Below, in pieces: positions 1-64,000 of a stretch of 64,000 nucleotides of DNA. The stretch lies in NCBI RefSeq assembly GCF_963506605.1, contig NC_083280.1, positions 85,560,001 to 85,624,000 of the forward strand, written 5' to 3'. The position numbers and the translations under genes are program-made. Every line of letters begins with the position of its first letter. Position 1 is the stretch's first letter. Source of the DNA: Zootoca vivipara (Eukaryota). Below the pieces are notes generated by a model. It was not told the DNA's origin. It made no database searches and was given only the letters and a program-made list of their open reading frames with translations.

Positions 1-44
<44 letters not shown>

Positions 45-58
45 GTGTGAGTGTGTGA
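1..58. repeat. (GA)n/(GT)n compound microsatellite
   Basis: Direct reading. Confidence 0.95.
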
Positions 59-1021
59 ATTAGCTAACCCAGTGTTCAAAATTAGCCAGGTGCCAGGCAC
101 ATTTTGCACCTGACTTGTCGGCCACTTGTGGCCAAGTGAATGCCTGGGCACCAGGATGTGTTTGGCTGGATGTAAGGTAGATTTTCTTTTTTTAACATTT
201 CCCCCCTATGTATTCAGGTTTGTAGTCTATTTTTCATAGTCCTTCTGTTTTTAATACTCCTTTTATTCCACATGGGCTTGCAGTTGGCAGGTGAGACAGC
301 ATCTGAGGGATTTCCTTTTCTGTGTTGCAGTTTGCGGCATGGATATATAGATGACGTGTGTTCAACCCTTCTGGCTCCTTGCCTGGGACTTGATGCTGTG
401 CATCTGATCTGATGAGTGAAGCGTGACCTGAGGGAGAACTGTCAGTCATGTGTTCACTGGGAAAGAACACATGGAGAAGAGCAATGGGCATCTCTTAAAC
501 CCTCCCTGCAGTCTTAGTGTCCGGTGATTGCTGGATATGTTTTAGTGTTTCTGCTTCAGTGCAGCTGTCCTCTGCTATGATATTGTGCAGTTATGTCAAA
601 AAGTAATATCATTTCATGGGTAATAGAAGTAGCATTTCCTCTGGGCCTGTGGAGGTTAGGGAATTGCAACCTTGCTGTCCTGTTAGGACACACTGAGTTT
701 AGCCAGAGGGGTTGTTCCTTTAGGCTAGAGTTAATTGTTAATGTACTCTGGAAGGTTTTTCCTGCCCTGGAGCTCCCAGGGAGTCTGTATGCAGTTCGGG
801 GATATGAACTTTTGGGCAGTTAAAGTTGCACTAGCTCTTAATTGCTGACCTTTAGCAGCCCTTTGTTTTTCCTGATGAGGATGTATGCTGTGAACTATGG
901 GTCATGCATTTGTTAGGGTCAGCCAGACTGGAAGGATAAGTTGTCACCTTCCATTCAACTATTCATTAAGAGTTGGCAATATATTTATATGAGTATAAGG
1001 GTATGGGAAAATATGACAGTA

Positions 1022-1251
1022 CAGTGGTGCCTCGCAAGACGAAATTATTTCGTTCCGCAAGTTGTTTTGTATTGCGAAAATTTCATTTTGCGGTTTTCCA
1101 ATGTAAGCAAAGCAAAAAAAGGGGGGGGGATTCGTCTTGCAAAGCGCGGCCATAGAAAACTTCGTCTTGTGAGTCAACAAAAAGATCGCAAAACGCTTTC
1201 GTCTTGCGAGTTTTTCGTTGTGCGAGGCGTTCGTCTTGTGAGGTACCACTG
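1022..1251. mobile_element. Tc1/mariner-pogo (Tigger-like) MITE
   Basis: 22-bp TIRs CAGTGGTRCCTCRCAAGACGAA, TA duplication at 1020-21 and 1252-53, internal TTCGTCTTG repeats, retained CpGs. Confidence 0.9.
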
Positions 1252-1904
1252 TATTTGGTCAGTTTTTCTCTATATAAGCATCACAGTTGACAGTCCAGTT
1301 CAGAGCAAATCAGGAACTTTCCTTTGAAGTTTGGTCACCTGATGTCATTGTGATGGCTCCACTCACCAGTCAGTGGCAGTGGAAGCTCAGAATTTGGCCC
1401 ACTGGCCAGATTGAGCTTCCCACCCTTGACTACCCCTTGAGCTGTAGTAGAAACTGCCAACATAGTACTACCTAAAAATACTTAGGGCTGTGGCCAGGGA
1501 GATTCCCAAGGATCAGACAGAGAGGCCAGGAAAATTGCACACACACACTCCGAGCTGAAGTTCCTCACCTTGCCTTTATGAAGACCCACCAAAATTCTGC
1601 CTCTGGGACATACCAGCATATTCACAGTTCCTGATTCCATTTTCTGATTTATCTTATGCTCTCACAAGGCATTATTTAAACAGTCAAAGTGACAGGTAGC
1701 TCCCTAGCAACAGGGAATTCTCCCCACTTCTCTAAGGAACCGTTGCTTTCAGTTGTGGTGATGTGATAATTTGTGCGCTCACTACAAAGATTAATATAAA
1801 AACCTAAACCATTTCAGCCTAATTGGCTATCTTCAATAGCAATACATTTAAAACAGCCATATTTGGATAGGTTAAGTCGGTAGAAAAAAAATATTAATGC
1901 TAAG

Positions 1905-2230
1905 CTGAAGCTTGTTTAATAAACCATGAGTTAAACTACGGTCTGTCGCATGTCAAACCATGGCCTTTTCTTTCATGGTTTGATATGTTTTCCATCGGCT
2001 ATTACCTTGTACCTTTGTAGCTTAGTGAGTATCTGAGGTGGCCAAATAAACCATGGTTAAGGAACCATGATGTGGGGTTTGCATATAATGGCAAGCCATA
2101 GTTAAAACAACCATAAGCTAACAGCAAACCATGGTTTCAAATGTTGCTTTGTTGGCATTGTAGTTAAGTTGCTGGGAAGATTCAGATGGCCACAAAACCA
2201 ATGGTTTAATAAAACCTGGCTTAGCAGCAT
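1905..2230. repeat. Old palindromic DNA-transposon remnant with repeated AAACCATGGTT motifs
   Basis: Several AACCATGG(TT) palindromic motifs; a related patch lies at ~41910-42050. Confidence 0.5.
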
Positions 2231-2880
2231 TTGTGATCCAGGCCATTGATTCGACTAACTTATCTAGGTACTTGGGCACAACAGTAGCAAGATATCAATT
2301 ACTTCAACCCATACGTGTGGCTTTCCTTCTTTCCCTTAAACGTGCTAAAAGCTTCTGAACAGTTATATTTTTATGCACCTCTAGAGGCTTCCATCCATTC
2401 TTGGTTTGTGTAAAGCTGTGAAAGGAAGTTTTCTGAAATAACCATATTATTTCAGGGTGCGGCAGTCTTTATTTTTTGAATGCCCCACTTCTTGCCTATC
2501 AGGGAAGGGTCTTCATGCAAGAAAATTACACCCAGGGTTGGGTGGGTGGGGGGAATCACCTGCTTATCCTATACCAGCCTTGCCTATAGGATTAGGCATC
2601 TTTTGTTTCCAACCCTTGTGATGCCTTACATTTTCTTTCTGAACATTTCTTCTCTATCCTCTCTTTCTCCCCCTACCCATTTTAGGCAGGGTTTTAGGCT
2701 GTGAAATTCAAAGATACATAGTGGGGGGGGCATGAAGACAGATTTTCCCATAAGATTTCCAGCTGAACCAAAGGAAATAAAGGACGCTCCATCTAGCATC
2801 CATCCAGTGACCAGTGATAAAATCCCATATAATTCTGCATTCTCAATTTATAAATTATAGCTGCCATAATTGGACGTTGT

Positions 2881-2918
<38 letters not shown>

Positions 2919-4257
2919 TATTTATAGCCCACCCTCCCCGGCAAAAAAAATAAATCAGTAGCAAGCGAAGAACTGTAAGATTTCTACAGTTACTCATTCC
3001 GTTTCCTCTTTTAACCAAACTCCATATATAGATGCCAAAATAATTCTCTCACACAACTGGCTGTTCATCTGCCCATTATTCATATAGTCAATATCGGTGC
3101 ACCTGAACCTAAAATCTTTCTCTATATGAATTTTAAATCCACAAAAATGTTTCCCAGTACTGTGGGTATATACCTTGCTGTAGTAGAATTCCTGTGTTCC
3201 AAAATCTGTGTTTCAAATTATATGGGATGACAGTTTGACCCAGACCACATGGGCATGCTATCACATAAATTGCCATTGTAGTGCCGTGGTTAATGAACCC
3301 TTTAATACTGTATCCTGTTCTTTAGCATTCTGTATTTGTTTTGGGATGTGTCTGTTCACAGTCATTGTGCTCTTTTGAGGCATTGTTTGAAAGTCAGACT
3401 CTGAGATGGCAAGAGAACTCTGAATCTGTTGGTTTTTGGAAGGTGTTCTACATGAGATGACAAATGGGTGCACGGTCTGCTCGTGGTGGTTTGGATGAGA
3501 TCAGGATTACTATGCTTATTTCAGGGGGGGGGGAAGCTGCCTGCTTGCTTTGCTGTAGCACAGTGCCCTGCTGACTGGCTTAACAGTGTGTTTGGCCACT
3601 TTAAGAGGGTTCATCTGCAATGCAGCTGTTAGCTGGGAAGTTCTGTAAACCAAGAAGGAACAAGCGAGCCCTGCGTTTGCCTGCAGTCGTGGCGAACTCC
3701 TTATTACAGCGCACACACACAGAGGGAGAGAGAGAGAGAGAGACTGGCACACAATACGTTTTCCATAGGCCTGGGGGAGCATTAGCCAGAGCCCCCTACT
3801 TGTGCATATTCTGCACTGGCTGAGCAGACTGAAAGGTATTTGAATAGCTTGGTGGCCCATAGTTGTGGAACTGGGAAATCCTGTTGCGCTCAGTGCTTCT
3901 CTCTTAATAATCTGGTATCTTGATTTTTAGCTGATACGTCAGGATTTCTGTGGCACCCATATTTCTTGGAAACTGACTACATATCCGATCGACCACATCA
4001 GCAATTCAAGCAGCAATTGGAGAGTTCCTTTCATTCTCCTCCCCCCTCCGAGCCCCCCCCCCCAGTTGACAAAAGAACATTGAGAGCTCTGAAGCTTTAG
4101 GCAGGAAGTCTATTGCCAAGAGTGTTGTGGGGCCTTGGCAATGCTGTATGTTCCCATTTCTGCATGGTGGTTGCATTCGCCCTTGGCCCCAGTGATGTGG
4201 GGAATGGCAAGGGGTGATTGCACATATCAGCTATAACTACTTTTGGGTTATAGGTAG

Positions 4258-4380
4258 GTAGCCGTGTTGGTCTGCCGTAGTCGAAACAAAATAAAAAAAA
4301 TCCTTCCAGTAGCACCTTAGAGACCAACTAAGTTTGTCATTGGTATGAGCTTTTGTGTGCATGCACACTTCTTCAGATAC
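4258..4380. mobile_element. Penelope-like element fragment
   Basis: GTAGCCGTGTTGGTCTG...GTAGCACCTTAGAGACCAACTAAG...GAGCTTT.GTG..CATGCACACTTCTTCAGATAC, the typical reptile Penelope terminal motif; a near-identical copy is at 57448-57557. Confidence 0.7.
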
Positions 4381-4743
4381 CAGATACTTCAGATATTTCA
4401 GATACGTAGCTTGGGGGTGGTGGGGATGAGGAAACATGAGAGAGTTGCACTTCCTGTTTTTTCCTGCGGCTGGTTCAGTGTTCAAAGAGGAACTTGTGCT
4501 TGGAAGATGTTGGAAGTTAAGTGTCCCTGTGAAGAGTGAACACCTCCCTGGTTGAGAGTTGATTTTTGAGGGTTATCATAGGCATAAGGTAGCAGGAAGT
4601 GCAGCTCTTTCAAGCTTCCATCTGCCTCTTGCAGCCAGGTAATATCCAAAGCTGATCAGAGAAGTGGTGGTTAAAGTCACTTAGGTTAGTATCCACCCCA
4701 ACGTATAATGCATCTGTGGAGATAAAATGGAAATGGGGAAGCA

Positions 4744-5322
4744 GTGCTGAGTCGGTGTCTAGCATTGGTAATGGGCTGGATGAGAGTGAACAAACAGAAG
4801 CTTCATCCAGGCAAGACAGAGATGCTTCTTGTCAATAGGAAGGCTGGTCAAGGAATAGGGGATCTATCTTGCTTTGGAATGGGTAGTTTTCCCCATGAAA
4901 ACTCAGGCTTAGTCTTGGATTCAGCCCTCAACTCAGATGCCCAGGTTTTGACAGGAGCTTTTTGCACAGCTAAGGCCCAATGCAACAAGTCCTGGGCACA
5001 CTTCAAAGCCTTGTTCATGACTGTAGCTTCAGGACCAGGTTAGAAAAGCTGTATTCCTCCATATGAACTTATCTGGGTTTTAAGACAATCTTCCATCTGT
5101 GAAACTCCTTGTCAAGGGAGGCCCATCATTCCCCTTATCTGATGACCTTTTATGAGCAGGCAAGCATGTTTTCAGACACGCCTTTGGCCTTGTGAGCTGA
5201 CATGTTATAGTTATTTAACTGAGAGTTGGTTTTATTGACGTGTTTTTTACCTGCCTTCTTTCTGTGTATTTTATTGTAACCTGGCTGGGGCACCATTCAG
5301 TGGAAAGGTGGGCCATAAATGT
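4744..5322 (+). mobile_element. Old L2-clade LINE 3' fragment
   Basis: WMRVNKQKLHPGKTEMLLV resembles the L2 RT C-terminal motif WMxxNKLKLNPDKTE; degenerate 3' UTR follows. Confidence 0.7.
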
Positions 5323-7589
5323 TACCAATAATACCAGTCTAAAATTCTTGAATAAATGTAAACACAGTGCTGTATTCTTGGTTTTGTGTGCTCTCTTAAG
5401 TGCAGAAATTTGGGTTTTTCTTGGTACTGCCTTGTAGTGGAATGTTTATCATAATGGCCCCTCCATATTTGTTTTGGGTACGTTAATGATCTTGTGCCAT
5501 GCTCTGGCAATACAGAATTAAGTGTAAATTGGGCTGGGCTGTATATAAGCCACATGCCCCATTCTCTCTTCCTCCCCCCTCCCACTTTGCCGTAAGAGGC
5601 TATTTTTAGGATCTGCTTCCTGGGATATGCTGTTCACAGCCGGCTATCTTGATGAAAATGTCACCGAGGCATAGAAAAGGGCTCCTAAACCTTTTGCTAG
5701 TAGCTTTTCCTTCCAAAATATATGTGTGTACAATGGCAGTACTGGAGAGAGCTAATGTTCTACCAGCAGTTGGAAGTTGTAACCCAAAATGGCAAAGACC
5801 CTTTGCATGCAACTAGAGATATGAAATTAGGTACAAACATTACCAAGGAACACTGATTACTAGGAAAATTGAACATGAAGCTTACTTTGTTCTCTGCTGC
5901 ACAGGATAAGTTAACATTATTCTATAGTTTGCTCTACATCATGTGCTTAGTTGGTGAAATAAGCAGTGCCAGTTTTCTGCTAAAAGTTGCCACCCACTTG
6001 GTTGCTATTTGCCCCCGAAGTTCCCATTTGCAGTAAACAGTTCATATAGAGGCAAAAAGCAGCCAGGAGGGAGTCATTTTCAGCAGAAAGCCTGCATGGG
6101 CCCCCGATCCCAGTTGGGAAGATATTCTGGATCAGGGTCCCACAAATGCCTTTTCACCAAATAAAAGCAGCCACCTTAAGCACACTGGTTTCAATGTGTG
6201 ACTAATGGCATGTGTAGTTTGGCCCTTATGTGCATGGATAGGAGGTCTGTTGCACCTTCAGCACACTTGAATTGGCACACTGGGATAAATTTATAGATGC
6301 TTCCCTCCCTGCTAAATTTACTGCTGTGCATATATGCTCATGTGCGCAACCCCTTACCCATCCCTTAAGTCTATATCACACCTTTCCTTCCACGTCATTC
6401 AATCAAATTCTAAACTACCTATCGACCAGTCTTCTGGGCTGCTTACAAAAAATGTAGCTTAGACATGAAGTCATGTGAATGATGGAAATGTGTTGTCTAC
6501 TCTCACCTACCTCACAACTTTCTTTGCGGGATTGTTAGTGACTTGTCTGAAGCCAATGGCAGTGAGCTTCATAGATGAGCAAAGACACCTGATTCAAGCC
6601 TACCACCTTTTCCAGTACACTACAGTGGCTTTGGCTCTGGTACCCCCTATTCACTTACAAGCCAAAAGAGGGGGGGGAGAGATTACCGTACATTTATTCT
6701 GAATGTTTTGCACTAAAAATCCAGAGATCTGAAAAAGAAACTTATGCCTTTGATACGCTTTGGGCAGTGTTCAGAGGTGTTGGGGGGGCAATTTTTAGCT
6801 TGCTTTCTCTCATTCAGAAAGGAAACTCATGGGCATTGCTTGCAGGACAAGTATTCAGAGAGAAGACCAGTGCTGACCAAAGCAAGTCTTGTTCCTTGAA
6901 AATCCCAGCTACATGCCTTTTCTTGTTTCCAAGCATGTAACATAACAGGTTTATTGAAACCTTCAAAGCTCAGAATCGTCGCTGTTCAGTGGTAGAGCTC
7001 ACATTTTGTGCCTTGACTTCTGTGTGCTCGTTCCTTTCCTCAGCCGGCTTTGTAATGTTTTTCTCCAAGCCTGTAGAAGTGACTTCACATTCAAAGCACC
7101 TTTTAGGCATTTTTGTTGTTGTTTGATTTTATTTTTAAGGTGTAAGTAAGAGTGGTCTTTTGAATTGTTTCCAATCTTGCAACCACTCATTTTAATGAGG
7201 ATAAGGTCTTTTCCAAGAAAAAAACCTCTCATCCTAAAGCTGTGTTTAAAATGATTGCGACACTTGGTAGTATTCAGAAGAACGTTGGCTGGCTGAGATA
7301 AAGCCTTGCCATCTTTGGATAATCTATAAGTCAGATATTTGGGAGTTAAAGTCAGAAACATCTGGATAAACGTGAAGATGGTAGTGACATAAATTGCATA
7401 ACAGCTCAGATCCACATAAGCAAGTAAAAACTCTCATTTTGGCTATTACAGTGCATGCTGTGTTGGGCTGTCCTTGAAAATGGTTCAGAAGTTGTAGCCG
7501 GCACAAGATGCAGAAGCCAGAGTCCTGCTGGGTCTGACGTCTAGGGACCATATAAGACCATTTAATTGGCTGCCAATTAACTAAGGTGC

Positions 7590-7790
7590 CCAGTTCAAGC
7601 TTGTGGTCTTTCTGCAGAAAGCTCTAAATCTCTTGGGACCTAGCACCTGAGAGACAGCCTCTGTCCATATTCACCCTGCCATGGCTTAAGATCTACTGGG
7701 GAGGCCTGGCTGGTAATCTAGCTTTAAGGAAAGTTCCTGTCAGAAGGCTGTCTCAGTAAGAGGACCCAGGTTGTAAAACACACTCGTCCT
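7590..7790 (+). mobile_element. Degenerate L2-clade LINE fragment
   Basis: Resembles the L2 FKALNGLGP.YLRDRL.PY.P...LRS region seen in younger copies in this window. Confidence 0.5.
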
Positions 7791-10531
7791 GGAGGTTTGT
7801 GCCCAATCGTAGAAAGCAGAAAAAGGTTATGTTTTACTATATTATTCTTAAATTATTTTTTCCCTTACTGACTGTTTTATATATGTACTGTTGTCATTCA
7901 TGCTGGGCTCCCAGGGCAAAGGGCAGTTCACAGGTTTAAAAAAGCATAAGTAAAACAGCCCAGACTCCTGGCTTCCCAAGTTTGACATCCATATTTAAAG
8001 ACTCCTCAAGGGGCTCTTCGACTTTTCCCTTTTGCTCTCTGCTCACAGCTTCTTGTACCTTTCAGTGAAGATTCATCCCTTCTAAATTGCAGTATTTCAA
8101 GGATAATTTTCCTGGGAATTTGCTCTGTATTTACAGCAGAGTCCACTTAATTTGAAACAACCCAAAGCTGCTCAGGGAACTCTGCCTTAAGGAAGATGGC
8201 ACGTTTTGTTTAATTACAGCAATCCCCCAGAGATTTCTCTCCCAGGCTTGCAATTGTCTTGATTATGCTCTGGCAGACTTGTGTCTTGTCTCTTCTGAAG
8301 GATGGAAGTGGAAAACCGGTACACTCTGCTGCGGGTGTATGTTGTGCAAGTTACATCTACCAGTGATGGTGTTTTATTTTTAGAACCTAAGAAGCTGTTG
8401 GAGCAAATGTCGTGCCAACAAAACTTTTTCCTTCTTACAAGAGCTGAACCTAAGCTTCCAATATGTTTTTAACACTCCAGCACAATCCTTCTGCATCCTT
8501 TTGGCCGGGACTTCATTGTACATCTGATACTGGGGATTGTGTCCTTTCTTTGGCCTTTTGACACAATAAACTACAGCCAAGAAGAGTGCGGTGCTTTGCA
8601 GAAAAATGATCTCCTCATTGAGCCTGTGGGTGCACTTGAGTAGCTTCTCTGACTGCATCCTCAACTATGTTTCTGTAATAATAATTCTGTAGAATTGTTT
8701 AGAGCAGGGATAGTCATCCAGCAGCCAGCAGGCCAAATCCAACCCACAACCCCATTTCTTCTCCCTTAGTAGCATTACCAAATTTTAATCAAACTAATCA
8801 AAAGTTTGTTCCCAGATCTACATGCAAGGGAGAATGCCATGCGTCTCCATGTATAACTTAATGTGAATTATGTATTGCTATTAAACACATTCTGGAAAGG
8901 CAACAGCTCCCGCTGTCAATCTGCCCCTTGAAGGAGACCTTACATGATAGACATTTGTTCACCAGCCCCTACAGTTGATGACCTCTTGCGGTCCAACTGT
9001 ACATGCTCAGAATCTGTAGGTGTGCATGTCTGGAACTGTGGGTTAAAGCAGCTGTCTGTAAGAGTTTAGCATTTGGAGCAAGCAAGCTTATCCTCCTTAT
9101 TCCACACCTTGAAATATGTACTTACACACACACACACACACAAACAAACACACAATTCCCCCACCCCTCTTCCAGTCCCAGAAACACTCACTTTGACCAC
9201 CTACAATTTCTAACTTTAATTCAGGCATCTAATCTTACGTGGTTATGCTAATTAATGTGACATTTTCTCTACTAAACAGATTCTTGAAACACCCGTTCAA
9301 CTTTTGTGACCAGTAGATTTGCACTGCAGAATTAGTCGGCCAAATAAAGTAAGAGGGATTCTATGGCTTCCTGCCTTTCATTGATGATTGTTCAAAATAA
9401 GTTTGTATAAATTGTGGCTTTGTCGAGCAGAGAAACTGTGTGTGAGGGGGATGGCTCTCTTTCCTTCTAGAAATCTGGTTGTCATCAGCACTGTGGAGCA
9501 TACATGGGAGAGATGCTACTTGCAGCATACAGAGCCTTGTATGGAAATCTGAGCCTTCAATAATGTAAGAGTTCATGTGGGGTGGGGGTGGGGAGCCCTA
9601 TGGCCGAATAATTTCCATTGGTTGGAAATCAAAGCATGGTTCACTAGTGGTTCCAATAATGGATGAACTTCACCACTCCTGTTTGTGCAAGTCACATCCT
9701 TTTTATTTTATTGTCCCTATTGTTCTTCTGCATTATATGATTCATCCTTCTTGCTCAGCCCAGGCCTAAAGAGACAACCAAACATTCCTATTTATCTCAT
9801 TCCTCTTTTCTGTTGATGGTATATGGTATATTTGTATTTATTTATTTATTGCATGATAAGTAAAAAATAAAAACAGTTGCATGCCCAAAACAGTACACTG
9901 AAAACTTATATGGCCTCCTTCAGCAGGAATTGGAAACGGAGCACTCCCAGCAATTACTTTGGACTCTTAACTAAGTGCTCGTGTCTCTATTTGATAAAGG
10001 TGCACCACGTAGCTATGCACTGCCTTTTGGCACATTCTTTTGGAGTTGCACTTTCAGAGAAGGATGTGTCAAGTTTGGGTTCAATAAACTGGATGCCAGT
10101 TAGTAACATGGGTTGGTGTGTGCACATGAATGTACCAGTTTAATGTGTTTTTTAAAGGAGGTAAGAACAGACAGAGTCCCAAATAGTGGAGGAGGTGAAC
10201 TTTGCCAAGGCCATGGGATTGCATGGGTGGGGTATACAAGAATACTCTGCTGGATCAATCTAAGCTACAAATGGAGGAAGGACTTGGAAATTTCCATAAG
10301 CATTTTCTTCCAGTGTGAGGGGGAAATGGTGTAGCTTTCATTTCACCTCAGTGGATCCAAATTTGGTACCAGAAGAAGAGAGGGGAAGCTGAGTACATCC
10401 CAGGAGATGTTTGATAAGGAAGCACAATTGAAATTGCACACATTTTTGGCTTGAAGGCTGTTGGTGCTATTTGTTACAAGTGTGAAGATACTTCCAAATT
10501 GGATTAGTGGGGTTGGGTATACAGTATATGC

Positions 10532-10667
10532 CAGGCATCCCCAAACTTCGGCCCTCCAGATGTTTTGGACTACAGTTCCCATCTTCCCTGACCACTGGTC
10601 CTGTTAGCTAGGGATCATGGGAGTTGTAGGCCAAAACATCTGGAGGGCCGCAGTTTGGGGATGCCTG
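10532..10667. mobile_element. 136-bp palindromic hAT (Charlie-type) MITE
   Basis: TIRs CAGGCATCCCCAAACT; perfect 8-bp TSD GTATATGC (10524-31 / 10668-75); same family as 62757-62893. Confidence 0.92.
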
Positions 10668-10904
10668 GTATATGCTGTTGCTCTCTTCATCCCCATATAG
10701 TGAGAAGATACAGGACTAACACTGCTTTATTTAGTTTCACTTTGGAAATAAATACACTGGGAGACTTGTAGCATCTTTGTAATATTTGCTTTAGTTACAA
10801 ATATACAGAGCATAAGCAGAGATAAAAGGATCTCCTGAAAGGCAACATTAATGCTACCAGGGATCATATTTCGAGACACACTCAAGGTCCCTTCAGCCAA
10901 CTTG

Positions 10905-10949
<45 letters not shown>

Positions 10950-11249
10950 CTGGTTTTCATGTTAAAAAGTCCTGTTCTCATGAATGCTACATCTTCTTAC
11001 ACACATCATGATCTGTAAGTTTCTGGTAGTATTAGTTTGCTGTCTAAGATATAGAATGGCAAATGGGAGATATGAGTGAGACCTACAACACCAGGATGCA
11101 TGATCATAGAGTTCATTAATGTTAATGCTAAGCCATGCCTTTCACCTACACCTTGAGTTTTAGGAAGGTATAGATCAGACACACAGATATCACCGTACAA
11201 TCATTGGAAAACCATCTCCTAATGGTTGGGTCCCATTGAAGAGGTATTG

Positions 11250-11790
11250 GCCAAGCAGTTTGGAGCAGTCTGACTGACCAAGAAATGGTTGGCTAGCTGT
11301 CAGGGTAGGGGAAAAGAGGCTGTATGCAGAGACCCTGGATCCAGCAAGTGTTTAAGTATGGCTAGCTTCCTGTTGAAGCAATAGCCTGGGTAATGGGCCA
11401 TTAAGGGAACAAAGGAAGTGGATCTGTGTGAGAGCCTTCCACTGCAATTGGCTGGTAGTTAGGAAAAGAAAAAAAAGTGAGAGTTGAGAGTTTGCAATGA
11501 TGTGACCTAGAGGTAAAGCAGCAAGCTGGAGAGAGAGAGTGTCAGAGTAATGTTTGATTTCTGTTTGAATCCAAGACTGCAGCTATGGGAGAAACAAGAC
11601 CCCTTTGGGGTGTTGATGCTATGAGCCCCTCTATTGCAGGCTCAGGTTGTGTATATGTGCTAATAAACCATAAATCATAAAGACACCACATTCTCTGCTG
11701 TGCCTCAATTCCAAAAGGAAACACAAATTCTGGGTAAGCGCCTGGAGTCCCTTGACTCTTGTATGGGTCAAAGATTGGAGTGGCGTACAA
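11250..11790 (+). mobile_element. Probable solo LTR (boundaries approximate)
   Basis: U3/R/U5-like layout with AATAAA (~11662) and a 3' end ...GGAGTGGCGTACA(A); no clear TSD. Confidence 0.55.
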
Positions 11791-12483
11791 TGCTATTTAA
11801 ATTGTAGGTCTTGAAATAACAGGAGCAAGCTCTGTGAATTCAAAGGGTGGCAGGGCTATTTGTCCAAAGTTTCCAATAAAATTCTTACCAAGGAGTCTAC
11901 AAATTCATGCTTATCATGTCCCACTCTCAGTGTCATGAACTATTGTATCTGACACTGCGCTGAATTACATTGGCAATGAAGCGTAATAAAAAGTTGAGGA
12001 TGAACCTTCATCTCTCTCCCCAGCTCCAAGCTGAACAGAAGGTTGAATGATTGCACGTGCCACGCTGAGGTCTGGACAGCAACCCACAAATTCTGACCAA
12101 CCTTGGTAGCCAAACCAAACTTTCCATCTTTCAGGACCCTGCCCCCTCTTCCTCAAGGGGTGGGTTATGCGCTTTGCCTCAAAAATCCATATACAAAGTG
12201 ATTGTCCTGGCGTATACAATGTATACTCCAGGGCAATCACCTTCTCCCCCTTGCCAGTTTCAGGCTTGGAGGAAATTGTTCCTGCAGTTGTTACTGCTCA
12301 AGTTCCACACTGCAGTTCCCTTAAGTTTGGAGCTGGGCAGAACTACGTTGCTGCAGTTGTGGTGTAAATCAGAGCCCCCACGCCCCACCGCCAACTCCCT
12401 CCGTCGGTGCATGAAGAAGGCCTTGTTACACTTGCCAGAGGGGAAGGAAACTTCACCGTGGTAAGCAGACTTTTGAATCCTCA

Positions 12484-12698
12484 GGGTAATATGCAACACT
12501 AGCTGATCTATATCAGCTAGTGCAAGGACTTACAGGTGCACAAAGGAACTTTCCTTCCCTCTCCTCTCCCTTTGTGCATATCCCATGCTCCCTAAATCCA
12601 TTTTGGGTTTTACCCAACTTTCTGGGGGGGGGGAGCAGAAGTTCCTTTGTGCAAGCGGAAATCCTTGTGCTTGCAGTTCTGTTTGGTTGAGTACTGCC
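12484..12698. mobile_element. Old non-autonomous DNA element (related copies at ~36987-37180 and ~53110-53296)
   Basis: Shared 3' block GCRGAAATCCTTG...TTGGYTGRRTACTGCC and degenerate terminal inverted repeats. Confidence 0.5.
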
Positions 12699-13204
12699 TC
12701 TAGGCTTGTGCTCTTAAAAAAAAAAGTATAGGATTTCACCATATTGGTGACTTCTCTTGTATGAAAGGATAACAATTTTAACTCGTTATCTGGTTTCCTC
12801 CAGTAGGCACTTTGTTGACAGTTGACTCTTTCTTAATAAGAGATTTTGACATAGCCCCAGAGGCTCAATACCGTGTAGTGGTAGGCTGTACCTTATAGTC
12901 CTGTGGTGTTTTAAGCTGCATGATAAACACGAGTACAGATGCTCCCCCCCCCTTAATTGATAACTGGAATTCAGAGAATGAGCTTCGTGTGTTGTTTAGA
13001 GGTGCAGAGGAAACCCTCAAGTTTTTTCGGGGTCAGGCCTTCTGGCAGACCTTTGGAAGGCTCAGAGCTGAGTACCATCTTCTACGTCAGGTGAAATTCA
13101 AGGTTCTGAGCAGCAGAGGGGCCAGAAACTGGCAAGTAGTTACGGCCAGGCAGTTTTCAGATTCTTTAAGGTGGCAGTTTAGGGGAAGAGAGATCATGCA
13201 AGCG

Positions 13205-13206
<2 letters not shown>

Positions 13207-13248
<42 letters not shown>
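13207..13248. repeat. (GT)n microsatellite
   Basis: Direct reading. Confidence 0.95.
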
Positions 13249-13249
<1 letters not shown>

Positions 13250-14872
13250 TATCTGGCTACTTGGAGCAACAGGTTGCTCAGATTGACAAAGCAAGCTTGA
13301 CGTAAGTGGTATAAACAAACCAGCCATGGCCCCTCCTGCTGTTTGCTCGGATCACTTGCTTTGACTGGGCTGATGTGCAGTAGTAACCCTTGTTGTTATT
13401 TGCATGATGCTGCAGTGCAGCAAAGATCGGGCCAATAACTTCCTTTGCCTGAGAGCTGCCTCGATGGTGCAGAGGGTAAGCCGCCTCCTGCCAGAGTCCC
13501 CAGACAAATTACAGAAACTGTGTTGTAGGCCCCTCAACATGTAGACCAAATGAGCCGATGTTTGTTTTGAATTGTTGACTTTCCCCCAAAGCAAGAAAAA
13601 CAGTGTTTGCCAGTGCTCCAAATCTAGTGGTGTTTAGGTACCAACATATCCGTATTCTGTTGAACTGTATTATTAATTTGTTTGGATTCATGCTCCTAAA
13701 TATTTAACTTCTATCCATGGCCAGCTTTTAGCAGGTGATGATTTGTAAAGCAGAATGTGAGATGAGTTCCTAAAGCAAGCTGTTCAGACCTTTCCCACTT
13801 AATAGTTGAAAATCCAAATTTTGTGGGGAGCTGTAATACAATTTCAGGGTTAGAAGAGGGAGAATTTGAGCAAGTTCGGAATCCACCATTGACACAGAGC
13901 AGCAGCAGCAACACAAAACTGTGAGTCTCTTATTTTAACCCCTCACATCTTCATAGCCTCTAATTGCACATGCTGTGAGCTCTAGCGCAAGATCAAAGAA
14001 TAGAAAAGAGGTAGCCCTAATTCTTAATTGTATGCAGTGAAAATGATTTGGATAATCCATTTATAACCACTCTAGATAATGGAACACTGTAGTAGAGTCC
14101 ATTTAATGAACTGTTCAGGCAGACATGGCACTCAGAAAAGAGAACTTGTCAAAATGCTTTCTTAGCATCAAATGTCAGAGATGCTGAATCTGGCCTATAA
14201 GTCATACCATCAAAAGGATCATAGACTGGATTGAGAATGATGGATATGTCGCCTACAATACAGATTGAAGGGAAGGTGCTTAGGTTCCAAGGCCTCCTTG
14301 AATGGTGTTTTAGGTATGGGCACCTAGTGAATAAATGAAGCCCTTTATACAATTCTTGCTCTCAACCATCAGAGCTTGACTACCATTTTTTAGGCCCTTT
14401 AATTTTGATTTTTTTTCTTTAATTAAAAAAAATCTGCTGCTGTGGGAATGGCCGGAGAATGCCCACCCATGACTTGCTAAACCAGGAAGAGAAATCTTTT
14501 GAAGAAACTTACCTTGCCTTTCTGAGAATTTCGCCTTGGCAGAATTAATTGATTCTGAATGCATGGTTTGAGCATGGCTTTTTTTTCAGCCCGCAATAGT
14601 TTTAAAGCTAGTTCTGTGCTGAACCTGCAGCAAGAAGTTCCATAAAATTCTTCATTTCTGGTAGTTTTTTCTGCTTCTTTTTAAGAAAGCGGTGACATTT
14701 TTGGATTCGCTAATCTTTAAATCATTACGAGGTGGCTGAGAGATGTGGGTATTCTTGTTTTTAATTTTTTTTAAAAAAATAGCACACACACACCTTTGGT
14801 GCCTTTCAGGTCCCGTCCCCACCCCCGGCTAGCAGACCTCATGAAATGCACATGGAAAGATGTTCCATCAGG

Positions 14873-15030
14873 GCTCTTACTATATTGTTTTTCCCAATTT
14901 TATATTATCTGTAATTATTATATTATATTTTTAGCTCTATATTTCTTTTTATTGGTTGTAAAGCAAGTATGTCTCGTCGTGCCTATTTTCATGTGTATAT
15001 GAGCTTAAAGCTGGAATAAATTATGATGAT
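14873..15030 (+). mobile_element. 5'-truncated non-LTR retroelement 3' UTR with (GAT)n tail
   Basis: 14-bp TSD GATGTTCCATCAGG (14859-72 / 15031-44); AATAAA followed by (ATG)n. Confidence 0.7.
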
Positions 15031-15044
15031 GATGTTCCATCAGG

Positions 15045-15395
15045 AATAATAATAATAATATAATAATAATTTATTATTTATACCCCTCCCATCTGTCTGG
15101 GTTTCCCCAGCCACTCTGGGCAGCTTCCAGCAGAAAAATAAAACACAGTAATCTATTAAACATTAAAAGCCTCCCTAAACAGGGCTGCCTTCAGATGTCT
15201 TCTAAAAGACTGGTAGTTGTTTTTCTCTTTGACATCTGATGGGAGGGCGTTCCACAGGGCAGGCGCCACCACCAAGAAGGCCCTCTGCCTAGTTCCCTGC
15301 AACTTGGCTTCTCGCAATGAGGGAACCGCCAGAAGGCCCTCGGTGCTGAACCTCAGTGTCCGGGCAGAACGATGGAGGTGGAGACGCTCCTTCAG
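15045..15395 (-). mobile_element. Young L2-clade LINE 3' end
   Basis: LKERL..HRSARTLR...RQRAFLVVAPALWNALPSDVK...FRRHLKAALF, the L2 ORF2 C-terminus; (AAT)n tail at 15045-15070. Confidence 0.88.
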
Positions 15396-16621
15396 TCCTT
15401 CCACAGGCATTCAAGGAAGTGTGTTGGCTGGTGGGCTTCCAGGAGATATGCTGGCTGGGGGAAGCAGTGGAATGGTACTCAGATTTTGGTGGTGGTTGTT
15501 GTTGTTGTAAAAAATAAAAGTAAATGCCCACACCTCTTGGCTACCTTGCACCATTAATTATGAAAACCTGAAATTTCACAGGAATTCTCTCCACCATCCC
15601 CCTCCTGAGTGATATCTTCTTTTTTTACCTCTCCCCCTGCAAATGATAGGAAAAATTCCCGAGTGAAATTATTGGACCCACTCTAGTTTAAACTAGCCAC
15701 AGTTCAGCCTTACTCTGATGAAAAATTGCAGTTAGCTAATACAGGGAAGCAAATACTTTCCCTTCCACCATGTCTACCTCTGAGGGGGGGAGAGGAAGGA
15801 TTAGCACAGGAGCTCAGAGCACGACTGTCGTTTAGTGCGACATCTAAAGGCGGCGATAGTCGTAGCATTCACCACATTTCCCCTTCCAGGGCAACGGTGG
15901 GAAAAATATAATTTGGAGTAAAACAGTGCAAAGCTGAGATGGTAGAAAGAAATCTGCCTTCATCATCTCTGACGTTGAAACTTGCTGTGATTGGCTCTTT
16001 GCAGCCTGAGGGTAGTAATGCAGAGTCAACGGTTCTTGATAAGTGTGATGTTATGGAGCCCTTTGTGAGGGAAAACTTTTTTAAAAAGCTTCTACTGTTC
16101 GTGAAATATCATTGCAGGTGGGTGGGTGGGTTGTCAGCACTAGCATTTGTAGCTGGTGTTAGCAGTGTATGAAATTTTAGGCTTGCATGGATGGCGGTGG
16201 CCTTTTGTGTGGACGTTGTGTATGTGGGAGGGTCCTTTCAAGCAGGAAATGTTCAGTGGCAGTAACTGTGGTCTGGGTGCTGCTCTAAGAAGAACCGGGA
16301 CCCCTTTTGTGTGCTTGCCTGTTAAATGCCAGAGCTGGGTAATAATAGCACATACAATGCATGGTGATCCCATTTGCTGAGCCTCACATGCTTATTTGAT
16401 TAAGGATATTGATTCCAGAAGATTCTATGCCTGCGCCGAGGCTTCGCAACCTCCAGCAGTTTCTGCCTACAATTTCATGGTTGGATTGATCTGTGAGATA
16501 GGAACAGTACTGCCCTTTGAGACAAGAAAGGATTTTTTGAGCCTAGGGCTGGTCACAGTCCATTTTGAGAACCCAAATTCAAGTGGCATTTTTGTAGCCT
16601 TATATATACATGTGTGTGTGT

Positions 16622-16659
<38 letters not shown>

Positions 16660-16768
16660 GCTTAACTTGCAGATTTCATTGGCATCTCTCCCTCCCTCTC
16701 TGTTTCTCTTTGCTTGTAAGATGCAATATGGTGGCAAGACTGACACCACGGAAAAGGCTAGAGACACA

Positions 16769-17347
16769 ACGTATATTTTTCGCTCCCTAAGACGCACCTG
16801 ACCATAAGATGCACTTAGTTTTCAGAGGAGGAAAGGGGGAAAGCCCCGTTTTTTTGGGGGATCAGCTCACAGTTGTGCAGCTTCTTTTGCAAAGAGCAAA
16901 AGCCCCGTTTTTTAAAGGATCGGCTCAAAGTTGTTGAGTTTACTTTGCAAAGGGAAAAAATCCTGTTCAGCTCACAGTTCTGCAGCTTCTGATAATCTAA
17001 TCAGCCAGATAATCCAATCAGCCAGTCACATGTTGCTGGGGAAACAAACAGCCTCCCTCTGCAGTACATTCAACAATGGAGGCCTGGGCAAGGGGACGGG
17101 GCAGGGAAGGGAGCTAGCTTCCCTTATCTCCCTCCCCTATCTCTTGCAATCAACTGCTGAGCGGCTTCCTTTCAACATCCCTCTTTCCCTCTTGTTAGCC
17201 TTTAGCTCTTTCTAAAAAAAAAAAAGCATGATCTGCCTTTTGCCCCTGGGCAATTCAGGGACCACACATTCACTCCATAAGACGCACAGACATTTGCCCT
17301 TACTTTTTAGGTTGAAAAAAGTGTGTCTTGTGGAGCAAAAAATACGG
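16769..17347. mobile_element. Tc1/mariner (Tc2/pogo-type) non-autonomous element
   Basis: TIR-like ends CGTATATTTTTCGCTCCCTAAGACGCAC ... GTGTGTCTTGTGGAGCAAAAAATACGG followed by TA. Confidence 0.78.
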
Positions 17348-17917
17348 TACTTGATAGACTGCCAATACAATTTTCTGCAAGAAGGTCTTGGTTGTAAACT
17401 TGTTAACCCTGTGAAATCTTAACTTGATGCTCCATACAGGGGAAAACCCTCATTTCATTGCATTTTAGAGCCCCTCATGTACACTATCTCACCCTTACAA
17501 TAACCACAGTCATCCCCACATTGCAGGTGTTGTTGGCCTGAGGCTGAGAGTGTTATTTAGGGAGGTCATGGCAGAGGTGAGATTTTAAACTACTTTTGTA
17601 GCACAGGCTTCTTGCAATGCCACCGCGTTAGCTGCTACGGCCACTACCTTTTATCATTAACATTTTGAATAGAGAACTTGCCATCACTAAATTGTGAAAG
17701 TAGTTGGCAGGACCACCTGTCATCTTTATAATGGTGGTGGGGAGCTAATTGCTTGTAGCTTCCTTGGGAGAAATAACAATCTGGGATACTTTGGGGCATA
17801 TTCAGGCTCCCCACCCCTGCCATGAAGTCTCGAGTTCACAGGGAGCTTAGTTAGCTGCAAAGGGAAAGTGTTTTTTGTTTCCTTTGCTTCAACTCTTAAG
17901 GTGAACCTAAAGCAGTA

Positions 17918-18924
17918 AAACCTTCTCTAAAGCTTATCGCCGCTGCCTCAACTGGGAAGTCGAGGAGGAGGAAGTTACACCAGCCATGATAAAGTGGTCT
18001 CAAGACTTTGTGTATGCTATAACAATGTCCCAATGGGAACACGTGTGGAAGAAGAGTTGGAAATTTACTACATGCTATGCCATAAAGGAAAACTTGTTAA
18101 AAATGCAACACCGGTGGTATTTAACTCCATGGAAATTAGCCAAAATGTACAAAGGAGCCAAAAGTAATTGTTGGAGATGTGGGGACCGAACAGGCTCACT
18201 GTACCATATATGGTCGCAATGTAGCAAAATAAAGAAATTTTGGGAGGAAATCCACTTTGAACTAGAAAAAATGTTAAGAATCTCATTTATTAGGAAAGCA
18301 GAGGCATATCTGTTGGGCATTACTGATTCAGATATTCCTTAAAAAATTAAAGATCTTTTTTTGTATGCAACAGTGGCAGCGAGGGTTCTTATAGCTACAA
18401 GGTGGAAGAGCGACATAATTCCTTCTAGACAAGAGTGGATACAAAAATTGACTGAATATGCTGAATTAGATAGTCTAGATAGACTCTATCTGGAAAAATA
18501 AACCGAGAATTGAAATTGTATCAAAATGGGAGGCCTTCAGAACATATCTTAAACAAAATGATACCATGTTAAAATCTGTAGCAGCTTTTGAGTGATCCCA
18601 GCAGTTTTTATTAATTGCTTATATAAATATAAACATTTAAAAATTGTGAAAATATTAATATAAAAATGGCATTTTGATATGGCAGTAAAGTTATGTAAAA
18701 AGAATTGCGGAATAAATGGGAGGTTGGGTATAAAAGATAATGAGATTTTCATTTTTATTGTAACATGAAATTGCAATCACAAATTTATGTCATAATTTTT
18801 ATCTTATTAACAGAGTGTGTAAATTCTATTTTCTTTACTTTTCCCTCCCCTCTTAAGTTGTACCCTTTTCGGTGTTGTTGTTTTTGTATGTAATAAGTAT
18901 GGAAATAAGCATGAAAAAAAGAAA
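17918..18924 (+). mobile_element. 5'-truncated L1-clade LINE (ORF2 C-terminal CCHC domain plus 3' UTR)
   Basis: RWYLTP.KLAKMY....NCWRC....GSLYHIW..C.KI..FW motif; A-rich tail; 20-bp TSD AAGGTGAACC(T/A)AAA(G/A)CAGTA at 17898-917 / 18925-944. Confidence 0.92.
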
Positions 18925-19156
18925 AAGGTGAACCAAAAACAGTAGCAAACAATTGCAGATATAGTTGTATTTGTCCGCGAAGTCCACCCTTCACCATAGC
19001 TACAGCCTTGTCACAAAGGCCATGAAGCAATTATGCACCAACTTCCCTTCATTTTCTATTTTCCAAAAGATTCTCTGTGCTTGCTTCTGACCCTTATCTG
19101 TGGAACAACCCCAATGAACCATTTCTTAGCTTTGGAGCAAGCCACTTGCTCTATAT

Positions 19157-19292
19157 CAGTGTTTTCCAAACTTGGGGCTCCAGCTGTTTTTGGACTACAA
19201 CTCCCATCATCCCAAGCTACCAGCGCCAATGGTCAGGGATGATGGGAGCTGTAGTTCAAAAACAGCCGGAGGACTGAGTTTGGGAAACTCTG
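19157..19292. mobile_element. 136-bp palindromic hAT MITE
   Basis: TIR CAGWGTTTYCCAAACT; 8-bp TSD CTCTATAT on both sides; GGACTACAACTCCCATCATCCC core. Confidence 0.88.
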
Positions 19293-20433
19293 CTCTATAT
19301 GTTGGTAGTGTGGGGGCTTCTGGCATATTCAGTTGAGGAGTCTTGAGGAACACAAAGGAGATATTTTCACCGAAGAGCTGCTGTTAGATAGAACTTCATT
19401 CAAGGCGGTTCTTTATCCAAGGCTGTTGATATCTTTACTGATAACATGCAAGTTCTTTATTTACATTTACACTGATAGCGTCAATATACAGTTCATAAAT
19501 TTGGGAGTTATTGGAAGGAAGCAGTATGGTACTTGGAAGTGTGTCCAAGCGGATAAGGGCAATATTTATTATTACCATATTATTATTATTATTTATTTTA
19601 TACCTTCCTTTCCTTTGTAGAGCTCGGGGTGGCTCTGTTACAACTAAATGAGAACATGATTGAAGGCTGTTTGGGAAGGAGTGCAAAGGTAGCCATGCAA
19701 AGCACATAACAGCTGTCCCCCGAGCTGCATAATCTTAATTGGATTCCATGCTAGATCGCAGATTCTTTTGCATAGCCCCGTATGGAGGACTGCCAGAGAT
19801 GAACATCCTGGCTCATATCATAACCTTTTTCTCTGTTCTTTGGCACCCAGGTTTTTCCTCCTGTTTATTCTGTAGAAGTGGATGTTTGGTGCCTTGATAG
19901 TTGAAACTATAAACTTGTATCTTCCCCTGCTGCCTGCCGAGAACGCTTGTCTGCTTGTTTTAATCACTTGATTGTGTTACTCAAAAAGCTTCCATATGTA
20001 TTAGTCATACAGCCAAGTGAAGAATCACTTTTAATAATCTGATTCACCCACTTGCCTGGGGACTCAGTCCATCCCTTGTAGGGAGATTAGGCTCAAAGAT
20101 GATGGTCTCTTGAGTCCCAGAGATGATGGTCCGGTCAATCCCCAGAAAAGTACACAATGAATTCCTTTAAGATCCTGTTCATCCCACTTAAATAAGCAAA
20201 TAATGAACATGTATGTGTGTATATTGTCTGTATGCCAGATGGCTCTGTTTACATTTTACTTGACTACTTGCTCATAGAGAAGTACCGTGCCAAAAGAAAA
20301 GCAGGTTTTTCTCCACTTCCAACGGACCTATTTAAAACTACTTCAGCTTGAAACTATTTTACTGTTTGCTACATAGCTTTTTTTATGCAGTGTTACCCTT
20401 TTTTATTATTTGTTCTAATGCTTTTGAATTTTA

Positions 20434-20792
20434 AAAGGTAAAGGTACCAATGACCGTTAGGTCCAGTCGTGGACGACTCTGGGGTTGCATGCTCATCTCG
20501 CTCTATAGACAGAGGGAGCCAGCGTTTGTCCGGAGACAGCTTCCGGGTCATGTGGCCAGCATAACGAATCCGCTTTTGGCGAACCAGAGCAGCACACGGA
20601 AATGCCGTTTACCTTCCCGCCGGAGTAGTACCTATTTATCTACTTCCACTTGACGTGCTTTCGAACTGCTAGGTGGGCAGGAGCTGGGACCAAGCAATGG
20701 GTGCTCACCCCGTTGCTGGGATTCGAACCGCCGACCTTCTGATTGGCAAGCCCTAGGCTCTGTAGTTTAGACCACAGCACCACCCGCATCCC
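20434..20792 (-). mobile_element. Sauria SINE
   Basis: tRNA-derived head with B-box (GGTTCGAATCC on the minus strand), (ACCTTT)n tail, 15-bp TSD TGCTYTTGAATTTTA. Confidence 0.92.
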
Positions 20793-21147
20793 TGCTCTTG
20801 AATTTTAGCTCATTTTATTCCTTCTTGTAAGCCCGCTTGGCAACTGTTTTAGAGCAGCCTATAACTGCTGTTATTTGGGGGGGGGGCACAGAGCCATTCT
20901 GCAAACTGCCTCTTTTGGCTATAGCCCTCCATTGAATTTACTTGTGGGTGAATGGCCCCTCATGGGGGGGGGGATTCTCCCCATCCCCTGCTTTAGCTTG
21001 TGCTTCCTCTAGCTGCAAACTTGGTGGTGCTGGGGGGAGAGCAGGACCTTTCTGGGTTTGGGCAGCACCTCTACCACCCAAAGAAGTCCTAACCTTTCTC
21101 TCTGAAAGACAGAAGGGAAGGCTGGGTTTCTGTGTGTTGGTTGGGCA

Positions 21148-21293
21148 CAGGGCCGACTCTAGGTATAGTTCCGGTGGTGCAGGGTGCTAGGGCACTGGGC
21201 CGGCAGGCGGGGCACTGCGCGCTGCGAGGGGGGGCGCCGGAGCGATCTCCATGTCTCAGCGCCCGGGCGCCCGACCTGCTCGGGACTGCCCTG
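21148..21293. mobile_element. 146-bp GC-rich hAT MITE
   Basis: CAGGGC...GCCCTG termini; perfect 8-bp TSD GTTGGGCA (21140-47 / 21294-301). Confidence 0.85.
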
Positions 21294-21477
21294 GTTGGGC
21301 ATTAGAGAACCTGCACGGACAGCGAGACTCAACAGCTTTTGGCAGGGATCTTCCTGGAGTTGGGTTGTGCTTAGGAACCTTCTGAAGCTCACTGCAGCTG
21401 AGGTGGGTGTCTCTATCCCTCCCCAACCTCAAGCAGGGGAGGGGGCATTTGCCTAGGAGTGTGACATTCTTCCTGTA

Positions 21478-21656
21478 TTGGAAAGTTTTTAATGTTGTTG
21501 TTTTATTATGTTTTTAAATGTGTTGGAAGCTGCCCAGAGTGGTTTGGGCAACCCATCTAGATGGTCGGGGTATTCCTCTCCTCCTCCTCCTCCTCCTCCT
21601 CCTCCTCCTCCTCCTCCTCCTCCTCCTCCTCCTCCTCCTCCTCCTCCTCCTCCTCC
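21478..21656 (+). mobile_element. L2-clade 3' end with (CCT)n microsatellite at the tail
   Basis: GGAAGCTGCCCAGAGTGG...GATGG.CGGGGTA, as in the other L2 3' ends, followed by a long CCT repeat. Confidence 0.8.
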
Positions 21657-21954
21657 TTTCCAAGCAGGAGAATAAGAGGATGGAGTTGCTGGTGCTGCCC
21701 TCACCAGAGGGCTAAAGATCATTCACTACTGAGGATGGGGACATTAGTAGAATAAAGGAAGGTTGTGTATGTGAACCATATCAAAATAGCTAGCCTGCAT
21801 ATACTCTGCATTTGTCTCTCTTTTTTAATTAAAAAAAAAGACCTCCGTGCACTAAGGAAAGGTGAAATACTGCCACCTGTGGAGATTATACAGATTAAGC
21901 AAGTTTTCCTAAATTGCTGTGTCAGCTAGTCTCAGGGAGGGGCACTGAATCACA

Positions 21955-21988
<34 letters not shown>

Positions 21989-22941
21989 CCCCGCCCCGGC
22001 CACCGCCCTTTTCCTAGAACTGACCACCGGAAATCCTGTTCAGTTAAATTCTGTGCCCAGTACCAGTATGTACACTTGTGCAATGCCACTGGGAACTACA
22101 TGCTCTGGGAATAGTAGCTCATTTTTTTAAAAAATCTAGTAGTATAGTATATCCTCTTATGTGTTTTACCTGTGAGATCCCGGGATTTGATTTCGGAGAA
22201 TGCCTCTGTTCTGTACTCTCCAAGAACCCTATACAGCTTTTATGTACCCTGTGAGCTTCTTTCCAATATAAAGGTACAGTAGTAGCAGAAGGGGCAGAGG
22301 CTAGATTTCCCCCTCCCCACAGCACAGAAGCAAGCGTGTGGAGCGGCTCTATTTTGATTTTTCTTCCTGTCTTTAGGGAGATGTTCCCTATGTGCCTCGC
22401 AGCATTAGCCTCTGGCAGGGAATAGGTTTGTGTTTGATCCCTGATAGTGTCGCCACCCACACGGTGAGTCACTGGTAATGCCTTAGCTCTTATTTTTAGT
22501 CCTGTTGCTGCCATCCGTCTGTAACCATTAGCCAGTAAGAGACGTAAGCATTGCGATAAACATGTTAATCTCTCTCTGCCTCCCCCCCCCAGTTACTTTT
22601 ATCTCCAGATGCAGTTTTTTCTGGGCTCTAATCACTGGCCTGGGCATCACAGCACAGAGTAATTTGGGGCATTCACAGCAAAGGTGCTGAAGCTCCTCCA
22701 AGTCCAATAGTGGCATTAATAAAGGGAGAGTGATTTTTCACAGTTAGGCGTAAAGCATTTTCAGACTAGCTTCCACCAAAATAGTACTTCCTGCTTGGAT
22801 CCTTGCTGCTTTTTTTTTTGATAAGTTGCCCGTGGAATTCCACAATTCTTGTCTTGTTTTCTAATGTAGATGATTTCTATAAATTTTCATTTAGGTTCTG
22901 ATACTGGTGGTTTCCTTAAATTGCTGGTTTTGTCCTTATAG

Positions 22942-23187
22942 CAGGGGTCAGCAAGGGGGCTGGTCCACTGTCCCTCAGACCATGTGGTGGGTCAGACTAT
23001 ATTTTGTGGGGGGGGGGAGGAATGAACGAATTCCTATGCCCCACAAATAACCCAGAGATGCATTTTAAATAAAAGGACACATTCTACTCATGTAAAAAAC
23101 CATGCTGGTTCCCAGACCGTCCATGGGCTGGGTTTAGAAGGCAATTGGGCTTGATCCTGCCCCTGGGCCTTAGTTTGCCTACCCATG
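22942..23187. mobile_element. hAT non-autonomous element (MER30-like layout)
   Basis: CAGGGGTCAGCAA ... TTGCCTACCCATG termini; TSD CCTTATAG / CCTTATAC. Confidence 0.82.
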
Positions 23188-23627
23188 CCTTATACTATTA
23201 CATTTTTTTTATGTGGGTTTTGTTTTTTTACCATTTGACGGTAGATGATGGGAAGGAAGGAATGTCTATAGAGTTCTGAATTACTAGCAATAATTTAGTT
23301 TCTATTAGTATTGATAAATTCAGTCATGTACACACTCATGCATGTGTAGATTACTGTAGGTAACAGGTGGGGTAAGTGAAATATATATACCCTCGTTCTT
23401 TTTGGCATACTGAAAGTGGGGGCACAGTGTGAGGGAGAAATAGAGAGATTGTGTCACTTCCTCAGACCATCTAAAAGTCCGCAACTGAAAATAGGCAGAC
23501 AACCTGTGCATGACAGGGTTGGGTTAAGGACCGAGTTTGCTAGCCTGACAGACAATGGCACAACCATCACTATCTGGGTTTTTATCCAAGCTAGGGCTGT
23601 GTTTCTTGTATTTAATTTAAGGGTATA

Positions 23628-23976
23628 AAGGTAAAGGTAAAGGGACCCCTGACCATTAGGTCCAGTCGTGAGCGACTCTGGGGTTGCGCGCTCATCTCGC
23701 ATTATTGGCCGAGGGAGCCGGCGTATAGCTTCCAGGTCATGTGGCCAGCATGACAAAGCCGCTTCTGGCAAACCAGAGCAGCACATGGAAATGCCGTTTA
23801 CCTTCCCGCTGTAGCGGTTCCTATTTATCTACTTGCATTTTGACGTGCTCTCGAACTGCTAGGTTGGCAGGAGCTGGGACCAAGCAACGGGAGCTCACTC
23901 CGTCACAGGGATTCGAACCGCCGACCTTCTGATCAGCAAGCCCTAGGCTCAGTGGTTTAACCCACAGAGCCACCTG
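23628..23976 (-). mobile_element. Sauria SINE (young)
   Basis: Highly similar to 20434-20792; (ACCTTT)n tail; short TSD GGGTATA. Confidence 0.92.
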
Positions 23977-24607
23977 GGGTATAGTAGGCATGAAAAACCT
24001 CCATTGTGCTTTATCGGATGATATTTGCACTGTGTTTTGTATATGTTTTTTTTAAAAATGCCACAAAGCAGGTATGGCGAAATGGAGAACTGCAACAAGG
24101 GGAACTCCAGATGCTATAGGCTGCAAGGTTTGTAAAAACGCAAGTCAATGAATGGCAGCAGCTCCAATCTGAACTGCTAGTGTGGAAGCAACCCAGGATG
24201 TGGCCACCACATCTAAAAGAGCAAAAAAGGAGACAAAACCACCACATGTGGCCGACATGTCTGCTCCCATCAAGACACCATCAAAGGTGTGGGGGCAAAG
24301 TCGCTTACCCTGCCATGCTCATGCGCAGAGGGAAGCCCTTTGTACCTCTCCAGAATGGCATCCAGTGAAATGTGGGCTTGTTTAAGCAGGTGCAAACAGG
24401 AACTGAGCAGGAAGAGCAAACACTATTTTATGCACTATGAGTTTTTGATGGGGTATTCACTGATGCTATTCATGTGCTGGTGGGCACACTGGCACCTGTG
24501 GGTGTCAGTTTGGCAGCCTCTGTTGAATGTGGGACCTTCTGTACCCATAGCATATACTCCACAAATGAGCTATTGCCTCTTCCAAGAATCACCCATCCCC
24601 AGAATGT

Positions 24608-24808
24608 GGCAGGTAAAATATCTCTGGGAAAAGTTCAGAGTGGTAAGTTCAGAGTGAAAAGTTCAGAAAAGGTAAGTTCAGAGTGAAAAGTTCAGAAAAG
24701 GTAAGTTCAGAGTGAAAAGTTCAGAGTGGTAAGTTCAGAGTGAAAAGTTCAGAGTGGTAAGTTCAGAGTGAAAAGTTCAGGCAGGTAAAATATCTCTGGG
24801 AAAAGTTC
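24608..24808. repeat. Minisatellite of ~10.5 x 14-15 bp AAGTTCAGAGTG(GT/AA) units bracketed by a 29-bp direct repeat
   Basis: Units span 24631-24780; GGCAGGTAAAATATCTCTGGGAAAAGTTC at 24608-36 and 24780-808. Confidence 0.92.
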
Positions 24809-25229
24809 TTACTACTGAATAGTCCTGTGTCTCCCTACGCACAAAGTTTAGGAGCAAATTTGTGGGCAGAGTTAAGGGACTGGTCACTGGATGGCAAGGC
24901 TTTATTGTGATATGATGTCCCCCGAGAAGAGTGGAATAGTTTACAGTGCTTTCAGACTATGTCCTGGTTCTTGAGAAGTACGGTATGTCTCCTTCCCCCT
25001 CCCCACCTTAATTTATTTGTTTATTCTTCTTTGATGGTGAACTTGATCTCCGTTGACTGTTTCTCTGTTGTCTGATTCCGTTCTTGTTGCTTTTAGGAGA
25101 TCTTTTTCAGTACTGCTAACTTGGTTGGTCCTAGAGGCCAGCCATCAATCAACAGCATTTAGTTAAAAGTGAAATATGAATGGAAGAGGGAAGGGTAGTC
25201 ATGTTAAATGATCATGGGTGTGCACTGTG

Positions 25230-25319
25230 CATAGCTGCCAAGTTATCCCTTTTTAAAAGGGATTTTCCCTTATGCTGAATAGGCTTCCTCGTGAGAAAAG
25301 GGAAAACTTGGCAGCTATG
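25230..25319. mobile_element. 90-bp hAT MITE
   Basis: TIR CATAGCTGCCAAGTT; perfect TSD GCACTGTG; near-identical copy at 55682-55771. Confidence 0.93.
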
Positions 25320-26646
25320 GCACTGTGGCTCAAAGTATTTTTGTGGGGGGAGTTCAGTGGGTTTTAAAGCTACATGGCCCCAGGGTGTTGGCTCTTCAGA
25401 ATTGTTTGGCCATATTCAGCCTTGAGCTAGGCAGTGGGTAATTAAAAGTCTCCACACACTTAAGTTTACCTCCTGCCAATTAGCATTCTTTCCCAGCATC
25501 TTGCCTCATACTCCCCTTGCTTCCTGCTTCATTGTGGCCTTTCTTGCTTTCACTGACAAGCTTCTGCTTCAAACTTTCTGTGCAAAACAAAGCCACTATT
25601 GGCTTTGAAAAGATCTGTAGGGTGTGTGTTGGTAAATCTTCCCTAGTTATTGCAAGAAGAAAAAGGTTAAATCCTCAATTGCCCTTCATCCTCCTCCTTC
25701 ATTATTCTCTGATGTTTCCCTGTGACTGGGCAGCCACTCTGAAGACTTGAGACTTTTCTTATATTGCTATTGAACAAGGGCATCTAATTAATTGTAGAGC
25801 AGATTTTCCTAACTTTTCAGGTGTTTTAATAAATTGGATCCAATTCCATGTCTAGCCTTATTTTCATTTCAATAAATTGTTGTTGCTGCTGTTGTTGTTA
25901 GGGCTTTCTTTTCTTTTCTTTTCTTTTCTTATTGCCAGAGTTCACCGGAGCTCTGACACCTCTCAGGTGTGTGCCATTCCTAGAGAGAAGTTCATGGTGA
26001 GATCTGGCACCTCTTTTTCTAGAAAAACAGCTCTTGATGTTGTTGCTGTTATTATAAAAAAGTGTATGCTGCCCTATATCCCTAGATCTTAGGGTGGTTC
26101 ACAACATTAAGAACTGCAATATAAAGAACAAACAATGCATAATAAAAACATAAGCAAAGACAACCCAATAACCCCTGCTTCCACAGCACATTTTTGAAGG
26201 GCATTAGATGTCAAATCAGCCAAAAAGCCCGGTTAATTATAAGTAGTGTTACCATTTTTTTCAGTAAGTACATTTGTCATCCTTTATCTGCCTGTTCTCA
26301 TCTGAAGGATAGCAGCAAGCCTACTCATTAACATAACGTGGCAAGCCTTCCTACACCCTTCTTCCACAGATGGTTTAATGTTGTTCTTCCAATTCTTGGC
26401 TATAATTATTTTGGCAGCTATTAACCAAAACAAATTCAGTCTCTCTCTCTCTGTTGCATACTTATCTCCATTTAGGAGGACATGTGGTACAAACAGAACT
26501 CTGTTTTGTCTTTACCACCTCCTTTTATAACCCCATATCTCCAACCATTACCACAAACATTTATTTATTTTTTAAAAATCTGGGTTTTCAGTGCCTTATT
26601 TACCCATCCACAAGTGGTACTGTTTGCATATTTTTATTGTTTTAAG

Positions 26647-27385
26647 TGTTTGTTGTTGTTTAGTCATTTAGTCGTGTCCGACTCTTCGTGACCCCATGGA
26701 CCAGAGCACGCCAGGCACTCCTGTCTTCCACTGCCTCCTGCAGTTTGGTCAGACTCATGTTTGTAGCTTCGAGATCACTGTCCAACCCTGTCGTCCCCTT
26801 CTCCTAGTGCCCTCAATCTTTCCCAACATCAGGGTCTTTTCCAGGGAGTCTTCTCTTCTCATGAGGTGGCCAAAGTATTGGAGCCTCAGCTTCAGGGTCT
26901 GTCCTTCCAGTGAGCACTCTGGGCTGATTTCCTGAAGAATGGATAGGTTTGATCTTCTTGCAGTCCATGGGACTCTCAAGAGTCTCCTCCAGCACCAGAA
27001 TTCAAAAGCATCAATTCTTCGGCGACCAGCCTTCTTTATGGTCCAGCTCTCACTTCCATACATCACTACTTGGAAAACCATAGCTTTAACTATACGGACC
27101 TTTGTAGGCAAGGTGATGTCTCTGCTTTTTAAGATGCTATCTAGGTTTGTCATTGCTTTTCTCCCAAGAAGCAGGCGTCTTTTAATTTCGTGACTGCTAT
27201 CACCATCTGCAGTGATCATGGAACCCAAGAAAGTAAACTCTCTCACTGCCTCCATTTCTTCCCCTTCTATTTTCCAGGAGGTGATGGGACCAGTGGCCAT
27301 GATCTTGGTTTTTTTGATGTTGAGCTTCAGACCATATTTTGCGCTCTCCTCTTTCACCCTCATTAAAAGGTTCTTTAATTCCTCC
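26647..27385 (-). mobile_element. RTE-BovB LINE 3' fragment
   Basis: GLKLNIKKTKIM...EIKRRLLLGRKAMTNLDSILKSRDITLPTKV...WCWRRLLRVPWTARRSN.SIL is the BovB ORF C-terminus; (CAA)n tail; a small frameshifting deletion follows RRRGRQ. Confidence 0.95.
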
Positions 27386-28659
27386 TATATAATATCACTA
27401 GAGAGCATCTTATCAAAATGTTCTTTATTTGTAAAATTTAAGGAAGTTGTTAGACTTGGTTTACAAATATAGTGTTCCTGTATTAAAATATTAGTTCGCG
27501 GATTCTGTTTCCTTCTGTATTTATCATTTAGCTGTAACTTTTTTCCAATGAGATGTATGTGTCTTCTTAAAACCCAGTTAAAAACATACAGATTTGCATG
27601 TAACTTTTTGCCACCAGGTATATTTGTGGGTACTGGAAAACAAAAGATTGTTTGCTTCTCTTCCTCACCTTGTTACATGTTTGCAATCTCTCCCCCCCCC
27701 CCCCCGCCTTCAATCTTGTTGGTTTAGTTGGTTACGTTTTTTGGCTACAGAATAATCTCTCTGAAAATTCACTGACACAGTCAGTGCCGATTCCTTTTGA
27801 TAGTTGTCCCATAGGTTTATAATAATCATCTTTTTTATTATTGTTTGTGAATTCATGTTTTGATCTCTTTCTAACATGACCTGAGCTTTTAAATGCAGGA
27901 ATATCTTGCTGTTTTGTAACCCAACGAAAACACATAGTCTCTGTTTCCCAACTATGACACATTGCAGTTAGGATTTTCAGGGTGATAATGTTTTGTAATA
28001 TTTTGCATTGCCAAATCGTCTTCTAAAACCTTCTGCTGTGTAGCACTCATTTTTAGCTGTGAAGGCTTATTTTTTCCTAAATGAAATGACTGATTAGAGA
28101 CCGAATTAGTTTTAACTTCTGCTGTGGCATTCTTGTTACCATAGTTGGAAAAAAAAAGTATAGACATTTTGGCAGTACATTCAATTTTTTTGCAGCACTG
28201 CAGCCTTTTCCCCAGCCATTATATTTTTAGCTTCTTCAACTATGCATTTAAATCACATCTTACCAGTGTTTCTATATCGCCTTTAAGAAGATTATCCTTA
28301 TATACTGCAAACTATCCAGTTTTCCTTACCTTCTGCATAGCACTATTATTCCGTCCTTTTGCTGCAATCCTGTGCATGAAAGCCACACTGAAAACACTGG
28401 GAGTTGCTTAGAAGGCATCTTTGGAAAAAGAGGGTTAGGCCCTATGGAAACCCTGCTCCAACTGAAGAACCCACAGGAGACCAAAAACAGCCCGAAGAGC
28501 CGTATTTCAGAGATTTCTCACCTGGACTCCTAAGGATGCCATTCCAAGCCCTGTCTAGATCCTATATTCTCCCCCATTACCCCTTCCCCAATTACCCCTG
28601 GACCCAATGCAAAGCTCAGGGTCATAGAAGGTGTACCTGTTAGCTGCCAGAGTGTTCTA

Positions 28660-28852
28660 TTGTCAGGGCTGTAACATGGGAGAGAATCTTGGAGTAACTA
28701 TACTCAGTCTCTTCTGGACCTTTTCTGGGTGAACATCTCCCTAGCTCTCTCGTTCCTGCTCTGGAACTCACTGGTTAAACCCCAGATCTTCCTAGCTCTG
28801 TTCCTGCTTGCGTTCTGACTCCAACCTACCTACCCAGTGCTAGTCAGGGACA
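28660..28852. mobile_element. Possible degenerate LTR fragment
   Basis: TGTCAGGG...CAGGGACA termini and an internal duplicated CCTAGCTCT..GTTCCTGCT motif; boundaries uncertain. Confidence 0.3.
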
Positions 28853-28970
28853 TTAGGGTTGCAGCCTTATCTGTATGCATTCATAACCAAAACCTGACCT
28901 GTTTACTTTTAGACCCAGCTGTATTTCCAGATGCAATGACCTCATGGTCCACTTTTTGTCCTTGAAACTA

Positions 28971-29212
28971 TAGTGGTACCTCTGGTTAAGAACTTAATTC
29001 GTTCTGGAGGTCCGTTCTTAACCTGAAACTGTTCTTAACATGAAGCACCACTTTAGCTAATGGGGCCTCTTGCTGCCGCCGCACCACTGGAACACAGTTT
29101 CTGTTCTCATCCTGAAGCAAAGTTCTTAACCCGAGGTACTATTTCTGGGTTAGCGGAGTCTGTAACCTGAAGCGTTTGTAACCTGAAGCGTTTGTAACCC
29201 AAGGTACCACTG
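28971..29212. mobile_element. Tigger-like mariner MITE
   Basis: (C/T)AGTGGTACCT termini with TA on both sides; reverse complement of 58379-58612. Confidence 0.9.
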
Positions 29213-31185
29213 TATTAGTCTTAATCTACATCCAGTGTTTTCGAAACTCCCCTTGTTCTAGGCACAAGCAGTTTGAGCTCTGGGCGCAGTAGTACGCCTA
29301 AGATTTCAGATTGAAACTGCAGAGTGGGAGGAAAGGAGGACCTTTTTCTGCCTCTCCACTTCCAGCTGCTCTCTGAAGACTGGAGAAGAGACCCTCTTAA
29401 AGATATTAGGGGGGTGGGCATGGGAAGGACTAGGCCTTGTGAAAAATGAACATAATATTTTAGCTGTAGTACATTCATTTTCAGGCTTGTATTCTTATTA
29501 TAAAAAAGCACGCCTAGACATTCAGTTGTTGCACCCTAGGTGCCATTTAGCTCCTAGCTTTCATATCTCAGTTTCTAACACTGTCTATGTCACCCACACA
29601 GAGCACTAATTTCATAGCTGAGAGCACTTGCATATGGCAATGGAGAAGGCAGTTTAAGCATAAACAAATTGTGGGTTGCCTGTACCGGTGCGAGTTGGCA
29701 ACTTAGTAGAGTTTGAAATAGGGATTTTGAAAAGAAAATGTGATGCCCAGGTGTTGGCAAGATGATCGTGAATGTAGAATCATATGAAATCTTCTTTAAA
29801 ATGGATTTCCTTGACATTGGTTTTCCCTGCAAATGATGATAATTGTTGGGTTGAAGAGAGAGAAATCATTAGAATGCTGACACAGCCAAGTGTAAATTCC
29901 TGTGGGCATTGCAACTTCCCACATGGACTTGGTGCAAAGTTGCAAATTGTGAGTGCATAGTAGACTGATGTATACACAGGGTCTTGCTTTGGAGGCATTT
30001 GTTTGATTGTGTCTGGATTGTCAATGAATTTTCACATGTTATGTCTGTCATGTTATATTGGTCACAGGCCATTTGCTAGAAAACTCTTTCCCCTAACGCA
30101 GTTTCAAATAAACATTACCATGAATTTGACACTTGCCCCTTAAAACGTTAGCTGTTTATATATATATATTGCTGCAGATGCATACTTTAAGAGAATATAA
30201 TTGCCTGTGTTACAGATGAATTCTTGAGGTTGCAAAACTGTTGTGTTGGTCACATCTTTTAAAACAAAATAAAAACATTTAAACTACCTGTGGCACGCTT
30301 CTTGATTATTTTTGTAGGGAAGATCTATGTTAACACACAAATAGTTTAATGTTCATTGGAGTTCAAATAATCTTAACACCCAGTGTGTTATGTAAAGTTT
30401 AGTTCTGAAGGGTGGAATTGCTTTCTGGTTCTGTAGATAATTATCATGTTTTTACTGCTGCTGCTGTGGTATGGAGGTCTGAAACTGAATAATTTGTTTT
30501 ATTTCATTTATTTAATAATTTGTTTTATTTCACTAAGCTTGTGCCATGCCCTGGGATCAATTTTTGATGAAGGGTGGGCTCAAAATACTTTCAAATAAAC
30601 AAATACCACTGTCTTTGCCTGGGTGGGTACAGTTGCAGAACACACAGAGTCTCTCACACACATACACACAGCCATATTACAGTTGGGTGGAAGACCTGAC
30701 CTGACCTGTGAGATTGCTCTCATTATAATCTCTGCTGTGCTGTTCTTGCTGCATATTGCAGAATTGGACAGAATGCAACTGAAACAAATCCCCCTTTGGT
30801 ATGTGTGTCCCTAGGTGGGACTCATTTTTGCCTCTGTTCCTTGCAGCAGCAACAGAAATGCTACTAGTGTGTTAATGAGGAGCAGGGTGCTTTGGTTTCT
30901 CAGGGGGAGCCGACAAGAGCTGCAGACTCCCAAGAGGTTGGTAGCAAGTGGATTGTAGGTTAAGAAGTTCAAGAGAGCAGGTCGTAATCCATTTTGCTGT
31001 TTTTAAACTGTTGAGTCTGGCGAGGCGTGGAAAGCAGTTGTTGTTGTTGGGCAAGTTTAAGAGCCCTCTTGCTCTGTCTGTGCGATGGTTTCCAGCTGTC
31101 TCTTCTTTCATCTCCCATCTACCCCTGCATTTTCTGAAATGCTTCAGAAAGGTGCTGCATCTTTGTTTCTGAAGAGCCCTTAATC

Positions 31186-31826
31186 TAAGGTTACCAGATT
31201 TTTTTCAATGAATCCGGGGACACATTAAACAAACAAATAAATAAATACTACATGTTCGGGACATCGATGCTGCAGCGATGGTGGTGGCAGAGGGGCAGCC
31301 GCCGCCTTGACCTCAACTGCCACGTTTCCCCTTCCTCCGAGGCTTCTATCTCCTTTCTCCATGAGCCTGGGCAGCCCCTGAGTTGTTGGTTCTTCTGTGG
31401 TGGTGGTGGTGGCGGCGGGGGGGGAGCGGTGTGCGGTGGGTACCTAGGATTGCATGGAAGGTGGAGGAGAGGGGCCGAGAGTGGCGGTGGCAGCGAGGCT
31501 CGGGCAGCGCGATCCCTCCCTTCCCATCGGAGCAGCTCCAATCCCGTTCATACTTGCGTGCAAGCAGGAGGGGGTGGAGATCCCTCAGCTAGAAGGGAGG
31601 TTTCCCGTTGCCTAACTGAGAGAGCCCTGCCCCCTCCTGCTTGCACACAAGCTCTGATAGGCAACGTGAAGCCTCCCTTCCCAGAAGTTGGGAGGCTGCT
31701 CCGATAGTCTGCATTTCCCGGGGACATTAGATGAAATCCGGGGACATTCTGGGGATGGAATTTGTCCGGGGACTTATTCGCAAATCCAGGACTGTCCCCT
31801 GGAAACTGGGATGTGTGGTAACCCTA
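31186..31826. mobile_element. 641-bp hAT (Blackjack-like) non-autonomous element with GC/CpG-rich interior
   Basis: TARGGTTACCA TIRs; subterminal CCGGGGACA repeats; perfect 8-bp TSD CCTTAATC (31178-85 / 31827-34). Confidence 0.9.
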
Positions 31827-32289
31827 CCTTAATCCCATCCATCCTTCAAATGAATGTGTAATTGCACTGCTTTTTCTTAAGGGCAGAGTAAAATGATTTC
31901 TTTCTTTGGAAGCATGTGGAGGAAACAACAAACTTGAATTTGAGCTGTGGGTTAGTCAGGTGGGAAGAGAGATGCCTGCAAGCAGCTACTCACACCTGGT
32001 CACCTGCATCAAATGCGAGAATCGGCTCTGAGCAGGGGAACTGTACAAATGGAAGAACCAATAAAGTCGCTGCCCTAATAGGGATTATTTTCTTTATGGG
32101 CCAACATAGTTAGCTTTTAATTTTCGCGTGGCCAGTAATGCCAACTTTAGTCATAAAGCAGCAGGATTCTAAAGCTCAGGAAGAGGATTTCATGCTTTCC
32201 CTCTTATTGCAAGATGAAGCTGCCCAATTTGGCTTATGTTGACTTTTGTTTTTCAAACTTAGCACAACTCCTAAAATTATTCTCTACCG

Positions 32290-32323
<34 letters not shown>

Positions 32324-33099
32324 ACACACACACAGGTTTCTCTTATTCTTTTTCTACCTGCCAAGACATTTGTATGCTTTGCCTAAAGATGGAGACAAAC
32401 CAGGATGACAGTGGGGTTATATATTGTTAAGGATGGAGAACGAGCCATTGTTATGCTCCTCCTTCCCAGCACCCATAGGTGCAAACTCAGACCTGTGCAG
32501 CACTTAGCAGAGTCCCTCTGTCCCATCCCTTCCCATGCCATCCTAAAGCCTGTGATCAGTGGCAGACACTACGACTTCACCATCAGCCAGCCGTGTCTCT
32601 CTCTCCCATCACCCTCTTTGCCATCTATCCCAGTGAGGAGTTCTGGAGAACGTGAAGAAACTCCCCAACACTATTTTGTGACATTTATTTGGTTGGCCTA
32701 ATAAATATATTGCCCTAATATGGACGCGCAAGAGTTGTTTGCTTTTGTCTCTCAGGCTGCAAATGGTTGGTGGCAGATGGGCTAGGAGAAATAATTTCCC
32801 CCCTTTTTTTCCTGTGGGCGAGGCCTGGCAAATCCTGTTTGCCTCATCCTTTCCCCCAGTGGTTATCCCGCACAGAATCTGTTTATGTGGAAATGTGCGG
32901 GCCTAGAAAAGAGCAGACTTTGAGAATCATCAGAGAAGGTAGAATTAGTCACTGTAGCCAGAACTAGAGAGAAGATGGATGTAGGAATATTTAACTTTGC
33001 TTCCCCCCCCCCTTCCAAAAAAGGATTTGACAAATTCTTGAAGGGTAAGGCTTTCAATGACCACCAGTCATGATGCATTTTGCTTTGTATGTGAAAAGT

Positions 33100-33212
33100 C
33101 CCAGGTAGGGGACTTTCCCAGGTAAGGCAGGGAAAGATTCAGGGGTTGCCTGAAACCTTGGAGAGCCACTGCCAGTCTGTGCAGATAGTATTGAGCTAGA
33201 TGGACCAACGGG
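33100..33212 (+). mobile_element. Squam3-like SINE fragment
   Basis: GCCTGAAACCTTGGAGAGCCACTGCCAGTC.GTGCAGA.A.TA.TGAGCTAGATGGACCAA.GG, as in the squamate SINE body. Confidence 0.7.
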
Positions 33213-33334
33213 TTCCAAGTGGTGGACGTTTAAGTCCCTAAAAGTTTCCTTACTTGCTTCTTCAAAGGCTGCAGCACAGGGTGGGAAGTCTTGAGCAGAG
33301 AAAAATGGGAGGAATATATTGTCTCTTTGTATAA

Positions 33335-33368
<34 letters not shown>

Positions 33369-33522
33369 CCAGTGACAGTCCATGGATGCCAGTATGGCTG
33401 CCAGTACCTCCTGTGGTGTCTGCAAAAGGTCTCAGTAATTGTCCCCTCAAAAATACAAAACATTAAAATTACCTCAACTTCCTAAGCATCTGGGTAGGCT
33501 TGTTTAAACAAAGGTGTTTTTA

Positions 33523-34240
33523 GTGTTGCTGCTGACCTTTAAAGCTCTAAATGGCCTCAGTCCAGTATACCTGAAGGACCGTCTCCACCCCCATCGTTCA
33601 GCCCGGACACTGAGATCCAGCCCAGAGGGCCTTCTGGCGGTTCCCTCATTGCGAGAAGTGAGGTTAGAGGGAACCAGGCAGAGGGCCTTCTTGGTAGTGG
33701 CGCCCGCCCTGTGGAACGCCCTCACATCAGATGTCAAGGAAATAAATAACTACAGTCATACCTCGGTTTAAGTACGCTTCGGTTTGAGTATTTTCAGTTT
33801 AAGTACTCCGCAGACCCATCTGGAACGGATTAATCCACTTTCCATTACTTTCAATGGGAAAGTTCGCTTCAGGTTAGGTACACTTCAGGTTAAGTACGGA
33901 CTTCCAGAACCAATTACACTCATACTTTGGGTTAAGTACGTTTCAGGTTGAGTACTCCGTGGACCCATCTTGAAAGGATTAATCCACTTTCCATTACTTT
34001 TAATGGGAAAGTTCACTTCAGGTTAAGTACGCTTCAGGTTAAGTACAGACTTCCGGAACCAATTGTGTGCTTAAACTGAGGTACCACTTTTAGAAGACAT
34101 CTGAAGGCAGCTCTGTTTAGGGAAGTTTTTAATGTCTGATGTTTTATCGTATTTTTAGTATTCTGTTGGGAGCCGCCCAGAGTGGCTGGGGAGGCCTGGC
34201 CAGATGGGCGGGGTATAAGTAATAAATTTTTATTTTTATT
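33523..34240 (+). mobile_element. Young L2-clade LINE 3' end, interrupted by a MITE
   Basis: LTFKALNGLSPVYLKDRLHPHRSARTLRSS...WNAL; continues after the MITE as TTTAGAAGACATCTGAAGGCAGC...; same family as 15045-15395. Confidence 0.9.
33753..34088. mobile_element. Tigger-like mariner MITE with internal ~150-bp duplication, nested in L2
   Basis: TA|CAGTCATACCTCGGTTTAAG ... CTTAAACTGAGGTACCACT; two copies of GGATTAATCCACTTTCCATTACTTT.AATGGGAAAGTTC. Confidence 0.88.
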
Positions 34241-35264
34241 TTCATTATAGCAGGTGCCGAAAAGAGTACAGTGAAAGCTCCTGCTTGATATCAACAGGCA
34301 GGGAGTTCCAAAGTGTAGGTGCTGCCACACTAAACAACCCAAGTTCTTAGAAATGCAACATGTTCTCATGCTGCTCCTGAGGATCAATGAAATAATATTG
34401 ATTGGTGGCCTTTGTTTTAATTAAATGGCTTATAGATTTCTTGGACAAAATGCTTTCCAAAATGGTGTACCGAATGTCTGATGCAATGAGCTACTTATAC
34501 TCTGAAGGCTAGAGCTGGTGGACTGGAGGCTGGGTTACATAATGGGGTAAACTAAAATCTCGTGGATGGTTTATCAGATTTCTGCATTGCAGGGAGTTGG
34601 GCTCCTAGCTCTATGATTCTAAATCGTTATGTCGCCCCTTAGTGGTCAAGAAAGGCGTGTCTCTATGTAACTGAGAGCTCCTGTAGGGTTATTTGTTCAA
34701 ATTGCTTCTAAAAAGTTCAGATTTGGACAGGCGCTGGACAAGACATTTATGTGAAGATAAAGAAGTGTGGTAACATTGGATGTGGTTTGGGAACAGACCC
34801 AAAGCCGGAACTTGCAAGCAGCTCCTCATGTTGCAATTTTAAAAGCTTTCGTGCATGTCCCCAAGTCACACCCTCCCCTGAAATTATGTACAGATGTAAT
34901 GTGAGAACAAATCATCTGAAAAGATAAGACCCAGGAACAGAGTTGTTTTCAGACTCTCCCTATTCACGAGTCTTCTCTTTGAGCTTGTTTGTACATGCTG
35001 TTCCTCTGTCAGCTTGCTTTTCTTTGCCGCAGATGTCACTTGCGTGCGTTTGAAATATAAGACGAGCCCTCATGTGTAGTGACAAAAGTGTGGCCATGAA
35101 ACAGGAGGGCCGGCCAGTGTGATCTATAAAAGTGGTCCAAGAGAAAAGGGTACTCAGAGGTTAGCCCCACTGAGTTCAAAGGCAGCGACTCCTAGGTAGG
35201 TGCTTATTGGACGGCAGCCTTAGCAAAGAGAGTCTTGCAACAGTGATAAACATTTGCAGTCTTT

Positions 35265-35773
35265 GCTATTGTAGGCACAAAGATGGAAATATTAATTATT
35301 ATCAAGAATGGAAGAATGGTTGTTAAAATTAATGGACCTAGCTGAGATGGCCAAATTGACATGTTTAATCGGAGAAAGGTTAACATTTACTAAAGATTGG
35401 AAACCTCTCATAGACTTTTGCGTGAAAAAGGAAACGAAACAATGATTTGGGGATTGAAGATAATGTTGGTTTATAGAAGGTGGTTTTGTTGGGCGTTATA
35501 TTGGGGTGGGTGAAGTTTCTATATAGTGGACAGATGAAAAATCAGAAGTTGTTTAATTTCTGTATTTAATTTTTTCTATTCTCTTAAGTTACGGTATGTT
35601 CTATCTCTCTCTTGTCGTTTTTTCTCTTCTACGGTACCCCCTTTTCCTTTCCTTTTCCTCTATGTTTTTATTTTATTTAATGTTGGATTTAAAAAAAAGA
35701 TATTTGGTATTCAGGTTTGTATCTCTCTTTATAAACACTAAGAAAATATATACCAAAAATAAATTTTAAAAAC
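35265..35773 (+). mobile_element. 5'-truncated L1-clade 3' end
   Basis: AQRWK...EEWLLKLMDLAEMAKLTCLI, the L1 ORF2 terminus; TSD CATTTGCAGTCTTT (35251-64 / 35774-87). Confidence 0.8.
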
Positions 35774-36546
35774 CATTTGCAGTCTTTTCCTATTACTTGT
35801 GTAGGCATAGGAGAGCCTAGGTCTAGTGTCTCTTTTCAGAGAATACCTGACCGGTGTTGCTTAACTCCTGATGTACCTATAAGGAGGAGTGCTGTGGGGT
35901 TTTCTCCTCCCCCTTCCGCAGGCAAGCTAATACAAATCTGCCTTTAGCAACAGATGTGTAATCACACTAAGATCTGGTGACGTGTGTTCCGTGTTCCCGA
36001 GGCAGATGCAGCAGAGAAGTTTTAAGCACAGATTAAACTGCATTGCGATTGGAGGAGCCAAGTCATCTGACAGGAATGTATTGCATTTCAGCCCCCTGCT
36101 GCCGAGCTAGCGTGGTTTTTTTCCCTGCCATCTGGCACTTCCGTCCTTTTCTCAGTGGCAGCAAAGGGGCAGGTTCTAGGATTCTGTGATTGGCTACTAG
36201 GCTCTTAATTGCTTTGGGATATGGCAGGGTAGTATTTAAGCAAAACGGACACTTCCCAAACCATTACGCGATTTCAATCAATGCAGAAGTCCACAAATTT
36301 TGGCTGGGCTTGGTAGCCTGGTAGTGTTTGTAGCAGTTGGTGCAGCTTGGTGTCTGCTTCACAGAAGCAAGTGCAATCTCTTTCGTACCTGTGGCTGGAT
36401 AGTAGAGATGGGAGAGGTTGTCTGGCTCATTCCTGCCTTTGCTTAGCTTGTGTCCCTGTAATAAGATTCTTTTCCTACCAGCTTTCTGTTGATGTGCTTG
36501 ACATTTTTATATGTCCCCCCTCCAACTTATATATCACCTTGCAGTA

Positions 36547-36728
36547 CCGTATATTCCAGCGTATAAGACGACTGGGCGTATAAGACGACCCCCAACTTTC
36601 CCAGTTAAAATACAGAGTTTGGGATATACTCGCCGTATAAGAACTACGACCCGGCGTATAAGACGACCCCCGACTTTTGAGAAGATTTTCCTGGGTTAAA
36701 AAGTAGTCTTATACGCAGGAATATACAG
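36547..36728. mobile_element. Tc2/pogo-type mariner MITE
   Basis: TA|CCGTATATTCC.GCGTATAAGAC.AC ... GT.GTCTTATACGC.GGAATATAC; internal GCGTATAAGACGAC repeats. Confidence 0.88.
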
Positions 36729-37917
36729 CATTTTATATGAAAGTGCATCTGACAAATATTTAAATAAAAATAAATACACTGCTGATCTATCAAGAGTTCC
36801 TCTATCTCTGTGGATTTGACTTTCTTTAAGCTTCTGCTGAGGCTGTGTGTGTGTGTTTGTGTGTGTGTGTAATGTCAAAGTGGGATTTTATGAGGTTCAC
36901 ACAATTGTTCCTGTGTGAGTGCGAGTGAGTTGGGCTTTCCAGGCTTGCCCCCTCCCCCCAACTTAGAAGATGTATTTGTACTTAATGGGCGGCATCTAAT
37001 TTACTTGCTCTGTCAACACACAAGGTCTCCCCCCCCCTCTATGCCCAACCCACATCTACTCCAAAGGATTGGGGGAAACCCACAGAACAGATTTAGGGGG
37101 CAGAAGGAGAAGTGGGGAGAAAGTTCTGTTGTGGAAGCAGAAATCCTTGCACAGATTGAACAAGTTGGCTGGATACTGCCCAGTACCTTCACATAATCGC
37201 ACCTGGTCCTCCTTTTGCGATACTGGTTTGCTTCTGTTCATTTTGCATGCAGGCATTGTCCACTGCCTGCCCCGATTTCTCTCTTCCACCCAACCTTTCC
37301 TTGTGTACAGCTATTCCATAGTCATCGCTCTGCACCATATAAGAGTACGGAAGTTGCTGTGTTTTGGTAATAAGGCTCCGGCCACTTCCTCCTGTACAGA
37401 AAGGTACACCAAGCACTTACTTACAAATCCTGGGGCCACAGTGTGCCTTTTAAAAATACTCATTATCCTAGGTGTCTTGGAGCTGCAACTGGAGTGTTAA
37501 CTTAATTGCATATAGTGCTGAAGTGCAAACTCTACTCTTAGGAGAGTTGTTTCTGTCGCTGTTCAGGAACAGATCAGTAGCATGAAGTTAATGCAGCCCT
37601 ACAAATAAGTTTGCAAACGGCAACGAGTTCATAGGATGGGTCATCAACTGCCCATTCCCATATTAGTTGTTTGTGGTATGTCAACTGCTTGAAAATGAAA
37701 ACGACAAAAACCACCACAACTGAAACACCAGACTTTGTGCCTGCATATCTGGAAGCAATTCTGACTTGCTACCATAAGCAATCTACCAAGGAGCCATTTA
37801 TGTGCCTGGGCTACTTAGTTCCTTGGGTATTATTGATATCCATATGGCTTCCTTAACTTATAATCATGCACTTAACTATTTCTGAGTAAATTCCAAGAGA
37901 AGCAACAACATGAGAAA

Positions 37918-38724
37918 CAGGTAAAAGTAAAAAAAAAAGGACGCTTGGATGTTTAACATCCAGTTGAATTCGACTATGGGATGTGGAGCTCACCTCCACT
38001 TTCAGGCCGAGGGAGCCGGTGTTTGTCCGCAGACAACTTTTCGGGTCATACGGCCATCATGACTAAACCGCTTCTAGCACAGTGGGACACCGTGACGAAA
38101 ACCAGAGCGCATGGAAATGCTGTTTACCTTCCTGCCACTGCGATACCTATTTACTTTCGCTGGGATGTGAGGGACAGGGGATACCGGGAAGTCCCTCCCA
38201 TCTTAAGTTCCAGCCCATCCCCAAGCGCTGGAGAGAGTAAGGAGAGCTCTGCCTCCAGCGGAGAGTCAGGAAGTGGTGTCCGAGGCTCAGGCAAGGTTGT
38301 GGAGCCCATGCCTCAGGTGGGACAGGAAGTTGGACGCACGGGGGGGAGGCCAATCCCCCCAACTCCCGAATTGCGACGCAAACGTAGGGGGAAGAGGTTG
38401 GGTCTGCCAAAGCTTTGGTGCTGGAAGAAAATGCGCCAATCGCCATTTGGAGGTTCTGACACCTCACCTTAAGGATGCATTTTTACTGCTCTGAACACTG
38501 TAAATAATCAGCACTTAATAAAAGCCTTAAAAGACCATGCTGGAGTCGTTACTCTAGAGTAGCCATATCAGGCCCTCTGACAGTATGCTTTTGAACTGCT
38601 TTGTTGGCAGGAGCTGGGACAAAGCAACAGGAGCTCATACCATCGCGCAGATTTGAACTGCCGACCTTACGGTCGATGAGTCCAAGACGCTCAGTGGTTT
38701 AGACCACAGCACCACCCACATCCC
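37918..38724 (-). mobile_element. Older Sauria SINE split by an LTR insertion
   Basis: SINE halves 37918-38165 and 38583-38724 align with the two intact copies; flanking ATGAGAA repeat. Confidence 0.85.
38166..38582 (+). mobile_element. 417-bp solo LTR (Gypsy-like) inserted in a Sauria SINE
   Basis: TGT...ACA termini with short inverted repeat (TGTGAGGG / CCCTCTGACA); AATAAA at 38517-22; interrupts the SINE; TSD not clean. Confidence 0.72.
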
Positions 38725-41700
38725 ATTATGAGAACCAACCCTTATAAGAAATTTCTAGTTCTCAGAAATAAGACCCACTGATTTCCTCTTAGGACATTGC
38801 GGATAAGTTTGCAGCCACAGGTTGTTCCTAAGGTCAAAGGGCTGTTAGCATGGTCATGTCTGGTAGCTAGTGGATGATGGTGTCCACACTGGGAAAAGGA
38901 AATGCTGCAGCGATATGGATGAGACCTGGATGTACATTCTTCAGTTTTTCGTCACGAGAAGACTGATAACTTTGTGTGAATATGCCTGTTAGCACCAGGA
39001 GTTCCGTTCTACAACTGGGAGCTCCATTGCTATATATCTTCAAATGGTCTCCTTTTCTACCTTGGTCCTTACCACTCTTGTTTTCATCCTTCTGAAAGAC
39101 AGACTTCTGAGGTCTTAGGAAGCGAACTTTTCTCGGCGCCTGCCATCCGTGGCTTGGGTGAAACAAAGAATTTGCTGTGGGCTGACGGCTAATGTGCCTC
39201 CTGCTGCTGACTCACTCTTTGTTGTGGAGGGCATTGTGTGGGCCTTGGGCTGGCTGGGAGAGGAGCAGCTAGCATGCCACAGGCTAGAATAGTTGGTTCA
39301 CAACTCCCTTGTTGAGTGGCAGCAGTGCTAATCTAGGCCAGCAAAGGGATTCGGGGGCTGAGTGACTCATCATAGGAACTTGCGTCTTTTGCTGTTGCAG
39401 CAAAGATTGGCCTGCTTTATTTGGTTCCTGCCGGCAGTTGTTAGCTGCAAGGGACTCCTGAACCAAAGGGGAGCTCTTTTTAGTACTTCCGCTTGGTCGC
39501 AAAGATAATGCCATCTTCATTCCATTCCTTTATCACTGGTAAGGCAAGCCAACTGTGGAAGTAGGACGACTTGAGGTCACCCCATGTTCCATAAGTGGAG
39601 ATGGCTTCTTCCATTCCTGGAATGGGTCGCAGGCAATGCACTTGAAAATCAGGCTGTTGTTAGCAATGGCCTCAAAAATGGTCGCATCCAGTGAACTCTG
39701 AGGTTGGTGGGGCATGGGCGGAACATAGTGAAGTTGTTTTGTACTTTTAAGCCACTGGTTATGACCAGCGGTGACTCTCCCAAGTTGTTGGTCACAACTT
39801 CCTTTGCCAGCTCTGCTATTTGGAGAGCCTACCAGGATATCGTAATGGTTTTGCTTGGGGCCTTCTGTGTGCAGAAGGGATGGCCTCTGTTCTGAACATA
39901 GCTGCTAGATTACTCATGGGTATTACTCATGTGTAGGGCAATCATGTATCAGAGCGGAAACTGTGTCCCTCCCTCCCCTGATGTGATACTTCCCTAACCC
40001 CCACAGGTGAAGATGTCCACAAAGAGACATCTGTGCATGTGCAGCTGCTTCTACATAGGGGTTTTCATGCAGGTGCCAGCTAGGCACGGTTAGCCCAGGT
40101 ATGTGGACGTGAGTAATGCATGAATAGGACTACTGTAACTTTGCATTTTCCTCGGTACACTGAGTCTCTGCATGACCCAAAAGACAGAGTGGAGCTAAGA
40201 GGGCCTCAAGCTCAGCGCAGTGCATGTGCAGCCTGGTGAGAGAATACACAGCCCCCAGCATGTTTGAGGAAGAAAGCAAACGCTGTGATATAAAATCCGG
40301 GAAATGCAAATATATAAGCAACACCCAGGCAGAAATAAGGTATCATCTACCCAAAGCTAAACGGCCTAGAGATGCAAACCGAGCACCACCTCTGGTATAC
40401 ATTCAGCTAAGGGCTCCTGAAGTTCAAAAGGTTCAAGTTGTTTGCCTCTGAGAGAGCCAAATGGGGGACTAAGCATTTTGTAATAATCAGGCTATGGAAG
40501 GCCTGTGCTGAAATAATTATTATACTTGATTCTTAAGTAGAAGTGAGATTTACCTTCTGATTGTGTATGCATTTTGTAGTTAGTACCTCAGAGCTATGTG
40601 AAAACTTGAGTGTTTCAAGATACAGGTTTGCCCTTTATCTCAGTTTTTCTTCTTCTGAGTAACAGGTGGGAATGATGGGGCTTGCTTCCTTACCTTGCTT
40701 GGAAACTTCTGAAATGAGAAATGAGCACCTTCCCATTCGTCCTTCTGTGGATTTCCTCCTGATAATTCTCCTTCGGCTGTACGTGTCTGTTTCCTGGGCC
40801 CACAGCGTTTATTTATTTCTTACACTGCTGCTGGCCTTAAAGGTGAGGTCCAGCCTAGTGTTGATCACCATGATTTGTGTGTAGAGTCCAACAATAACTA
40901 TTAGATGATTAGGTAGGTGTTTGGAGAAGGGAGGCAAGATGGGATCCTGTGCAGCCTCTTTAAAGTTTTCTCTGCTCTGCCTATATTCTGCCTCGAGAAG
41001 AATTTGACTAGAAAGTGGTGCTTTGTATTACAGCTGCCCCCAAGCAGTAATGAAAACCCTCCTTTGCCATCACTCTGAGGAGATCCATTGGGGCATTTAT
41101 GAATGAACTTCTGGCTGGGTGGGGAGAGCAAGGCTCTCTGTATGAATGCATGCAAGGGCCTTTATTGTGTGGTGTGTCATGGCAGGAAGGTCATGGTATC
41201 GCCAGTTCACCTGACCAAAAATCTGTTCCCCTCTCAAGTCATTTGAGCTTGGCCTCATTTTGTGTGAGATTGATCACTTTTTATTGTGACTTTCTACTTT
41301 TAACTCGGTTCACCCTTAGGGAAGTGGGAGGTGGCCAAGATGGATGGCTTTTACTTGTCCTTTTTCTCCAGCCATACTTGTGTTCTTCTCCTCTCCTCCA
41401 CATGACAGCTGATTAGGCACACTGACCTTTTTCATCATATCTCTTTATTTGTGTTACATAAATGTTCCTAGTTGACAGCTCTGAGGTCATCTGGGGTTTG
41501 CAGATGGCCACTGATTTTGTATGTCTGTCTGAAAATATTCTGCCCCAGGCTTCCTCCCACCCCATTAAAAGAAAAAAGAAAAAGCTCTCTAAGGAACTCC
41601 GGTATGCTTTTTTGCAGCTAGAATGAGGGCTTCAGAATTAAGGATTCGGTGCTGCTGCAAACCACCTTCACCAAAACTTTGACAAATTTATATTGCTATT

Positions 41701-44700
41701 CGAAATACATAATTAAATAGACGGTTAATTTAGTGTCCAAATCCTTATTTTATATGAAGTTTCGTATTACTGCAGGTCATAACATAAAGCCTGAATGTTG
41801 AATGTGTTTAGAGTTATGAGAATGAGCCACTGTGAGACTTAGGCTTGGGTGCTCCCTCTTCCCTTTCTTCTCTAAGGAGGAGATTGAATGCTTTTATCTC
41901 CTTTTAATTTAAACATAGTTTAGCATGTTATCTGAACTTTAAACTGTTGTTAATCTTAGTATGAATAGTTGGAATAAGCCACCTTCATAATTTATGACTT
42001 GAAGTTGGCTTGTTTCTATTAACCATAGTTAAGATTAACTACAGTTTGTCCAGGGATGGGCTTGGACATTGCTATGCATTTATTTTATTTATTGTTTCCT
42101 AGCAGAAAGTGCCCGTTATGGCCTGGTAATTTTAAGAAACCAGAAAATATAGAGGTTTTTAAATGGATTGTGTAAGTTGTGAGTTTTAGGGCTGTGTGCA
42201 AACACCCACGCACCAACCCAGAACTCTGCCCTGACCCAGGAAGCACCTGGCTTGGCCCCAAATCAATGTGTGTGTGTGGGGGGGGAGAGAGCTAATGTTT
42301 AATTAGGCTTAATTTGGTCCGCCATCTTGATTCCACAAAGACCTCATCCTCCACCTTGGGAACCCTCAAGCTGAGTTTAGAGATGATACCTTGAGAGGTG
42401 GTCAAATGTATCGAGAACACGTGGGCAAGCACACAAACCACTTTGCAAAGTATGGTTCACAACAAAATTATAAAGAGGAATTCAAAGTTGCATGAATGCT
42501 CTGTTAGCACAAGAGTTTAATGCACTAAACCTGCATTGTCATAGGAATATGGCTGTTGTGAGAATTCAGACCTGGGTGGTCGCATGCCTTGTTTCTGACA
42601 AGAAGAAACAAGGTATGCTCACTTCCATCCTGCTCAAACCTCTCTACAGCTGCCCTGCCCCACTCCTGTCCCAGGAATAAATCCATAGATCCCAGGAATA
42701 AATCTATATTGGTCGATTGCTTTAATGAAAATAAAAGTTTGCAGGTGGCAGCCTGGGCATGAACTGCTCAGTCCATTGCAGGAGCTGGGATGGAACCCAT
42801 GGCCCTCCCAATATTCCTTTTGTGGGCAAGTACTTAAAATTTGAAATGCGTTGTCTCAAAAGCTGATATGGAAGGGGGCAGCCGAGTGGCTTGTTCTGAG
42901 TTCGGTTTCAAAGTCTATAACTACAGGCATTCTGGTGGTCACATGAGCTTTTGGAATAAGCATTTGGATTGATGATCTGTCTGCATTCCAAGTGAGTCAG
43001 TGATGGGGATCCCGAAACCATTTTTTTCTTTTTGTGCCTGACCTTTTACAGTGCTTGGTGGCTGATGCCATGGAGTTCCAGGAGGAGTCCCGCACAACCA
43101 GAGCGAGCTTGAATTCTTCGCTTTGTGCTTGTCCGCCTGTTTTGTTGCCCTGGAGACAGAACAGCGTGGAATTCTTTCCCCCTGACCAGAAATAGTTTTC
43201 CTGTACCTTGTGACTGGAGTGCTTTCCTTCTTGGTTTGCAGCCAGCTGTGTGTATATGTGGGGGCATGCATTTAGATGAGGTAGGTTTCAGGGAGCATAG
43301 AGGTCATGGCTCCTTGTTGTAAGCTGTGCATGTGGGTATCGCTATATTCTACCCTACATCTCTTGCCTCCTGCGTCTCAAGAGGGTGTAAGGTTCCCTGT
43401 AGCAATTGCTCTTGATTTACATCGCCTATGGCATTTCACTGGTTATGTCATGTCTGCTGAGGCTGTGAGCTGGTCAGCTGTCCATCTTGGCTGGCTAGCT
43501 GAACAGCACGTGGTGAGTCTCCATCCCTCTCCTGATCAGCTGTTTGCTTCCTTGCATTGTTGCCCTAAGAAACAGGTTCACTGCAAACATAACTCTCTCA
43601 TTGGGCCAACACGATCGCCATCAGCTTATCGGAAATTAGGTTTTAAGCAGTGGACATCATCTGCAGATTTTTGGGTGGGAACAACAGGCGCAATTCTCCT
43701 CTAGTGAGAGAAGGGTTTTACAATTGATCATCAGTTTCATCAGCGAGATTCTTAAAAATGGCAGCTGAGTCTTGACAGGTGAGCATTGAGAGAGGGTTCA
43801 AAGTTGCAATAATAAAGTTTTTAGGAGTAGGTGGGTAGAGACTTCTTCATAAAGTGCTTAAAGTCATCCCTTTAGCATGTGCTGTATTTTCTAGACTTCT
43901 CCTTTCACGTGGCTGGCATGTACTGGTTAAGTTTTTAATCCCCTTACTGTCCAGCTCTCCTTTGGCCCAATCTTATTTATCCAAGGAAAACCTTGGAAAC
44001 GTTCCCTTTTATGGCTTTTAAAAAAATAGCTGGGTGTAGGAAGTAGGAAATAATAATGCAGAGGACAGATTTATATGCAGGTGCATGTTTCACAAAGGTT
44101 TATAAATAGGAGCTCTTCATTTCTGTAGCATATTTCTTGCCCTTATAGTTTGTGTGGTTAATGACAAATAGAATATGCAATTTTAAAAAAATGTTTGGTA
44201 GGTTGTGGGACTCTTGTGGCCTGTTGTTGGCGCATGATCACGTCTCAGTCCCTAATCTCTCTTTCCATAGAAGCAGGTTTGCATTTGTTTGTGCATGCAG
44301 ACAGAAAAGGTTGCGGGGGGGGCAACATTTAACCCCCAAGAGCAGGTTGAAGATGCAGGCCATGCACAATGAATTAGGATGCTAAGATGACCACATCAGA
44401 TTCCGGGTGTGGGGAGTGGCATTAATATTTTTGCAACATTCACACTGGCTACTTCCTGCCTTAAGAAAACTAACCCACGAAGAGGGGGAAGTATCCTAGC
44501 AGGGTCTTCTCACTGAAGACCTACTTTTGATGGCTTTGTCTTTACATACGGATGGTGGTGTTCAAAAGCATGCCCCCCCCAATTTGTTGTCTGAAGTGGA
44601 AGCATCCAGAATTCTACCACCTTGTTCTGTGTGACACATAGATCAGCTCTGCATCCAAGTCTGCAGCCACGGCTACATAATGTGCAGAAAGGCTCTTACA

Positions 44701-46158
44701 CTATATAAAAGATTAATCACTATTTTTCTTCCACTGTGCTGGAGTGGCAAAGAACTGCATTGCTCTGCTATGCACTTGCTGTTCTCATGCTTGGTGATCA
44801 TTGCAGTAGATCTTTTGAGGTTCTGCTTGCACAGTTTGCAGCATCTTTTGGGTGCAAGGGAGGAGATCTCTGATACAGAACTTCTGCTCTGTGCTTCTGA
44901 AACGCTGCATTTTGATGCCACTCAAGCACTTTCCCTTCCTCACCCCGGGATGCTTGCTGTGATCCTTAGGACTAATTCATAGTTTGGGGGAGAAGTATTG
45001 CTATAGGAAGAGTTTCAGAGTGATGAGACTTTGTTCTGCAGTGGTAATAGTACTACTACTGAAATATTTTGCTTCTGAACAGTTTTTGAAGGTGCATGAG
45101 ACCTCCTTGTCTTGTGTGAAACGGAAGGCCTTCCAAAAATCACTAGGCACAGTTAACACTTTTTTGGTGGTAGGTTTTCTCTTACCCATAACAGCAGCTC
45201 TTTCCTGGGGCTGGAGGTCCTTTTGAAACCCCTCTGCAACCCAGCTTGTTGATCATGAACCCCTGACTTTGATCTCTCTGAGCTGGGAGAGAGCAGCAGG
45301 CTCAATATTGGTGCAATAAACGTGTGTGCATGCCGAGGTTGAAGGCAGTCTCCCTCCTTTACACAAGCAGACAAATCCTGGCATTAACTCTCTACCATTG
45401 GCAAGGGATGAAGCTACCCAAAGTCAGCACCAGCATTGCTTAAAAAAAACATGCCAGTCTTCCTCCTTGACTTTCAAGCCTTGTTTTCACCTTGCTTGAT
45501 GATCTTCTCCTTTTTGCTGCTGTTAGAGAAGGGACGTGATCACTGAGTTGACAAATCACTTCTCTGTCTGATCCTTGGTGACTAGAAAGGGCCCTCTGGC
45601 ATCTTCTCCCTCCCTAACCTCCCCCTCTCCCCCCACACATCATGTCTGATTTTTCAGGGTTATGGAGAAGCTGCTGCCTCGATGCTTTTTCTTTCTAGTC
45701 CAGATGACAACCCTGTTGGAACTGACGTTGGTTTTCTGTTGCGATGAATGTCCTCCTTAGGATATAAAGATAACTGGCAGCACTTCTGTGTCCCCACCTC
45801 CAAGCCATTCCACATTACGATTGTGGGTTTAGATTGTCCAACCTAACCTTCTGTGTACCTGTCCTAGAAACAGGTTGAGGGTGAATTCTTTGGCTTTTGA
45901 TACTAGACTCGTTATCCTACTCTCTTCTGTAAACCATTTCCCAATATATTTTATTCTTAGTCTTACTCTTACTCTTTAAATTTGTATACCGCCCTTCATC
46001 TGTAGATCTAAAGGCCGTTCACAACAAAAAATTACAATATAAAAACACAGAATACATAACAAAAACAAAGCAATAATCTCCCCTGATATCAAGTTCAGTT
46101 CATGTTTTGCAGCAAGGAAACTTAGTTCTACACCCAAATTATACAAATCAACAAAAAG

Positions 46159-46365
46159 CAGGGGTGCCCCACACATGAGACCAGGTGAGGTGATTGCCTC
46201 AGACTGCAGGACCACCAGGGGCAGCAGATCCCAATGTTGATCTCCTCTCCCCACCACCACCTTGTTCCTGATGTCAATCTTCACTCATTCCTTCTTCCCT
46301 GGTGGGAGGAGGGGCTGCCATTTTGGGGTTTGCCTCAGGTGCCAAAATGTCTTGGACTGGCCTTG
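46159..46365. mobile_element. Old hAT MITE
   Basis: CAGGGG...GGCCTTG termini; TSD ACAAAAAG / ACAAAATG; internal TGAGG..ATTGCCTCA palindrome. Confidence 0.65.
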
Positions 46366-46430
46366 ACAAAATGTTCATTCAACTGCTTATTCTGAACCCA
46401 GAATAATTGGACTTTTAAAGAAAAATGGTG

Positions 46431-46433
<3 letters not shown>

Positions 46434-46483
<50 letters not shown>
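46434..46483. repeat. (GA)n microsatellite ~490 bp upstream of the CaMKII exon
   Basis: Direct reading. Confidence 0.95.
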
Positions 46484-46487
<4 letters not shown>

Positions 46488-46906
46488 AAAAGTGCACACA
46501 CTTATTGAGGCAGTAAAATAGTCTCAGTCCCAATGTGTTTTGAGCAATGCACCTTCAGAGGAGTATCTTGATGTGATTATTAATAGAGGAGATTAGCAGA
46601 ATATACCTAAACACACATTTAAGTATATATGGCTTAGGGAAAAAAATACTCAGGTCTTGTGTATAACTACTGAAAGTGTCACACAATGAAAGAACGGGCC
46701 GTCTAAAGCAATTCTTTTTGCATAGAAAAGTAGCATGTCATTTGCGTGTTAACGCCATCTCTGCTGGCCTTCAATATAAATATTGTCAGAGTTGCTTGCC
46801 ATCCTGGAGGAAGGCATGTTCTGGGAGAGAGAAGGCTGCTCTCAGACATCCGCCACATTCCGTTTGCGGCTGGTCTGTTGGTGTGTCTGTCTGGCTTTTT
46901 GTTTAG

Positions 46907-47038
<132 letters not shown>

Positions 47039-47800
47039 TAGCATGGGAGAAAGGTCTTCAAATTATTCAGCTCAGCAGGGACAGGAAGCTTGTTGGAATT
47101 TCCTCTCCTGCAAATGGTGAGCAAGCCTCAGATGTCCATTTTGTGAGGGCCAGAGCCAGGTGGGTAGAGAGTGATAATTTGTACTAGAGAAACATTTTGG
47201 GTAGCCTACCTTAGGGTGAGGGGCAATTACCTCTGTCCTCCACTTCAAAAGACATTTCCTTAGAGAAAGTGCATTTCACCACTATCGACCCATCCCCTGA
47301 TCTGTCTCCTCAACTCCTTCACACCCAAGCAGAAGAGAGTGGTTGCCATTATAGAGTGGTTGCGCTCCCTTTGGCTTGTCCCTGACTGCTTTCTTGGTTA
47401 GCTCTGCTCTAGGGTATATTCAATGAAGGGATCCATTACATGAATGAGAACTACTTGCTGGAACAGACCAAAGTGCAGCTAGCCAGAAGAAGCAAAGCAT
47501 GAAGCTCACATACTTCCTCTTCCCTCCCCAGTAGGTGATATTCAAAGGTATACTGCCCTTAAATATGGAGGTTTCATTTAGCTGTATGACTGACCACTGT
47601 TTATAGGGCCCCTGTCCTTGTACATGCACGTGCACTATCTCTGAAATGAAAAGTGTTTTCCTAGAAGGGCGTCTCCGAACTTCATCGCAGCAAACGGGAA
47701 CTTAAAGGTATTGGGCATCCCTACTAAAGCCTCGTAAGCCCAAGGCTTGTGCTCTCTGTAAATGGCATTCCAGTGCCCTGTACAGCTCCTTACCCATTTC

Positions 47801-48822
47801 CATAAGGACTTAAGAAGAGCCTGATGGATCTAGTTAGAGGCCTGTCTGGGCCAGCATCCTGTTCTTACAGGGGCTGAACAGACACCTGCTTTGGGAAACC
47901 AGCATGCAGGGGCCAAGTGCAACAGCACCTCTCCCATCCTGTGGTTTCTAGCAACTGGAATCCAGAAGCATATTGCCTGCAACAGTGGAGGTAGAACCTA
48001 GCCTAGTAGCCTTCTCCTCTATGGATTTGTCTAATTCCCTTTTAAAGCCACCCACGTTAATGGCCGCCATTGCCTCTTGTGAGGGTGTGTTCCACAGTTT
48101 GTGTGAAGATGTACTTCTTCTGCCCCAAATCTTCCAGCAGTCAGCTGTCCTAAGTTGTAGTATTGTGAGAGAGGAAGGAAAACTTGTATCCCTCCACTTT
48201 CTCCATGCCATGCATAATTACTTGCCTTTTCTCCAAATGAAAAAGTTCTAAAGGGTGAAGCTTTTCCTTCCCCATTGATCATTTTGGTTGCCCATTTCTG
48301 AACCTTTTTCAATTATACAGTATCCTTGTTGAGATGGGGTGGCCAGAACTGTACACTGTACTCCCAAGTGTGATCGCACCATACATTCATATAACGACAT
48401 CATGATACTGGAAGTCCTAGTTTCAATTCCTTTCCTATTTATCCCTAGCATGGAATTGGGCTTTTTCACAGCTGCCGCACAAAACTTGACATTCTGGCTC
48501 TGCTTCAACAAGGCTTGTTCTTTTGTATGCTTGGCTATTTTATCTCTTACCGCTTTCCATCAGTATACCTAGAACTTACGTTTAAGTTCACTGGCCTGCA
48601 AGTTCCAGTATCCCTACTGGATCCCTTTTTAAAAAATCAGTGTGAGCATCAACCATTTTCCTATCTCCTTGTATGGAGGCTGATCTTCTGAACAAGTCAT
48701 TTATTTTTGTTAATCAGCAGTTTCACCCTTGAGTTCTTCAAGAACCCTTAGGTGGATGGCATCCAGACCTGATGATTTGCCAGTTTCTATTTTGTCAAGA
48801 AGGCTTGGGATAGTCATTTCCA
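47801..48822 (-). mobile_element. Degenerate CR1 LINE with internal deletion
   Basis: Peptides LDKIETGKSSGLDAIHLRVLEELKGE, AAAVKKPNSMLGI.RKGIE...SLY..MVRSHL and EKVQKWATKMI; squamate CR1 3' UTR at the left end. Confidence 0.88.
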
Positions 48823-50319
48823 ATGTTTTTTGTTTGTTTGTTTTTTTGCACCATGGGCCACTTGAGAATTGCTGAGGATCTTGGTGGACCACTTAATGAT
48901 TTTCCCACCACCACATCCACCCATTGTAGTGATGCACTGTCATGTGCTGTGCTAGATGCTGTATGAGTCTTAATTATAATTTTATTGATCCTGTTGTTTA
49001 TTGCATCTTGTACCTTATTGTATTCCATGGAATTTAAATTGTAATACTATAAGATGCAACATAAGAAATAAAAGAAGCAGTAAAAGTGCAGCTAAAATCA
49101 ATATGAACATTTAGTGTGATGGATGTGCTGTCTCCCATTTTCAGCCACAAATCCACAGACTCCGGTTGGGTCACCTGAATGAATATGGCAGACTGCCGTC
49201 GGAGAGCCTCTGGCCTAGAATTTAATCCCACCACAATTTTGCCTCCGTTCCTCAAACTCCCTGTAAAAACGTTCGTTCAGGCACAGGGATCTGACATGGC
49301 TCCTTTTTCTGGTCATGGTGTTTCCATCTCTTCAATTCCCCACACATGCCTCTCTCAGCTAACTCAGTGTTTTTCCCCTTTTTAAAAACAACAACAACAA
49401 ACAAACAAACAAACAAATTCTGGAACTACAAAGCAGGGAACTTTGGAGCCTGGCTTGCATATATTTCTGGCTCCAGGAAAATAATTTCCTCTTCTCCCAG
49501 ACATTTGATTGATTTTCCTGCACAGCTTTGTCTGGCATCTTTTAATTAATTAATTTGATGGTGATCATTCTGATGTTGGGGAATGTGGTTTTTTTATTGT
49601 TCTATGAAGTTGTGTGTGATCATGTTCGGTGCTTTGCTGCTTGTGTTTTTAGTCTCGTATGTGATTCCTCCCCCCCGCCCACCTGCCCTCCTATTTATAT
49701 TTGTATATTTACTTTTGCCTTGAGACTCTTTTGTATGACACGATGAGCAACTAAGTAGATAATTATCAAAGGCCAAAAAGGGCTATGGTGCCATATGCTT
49801 GTGAGACCTTACTGTTACCCTGCTTTGGAAATTCATAGCTGCTTGCTCCTTAGGTTACAACCCAAAGATCTAGTTTGATTTCTCACTAATATGTGGTGAG
49901 GACTTTGCACTAGTGATGGTGCAAACTTCTCATGCAGATCTCCTCCTGCCTTCCACCTACTGGCCTATGGTATCAGTCTTTCTGCTCTGGTGGTGCAGAT
50001 ATGAGATTGAGACAGAGAAACGTACCTCTCTCCTGGCTCCCTTCTCTGGTGCCTCCCATGTAGCCATGGTTGTGAGCCACTAGCCTGGACTATTGGGGGA
50101 AACTACATTTCCCAGGGCTGTTAATAAGTGCCAGCAGCACTGGGGGAACTGCATTTCCCAGTAACCCTAGTTGGAAGCTGTAGAGAGCTGGAGAGACCGA
50201 TTTTTGAAAAGTGTCTGGAAACCTCTGCTGGCTCAGAAGAGCTGTCTGGATCCAGTTGTTTTCACCATGCAACTTCCTTGTTTTCACCATGCAACTTCCA
50301 AGAATTATACCATCTCCAA

Positions 50320-50710
50320 TTCAGACTGGTCATTACGACTCTTGAAAGACTTCTTCCATATGAACCCTGCTCCCTCGTTAAGAATTTCTGGAGGGGCTCT
50401 CATTTGTGTCCCACCACCATCTGAGTTGCATTTAATGATTGGGGCCTGAGAAAGAGTTTTCTTTATGGCTGCACCGAAGTTGTGGAACTGCCTTGCCTCC
50501 TCCCCAAAGGCTTTCCACCACAGTGCAAAAATACGTTTTCTTCCCTGCCAAGCATTAGTTCTGGCAGCCTAAGCTTTCTGTCCTTGGCATTTTAATCTAA
50601 ATTTGTTTTATCTGCCAAACCCCCCCCCTTTTTAGTTTAGTTGTTGTGTGTGTTTCAATTTTTTGTACGTTCCTAAGGCATTTTCCAAAATGTAAAGGCA
50701 GGTAGAAATT
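50320..50710 (+). mobile_element. Old L2-clade fragment
   Basis: LERLLPYEP..SLR.SGGALICVPP..E similarity to the L2 ORF2 end. Confidence 0.55.
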
Positions 50711-52106
50711 TCATTAAAATAAAATGGGGAAAAGCAGATGAGTAAGTGACAGTTGTAGAAGAAAATGTCAGACAAGGAAAGAATTAAGCATAGCCCTGCA
50801 GATATAACAAACACTATCTCCTCACCTCACTCAATGCTTTGCATGCCATGAGGTTGGAAATCCTGTGTTTGCTGCTAAATAGGCAGTTGACAAACCTACT
50901 CCCCAGCAAAGGTTATGTGCTGTGAAAGAACCACATCAGTGAGCCATTCCCTATGTACACATCCATTGCTGCACAGTCGAAACTGTTAAACAGGGAACTT
51001 GTTGCCTGACATAGTCTGCCTCCACTGAACTCTTGGGGCTCACCCCACATCCAATCCTTGGCTCCTCTCCCTGAGCATTGATTCGAAGGCTTGCACTCAG
51101 AATATCCAGAAGTCTCAGATGCAGAGCTCTTAAACTGCCAGATCCCTGGCCCCTTTGACCGTTAGCTTCTGTAAATGGGGAAAGCCGATTGTCTTTTATT
51201 TCTACTCCGCAAGTTCCTTTGTCTGTTGCTGGAGAGCTCCACTCACCCTGGGCCTGTGTTTCCATGGTTATCATCCTGTGAGCAGGTTTATTTCCTGTCA
51301 CCCCAAGGAACAGGGAGCAGGATAATTGTTCGCTTGGAGGGTTCGCTGAAGGGCTGCAACAAGTGGTGGGATCGTGGGAACAAACTTCAACTTGAACTGG
51401 GAAAAAAGAGAGGAAAAAATAAAGTTAGGTTTTGGGGACAAAACCACGTTATTTACTGAATCTGCCAAACAGCAGTAGGATTGTTGCTTGTTCCACAGCT
51501 TTGTGGAAAGCTGCCCATCATGTCAGTCTCTTTGTGGTGCAACATTGGGAAGGGTGAGGGGAATAAAGCTGTCTCTCTCTCTCTTCTCTTTTTAAGCAAG
51601 GGAAAATAAAGCCCCGATTTGGATTTCCTCTGTTGCTTTGGAAAGCTAAATTGGCAGGATTATATTTCTGAAGAAGATCACTTTGAGTCACACCCAACCT
51701 CGTTTATGTCTGGAATAAAGTGTTGCTAGAAAAAGAAGGCTACCACTAGAAGAAGAAGCCTCATTTCCCCCCTCTGAAATACCAAATGCAATTTACCCGA
51801 AGGCCTGGCATTTTTATGCCAGTGCCATGCCTGCTTGCCAACAGTAGCCAGTGATGTGGAGCCAGAGGGAGAGGAACACTACACTGCATGAATTGTATAC
51901 TAGGTTTTTCAGAGGGATGAGGGAACGCTGCATGGGGCTGCAGTCATGCCAGCCGAGTTTACAAATGGAAGAGGACATCCGAGTTGGTTTCTGTCTAGAT
52001 TTGTTCTCTCTCCCCCTCTTTCCTCCTGCCCCAACTGCAGGATTGTAATGTGTGGGGCATGCTGATTTTAAGCGGTGGCCCTGTTCTATTTGTAACCTTT
52101 TAGTTT

Positions 52107-52164
<58 letters not shown>

Positions 52165-52341
52165 TTTGTACCCTGCCCATCTGACTGGGTTGCCTGAGCC
52201 ACTCTGGACAGCTTCCGACATATATAAAAACATAGTAGAGCATTACACATTAAAAAGCTTTTCTATACAGGGCTGCCTTCAGACGTCTTCTAAAGGTTAT
52301 ATCACATCTCCTTGACATCTGACAGGAAGGCGTTCCACAGG
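52107..52341 (-). mobile_element. L2-clade 3' end with (AAC)n tail
   Basis: CAGGGCTGCCTTCAGA.GTCTTCTAAA...CTTGACATCTGA..GGA.GGCGTTCCACAGGG matches 15045-15395. Confidence 0.85.
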
Positions 52342-54737
52342 GTTCCACCTTCAAGCATTGCCACCATTACGTTAATTCCTCAATGCCGTAGGCGAGCTAA
52401 CCTTGAGCTGATGCTTTATCTCTTCCTGGGAAAATGTAAATTTGTTTTATTAAGCTAGCTGTGACATTTAATGCTTGCCTAGGAAGAACTTAGTGCAGGC
52501 AACAGGTCCAGGTATGATGCCTTGGGAAACCAAATGAGAAACTTAAGTGGACTGAAGCTGAGCATAATTGGACCACGTTAACTAGGAAGCTTTGACTGCT
52601 GTTGGGCTTCATGTCTCTTCAACCTCCTTGTGTGCTCTTGAATGGGGCATCCGTCCAGTGTGTGACAGAAGTGGTTCTGAATTTTAGATTTACTGAGCAT
52701 AATGGCACAGAGGTCTTTCAGCCTTCCAAAAAAATAATAATAATAATCATTTGAGTGCTTCAATTTCTGCATATACCCTCATATTCTATGCAACGGATGT
52801 TCATGAAGGTTACATATAGTGAATAGCACTGGAACTGCAGGAAGAGGTGGCAGCAAATAAATGTTTCAGTCAGTTGCATGCATGCTTTTTAACCAGCGAT
52901 GATTGAGGCTGCACTCATATACCCATGTACCTGGGAGCAAAACCCCATTGAACATGTATAGATTGTGCTGTGAATTTACATACTGTGAAACATCTAAGAT
53001 GATTTCTGAAGATTTGGAAAGAAAGATAATTCCTCTGGAGTGTGAAATAACTTGATGAATCAATAATTCAATTGAAAAGCAGAATATACATTAAATAAAT
53101 AATCAGCATGGTATTGGATGAAATGCACTATTGCAAGGATTAGCATTAGTGCAGTTGAATGTTCTTCCCTTTCCCCCCACGCTCCATGCTACCCCCAAAT
53201 ATGCTCTGGCGCAGAGGGGGAGAGCATTCAGTTGCGCAAGGAAAAATCATTTTGCCGACGGTGTATTTTCCTTAGTGTTAACGTTGAATACAACCCTCAA
53301 TTTCTATTGTACTGGCCAAGCCACCAATTTCCTCATTATTTTTTCTGAGTCTAGAAATGTGATCTATTGCTCAGCTGGTTGCTGTTGCTGTTGTAGGGCC
53401 CCTTTCACTTTGGACCCTAGTGCACAGAGTACTTTGTAGAATGGTTAATCTGGCTTTGCACCATAAACGTTGAACCGTAAATTGGTGAGATGTTGAAAAT
53501 GCAAGAACAACATCTAAGGATTCAACACATTTTTTGCTCTGGGAACTCATTTGACAAAATACACTTGGGGTATTACAGTTTCTCCTTTCCCCATTTTTTC
53601 TTTGCATCACATAATTAATACTTATATTCCAATTGGAACAACTCCTGTGGTCAGGAGTCCTCAAATTGTGGTTGACTTTGGCAGTTTACTACAAAAAAAG
53701 AGTGATTGTCAGGCCCCCTGCCAACAGCTGCCTTGCCCCTTACTTATATCATGTTGCACCTTTAGAACTGTGAGGTCACAGTCCCCTTTTCTCCTCCCCA
53801 CCTGCAAAATTAAAGCTTGTGAGGGATGGGCATGCAATTGCTGCAATGGCACCCCACCCCACCCCACCCCCAGCATAAGAAAAGCCGTAAGATTTATGCT
53901 TGCCATGTTGTGTTTTTGAGACACTTGGAGTCTCTCAGAGGTACAGTGTGATTGTGGCGGTGATTGCCCAGGATTCTAGGGCACTCATCCAGCACCCAGA
54001 CTTGCCATTAGACCCTCTTGGACCAGAAATATGATAAAATTCAAGTTCCAATTAACCCTTGCTTGAGCAACAAAGCTCTTCCTGTGCCCTGGTGTTCTGT
54101 ATCCTTTGGCTGTCTTTGGTCCTGACTTTCAGCTTGCCATTTGCTTCTGCTTCCTGGTTTTGTCCTTCAAGCCTACTTTTTAGTTCTGAATGTTGGCTTC
54201 AACCCACAGCGACTGGTTCCTGGCTTAATGGAGACTGCTGCTCAGAGCCCAGCCCTGACAGTCACAAATAATGATAAAAATGGATAGCGGCACATAAACC
54301 AGTTTGCACCAGCTCCCCCTTTTAACATACAGGAAGACATAAATAGCCCATGTATATATGCAATAGTTATGAATATACAATGTGATATAGCGATTTTACA
54401 CAACAATTACGAATTTGCACCCTAGCCTGCAGAGATACCTTCCACTTAAGTCTTCATCCTAAACCATTAGTGTATTATGAAAACAAGGAAAATACAAATA
54501 TCCTATTGGAGTAAGCATCACTCAGTTACTGTGTTCACCTTTGTATATATCAGTGAAGTAATTTCTGAACTGTTCATGCAAATTAAAACACTGCCAAAAA
54601 AAACCCACAAAACACTCAGATGAAGGGTTGACTGCACCAATAGATCGATCTTTTCTGATGAGTTCAGCTAGGAGAGCTGCAAGTGTACGCTCTTCTCATT
54701 CCAATTAACAGACTGCAAATAATACCTAGCTTTAGGG

Positions 54738-54873
54738 CAGGGATGGGGAACCTGTAGCTCTCCAGATTTTGCCAGACTATAGCTTTCATTGACCCTGTCT
54801 ATTGGTCTATTGGACAGGCTAATGGGAGCCGGAGTCCGAAATCAACTAGAGGGCCACAAGACCCTCTTCCCCA
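54738..54873. mobile_element. Older 136-bp palindromic hAT MITE
   Basis: CAGGGATGGGGAACCTGT start; 8-bp TSD CTTTAGGG on both sides. Confidence 0.75.
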
Positions 54874-55681
54874 CTTTAGGGTATAAGAATTATACAGTAT
54901 TGATGGTAGAATTAAAAGTCCACATCCAGTATTCTTTAGAAACGATGATGATGAGGCAGCAACCAACAGATGCTAGGAGTGACTTGCTGGAGATTGGCAA
55001 GTGATCAGCCAGTGGACCATAATCTACCCATCTCTGTGGAAGGACAAGAAGGGGGTGGGAAAGGAGCTATGGCTGGTAAAGGCAGCTCAAAAGCTGAGTG
55101 CATTGTTTGCAAATAAGTCTGGGGGGATAAATTCTTCATTTTGTGGATAACTTCACTAAAGTATGATTGGCAACCAGTTCACTCTCGCATTCCTCATGAG
55201 CACTCTCTTGCTGGCCACCATCCAAATGGAGATTATTTTTACTACATTCTGTTTCTTGGGTTTGAGAAGAGTGGAGAGACTGTCTTCCCTTATCCCTTTA
55301 TTTTTTTATTTTATTTCAATGTTGGGTACCTCCTGACCCTGTGTAATTAATCTTGTAATATCAAGACAACAGCGCGTATAAATAAGTACATGGTTTTTGT
55401 GTGTGTTCAGTTCTCCAAATGGGCGTGGGAACATGAGTAATATCCAGACAGTGGTGGTGGGAATAATCTCTGAACATTTGGGAAATACCCCTTGACTACC
55501 CTCTTGTCACAATGGCAGGTTAAAATAATTAACCTTGCCAGCTGTGAGGTTGCCCTTCTTAATGGTGGATCTGGGAAGTAGTGTGTATCACAGCACAACA
55601 TGTTGGAAGCATTCTTTTCTTTCTGGATTAGAAAGCAGGGCTAGAAAGGGTATCTGTGCTACTTCTCTAGAAGCCCACAGT

Positions 55682-55771
55682 CATAGCTGCCAAGTTATCC
55701 CTTTTTTACAGGGATTTTCCCTTATGCTGAATAGGCTTCCTTGCGAGAAAAGGGAAAACTTGGCAGCTATG
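55682..55771. mobile_element. 90-bp hAT MITE
   Basis: Near-identical to 25230-25319; TSD CCCACAGT / CCCACAAT. Confidence 0.93.
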
Positions 55772-55829
55772 CCCACAATGCATGATGTCTTGGCCATGTC
55801 ATGCTGGGCCCTCCAAGATCATCTCTGGC

Positions 55830-56004
55830 CAGGAGAGCTTCTTGCCAGTGAGAACTCCTGCAGGACTCTCCTTCCTTGGGGGCTTTAAAGCAGAGGTTGG
55901 GTGGCCATCCATCATGGATGCTTTAGTTGAGATTCCTGCATTGCAGGGGGTTGAACTAGATGACCCTCAGGGTCCCTTCCAACACTTCAATTCTATAATT
56001 CTAT
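55830..56004 (+). mobile_element. CR1 LINE 3' end
   Basis: GGTTG.ACTAGATGACCCTCAGGGTCCCTTCCAAC...ATTCTATAATTCTAT, the classic CR1 terminal hairpin and octamer repeat. Confidence 0.88.
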
Positions 56005-57000
56005 CTATGTTCCCCCTTCCTTCAAGTAGCTCAGAGTTCACTCCTCGCAGCTTTTGTAATCACATCAAGAATCCTGTGAGAAAAATTATGCTGAGAGATG
56101 GTAACTGGCCCAAAGTGAGCTTCACCTTGGTCATAATCCAATCCCCTCCAGTGGAACATAATCCAATCTCCAGTGGAACCTGGAATCAGAAAGCAGCAAT
56201 AACCCAAACTCGTAACATACAATTTTAGAGACCAGTGCTTCTGTAGGTAGAGGGGAGTGATTCATAGGCACGAATCCATTTTCCAACCTTGAGAGTTTGC
56301 ATGGAGCCTCTTCCTTGAGTTCAGAGTGTCCAAACTGCATTTAAGATGGATTCAGAAGCAGAGAACTTTTGAGAACAGCTTGGAAAACTCTGGCTCTTGA
56401 CATCCTTCAGTTTCGTGCCCCCAGTTTCTCCCTTAGCAAAGCAACATCAATGGACTTTAAACATGCCAGTATGCTAAGCCAGCGTTTGTGCCCCATGCTT
56501 TCTGCATGGGGTGACTCCATTTTTCCCGTGTGAACCTGGAGTCATGAGGGAAGGGCACAGGACCTGCTATTGAGTCCCTTTTGATAGGAGACACAGTTTG
56601 CTGTTTTCCCAGCTCCTGCTTTGAATAGTTGTGCCTTGGAATGATCTCACAGCTGGTGAAGAGAAGGCTGGGTTGTCATGGTTCCAGGAGTTGTTTGTAG
56701 GGTAAAATAGTAATCTTCATTCCCTCCCCTACTTTGTATCAAACCTCCCCCTCTGCAAAAACACTTCCCAGGCAACACATTGCGCTGGGGGATGTGGTGG
56801 AGATATCAGAACAAGTTGCTTGAGGAAGTTTTGAATTCTCCTTTCCTGGAAGTTTTAGGAGGGTGGCCAATGTAGCATAGTAAATAGAACTCTGCTTGTT
56901 GGGGTGGGAGATTTGACATAGTGAGATTGGAGGTACATTGGAACTCTAATTTGTGGGGGGCTTAATAAGGTTTGTTGCCTAAAAATTAAAGAGTCCGGTT

Positions 57001-57039
<39 letters not shown>

Positions 57040-57447
57040 GCTTTTTAGCTCAAGTTCTTAACTGGTGGTAGGCAGGAGTAGCTTTTGGGTGGCACTGATG
57101 ATACCACCCTCTCTCTTTCATATTGAAATTAGGTTTCTTTCAACTACTTTGTTGGATCCGTACATCCTTATTTTTCTTCCTTATCTCCTCCATTTATCTT
57201 TGTATTCTTAGTATGGGAATTATCTGTCTTCTGATTGAGCCTTTGGGCTTCTGTGTAATTTCTTATCTTGGTCTTTGCCAGAAGTTTATGTCTCAACTGC
57301 TCAGCATCCCTGGGTTGCTTCTCTTCCTGCCTTCCAAATTTTATGGGACTGCTGAACTTAGCGCTAGTCTTGCAGCCAGCAGACAAGGTTTCCTTAAAAC
57401 CATAAGAGAAGGCAATGTGGACTTTCAACATCTATCTTTTTTTGGCT

Positions 57448-57557
57448 GAAACAAAATAAAAAATTTCCTTACAGTAGCACCTTAGAGACCAACTAAGTTT
57501 GTTATTGGTATGAGCTTTCGTGTACATGCACACTTCTTCAGATACACTGAAACAGAA
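57448..57557. mobile_element. Penelope-like element fragment
   Basis: Near-identical to 4283-4380. Confidence 0.7.
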
Positions 57558-57927
57558 CTTTTTTTTGGCTGGGCATCCCAGGAAGAAGAGGCTATCAGAA
57601 AGTCTAAAAGAAACGTAAGCTGAAACACTACTAGCAAGGTAGCTGCGGCCTCCATCACTCATTTGGTCTTTTCAGTAGAGATGTAGAGACCATTCGTTTC
57701 CACAGTATTTATTTCTTCCACACATTTGGGGCACTTACCAACAAAACATGAGAGGCACCTATGCTAGCCTGCTTTATAGAATAAATTGGTTAAAAGTCCC
57801 ATAGCATCTTAAAAGACTAACAATCTCCTAACAGTACTATTTTAGGACAGACATGTGTCCTATTTCATGGTAGAGAAAGTGTGCTTCTTTTTAAGATGCT
57901 GGCTGCCATCTACAGTTCTTGTAAGTA

Positions 57928-58166
57928 CAGTGGTACCTTGGTTTAAGAACAGCTTAGTTTATGAACAACTTGGATTAAGAATGCTGCAAACCTGGAAGTA
58001 AGTGTTTTGGGTTTAGAATAAGAACATGTTTCGCTGCCTGTTGAGTGTGTTCCATTTGTAAATTGAGTCCCCCTCTGCTATGGGAAAGCACGCCTTGGTT
58101 TAAGAACCCTTTGGTTTAAGAACAGACTTCTGGAACGGATTAAGTTCGTAAACCAAGGTACCCCTG
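57928..58166. mobile_element. Tigger-like MITE (1 of 3 in tandem)
   Basis: TA|CAGTGGTACCTTGGTTTA.GAAC ... GTTCGTAAACCAAGGTACCCCTG|TA. Confidence 0.9.
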
Positions 58167-58168
58167 TA

Positions 58169-58376
58169 CAGTAGAACCTCGGTTTTTGAACATAATCCGT
58201 TCCAGAAGACCGTTTGACTTCTGAAATGTTTGAAAACTGAGGATCTAAGGACTGTCACCAAAGTCTATGGTGAAAATTGAGAAATGTGCCTCAGAAGCCT
58301 TTCAACGTCCGGAAGCATTCACTTCCAGGTTTTCAGCGTTCGGCTTCCAAGACATCCGAAAACTGAGCTTCCACTG
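58169..58376. mobile_element. Tigger-like MITE (2 of 3 in tandem)
   Basis: TA|CAGTAGAACCTCGGTTTT ... AAAACTGAGCTTCCACTG|TA. Confidence 0.85.
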
Positions 58377-58378
58377 TA

Positions 58379-58612
58379 CTGTGGTACCTCGGGTTACAAA
58401 CACCTTGGGTTACAAACACTTCAGGTTATGGACCCCGCTAACCCAGAAGTAGTACCTCAGGTTAAGAAGTTTACCTCAGGATGAGAACAGAAATTGCGCT
58501 GCGGCGGCAGCAGAAGACCCCATTAGCTAAAGTGGTACCTCAGGTAAAGAACAGTTTCAGGTTAAGAACAGACCTCCAGAATGAATTAAATTCATAACCA
58601 GAGGTGCCACTG
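58379..58612. mobile_element. Tigger-like MITE (3 of 3 in tandem)
   Basis: TA|CTGTGGTACCTCGGGTTA ... TAACCAGAGGTGCCACTG|TA; reverse complement of 28971-29212. Confidence 0.9.
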
Positions 58613-59124
58613 TATGTCTCTCTCCCCCCCCCCTTTTTAATAAAAGTTTTAGATCTGCCTTGTTTAATTCAGGGCATATTTTGAATTTATCAAAATGCTT
58701 TAAGTCACTTAGTTGATTAAACACTGGTGCCATAACTTTAATGCTATCTAACTGATGCTCTTTGGGCTAAAGCTACCCAAACAGACAACAAATCGAAGGA
58801 AATGTTTGCCATCTCTTAACTTTCGAATCATGTTTGCGTCTTCTAAAGTTGCTGCATTATAAATTGAATTATTTTTCTTCGTATTTTTCCACAGGTGATT
58901 TCTTAGGTGATAATTTCATTAATTTTGTCTGCAGGAAGCTGGTTGCCAAATGGTTCCAGTGTCTTTCAGTGAACCTCCTACAAGGTCCACCCTGCTTTCG
59001 AAAGTGTAGCATTCTATTCTAGCTGGCCAAAAGTAATTTTGGTGCTGGAGGTGAAAAATGCACCCCTCCCATCTCTTTTATAATTCTCCAGAACGTTACC
59101 CCTACATGCTTTTGTTCTTGTTTT

Positions 59125-59530
59125 TATTATTAATCAGATTTATAACCCGCCCTACAACCCAAGGGTTCTTGGGGTGGTAAGCAACAGTTCATAAAAATAT
59201 GACACATAAATGCAACATTAAAGTATTAAAACTAACAATATTATATAACAGAAATCCAACAGCAAAACATGTCCCATAAATCAGCATCTCCAGAGACCTG
59301 AATAAAAAGATTTGTCTTGATGTCTAAAAGCAGCAGAGGGGAAGGGAATTCCAGATCCAGAGTGCCACAACAGAGAAGGCCCTTCTCTGCACTGTTACCT
59401 TGCAAACTACAACTTCTCCTGGAAGTGCAAGCAGGACCTTCCTGCAGATCTTAAGGCACAGGTTGGTAGGGACTGGGAGAGGCAGTCCTTCAAATAGCTG
59501 GGCCTCAAGCCATGTACCAGTAGGCGCCAA
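59125..59530 (-). mobile_element. Old L2-clade LINE 3' fragment
   Basis: HGLRPSYLKDCL....PTCALRSAG and QRRAFSVVAL.IWNSLP peptides. Confidence 0.75.
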
Positions 59531-60814
59531 AGGTTTGATTTGGTTTGATTTGGGCTGGCTAGCAAAAATAAGCAGGATTGGCTGGGAACTGACCCCTTAC
59601 ACCAACAGCAGTGATTCTGACTTGACTCCCCCTTTGCCACCCTCAGTGGTGTCCCAAATTCTCCGACTCTTTTTTCCCTTATAGTAGAGGGCTCTTCAGT
59701 TGTGTCTTGGGTGTTTCTGCTGTCAATGGTTGCTTTAGCAATGGATCTCTTATGTGCAAGGATTTGCTGAAAAACAGGATGAGTTTCTTCAGTTTGAAAA
59801 GGCAGGCAGTACACGTTTTGTTTTGTTTTTTTGGCATGGAAGACAGGAAGTTCTTAACTGCCTTTTTATCCCTGGTGTGGCTCGGTTGGTTGGGGTGCAT
59901 GTTGGGTGGGGGAAAGAGGGTTAATCCCAAGGAACTAGTGAATAATTGCACACGGTGTCCTGTTAGCTAACCATCCTTATGTCACCCGTTGCCACTCCAG
60001 CGAAGCCCGTCATTAGCTGTTGGAGCAGATGATTTACAAAGGATTATTTGCATTACACATGCTAATGCTTTTTAATAGCAAACTTTTAATTAAAAGGAAA
60101 GTCTTTCTGGAAGCTGCCTTAGCAGCTGCAGCAAAACTCTGCCCGTTTTAATATAATTAGGGAGAAGCTGGGGGTGGGAAGCTGAGCTGCCCTTGACAGC
60201 CAAAGCTGAACGGTGAACTCCTACTGGGAACCTGTATCTTGGTGTGTGGGGAGTCTTGCTGGCAATGGGTGTTGTTGATGTGGCGGGGCTGTTCACAGCC
60301 TCTTCCATGCGCGTTTCTGGCTGTGTTGGGATAATGAGCAGTTGGGGGAAATGGCGAGTGGGTGGCGGCCATCTGTGTCAATGTGTGTATCAGTTGCATT
60401 GCTGATGATGATAGCACTCACTTTGCCTTCTGTCAGCCTGTGTGTATTCTATATTTGTAGCTTCAGCACATCCTTAATGCTGAGTGTAGTATTTTGAGGT
60501 GGGGACGGTGGCAGTGGAAGGGTGGGCGGGGGGAGTAGGCTGGAGTAAATTCATTTTGGTTGTTCTTCTTATCCCATCTCCACTCAATTTGCTGTGGTAG
60601 TTAGGTAGGGCAACTGCCTCCCCACCCCCCATAGCTAATGCACGGGGGCAGCGAGAGAGCCATTACGGATATGGAGAGATGCAGATTCTGCCTAATGGCA
60701 GCCTGGCATGTGCCCAGGGATGAGGTTAGTGCTGACTTTGAGTACCTGGCATTTATGCAGAGTGTCTTGTTGCAAAAGGATCCCCAGAGCAATTTGGAGA
60801 CTACACGACATGGG

Positions 60815-60816
60815 GA

Positions 60817-60891
<75 letters not shown>
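60815..60891. repeat. (GAAA)n tetranucleotide microsatellite
   Basis: Direct reading. Confidence 0.97.
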
Positions 60892-60892
<1 letters not shown>

Positions 60893-61168
60893 GTGTTGGA
60901 GTTACTGGGCAAGAAATTAAGATCCCCATTTCAATGCTGCCTTGTCTGTTTGCATCAGCATTTATTTCACCTAAGCAGCCTAAATGTTGCAGAGAGATTC
61001 CTACAGTATTGAAACCTGCCCATTTCTCCCCCCCCCGTGTGTGTGTGTATGAGGGGGGGGGGCTTTGTGAACCTCAAGGTTTTGGTTTGTGGGGGTGGAA
61101 GAGAGCACTGTGTCTGATTGAAAACGCGGAGGTGATGGCGGTTGGCAGAGTTTTTGTGGTGGTTTGTG

Positions 61169-61199
<31 letters not shown>

Positions 61200-61544
61200 G
61201 TGTGTGTGTGTTTTAAAGATGAAAGGAGGCCAGCAGGCTTAATTCGAATTGGAGGATAACCGATGTATTAGGCATGGATTTATTTTACTAATTATTCATT
61301 AGTACCGTCGACATTTTCTGCTTACAAATAACCCAAAACAACATACTGCAGTTAAAATAAAATATGATAACAACAGATTATTAAACTATACAGGTTGTGA
61401 AGAAAGATAGATGTCTGTCTGCCAAGCCATTTAATTGGTTGACCCTGAGTATTAGGACTGTGACTGGGGAGCAAAATCATTATCTCTCCGCGCAGTAATT
61501 CTGTCTGCTTCTGCCATCCTTATCACCACCACCAACCCACCGCA

Positions 61545-61805
61545 CCTCAAATTTCCTCTCTGAATCTAGAACACCTAAAATACTTCAACATTTTCTTGTA
61601 GGGGAGGTGCTTCAGCCTCTATCTTATTTTTGGTTGCTCTTTTCTGTACCTTTTCCAGCTCTCTATCCTATCCATTCTGAGATGTGAGCAAACGGAACTG
61701 TTCACAGTATCCCAAATCCATAGATTATATGAAGGCATTATGATATTGGCAGTTTTATTTTCAGATCCTAGCTTGGAATTTGCTTGTTTCAAAGCTGCTG
61801 GCTTT
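61545..61805 (-). mobile_element. Degenerate CR1 fragment
   Basis: Minus strand reads ELEKVQKRATK..GLKHLPY and ENKTANIIMP.Y.SM, matching CR1 ORF2. Confidence 0.75.
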
Positions 61806-61823
61806 CATCAGTGCTATTTTTTA

Positions 61824-61870
<47 letters not shown>

Positions 61871-62450
61871 GTGGCAGAACTCACAATGAACACCTCCCTT
61901 ATTGTCTTATAATAGCAACGATGCCCACCTGAGAGGTGCCAGAACTGAGTTCTGGGGAGTACCGGCTGAAAACTATATCCCTGGTTTTCATTGAGCTATC
62001 CACCAGAACCCAAGTACTGTATCTTCTTCTCGATAGGTGTAGCCAGTTCAAATCTCCCGTGGAGAGGGTTGGGCAACAGCAGCATGGTCCCCATGGCTGT
62101 GCCTCCTCACAAGTAGGTGCAGGAGTGCTCAGGTGGATCTGCAATGCCTGTGTGGCCTCTCCTTGCACAGCTAGCAGCAGGGGAAACTCCTGGCACTTCG
62201 AAGGATTATGACTTCATTGGCATGTCTAATGATATGGCACCTGTTTCCCCTTAGCCCCACCTCCTCCAGGGTCAGCTAAGCATAGCATGACCTCTACTAT
62301 GGACAGCCACGGGAACTCCTCACCATCCCAGGGTCACAGCCTAAGGAACACTGCCTTGTTAGAAGATGGTGATTCAGGGCAAGGAAGGCCAGAATCATAC
62401 CTCCAAGTATGGTTTTGGTGCCAAATTCCTGGGGGTGCAACACAGAAAAT

Positions 62451-62964
62451 GCTGTCCCGGGCAGCTCCTTTGGCCACACCTACTAAACCTGACATTGTAC
62501 CCTTTGCTTTAGAGACTCTTTCGCAAACAGACTCCTTGGCACCTATGACCAGGTCTTTGGCACCCAATGCCACCTTTTCAATAGTCTGCTGCACAAGAGG
62601 CAAAGTCTCTTGTAGCTTGTCAAGGCGCTGGCAGACATAGGTGTTTGCTGAAGCAATCTGAGGTTCAAGCCTATTCAGGGGAGGCTGTGCCCCACTTGCT
62701 GGCAAGGAGGCACGCTTTTTTACTACAACTTCTGCCATAGCACAGACTGATTAGATCAGGCATCCCCAAACTGCGGCCTTCCAGATGTTTTGGCCTACAA
62801 CTCCCATGATCCCTAGCTAACAGGACCAGTGGTTAGGGATGATGAGAATTGTAGTAAAAAAACATCTGGAGGGCCGAAGTTTGGGGATGCCTGGATTAGA
62901 TAGCCGAATGGGACCCCTTTGCAGTGTTATGAATAGCAGAAATGATCTTGTAGGTTATGCTGAA
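62451..62964 (-). pseudogene. Processed perilipin (PAT domain plus start of the 11-mer repeats; PLIN3/PLIN2-like) retrocopy fragment, interrupted by a hAT MITE
   Basis: After removing the MITE and one TSD copy, the frame reads FSITYKIISAIHNTAKGSHSAI*SVCAMAEVVVKKRASLPASGAQPPLNRLEPQIASANTYVCQRLDKLQETLPLVQQTIEKVALGAKDLVIGAKESVCERVSKAKGTMSGLVGVAKGAARDS. This is colinear with the perilipin PAT domain (SVC..AE.GVK, SGAQP.L..LEPQIA.AN.Y...LDK..E.LP). It has an in-frame stop and no introns. Confidence 0.88.
62757..62893. mobile_element. 137-bp palindromic hAT MITE inserted in the perilipin retrocopy
   Basis: Inverted copy of the 10532-10667 family; perfect TSD GATTAGAT (62749-56 / 62894-901). Confidence 0.93.
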
Positions 62965-63249
62965 TGCAGCTTTCTCCCCTTCTCCCATTGCAGATTTCCC
63001 CAGGGAAGAGGATTTTTCAAAATTCTTACAGTGGGTTAAGGGGCTGGTGTCAAGAGAGGCCCAAGGGTCTATTCCACCTGAGTCTGCTAGCCTCTCCTAC
63101 TGCACTGCCCATTTCCAGGGTAATAAACACAAAAGGAGGAAGCACAAATCCAGAGGTGGGTTTCCCCATAAAGGGGGACCAAGCCAGCTAACACTGTTCC
63201 TTCCTCTTCATCATCCTCTGCTGTCTGTACAGAGAACATTTCCCTTTTC

Positions 63250-63288
<39 letters not shown>

Positions 63289-63735
63289 GGGGGTTGTTCC
63301 TTCCTTCCTTCCCCCTTTCCATTTCTTTCTTCCTTTCTTTTTTGTTTGCTGCAGCCAATCAATACTGGGGCTGTTCCAGTTTGAGAAGAGCTGGAGCTCA
63401 ATAGGCAATTAAGTGAAAGGAGTGCAATTTCACAGAGAGAAGATGCTGCTTTTGTTTTCAATTAAGTTGCTCTTCCGCTGTACATTGTCCAGATGACCTA
63501 CTTGTTGAATATTCCATTCTAGCGGCAACCACAAAGCCACCATTCTGCTCTTTACCCCGTGCCTCTCTGCTGTGCGCCTTTGCATGCCACTCACCCGCTG
63601 CCCCACCTAGGCTCTCTGCCCCATCTTAACCTTTTGACTTGCAAAAGTGTCCTTGTTTCACATTGCCTTGGGCTGTCAAAAACTGGCGACTCCTTGAATG
63701 CCCAATGAAACTCTTTCCTTCTTCCTCAGCAGTTT

Positions 63736-63736
<1 letters not shown>

Positions 63737-63805
<69 letters not shown>
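63737..63805. repeat. (CAG)23 trinucleotide repeat
   Basis: 69 bp of uninterrupted CAG. Confidence 0.95.
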
Positions 63806-63806
<1 letters not shown>

Positions 63807-64000
63807 GCTAATCCTTGCCCTGACTTTTCCATTTCATGTTTTCTTTTCTTCCTCCTCCTGTACTTGCAGAATTGCTGACGGCTGCATTAGTTGGGTGTCT
63901 CCTCTCGATCTGTTCACTTTGCATCTGTGCCCATGTTCACGTTCACCTTGACTTTATGTCTCTTGCGTGTGGCCTTTGGGGAATCTGACATATGGATCCC

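Follow-up and report, generated by a model that had tools for sequence, protein, structure and literature searches.

How did a stretch of perilipin coding sequence come to lie antisense to a CaMKII exon in the genome of the lizard Zootoca vivipara, and does it do anything there? The window, the whole 64,000-nt stretch of DNA analysed here, had been described in an earlier note, made from its letters, as holding an mRNA-derived, PLIN3/PLIN2-like copy that is split by a MITE and hidden in a CaMKII intron. That note proposed a tblastn search with the MITE-excised sequence, a perilipin tree, a look at the intron positions of the parent gene and a search for the orthologous insertion in relatives. 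Retrocopies arise by reverse transcription with LINE enzymes, and we ask here from which gene, by which route and at what time this one was made.

Results

A broken perilipin frame on the strand opposite CaMKII

The open reading frame at 62337-62750 (-) matches Pfam PF03036 (Perilipin) with an E value of 9e-24 and a score of 84.7 bits against a cut-off of 33, residues 1-97 of the frame aligning to positions 41-145 of the 403-position profile. This frame is part of a perilipin copy of 123 codons at 62451-62964 (-) that is interrupted by a 137-bp MITE. Once the MITE and one 8-bp flank had been removed by script, tblastn aligned the joined frame to the Rhineura perilipin-3-like protein in a single gap-free block of 123 codons (83/123 identical, E 3e-44), and to the Zootoca perilipin-3-like protein with 74 of 123 residues identical and one 11-residue gap. 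Identity to squamate perilipin-3-like proteins ranges from 56 to 68% over 121-122 residues (comparison proteins: XP_061490263, Rhineura; XP_033029706, Lacerta; XP_034953073, Zootoca; XP_077777562, Podarcis). The perilipin assignment of the earlier note and the colinearity of about 123 codons after removal of the MITE are thus borne out; the openness of the joined frame is not, as a single in-frame TAA at 62753-62751 (-), duplicated at 62898-62896, had been overlooked. No frameshift occurs within the 123 codons of the window copy (organism A), the limits of the block being set by its breaks. A tblastn search of the 64-kb window found no other perilipin exons, and a PDB sequence search with the open reading frame returned one chance match (E 0.64). 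The features of the locus are as follows, in window coordinates:

46974..47033 (+), CaMKII kinase-domain exon of 60 bp with AG/GT ends, presumed host gene
62451..62573 (-), 5' part of the parent's 11-mer-repeat exon, including one extra 11-residue unit
62574..62656 (-), 83-bp middle exon of the parent, ending at junction 2 (TIEK|V)
62657..62756 (-), 3' part of the parent's first sampled exon, ending at junction 1
62749..62756, first copy of the 8-bp target-site duplication, holding the in-frame TAA 62753-62751 (-)
62757..62893, MITE of 137 bp with 35-nt terminal inverted repeats
62894..62901, second copy of the 8-bp target-site duplication, holding the duplicate TAA
62902..62964 (-), 5' piece of the copy, 21 codons from the middle of the parent's PAT-domain exon (tblastn alone: 14/22 identical, E 0.001), also found in an organism B contig

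At 46973-47032 (+), all 20 residues equal those of CaMKII in the two alignments shown (alpha), with a best E value of 1e-8 and similar scores for delta and gamma; the exon does not separate the CaMKII paralogs. The copy is antisense to this exon, as the note had claimed, and lies 15.4 kb downstream of it. It appears to lie in the following CaMKII intron, a placement inferred from the upstream exon, since the next CaMKII exon falls outside the window; short-motif scans detected no further CaMKII exons within it.

The copy lacks two introns of its parent

We compared 61900-63240 with 4 of the 23 listed sequencing runs at 80% likeness. The copy runs without a break through the two predicted junctions, 62657|62656 (one base into the Ile codon of EPQI) and 62574|62573 (TIEK|V), in agreement with the earlier reading, and at each of them the parent sequence breaks. 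A 618-nt contig of organism C (X17 record 8) fits 62657-62749 only, with 16 differences in 93 positions, and then continues for 293 letters unlike the window. An X9 contig that shares its ten listed alleles stops at the same base, 62657, by depth arithmetic (8 positions in the bin). Because the residues given by these ten alleles equal those of the Lacerta perilipin-3-like protein P0008 at 8 of the 8 codons touched, we take the X9 and X17 contigs to be parent contigs. A second X17 contig, at a depth of 7.92, covers 62572-62656, which corresponds to the 83-bp exon plus the GT of its donor (bin depths: 37.0 + 3.0 positions); these limits rest on bin-depth arithmetic and not on a listed record. 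The Podarcis gene model P0064 likewise departs from the common sequence at TIEK|V. Our literature search found no published exon map for perilipin genes.

Judged from these contigs, the parent has both introns and the copy neither, and with two parent introns missing the copy is mRNA-derived, as had been proposed. One record stands against this. X13 record 2, from organism B, fits 62574-62697 across junction 1 with 24 differences in 124 positions (80.6% likeness); the GT extension is missing from it. Its source may be a further processed copy of perilipin or a different paralog, or the fit, at the 80% limit, may extend by chance.

The parent is a squamate PLIN3-like paralog

Two trees place the copy. 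A quick tree has 51 rows, in which the copy stands with 50 of about 275 proteins; a careful tree (LG+G4) has 27 and omits PLIN1, the lamprey and fish rows and further long or redundant ones. Neither contains a named PLIN4 or PLIN6, and just 27% of the columns are covered by the copy. Both trees agree that the squamate perilipin-3-like proteins form a squamate-only clade (100/100) apart from canonical PLIN3, PLIN2 and PLIN5, in which the copy is sister to the Zootoca, Lacerta and Podarcis genes (98/96) and Rhineura joins next (100/100, lacertoid clade). A grouping of the copy with PLIN2 is rejected (p-AU 1.6e-5; identity 38.5%), as is one with canonical lacertid PLIN3 (p-AU 1.4e-5) or with Rhineura alone (p-AU 0.017). 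The AU test does not reject a position within the lacertid crown (p-AU 0.126 and 0.054). These comparisons identify a fast-evolving, squamate-only PLIN3-like paralog as the parent, neither PLIN2 nor canonical PLIN3. The PLIN2 half of the earlier label therefore falls, and the PLIN3-like half stands once canonical lacertid PLIN3 is set aside. The note had further offered that the copy was either old or derived from a fast-evolving squamate paralog; both hold.

This extra PLIN3-like paralog is common to geckos, skinks, cordylids, lacertoids, snakes, anguimorphs and iguanians (proteins P0002-P0023 and P0050; trees). In lacertids it lies on contigs of 40-43 Mb, and the canonical PLIN3-like genes of Lacerta and Podarcis lie on contigs of 12-14 Mb. 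In the portion of the perilipin family history PMC5342826 that was accessible, a lizard is credited with PLIN3 and PLIN5 only, and our search, with most subscription papers outside its reach, found no literature on this paralog in lizards. Although a by-product of the analysis, a squamate-wide extra paralog may outweigh the copy itself in worth. A Podarcis lilfordi perilipin, P0069 (CAI5798932.1), carries the source label 'NAD(P)(+)--arginine ADP-ribosyltransferase', apparently a misannotation.

A stop codon, probably followed by a MITE

The arms of the MITE (62757-62791 and 62859-62893) are 35 nt long and 94% complementary, and its flanks (62749-62756 and 62894-62901) are identical over 8 bp. 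Further members of the family lie in the window at 10532-10667 (94%) and ~19158-19289 (80%), each with an 8-bp duplication of its own, so that 3 of 3 copies have one, in one case as a mismatch-free 8-mer read by eye. The element is thus short and non-coding, with terminal inverted repeats, a target duplication, many copies and an empty site in a relative. Its likeness to hAT-type MITEs extends to the 8-bp duplication, from which we presume that class, and our literature search found no name for the family. With a TAA in both target-site copies, the stop is most likely older than the MITE, and stop first, MITE second is the simplest order of events. X9 contigs enter the MITE by fewer than 31 letters from either side and were therefore not counted as bridging it.

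A single X13 contig from organism B covers 62060-62756 (26 differences in 697) and 62909-63198 (21 in 290). It skips the 152 bases between 62756 and 62909, with three letters in between, as expected of an empty MITE site plus a 4-bp deletion; the deletion lies inside the reading frame and shifts it in organism B. The search for an orthologous insertion thus succeeded, in a form that lacks the MITE. Insertion of the MITE in the A lineage after the A-B split is the simpler reading, the alternative being excision in B. Over most of the copy, organism C (X17) has no cover, and such a gap in contigs is no proof of absence. At 63196-63199 the X9 and X13 contigs have 5-16 extra letters, relative to which the window allele is a small deletion. 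Upstream of the copy, an organism C contig of single-copy depth fits only at 63115-63162 and could be 5' untranslated sequence of the parent or a rare repeat.

The copy probably predates a loss in its parent

The A and B copies differ at 47 of 987 sites (corrected 0.049), with no gaps inside the two pieces. Between the copy and the parent exon 16 of 93 positions differ (0.195), a small sample that the 80% filter biases low. By these figures the age of the copy would be some 4 to 8 times that of the split between A and B. It also keeps 11 residues that are present in Rhineura and most other squamates and missing from 5 of the 5 full-length lacertid genes (scored as a spacing of 86 in lacertid genes against 97; a sixth, partial lacertid protein was left unscored), which argues that it is old. 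The 11-mer, on which the date rests, suggests insertion before the lacertid parent lost this repeat.

The copy ends inside exons on both sides

Homology spans ~62964 to ~62451, about 370 bp of coding sequence, and both ends lie inside exons. No poly(A) tail accompanies the copy, the only run of 6 A being 630 bases away. No flanking target duplication is recognisable either: the best exact repeats are 9-mers, none at the homology ends, and age could have erased one. A 3'-anchored structure with poly(A), the mark of a classical L1 target-primed processed pseudogene, is thus not seen, and for this reason we file the copy as a retropseudogene without naming its enzyme. Neither tblastn nor a frameshift-aware profile detected a 3' continuation, the profile score of 15.3 on the 300 bases downstream being reached by 47 of 60 random stretches. 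At the 5' side, a possible extension to the parent's start codon was rejected. The in-frame look-alike of the parent N-terminus at 62967-62997 (-) ranks 214 of 127,918 and is not significant (at 62997, p 0.38 over 286 positions and 0.16 over 106); it would imply an internal deletion of ~22 codons.

The flanks at 62060-62450 and 62965-63250 are of single-copy depth and ~50% GC and are also present in organism B, whose contig departs from the window sequence at 62060. None of the 12 flank frames at 61300-62450 and 62902-63720 reaches a Pfam cut-off. On the same strand as the copy and 3' of it, a decayed LINE-like remnant occupies ~61370-62060 (-), broken up by a run of AAT and by another high-copy repeat (~61820-61985, similar to 25935-26060). 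The remnant is repeated, 61445-61800 matching 48150-48477 (E 2.8e-14), and we take it to be CR1/L2 from its motifs. For the LINE-like frame at 48251-48559 a protein atlas gave only unnamed clusters, at 0.81, which we count as no evidence. A Pfam scan of 23 of the 71 listed open reading frames found none at cut-off, the best being a 209-residue frame at 26758-27384 (-) with a weak RVT_1 match below it (E 0.004), presumably a LINE fragment of RTE type. The window has 0 Rfam matches.

Decay and expression

The frame is disabled by one TAA, the MITE and truncation at both ends, and in organism B by the 4-bp deletion. The terminal branch of the copy measures 0.48, compared with 0.03-0.10 for the lacertid genes (plus a shared stem of 0.14, or 0.17-0.24 from the same node), and all 6 of the 6 A-versus-B differences listed inside codons are non-synonymous. 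No RNA run is listed for the stretch in our search of sequencing runs. In the RNA run X21 (7.5 million records, ~6% of the run), depth occurs only on two repeats and 23 of 30 bins are empty, a blank that is weak evidence in this one run because reads of the parent and of the intron are absent as well. No protein is made from the copy, and splicing most likely removes it along with the host intron.

Discussion

We conclude with high confidence that the copy is a dead, doubly truncated retropseudogene. Its source is the spliced mRNA of the squamate-only perilipin-3-like gene, as the missing introns show. Reverse transcription by a LINE enzyme, most likely of L1 type, would have taken place in the germ line or early embryo of an ancestral lacertid, and the product would have inserted antisense in the CaMKII intron. 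The recognisable ~370 bp, cut inside exons at both ends, may reflect 5' truncation together with internal priming, or else later deletions. Insertion probably preceded loss of the 11-residue repeat from the lacertid parent and was presumably followed by unconstrained decay, in which the stop was gained. After the A-B split the MITE would then have hit this stop in the A lineage, duplicating the TAA; organism B retains the site without the MITE.

A variant of this explanation that differs in its enzyme is a one-step chimera, for which a non-L1 LINE would have switched template from LINE RNA (~61370-62060) to the perilipin mRNA. We regard it as unlikely: it would account for the absent poly(A) and agrees with a repeated LINE-like remnant 3' on the same strand, but ~390 bases of unrelated single-copy sequence separate remnant and copy, no Pfam match backs the LINE label, and the organism B contig departs at 62060. 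That the locus is instead a DNA-level fragment, produced when a perilipin gene or another retrocopy already without these introns was segmentally duplicated or captured by a transposon, seems very unlikely. It is true that the copy has neither poly(A) nor flanking duplication and is cut at both ends, and that X13 record 2 crosses junction 1, so that other junction-spanning perilipin-like sequence may exist in organism B. However, the parent-allele contigs break at junction 1 in X9 and X17, the middle exon stands separate in X17, and a secondary copy of a retrocopy would remain mRNA-derived.

We further consider it very improbable that the copy is not inert, whether as antisense RNA in the CaMKII pre-mRNA directed at the perilipin paralog or as a retrogene for a time. 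A once-functional retrogene, under selection for a while and dead later, would explain why 123 codons align to Rhineura with no indel and only one stop, and why a look-alike of the parent N-terminus lies in frame at 62997. The chance of this is slender, as some two thirds of the coding sequence is missing (the downstream score is matched by 47 of 60 random stretches), the look-alike is not significant, the branch is long, and indels are rare between the A and B alleles too (no gaps in 987 bases). Scarcely credible to us is a regulatory role, in which CaMKII pre-mRNA carrying ~370 nt of antisense would dampen the parent mRNA through small RNAs. The orientation opposite to the host exon, the ~83% identity to the parent exon and retention in two species accord with it; against it, X21 has no RNA reads here, the MITE is tolerated, there is no Rfam match, and A-B divergence (26/697 inside, 21/290 beside) speaks of no strong conservation. 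If true, the antisense reading would couple CaMKII transcription to lipid-droplet control. Much more likely than any non-inert reading is that the retropseudogene is a fossil of a paralog transcribed in the lacertid germ line, with the extra 11-mer repeat still present.

The use of the copy is that of a phylogenetic marker only. Three nested presence/absence markers for lacertid phylogeny are on offer: the copy itself, the loss of 11 residues from its parent, and the MITE. The copy also implies that its parent was transcribed in the germ line or early embryo.

Our search, with most subscription papers outside it, found no literature on this perilipin retrocopy or on squamate perilipin retrocopies. 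The copy is an ordinary retropseudogene, and lizard genomes hold hundreds of retrocopies. As far as its available sections go, PMC3136929 puts the number of retrocopies in Anolis at 404, of which 187 are disrupted, and finds, in a test that left the lizard out, that among non-mammalian chordates the number of retrocopies follows that of LINE1. Set beside the retrocopy criteria given in those sections, the copy has more than 40% identity over more than 40 residues, two missing introns, a disrupted frame and a repeat content below 50% (137 of 514 bases). It differs from the retropseudogenes described there in being an internal fragment of the 5' third of the coding sequence, not 3'-anchored. PMC13320880, from what is accessible of it, reports retrocopies in all 579 assemblies screened, most of them without intact frames; this copy might escape its rule of a junction 'from the 3' end'.

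Tailless retropseudogenes are a nearer likeness, being 3'-truncated and without oligo(A). The excerpts of PMC5322556 at hand favour internal priming for such 3'-truncated copies in therians, and many of these are both 5'- and 3'-truncated. They have flanking duplications and belong to therian mammals, whereas none is recognisable at the lizard copy, so that later deletion and internal priming are not told apart here. With the squamate perilipin-3-like genes the copy shares a clade, and it differs from them as a broken fragment that keeps 11 residues the lacertid genes lack.
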